Source: Eledone cirrhosa
Lineage: Eukaryota
NCBI GenBank assembly: GCA_964016885.1
Contig: OZ024746.1
Coordinates: forward strand, 85,250,001-85,314,000
Direction: 5' to 3'
Length of the DNA: 64,000 bases
Shown one piece after another: positions 1-64,000 of this stretch. Under the pieces are notes generated by a model. The model saw nothing but the letters and a program-made list of their open reading frames with translations, was not told where the DNA came from and made no database searches. The stretch's first letter is position 1. The number at the start of each line of letters is the position of its first letter. The position numbers were made by a program, and so were the translations under genes.

Positions 1-26806: not shown

Positions 26807-28674
26807 GGGCATGAAGGAAAAGAACAAGGAAAAAGAAAAAAGAGGTAGACGATCAAAGAAATAAGTGGGAGGTGGGAGAAGAAGATGAGCTGGACAAAAA
26901 CTAAGGAAGTTAAAGATTTGTTATTTCCTCCATAATCCACCGCCTTCCTTCCTCTCATTTATTCCTCAATCTTTCTCAGCCCCATCACCCTTTCACTACT
27001 TCGCCACTACTTTCATATAAATACGTACCATTTGGTTGCATTAGCTGTAATTAGCCCGCGTTGTAAGTTCAGGTCTGCCCGAAGGTATAGGTGGAGTCAT
27101 GGCACGTGTAACTTCTAAGAGAAAGCGAAGGGTGTTAAATTGTTTTATTATTTGATTTATTTTGTTTTTGTTTTTTGTTTGTTCTGTTGTTTTTTTTTCG
27201 ATTTTCTTCTTCGGAAGATAATGAAAGAAACGGTGGAATAACAATAGATGGTTGAGAGTTCAATCAAAGACGTTGTTTACATCCCTCATTCGTCTGTTAT
27301 TAGGTGTTTTCGTTGTTATTCTTGTTTTTTATGTTATTTTTGTATCCACCTGCCATTGTTTTAGCTTTAAACTCATGCCCTACACCTACCACCATTACTG
27401 TCATCACACTACATTACACCGTCATTACGAATATCATCACCATAGTCCACTTCTTTGAAAACTTCCACCACACCTCTAACAACGATGACAACGATGACGA
27501 CGACGACAACGAAATTGTTAACACCTAGAGTCATTATCCATTTACCCAAGTGTTATATCCTGTTGTCACATCGACCACATCTTGTCACCTTGACACCCTC
27601 GAGCCAACGAGAGAAAGCCTCTATGTTGTCGCTCAATACTCTAGAAATAGCAACCAAATCTCCCTCAAATCGCATGAAAAAAAAAAGATATTGTGATCCT
27701 GGGTACGTTGCACATTGGACAAAGACAGAATGGTCTTTCCTGGAATGCCTTTGATAACTTGTCTCAATCAAGGTTGACCTAGGGCTAAAATATGTTGCAA
27801 ATATAGAAACATATGAACGGTCGATAAATTTTGACAAATAAAATCAAAATGTAACAAAAATCTTATTCTGATTACAAAATTTAGAGACTGGGGGGGTGGG
27901 GGTATTTTCATGATATTGAATTTGAAAAATGATTATTTATCAGTTTATCTTTGTTGATTATAAATATAGAGAACACATAAAAACAATCGCTGGACAGACT
28001 TTAAGGGCAAAACGAACCGGTAGGAGACCTAGGGGTAGATTCCGAGCAAGATGGTTCGATAACATCCATGAGCTTGGCAGGTCACGCTTGGGGATCTAGT
28101 CAGATCAGTTAGAGACGGTTGCTTCTGATAGGAACTGCTGGAAGGAGCAACCGTCTCTAACAAGAAGAAGAAGAAATATAAACTAATAGATTTGGTGGTA
28201 ATGTGCTTCTTAATTTCCAAGCATTGAAATCTTAGACTTATTTAATTAAATACACAAATAAATATATAATATATACAGCTTCCCAAACAGTAAATCTTGC
28301 GATGCCACGATAACCTATTTGTATTGCAGGGGAAACTTTGTTATATGTTGAGATAACATTGTTATCTAGTTAGACACATGATAGAGTAAACATATAACAG
28401 TAAACTGATACTAACGATGGATATGGGAATGCAATCAAATATAAATGATTTATAAATTATAATCAGCAAATAGGATTCTAGTTGTTGTTATTTCTATGCA
28501 CTACATTTTAGTGACATATGTTCTCAGAAATAAAGGGCGCGATTTAGAGTCCTCCAAGAAATTGTCCTTTCAATATATTTGAGCTTGATAGTTGCTAAGT
28601 GTTCAGAAGAGAGATCATGCACCAAAATAGCACTTATGAAGATTTACCTGAGAATCACGATGAATCACAAAATA

Positions 28675-28760
28675 CTGTTTAGTTCAATGGTTAGAGCCGT
28701 CAGTCGATAGGTGAAAGATATAAAGGTTCGATTCCCCCTAGAGACTGCTAGCCACTTTTT
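28675..28760 (+). pseudogene. Decayed tRNA-like / SINE head
   Basis: tagttcaatggttagagc (A box), ggttcgattcc (B box), followed by TTTTT; acceptor stem does not pair. Confidence 0.5.
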
Positions 28761-29241
28761 CCCGTCAATAAGGGCGTCTTTACTCGATGTTTTTAAAGCT
28801 ATTTATAGCAACCAACTATATTTACAGTTGTCTTCTGCGTCTGAGTTTCCTGCATGTTCTATGAACACCCTAAGGGTATTTTACCCGTTTTTTCTAGGCT
28901 CTCGTTTATAACAATCTACTGTATTTACAGCTATTTTTGTGTCTGAATTTCTTACATTTTCTATGAACTTCATAATTCCTGAGTGCATCCAAAGTTCGAT
29001 GCCTTACATACAATGTTGTTTACATTTAAAAGCTGTACGAATTAACATTCTAATATGGATGGGGTCTGTTGTCAGAGGTCGTTAAGCTCGATGGTTACAG
29101 CCATCAGTCGGTATCTGAAAAATACGAAATTCGTTTCTCCATAGTAACCACTGACCACATTTCTTCGTCCATGGCACATAGGGATATTTATAGCAATCGA
29201 CCGCATTTACAGCAATTTCTCAGTCTGAGTTTCTTACATTT

Positions 29242-29326
<85 letters not shown>

Positions 29327-29331
<5 letters not shown>

Positions 29332-29504
29332 AAAAAGTATGACTCCGACGGCAGAGCTCAAGCCGTTTCGACGGCTATTTCTGGACTCAGAAATAACCGT
29401 CGAAAGGGCTTGAGCTCTGCCGTCGGGGTCTTACTTTTTCCTATTTCCCACTCTACTACCCTGGTGTGTTATGGTCCATCTGGTTCCTTACCACAATTCC
29501 TTTG

Positions 29505-29506
<2 letters not shown>
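29327..29506 (+). mobile_element. Hairpin-element family P: 57-bp-arm palindrome plus unique tail
   Basis: Arms 29327-29383 / 29388-29444 with a 4-nt loop; (TA)n on both sides. Confidence 0.85.
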
Positions 29507-29563
<57 letters not shown>

Positions 29564-29603
29564 AGAGAGAGAGGGAGAGGGAGAGGGAAGAGAGAGAGAG
29601 AAA

Positions 29604-29639
<36 letters not shown>

Positions 29640-30042
29640 CCACACCTACAAACATAGAGGCACCTAAAAATATAGGTTTATGTGTTGGAGTGCACGAATT
29701 CGTGTGCATTGTGACTGCAAATTTCAATATATTTGTATTTTTGTGACTGTTTATATTTGTGCGTGTGAGCATATTTAGACCTCATCACCTCAATTCCATA
29801 CTTACTACTACTACTACTACTACTACTACTTTCAGTGCCACTACCACCCTTACCGCCTTCCCGACACTATCATTCTACATTTATGTTGCCCCGAAGGCTT
29901 TGTACAGTAAATTTTTTTAGCGTTGTACACAAATAACTCAAAACTGAAATAATGCTTTCATACTTTTATTATAATATAAATTTGAGTTAGAAATAGTTGC
30001 TATTTACTTATTTTATATATTTTATATATGTGTATCTTTGTA

Positions 30043-30088
<46 letters not shown>

Positions 30089-30130
30089 TATATATATGTG
30101 TGTGTGTGTGTGTGTAGGTAGGTGTGCGTG

Positions 30131-30176
<46 letters not shown>

Positions 30177-30241
30177 CATATATATACAATTACATACATA
30201 TACATATATACATAATTACATATACATATATGTAATTATAT

Positions 30242-30305
<64 letters not shown>

Positions 30306-30345
30306 ATTCCATACATACATATATGTAATTATATTACATACATAA

Positions 30346-30381
<36 letters not shown>

Positions 30382-30622
30382 GATGGTGGGAGTGGTTGTT
30401 ATTTAATTTCATTTATCCTTTCTTTTTATATTTTTTATATTTTCTATTCATTTATTTTTTCATTCCTTTAACTTCTAAATAACCAATTGTATTAGTGTTT
30501 TTGCATTAAATCATAAATCTGAAAAATCTTTTTTTAAATGTTTATTGAGCAAACATTGATTTTCCTACTTTAAAGATAAGGCCACCAAAGATTGGGTGGT
30601 GGCGGTGGTAGTATTGTTAGTG

Positions 30623-30654
<32 letters not shown>

Positions 30655-31079
30655 GGTGGTGGTGGCGGGAGGGGGGATGATAGTGTTGGTGGTTTTGTAG
30701 ACCTATGCAACTGATCTGCAGTATATTGCCGGAACTGATACGAGCTTGAAAAATGTTTCAACTCCACGCTCCGTCGGCTTGTCTTAAATACAAATGGCAA
30801 CCAAATCTCCCTCAGATTATCAGAAAAGAAAATGACACGACCAAGGATTCTACCAAAAATTAGGTTAGTCACAACCGAAATGGCTTTGATCTTAGATTTT
30901 GTGTTTCAGGGAAAGACTTTGGACCAAACAACAACAACAACAACAACAGCAACAGCAAATAATTCATATTTTAGGTAACCTAGCGTTGATGAAAGACAAA
31001 ATTGAATCTAACGTACATTTTGAGCCTAATTTTCGTAAGACAATTATCTAGTCTGAGAACAATAGAATGTTGAATTGAT

Positions 31080-32160
31080 ACATTTCATGCAACAGGAAAA
31101 TTGGAATACAAGAAGAAAAAATGACAAAATCTAAATTGAAACAATCTCTTAGGCACATAAATGGAAAACCCTAGTTATAGACCAAGTGCCAAATTTCTGA
31201 TTATCTGCACTGCCATCTACTCACAAAAATCTCGCAGATTTCCTAAACGAAATCATGCTAAATTCAACTAAAACACCGGTGTAGCTATGCAGAGAAACCA
31301 ATTATCTATTGCCAAAAACCAAGGACACAGACTAATTACCTGCCTTGAAAAAACCTCCCCGAAACTTCTAACATCCATACAGACTAAACGTACATATACC
31401 TATATGGAAGGAAGCACCATCTTCTTAATAGAGCAAACAAGTTGTCACGACTCATACGGCTGTAAAAAGAAACTAATAATAAACTATGTGATACTTGAAA
31501 ATTGTTGCTTAAAATACAAGAAATTAAGCTGCGCATGAATTGGCTTCAAGAATGCATTAAACAGTGTCCCTACATTCATGAATAGTAAAATCCTTAGAAC
31601 TTTACGAAGTATCCCCAACGGTAGTCAGTTGCTTGAGACACAACATTACCTTGTAGAATACTAACGCCATTCTTTCACACTCAAGGGATACAATAATCAA
31701 TGACAACATAAACATTGGCTGTGCCATTTTTCAATGAGACTTGCTTTCTACACTACTTTTTCTGTCCCTCTTAATTTCCGTTATCGATAAAACATGCTTT
31801 GAATATCACCCATTTATTTCACCCATTTATCATTTTTGAAAGACTTTTAAAAGCAGTTAAGAGGTTCATAGATGACATAGGTTTGGAGTTTGGAAAAAGT
31901 CAAAGTCAGGAGGGAGTTTACAAGTACCTAGAGGCTAATGTAGGAGACGGTATACAACATTCCACAGTGAAGGAAAAAATTAAAAAAGAATGCATCCGGA
32001 GAATAAGAACCATCCTAAAGACAAAACTGAATGCAAAAGTTGAATAACACCCTACAATCCCAGTTGTAAGCTATAGCTTTAATACTGACATCTAGAACAT
32101 ATGCAAAATTAAATAGATAGATACGAAAATCCAAAAGATACCGATAGGAAAGTGAGAATG
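31080..32160 (+). mobile_element. Decayed R4/Dong-like LINE reverse transcriptase
   Basis: HKWK..DQVPNF*L..L.STH, EQ.SC..SYGCKKKLIIN.VILENC..LSCA*IGFKNALNSVP, YKYLE..IQHSTVKEKIKKECIRRIRTILKTKLNAK; many stops and frameshifts. Confidence 0.8.
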
Positions 32161-33096
32161 TCACTTACCCTATTCCTGTAGAAAGACACTTTAACCGTCT
32201 TTCCAGCTAGATGTGGACATTTTCACGAGTATGTCTGTAGAAATTCCTTTGTTGGTGGTTCCTCTGAAATCTATTATTCCATCTGGCTATTGGCTTTTAG
32301 ACTTGTGTATGTTGTTGAGTTTTCCTCTGTTGTTGTTGCAGTCACTGTGTCCATTGTTATTAGTGTGATTTCCCGCTGTTAGGGATCTGATCACTACATT
32401 TCACAGCCTTGGCAAATGTATGAGCCTTCCTTGATATGTGACTAGTGGTGAACAGAAGACCTTTAAGTAGCTTACAGCACCATATGTGTGGTATCATAGC
32501 CTTCTGCCCTCTACGAACACAGATTTTTGAATTTGGGATTTACTTGCTCTTTCCACCCGATCCGATTTTTCTTCGCTGCAGCAAAATGCAATCATGCATC
32601 GTTGCATAGAAACACATTAAACAATGTAGCCCTAGATACTCCGGTATCACTAAAAAGACAGGATGGTTACGGTTGGAATACCTATGATCATAGATAAGAA
32701 TTGACTTGGGTCTATAATACAACGACAACAAAACACAACAGCAGCTATAACAACTGCAACATCAGAAACAGGAGCAACCACAATGAAATTATCGGCTGAC
32801 TTGGAAATGGCACAGAGCTAGTAGCTTAACTGTAATGTACTTTGCCGTTAACCAGAACATATTTGTTCAATTTCCACTTGGTAGTACTAAGTAAATATTT
32901 CTTCTGTTTTCTTTTGGTTATTATTATTACTATTATTATTATTATTATCATCATTGTATTGTGTGTGCGTGTGTGTAAATGTGTCCTTGTATAGCCATGT
33001 TCTCATTTAATATATGCAAATATATTCTTTGAAGAATCCTATCTCATTAATAAATATATTTGTGTTTATGCGCATAAGATATTTGCATGTGTATGA

Positions 33097-33162
<66 letters not shown>

Positions 33163-33200
33163 GTGTGTGTGTGTGTATATATATATATAATATATACATA

Positions 33201-33232
<32 letters not shown>

Positions 33233-33819
33233 CATATATATGTATGTATATATATACACATATATATACATATATATATATATACATATTTATATAGACA
33301 TATATATATATATATACATATATATACATATATACATATACATATATATATACATATATACATATATGTATTCATATATACATATACATATATATATATT
33401 TGGGGGTTGTGTGTGCGTGTGTAATTTTATGTGCATAAACTGATGGTGTGTATGTAGGGAGAAACGAGAGATAGTTGTGAGTTTTTGTTGGTGCTGGGAT
33501 GTAAAGCTTTGTAATAAAAAAAACGTTAAAAAAATGTAATACCTCTTGATTTTTGTTGGGTGGGGGGGTCTGTTATTATATGAATTATTACTATTGTTGT
33601 CATTAATATTCTTTGTGGCTATTGTTATTATTAGTGATGTTGTTAGTTATGATGTTATGTTTTTGGTTTCGCCGATCCCACCACCACAACCAACACCACC
33701 ACCGACATCATCATCGTCGCCACCACTACTGCTACTTATTAGATGGACGTCGGCCTGCTGAAGCATGAGTGAAAGGACAGAGATTTCACCCCCTTCCTAC
33801 CTTCCTCCCTTTTATTTGG

Positions 33820-33871
<52 letters not shown>

Positions 33872-34314
33872 TCTGTCTTTCTTTCTCTCTCTCTCTCTCT
33901 CTCTCTGTCTTTCTTTCTTTCTCTCTCTCTCTATCGCTCTCTGTCTCTCTGTCTTTCTTTCTCTCTCTCCCCCTCTTTTGCCATCAAAGTGTTTTGTCTG
34001 ATTACCAAACTGCTAATAGCTAATATCCCAATGGGGATAACAAGTCAATCAAAACGCACAAAACTAAATATAAAAACCAACCTAAAAATAACATACCAAT
34101 AAATATAATAGAGAAAAATAGTATTAAACATATCAAAAAGCTGCATATCTAAAATGAAAAAAAATACTATATATAAAATGAATTATAAATGGAAAATATA
34201 CCAAAAAAAAAATCATTTGCTTTGTCGATGTTTGATAATATCGAGTCGTAAAATAATATTGAACACATACACACTTACAGCACATAAATATGCGAATATA
34301 CATATAGGTATATG

Positions 34315-34371
<57 letters not shown>

Positions 34372-34493
34372 ATATATATATATATATATATACGTGTACT
34401 TATTTATGTAGATATATCATATATGTATATATATATGTGTGTGTGTGCGTGTGTGTGTATATATATTTGTATATTTATATCTATCTATCTATA

Positions 34494-34577
<84 letters not shown>

Positions 34578-34739
34578 CGCATGCACATACATAGATGCGT
34601 ATGTGTGTGTGTGAGTATCTGTGTATGTATCCATAAGTGTGTTCGTACGCATGAATAAGTACTTGAGTTTTCGTGTGTCTGATGATCGTTGTATGAATTT
34701 ATGGATGAATATACGTGTGTGTGCGTGTTTGCGTTTGAT

Positions 34740-34772
<33 letters not shown>

Positions 34773-34783
34773 TCATGTATATA

Positions 34784-34876
<93 letters not shown>

Positions 34877-34891
34877 TCATGTATATATATA

Positions 34892-34969
<78 letters not shown>

Positions 34970-35018
34970 CATACACACAATCATGTATATATAAATACAT
35001 ATATATGTATATATAGTT

Positions 35019-35092
35019 TTTTCTGCTGATGAGGTATCACGTGTTCATATATGAATGCTTGACAACCAAAACCCTCGTTCGTGTCCAGAAAA
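35019..35092 (+). ncRNA. Decayed type I hammerhead (G12 to A)
   Basis: ttttctg-CTGATGA-ggt(hairpin)acc-AAAAC...GTC-cagaaaa; 7-bp stem I. Confidence 0.6.
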
Positions 35093-35324
35093 TATATAGA
35101 ATAATACATGACAATATATATAATTTAACGACACATATATATATATATTGACATCTATCCAGATGAATATATGAGCCAGAGCATTCGAGTGTGTGTTTTA
35201 TGTTTAGTTTTAGGATTATAGCCAGCTTTATGTCAGGTAGGAAGAAGTTTTCCCTTAACAGATACATCGTATAGAAAAAATATTAGAAAAGAAACTTCTG
35301 GTTAATTTTCTAGTATATTTCATG

Positions 35325-35512
35325 TTTAGGATTAAGGTTAAGGTTGGGATTAGCGTTACGGTTGGATTAGTGTTAGAGTTAGGGACAGGGTTAAGGTTAG
35401 TTTTAGTATTAGGCTTAGATTCAGGATGACATTTTAGAGTAATTTCTCGTTAACGGATGCAGCACATGTAAAATATACTAGAAAAGTAACTTCTAATTAG
35501 GGTTAGTGTTAG
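35325..35512 (+). repeat. Degenerate TTAGGG-like hexamer tract
   Basis: ttaagg ttaagg ttggga ttagcg ttacgg..ttagtg ttagag ttaggg. Confidence 0.65.
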
Positions 35513-35526
35513 TTTCACTTCTTGTT

Positions 35527-36125
35527 CTAGGGCCATCCTTCCGTTGAAGGTGAAGCATGCATAAAGTACTTGTTCCAGAGTTCCTGATCTCTTATCGTAG
35601 AAGGAAGATTCCGTCCAGTGTGGCCAGGGTCTCTCGCCACCAAAGTCCTGATGGTTATGTTTGGACGTCCCACTCGACATTTTACATCTGATGACCGGAG
35701 AAGCAGTTTCCCTGCAGGTTTATGATGGCTGGAAACATGATCAGTAAGAGCCAAGCGATGGGATCGAACTTTCGATGAAACTCGTGGCAGATCACCATAA
35801 AGTACTTTCTTGGTAGTGTGATTTTGTCACGAAATATTGAACAACACATAAAACATCTTGGTGTAGGAAACATCAAGTCTCTTAGGGTGAGCGACACTGA
35901 GAGTCCAGGATTCTGAACTATATAGTAAAATGGTTTCGACCATAGCTTTGATGACTTTGCTCTTCGTAGATCTTGTGATGGGAGCTTTTTGTAGTGAATG
36001 TATTGTATCCCCTGCTTGACCAATTCTGAAGGTCATGTCATGTTGAGGGTCACAGTAACCTCTCAGAAATTTAAATTCTTGAACCAGTTCGATGGGTGAA
36101 CCGTCAGAAGTATGTAGTGAATGAC
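35527..36125 (-). mobile_element. RTE-clade LINE, decayed RT C-terminus
   Basis: IELVQEFKFL..VETILLYSSESWTL..KRLDVSYTKM..NIS*..LYGDLPRVS..RLALTDH..RVGRP. Confidence 0.85.
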
Positions 36126-36130
36126 AAACT

Positions 36131-36208
36131 TGACCAAGGCGAGATTTGAACTCAGAACGTAAAAGGCCGTAACTAAATGCTACAAAGCATTTTCTCTGAC
36201 GCTCTAAC
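36131..36208 (-). mobile_element. SINE family A fragment
   Basis: ggcgagatttgaactcagaacgtaaaaggccgtaac. Confidence 0.75.
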
Positions 36209-36563
36209 TTGCTGCAACTAAATCACAGCTAAACCTCTGAAAATGTTTTAATCTTTTTTTTTTTAGCCTACAAAATTTCAAATCGGAAAATATGTACACA
36301 GATGTACTGGGAACACACCAGAAATAAAGAAAATTCAGATTAAGGAATAAGACTGAAACAGTAGAGTAATTTCCCCTTAACACTGAGCTCGGCTTATTTT
36401 AGTTCGTTTGCTTATAATTCTTATCAATCTGCTTATTTATCTATCAAGTCGTATTATTCAATAATGGCCTCCATCAAAAACCTATTTTTCTTCTGTACTT
36501 TTCCAACCTATTGTGGTTCTGTCATATATACATACTTCTATAATTTACACACACACACACGCG

Positions 36564-36610
<47 letters not shown>

Positions 36611-36615
36611 TCATA

Positions 36616-36715
<100 letters not shown>

Positions 36716-37710
36716 CGCGCGCATATAACTGTGTGTAGAGTCATGGGCATTTATACATTAGTGTATTTGGGTATGTATGTATACAAGTATATGAGTATGT
36801 GTGTGTGTATGTGTGAAGCATATAAGTAGAATGATGATTAGACATTACTTTTCGTTACTAAATACAATCAAGAAGAAAACTTTGTTTTCAAATAGAATAA
36901 ATAATTAAATAAATAAACCAAAATCGAAAGTAAAATCGAATATATAAATAAACAATGTGTCATATATATATATATATATAAAGAATAACAGTAAAACAGT
37001 TATAAAATAATACAAGAAAAAATGTTAAAAGGTTACGAAATCATAAAATAAAAAGAAAGTGAAACAAAATGGCAGCTATACAGGCTAAAGCTTAAGCGCG
37101 CGAAGCGGTAATATTATGACATTAAATAGGGAAGACATATTGAAAACAATTCTGATCATAGAAAATTGTTAAAGCAAGCAAGAGAAGACAACATTAAGAA
37201 TGAGATTTGATACTTTGTCTCGGTTCCATCATCAACTGTGTTAAAGTCTTTTACATGTTCGAACATGTGCACCTGATAGCCAAAACCCAATTATGTTAGC
37301 GAATCTTATTCTCTTTACATTGTTATCTACCAATTGATGTTCTTGCTGGAGGTTCGAATAGAAGAAGAAGAAGAAGAAGAAGAAGAAGAAGAAGAAGAAG
37401 AAGAAGAAGAAGAAGAAGAAGAAGAAGAAGAAGAAGAAGAAGAAGAAGAAGAAGAAGAAGAAGAAGAAGAAGAAGAAGAAGAAGAAGAAGATTTCGTCTA
37501 TTCCTTTTGCTTTCTTCCTTCATTATTGTTGGTCTTTTTTGTTGTTGTTTTGCGATGCCTAATGTAGTTTTATGTGATTGTTTCCATTAGTTTTTGCGTT
37601 GTTTTGGGTTGTGCCTATTGGATTTGTATATTATATATATGTGTGTCTTTATGTGGAAATGTACATATATTTGAATGAACTCACACACACTTACATACAT
37701 ACACACATAT

Positions 37711-37745
<35 letters not shown>

Positions 37746-37811
37746 CATATGTATATCTGTGTGTATGTATGTAAGTGTGTGTGTGTGTGTGTATGTATGT
37801 ATATATATATA

Positions 37812-37866
<55 letters not shown>

Positions 37867-38005
37867 TCACACACATTTCTGCATTTTATTTTTTATTTTA
37901 TTTGTCATGCTATGTTCAAAGAAAATAGGCAGCCATTATGATTATTATGAGCATCATTCTCGGCCCTAGTGGCCAATAAATGAAATCACTATTATTATTA
38001 TTATA

Positions 38006-38636
38006 TTACGGCCCTTTATGATCTGAGTTCAAATCCCGCCGAGGTTAACTTTGCCTTTCATCCTTACGGGGTCGATAAAATAAAGTATCAGTCACGCAGT
38101 GGGGTCGGTTTAATCGACTTTCCCCTCCCCCAAAATTACTGGCCTTGTGCCTATACTAGAAATCATTATTATTATTATTATTTGTTTCTACTTTAGGCAC
38201 AAGGCCAGCAATTCACCAGTTCATTACTGGTACTTTATTTTATCGACCCCGTAAGGATGAAAGGCAAAGTCAACCTCGGCGGAATTTGAACTCAGTCCGT
38301 AAAGCGACGTAACTATGCTGGAAAGCATGGCGTCCGACCCTCTACTGATACTGTCAATCCACCACCGATTTTTATTATTATTATTATTATTGGTATATTA
38401 CCTTTCATCCTTACGGGGTCGATAAATAAAGCACCAGTAATTCCCTGGTGTCAATTTAATCGACTTTCCTCCTCCTCTTCAAATTTCTGGCCTTGTGCCG
38501 AAAGTAGAAACATTACGGACTGAGTTCAAATCCCGCCGAGGTTAACTTTGCCTTTCATCTTTACGGGGTCGATAAAATAAAGTACCAGTAATGTACTGGG
38601 TAATTGCTGGCCTTGTGCCAAAAGTAGAAACAATTA
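38006..38636. mobile_element. Four SINE family A copies (+,-,+,+) in (ATT)n
   Basis: Approximate copies 38006-38165, 38182-38367, 38401-38513, 38514-38636. Confidence 0.9.
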
Positions 38637-39141
38637 TTATTATTGGTATTGTTTGTTTTTTTCTTTTTTCTTATAATAGTAGTGGGGAGTTTTGGGGAGA
38701 ATGGCATCTGGGAGATAGGACATTCCCTATGTAGTCACTGGTAGTCTGTAATCCTAGTTCTGTAGGGTTCCAGGATTTGGACCCTAGATGGCACTCCTCT
38801 TCTCTTGAGGCTCTAACACACATCTTTCTACTCTCTATATCATTTTCTTTCTTTTTATTGTCTGGGCTTTTTTTTACATCCATTTTTTTTTTTTTTTTTA
38901 TTCATCGGCTTTCTGTGTCACCCTCAACAACATAGTCAGATATTGCAGCCTACCTCTGTGTCACCCCTCAACAACATAGTCAGATCTTGCAGCCTACCTC
39001 TGTGATGTTCCATCATCTGTAATTCCTGTGGCAATAAATGAATAGATTATCTTTCAGATTATAATCATCGTTGTTATATCTCTAGTGTTATTGTTGTTGT
39101 GGTTGAAGTGGGGTGGTAATGATCATTTATTTATTACTAAC

Positions 39142-39450
39142 CAGTTCCCTTACATTGCAGACTTGTGGGCTTGTGTCTAGGACAACCAATCGACCATATC
39201 TATAGTGAGGATTGAGCCACCACTTGCATTTAGAAGAGAAGTACGACAAGTCTTCCTTTGTCTGGTAGCTATTGCAAAGGAAACTGCATGGTAGATTCAT
39301 ATAAACGGATTGTGGTCAGGAATCTTTCTCTCTGGCCAAGCATTCATCAAGTTCCACCTGAAGAAAAAGATGAGGAGGTGCTTTCTAGTGTGTTTTATTA
39401 AAGATGGATGAGAGTAGCGGGATTGACGAGACTGAATGGGACTACTCTGT
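39142..39450 (+). mobile_element. Old Tx1-like 3' fragment related to 23019-23625
   Basis: QFPYIADLW..IEPP..VFLCLVAIAKETAW*..GLWSGIFLSG aligns to [37 protein letters not shown]. Confidence 0.75.
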
Positions 39451-39620
39451 TTATGCTTTTCTAAGGAGGTGGCACAAAAACTCGGAAGATGGCACTTGTA
39501 ATGCCTGTAAGGTGACAATGTAATCGGGGGGGTCTCCCTGCAATTGTCCTAAAGTGCTGTCCAACCACCTCTATTGAAAAACTAGTCCCAGTTGACAGAT
39601 GTCATTGTGTCTTATTGTTA

Positions 39621-39800
39621 TTGGCAGTATCGGTAGAGGGTCGGACGCCATGCTTTCCAGCATAGTTACGTCCCTTTACGATCTGAGTTCAAATCCCGCC
39701 GAGGTTGACTCTGCCTTTCATCCTTACGGGGTCGATAAAATAAAGTACCAGTAATGCACTGGGTAATTGCTGGCCTTGCGCCTAAAGTAGAAACAATTAT
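39621..39800 (+). mobile_element. SINE family A (further partial copies 40274-40365 and 40377-40450 minus, 50717-50842 minus)
   Basis: A/B boxes, core and tail. Confidence 0.9.
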
Positions 39801-40021
39801 TATTATTATAAATCTATTTGTCTCTCCAATCCACTCTCTCTCCCATTCTCTCTCCCGCTCTCCCTCTCTCTCCCTCTCTCTCTTCCTCTTTCTCTCTCTT
39901 TCTCTCTCTCTGTTTATTTTGTTGATGTTAATTATTTTTTGCATTCGTATTATTATCACTTCCAAATATTCATGTATTTCTTATTTAAAGTATTTTATAC
40001 GTATGTGTGTATGCATGTATA

Positions 40022-40094
40022 TATGTGTGCGCATATATATACATATATTCAGAATCATGCACACACACATACACACGCGCACACACACACACAC

Positions 40095-40144
<50 letters not shown>

Positions 40145-40221
40145 GTGTGTGTGTGTGTGCGCGTGTGTATGTGTGTGTGTGTGCATGATTCTGAATATAT
40201 GTATATATATGCGCACACATA
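40022..40221. repeat. 200-bp fold-back palindrome centred on (TA)n
   Basis: Unique words such as attcagaatcatgc / gcatgattctgaat are mirrored; arms differ only in microsatellite length. Confidence 0.93.
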
Positions 40222-40469
40222 GCTATATATGAATTAATATGTATGCATTATATATATATATATATATATATATAATTGTTCCCTACTTTTGGCACAAGGC
40301 CAGAAATTACCCAGTGTATTACTGGTACTTTATTTTATCTACCCCGTAAGGATGAAAGGCAAAGTTATATATATATAATTGTTTCTACTTTAGGCACAAG
40401 GCCAGCAATTACCCAATGCATTACTGGTACTTTATTTTATCGTCCCCGTAATATATAATATACATACAT

Positions 40470-40528
<59 letters not shown>

Positions 40529-40550
40529 ATATATATATATAATGTATGTA

Positions 40551-40616
<66 letters not shown>

Positions 40617-40884
40617 CATATATATAGAGAGAGAGATATACGCATATAGATATACATATGAATATGTATGCATCCATTGAAATACGTGTGTGTGTGTGTG
40701 TGTAATCCCAATGTAACACAATAATAATTTACAGGCAGATACTCATACAAAAACAACAGAAGATGAAAACACCTATACCCCCCCCCCTCCAATCCCTTTC
40801 CTCACACATGTGGCATACACACACTTACACATGCCCCCACATACGCACAAACATAAACGTACGCTCACATATATATACAATAAC

Positions 40885-41332
40885 CCTACTACCATCCGCA
40901 TCACCACCATCACCAGTATCACCACTTCCACCATCACCACCACCACTATCACTATCACCACCTCCACTATCTCCACCACCAGCACCGCCAAAATCACCAC
41001 CACCAGTATCACCACCTCCACCATCACCACCATCAACAACACCTCCACCACCACCTCCACCATCACCACTACCATCACCTCCACCATTACCACCACCAAC
41101 ACCTCCACCATTACCACCACCAACACCTCCACCATTACCACCACCACCACCACCACCATCATCACCACCTCCACCATCACCACCATCACCACTACCATCA
41201 TAACCACCTCCACCGTTACCACCACCAACACCACCAACACCACCACCACCACCATCACCACCACCACCATCACTACCACCACCACCACCCCCATCACCAC
41301 CACCACCACCACCACCACCACCACCACCATCA
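40885..41332. repeat. Degenerate (ACC/ATC)n trinucleotide tract
   Basis: Directly visible. Confidence 0.9.
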
Positions 41333-41524
41333 GCATCATGCTTTTGTTTTCTATGTAACTGGTAAGTCAAACAATCAGACGTTGTCTTCAAATACACTTG
41401 ACGTCGTTATCTAAAATGGCCGCCGGCTTGTCAGTATAAACCTGCTTACAAGAAGCTTTTATTTCCTGCTTGTCGTTTTAACGCCATGAAGAAATCTCTA
41501 CACATGCCGTTGCTTCTGTCAATA

Positions 41525-64000: not shown

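Follow-up and report, generated by a model that had tools for sequence, protein, structure and literature searches.

Palindromic stubs in Eledone cirrhosa as pairs of Penelope-like element ends that stop inside a hammerhead ribozyme

A palindrome between two TA repeats

The window analysed here is a stretch of 64,000 nt from Eledone cirrhosa. At 29327-29444, it carries a palindrome located between two TA repeats, in which 53 of 57 arm pairs match around a 4-nt centre. A 62-nt tail adjoins it on one side only. The hairpin fold has a predicted energy of -105.5 kcal/mol (z = -15.3), which none of 200 shuffled sequences equalled. An assembly artefact was ruled out: The arms differ at 4 of 57 positions, and short-read contigs cross such palindrome centres (run X1 may be the source sample). 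Positions within the stub family are counted from +1, the A of AGTCC in hammerhead loop II. The locus comprises the following parts:

29264..29328: (TA)n target, left
29327..29387, minus strand: tail-less arm, +1 to +61; +61 is the first fixed 3' end and abuts (TA)n
29384..29388: head-to-head junction without insert; the arms meet at +1 and +5
29388..29506, plus strand: tailed arm from +5 to the second fixed 3' end at about +141
29394..29405, plus strand: 3' strand of stem II and GAAA half of the core, one substitution compared to the family
29405..29424, plus strand: stem III, palindromic loop and GTC triplet; 29406 is mutated in the window copy
29425..29429, plus strand: GGGGT, the 3' strand of stem I, whose partner ACCCC is found in long copies only, upstream of the core
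29445..29506, plus strand: tail, on one side only, that spans from one fixed 3' end to the other and in tandem copies continues into 5' UTR and ORF
29506..29561: (TA)n target, right

The junction type of the window copy is one among many in the family, and its tailed arm carries a tail with a 15-nt deletion relative to most copies (180 vs. 195 nt). An earlier note on this DNA had described a hairpin with GTTTC opposite GAAA and no core on its 5' side. This is a trait of the family: Exact patterns found at least 12,477 palindromes with the exact core in the genome (control 0) and 52,348 arms (control 0). A DNA search of the genome with the window hairpin yielded 4058 candidates, 40 of which were scored; most of the arms sampled below lie within the first 14 Mb of contig C1. 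As the note had said of the stubs, the 5' half of the core is absent from 29327-29506, and so are the 5' strands of stems I and II. No hammerhead was found among the 150 of 324 Rfam matches listed. The proposal that gggc-TT-gagc represents stem III and the cleavage site had to be abandoned. In the family, stem III has 5 bp and a 9-nt loop containing a 6-nt palindrome, the triplet is GTC at 29422-29424, and the intact ribozyme is predicted to cut after 29424 (+41). The misreading was due to a substitution: The family sequence at 29402-29406 is GAAAC, and the window copy has G instead of C at 29406, where short-read contigs also carry the family base.

The parent element

That the stubs are ends of a Penelope-like element (PLE), as had been supposed, was confirmed. 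The parent was found at locus L144 as a 3118-bp tandem unit encoding a 719-aa ORF with its ATG at +232, and, judged by sequence, the stubs derive from this about 3.1-kb PLE with Hydra-clade motifs. The ORF contains RWR, DKT, DIES, YRDD, CxCX5C, YIGLT, CxxC and CxH. As expected of an EN+ PLE, a single ORF codes for a reverse transcriptase (RT) followed by a GIY-YIG-type endonuclease (EN), and partial tandem pLTRs, an inverted truncated copy and a one-sided tail are present. In Atlas, the top matches reached 0.99 and clusters bearing GIY-YIG/RVT_1 0.96-0.97. Pfam returned only RVT_1 (E 0.089) and nothing for the whole 719-aa ORF or its EN part; the PDB search returned nothing. A non-LTR retrozyme, i.e. 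non-coding tandem hammerhead units, was ruled out as the parent, since the unit encodes RT-EN.

Membership in the Hydra clade is suggested by motifs. With the Hydra-clade PLEs as described in PMC8557442 the parent shares an RWx motif, DKT, the CxCX5C linker, CxxC, CxH, a C-terminal GIY-YIG-like EN domain and insertion into (TA)n. Those elements are reported to be generally under 3 kb with RWK and a canonical hammerhead, whereas this one measures 3.1-3.5 kb (3118-bp unit, 3.54-kb arrays) and has RWR and mostly a U3:A8 core. The hammerhead of Hydra-1_Obim, as listed, is a sequence different from that of the stub family. Three arrays, L250-L253 (G000:C1:91476581-91487229) and two similar ones, contain three to four units at a spacing of 3.53-3.54 kb. 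Such tandem arrays of the parent are the pattern expected from a circular or multimeric template.

A complete hammerhead in long copies

Long copies contain a complete type I hammerhead with stems I-III, the 3-8 pair, GAAA and NUH, as seen in a predicted fold and in 37 aligned rows. For the ribozyme region of L144, the type I three-way junction is the minimum-energy structure, with an energy not better than that of shuffles (z -0.25). Stem II of the long copies comprises one G-C pair plus 6 bp and is closed by a loop of about 36-39 nt. Therefore, the mirrored 14-bp stem, which had been taken for stem II, is not stem II.

Among the first 100 of 5,848 cores, tallied by hand with a search pattern that fixed the remaining core bases, 75 had U3:A8, 23 C3/A8, two U3/G8 and none C3:G8; CUGANGA did not occur, and position 7 accepted all four bases. 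The expectation that longer copies contain the missing core was correct. Since the core is mostly U3:A8, a CTGANGA search misses the family ribozyme, and so would any hammerhead scan that requires CUGANGA. Within 30 nt of the GAAA-side stem, 42 CTGANGA matches were found. The 30 that were read were rejected as the parent ribozyme, since they arose by coincidence at junctions or belonged to the cores of other families. A longer spacer gave 36 matches, of which 8 were of the parent type; this minority form led to the long copies.

The 3-8 pair is known to covary in nature to an active U3-A8 form (PMC3088659), which has already been reported in PLE repeats from Cercyon (PMC4209133). Compared to the variant described there, stem III of the ribozyme found here has 5 bp, its loop II measures about 36-39 nt, and one subfamily carries a C3/A8 mismatch. 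This subfamily (23 of the 100 cores; L069, L111, L164, L180) has amplified, which suggests that cleavage may be dispensable.

One 5' limit and two 3' ends

The 5' ends were determined for 94 of the first 100 places of the 52,348 arms (contig C1 up to 13.84 Mb), a sample that requires +11 to +34 to be intact. Seventy-five arms end between -6 and +11, one at -17 and one at -39, and 17 are long and run through the core. The inversion points are therefore not uniform along the pLTR, as had been predicted. When 20 tailed arms were chosen without a core anchor, 8 ended at -3 to +10, 10 at +16 to +93 and 2 were long; no end fell between -4 and -165. The ends taper from +7 to about -8. This stop falls within loop II, on the 5' side of the 3' strand of stem II and about 4-14 nt away from it.

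The 3' ends form two sharp points, +61 in 120 of 307 arms and +140 to +144 in 137 of 307. TA repeats adjoin 136 of 146 tail ends. Among 158 tailed arms, no ends were piled up at the ribozyme cut (+42). In three cases only (L265, L270, L268), arms or internal joints start at GGGGT, the first bases past the predicted cut. In L088, L091 and others, runs of 4-15 T were observed just 5' of +1, where the parent has three T. These long runs suggest non-templated A addition or slippage at run-off.

How the two arms are joined

Pairing was counted in 40 palindromes from loci selected without regard to the junction. In all 40, a tailed arm is paired with a tail-less one (99 of 106 over all loci). The same rule is kept by long head-to-head copies (L062/L063, L077/L078, L132). 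The junctions are diverse: The 40 palindromes display 34 junction types, with 0-4 nt overlap or inserts of 1-19 nt, many of which are inverted copies of the adjacent arm sequence, and loops of 4-6 nt are common. Transient snap-back of cDNA ends fits many of the short inserts.

Two outer ends this constant and a strictly one-sided tail might also be expected if a palindromic, non-autonomous master element had been copied whole and its centre had decayed later. In the 30 copies most similar to that in the window, a set biased by the query, one arm asymmetry recurs. It is hard to reconcile such a master with 34 junction types in 40 palindromes, many with inserts rather than deletions, with at least 6 subfamilies whose variants on both arms match long autonomous copies, or with the tail/tail-less pairing in long head-to-head copies. 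This explanation is the least probable of those considered here.

The earlier note regarded stem II as a preferred fold-back point, so that one cDNA would fold back on the stem II hairpin and prime its own mirror arm. Self-priming has been proposed for such palindromes (PMC3846280), and both the inverted inserts and the 4-6 nt loops speak for it; loops of this size, as in the window copy, are also expected of snap-back. Subfamilies could be assigned for both arms in 60 pairs from 110 palindromes, and 57 pairs were of one subfamily (vs. a fraction of 0.24 by random pairing), with which fold-back is equally compatible. However, the turn occurs in loop II and not in stem II, and the two other families cited in the note do not turn at stem II either (see below). 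Moreover, fold-back of a tailed cDNA cannot yield sequence that was not copied before, and longer tail-less arms consequently count against it. In the 40 palindromes, the tail-less arm reaches further 5' in 13 cases, the tailed arm in 14, and 13 are equal. In 12 of 70 arm observations, in which a pair can count twice, the tail-less arm starts between -3 and +7, and the cut in its tailed partner falls at +16 to +115. Mixed pairs exist, too: Three of the 60 typed pairs combine two subfamilies, one of them, L156, clearly and by several bases, and in L040, L057 and L097 the stub family is joined to other hammerhead families at the same point. Fold-back is improbable and largely refuted by these data, unless one-sided deletions after insertion account for the shorter tailed arms.

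Three other copies in the window can be compared with this picture:

49040..49210, plus strand: second copy, of another subfamily, with a tailed arm from +1 and a tail-less arm that is cut shorter
46835..46971: third copy; tail-less arm on the minus strand at 46835-46893, tailed piece begins near +59
16209..16332, plus strand: fourth copy; tailed arm from about +17

The second copy carries the same subfamily variants on both arms. Since the arms of the third do not overlap, its geometry is unobtainable by fold-back of the tailed arm. For the fourth, blastn did not find a mirror arm.

What has been observed is a parent, its complete hammerhead, two fixed 3' ends of which each palindrome has one each, a hard 5' limit and variable junctions. 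The window hairpin consists of head-to-head 5'-truncated PLE ends in a TA repeat that probably arose by two reverse transcriptions and end joining. Two reverse transcripts would start, one from each side of a single DNA break, at the fixed RNA sites +61 and +141. Both would run off the RNA 5' end at a probable transcription start in loop II, and the two cDNAs would then be end-joined, occasionally with snap-back inserts. From arm lengths, subfamilies and mixed-family joints we infer that priming took place twice and separately, mostly on one RNA or on RNAs from the same source, and that end joining followed.

Why the arms stop near +1

Units whose tail runs into the ORF behave differently from other arms. 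At 30 such loci, 18 units reach +1 and 16 of them pass it, while the other 12 end further 3'; among the 94 other arms, 19 pass +1 (Fisher p 4e-8; 1e-6 with one array collapsed). Hence, a structure encountered alike on every pass does not account for the stop.

Of 37 long-arm rows, 35 have the initiator-like hexamer T(T/C)AGT(C/A) at +1 (background 0.25% per position), and 34 have a TATA-like hexamer at -27 to -31 (the pattern matches 2.2% of upstream positions); the rows belong to one family, are not independent and include 2 duplicates, and the promoter motifs were matched to general consensus sequences after the fact. A transcription start at +1 in loop II, predicted from these motifs, is probable, and we infer it less firmly than the two priming events. 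The 5' half of the core would then be absent because it is located upstream of the start, and the 5' end of the primary transcript could not self-cleave. The start site of D. virilis Penelope has been placed within the pLTR (PMC2377424), and TATA/Inr-like motifs have been noted in rotifer pLTRs (PMC3846280).

Single-unit transcripts from +1 predict full-length ends at this point, and only 2 of 18 ORF-bearing full-length copies end there. Consequently, a second type of template must be assumed. The long copies would originate from multi-unit read-through or circular RNA, in which +1 is internal. A G that might derive from a cap is found at -1 in 38 of 116 arms, a biased sample, and no parent has G there; the mirror arm could supply most of these. 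A junction favoured by a cap base was absent among the 50 junctions listed.

The same two-primer insertion could be combined with a block or cut near +1 other than a transcription start, for instance factors bound to a 3' splice site close to the cap, a hairpin in loop II to which protein is bound, or a cut made in processing of the RNA. The site does read as a 3' splice acceptor (pyrimidine tract plus YAG) in most long copies, and the intron of D. virilis Penelope ends at its hammerhead (PMC4209133). A weak hairpin is predicted at about -20 to +5 in L144 and L105, and the tapering of the ends would suit a block. On the other hand, no spliced junction was detected in 193 arms, where the only 2 matches were both TA runs. 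The RT gets through the stronger stems III and II located 3' of the stop. A block acting on every pass should also arrest the ORF-bearing units, most of which pass +1. Taken together, this is a possible but rather unlikely cause, and run-off at a transcription start is preferred.

A wider scheme would connect the promoter in loop II and the two-site priming with retroviral strong-stop synthesis. The transcript would start in the middle of one ribozyme and end at the cut of the next, resulting in a 41-nt terminal redundancy. An RT dimer would prime at the two fixed sites near the RNA 5' end, one for each DNA strand, and make retrovirus-like strong-stop DNA. The more than 12,000 palindromes would be products for which this transfer failed, and successful transfer, or circles made by the ribozyme, would give rise to the long or tandem copies. 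When an LTR-type strong-stop was tested against the data, the pile-up near +1 fitted, but a constant transfer rate per pass did not (16/18 vs. 19/94). That all these steps hold jointly is doubtful. If true, the scheme would account at once for the tail of PLEs, their inverted pLTR and what the ribozyme does.

Relation to known systems

In L1 twin priming, two primers on one RNA lead to an inversion. Compared to this, the two cDNAs usually overlap fully here, and the second priming site is fixed. Polymerase-theta end joining, which the junctions described here resemble, uses microhomology and leaves templated inserts at the joint.

An inverted 5'-truncated PLE copy with a one-sided tail is a published architecture (PMC8557442, PMC3846280), for which self-priming was proposed or the mechanism left open in these papers. 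Head-to-head inverted copy, one-sided tail, partial tandems, (TA)n target and pLTR hammerhead are common to the published insertions and the stub family. In contrast to the published descriptions, the arms are cut here at one fixed point of the ribozyme, in about 80% of the arms that carry the anchor, and the tail comprises about 80 nt instead of 30-40.

For Poseidon PAc, two internal RT start sites that bound the tail were described, both target strands are nicked and extended, the target is AT-rich, and ribozyme activity is not needed for insertion in vitro (PMC11167929). A difference between the strands in start site is not among the PAc results as reported there, while each palindrome here has one arm per site; as a further difference, the most frequent form in the genome is a run-off product that ends at a fixed 5' point. 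The origin of the inverted and tailed PLE ends and the role of the hammerhead are described as open (PMC8557442, PMC11167929). In the PLE literature searched, subscription papers aside, no paper describing a fixed stop within loop II was found. Within the same limits, no prior account was found of the additions made here, i.e. the parent, the U3:A8 core, the loop II stop, the one-of-each rule with counts and the contrast between first and second pass. Thousands of natural products are available from the family; they show three sharp coordinates (+1, +61, +141) and keep strictly to one arm of each kind. Together, these discriminate between self-priming and two-primer models, and a single base is named for 5'-end mapping.

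Other families in the window

Two further sites had been claimed to have the same geometry. The copy at 17964-18033 does read GAAAC-TA-GTA on the minus strand and has its joint in stem II, at a hexamer that is self-complementary. This joint is a one-off compared to 30 sampled copies of its family: The core is kept in 29 of 30, none stops in stem II, and the upstream extents range from 32 to 482 nt. The family (17,683 exact copies) is non-coding and forms about 480-bp tandems; the window copy with its tail extends to about 18300. The second site, 54640/55677, is not a hammerhead. The arms at 54640-54665 and 55655-55712 represent the last few dozen bases, one short and one tailed end, of another TA-inserted family, in which GAAAC occurs in 4 of 20 copies and a core upstream in none of the 20. 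A mariner-like remnant at about 54686-55581, with terminal inverted repeats recognized by eye and a Pfam HTH below the cut-off, splits these two arms.

At 46212-46375, another family forms a head-to-head palindrome with a complete minimal hammerhead in each arm; other copies of this family start just 5' of stem I. The palindrome at 61683-61785 belongs to a further family, whose longer copies L031, L049 and L102 have a CTGAAGA-type core upstream. The hammerhead of yet another family at 17670-17760 is found head-to-head with the stub family in L040 and L057. Judging from few copies, the stop positions of the other hammerhead families in the window seem to differ from that of the stub family with respect to stem II.

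An apparent duplication in L180/L181 turned out to be an artefact of the locus edge. In a contig from another organism (run X6, record 18), a tail-less arm that is complete to +1 is connected to a sense piece from near +43; to judge by this contig, relatives may share the palindrome architecture. At L060:1500-1590, a family arm separates exons of a gene that has fibronectin type III-like repeats, as judged by eye from the translations.
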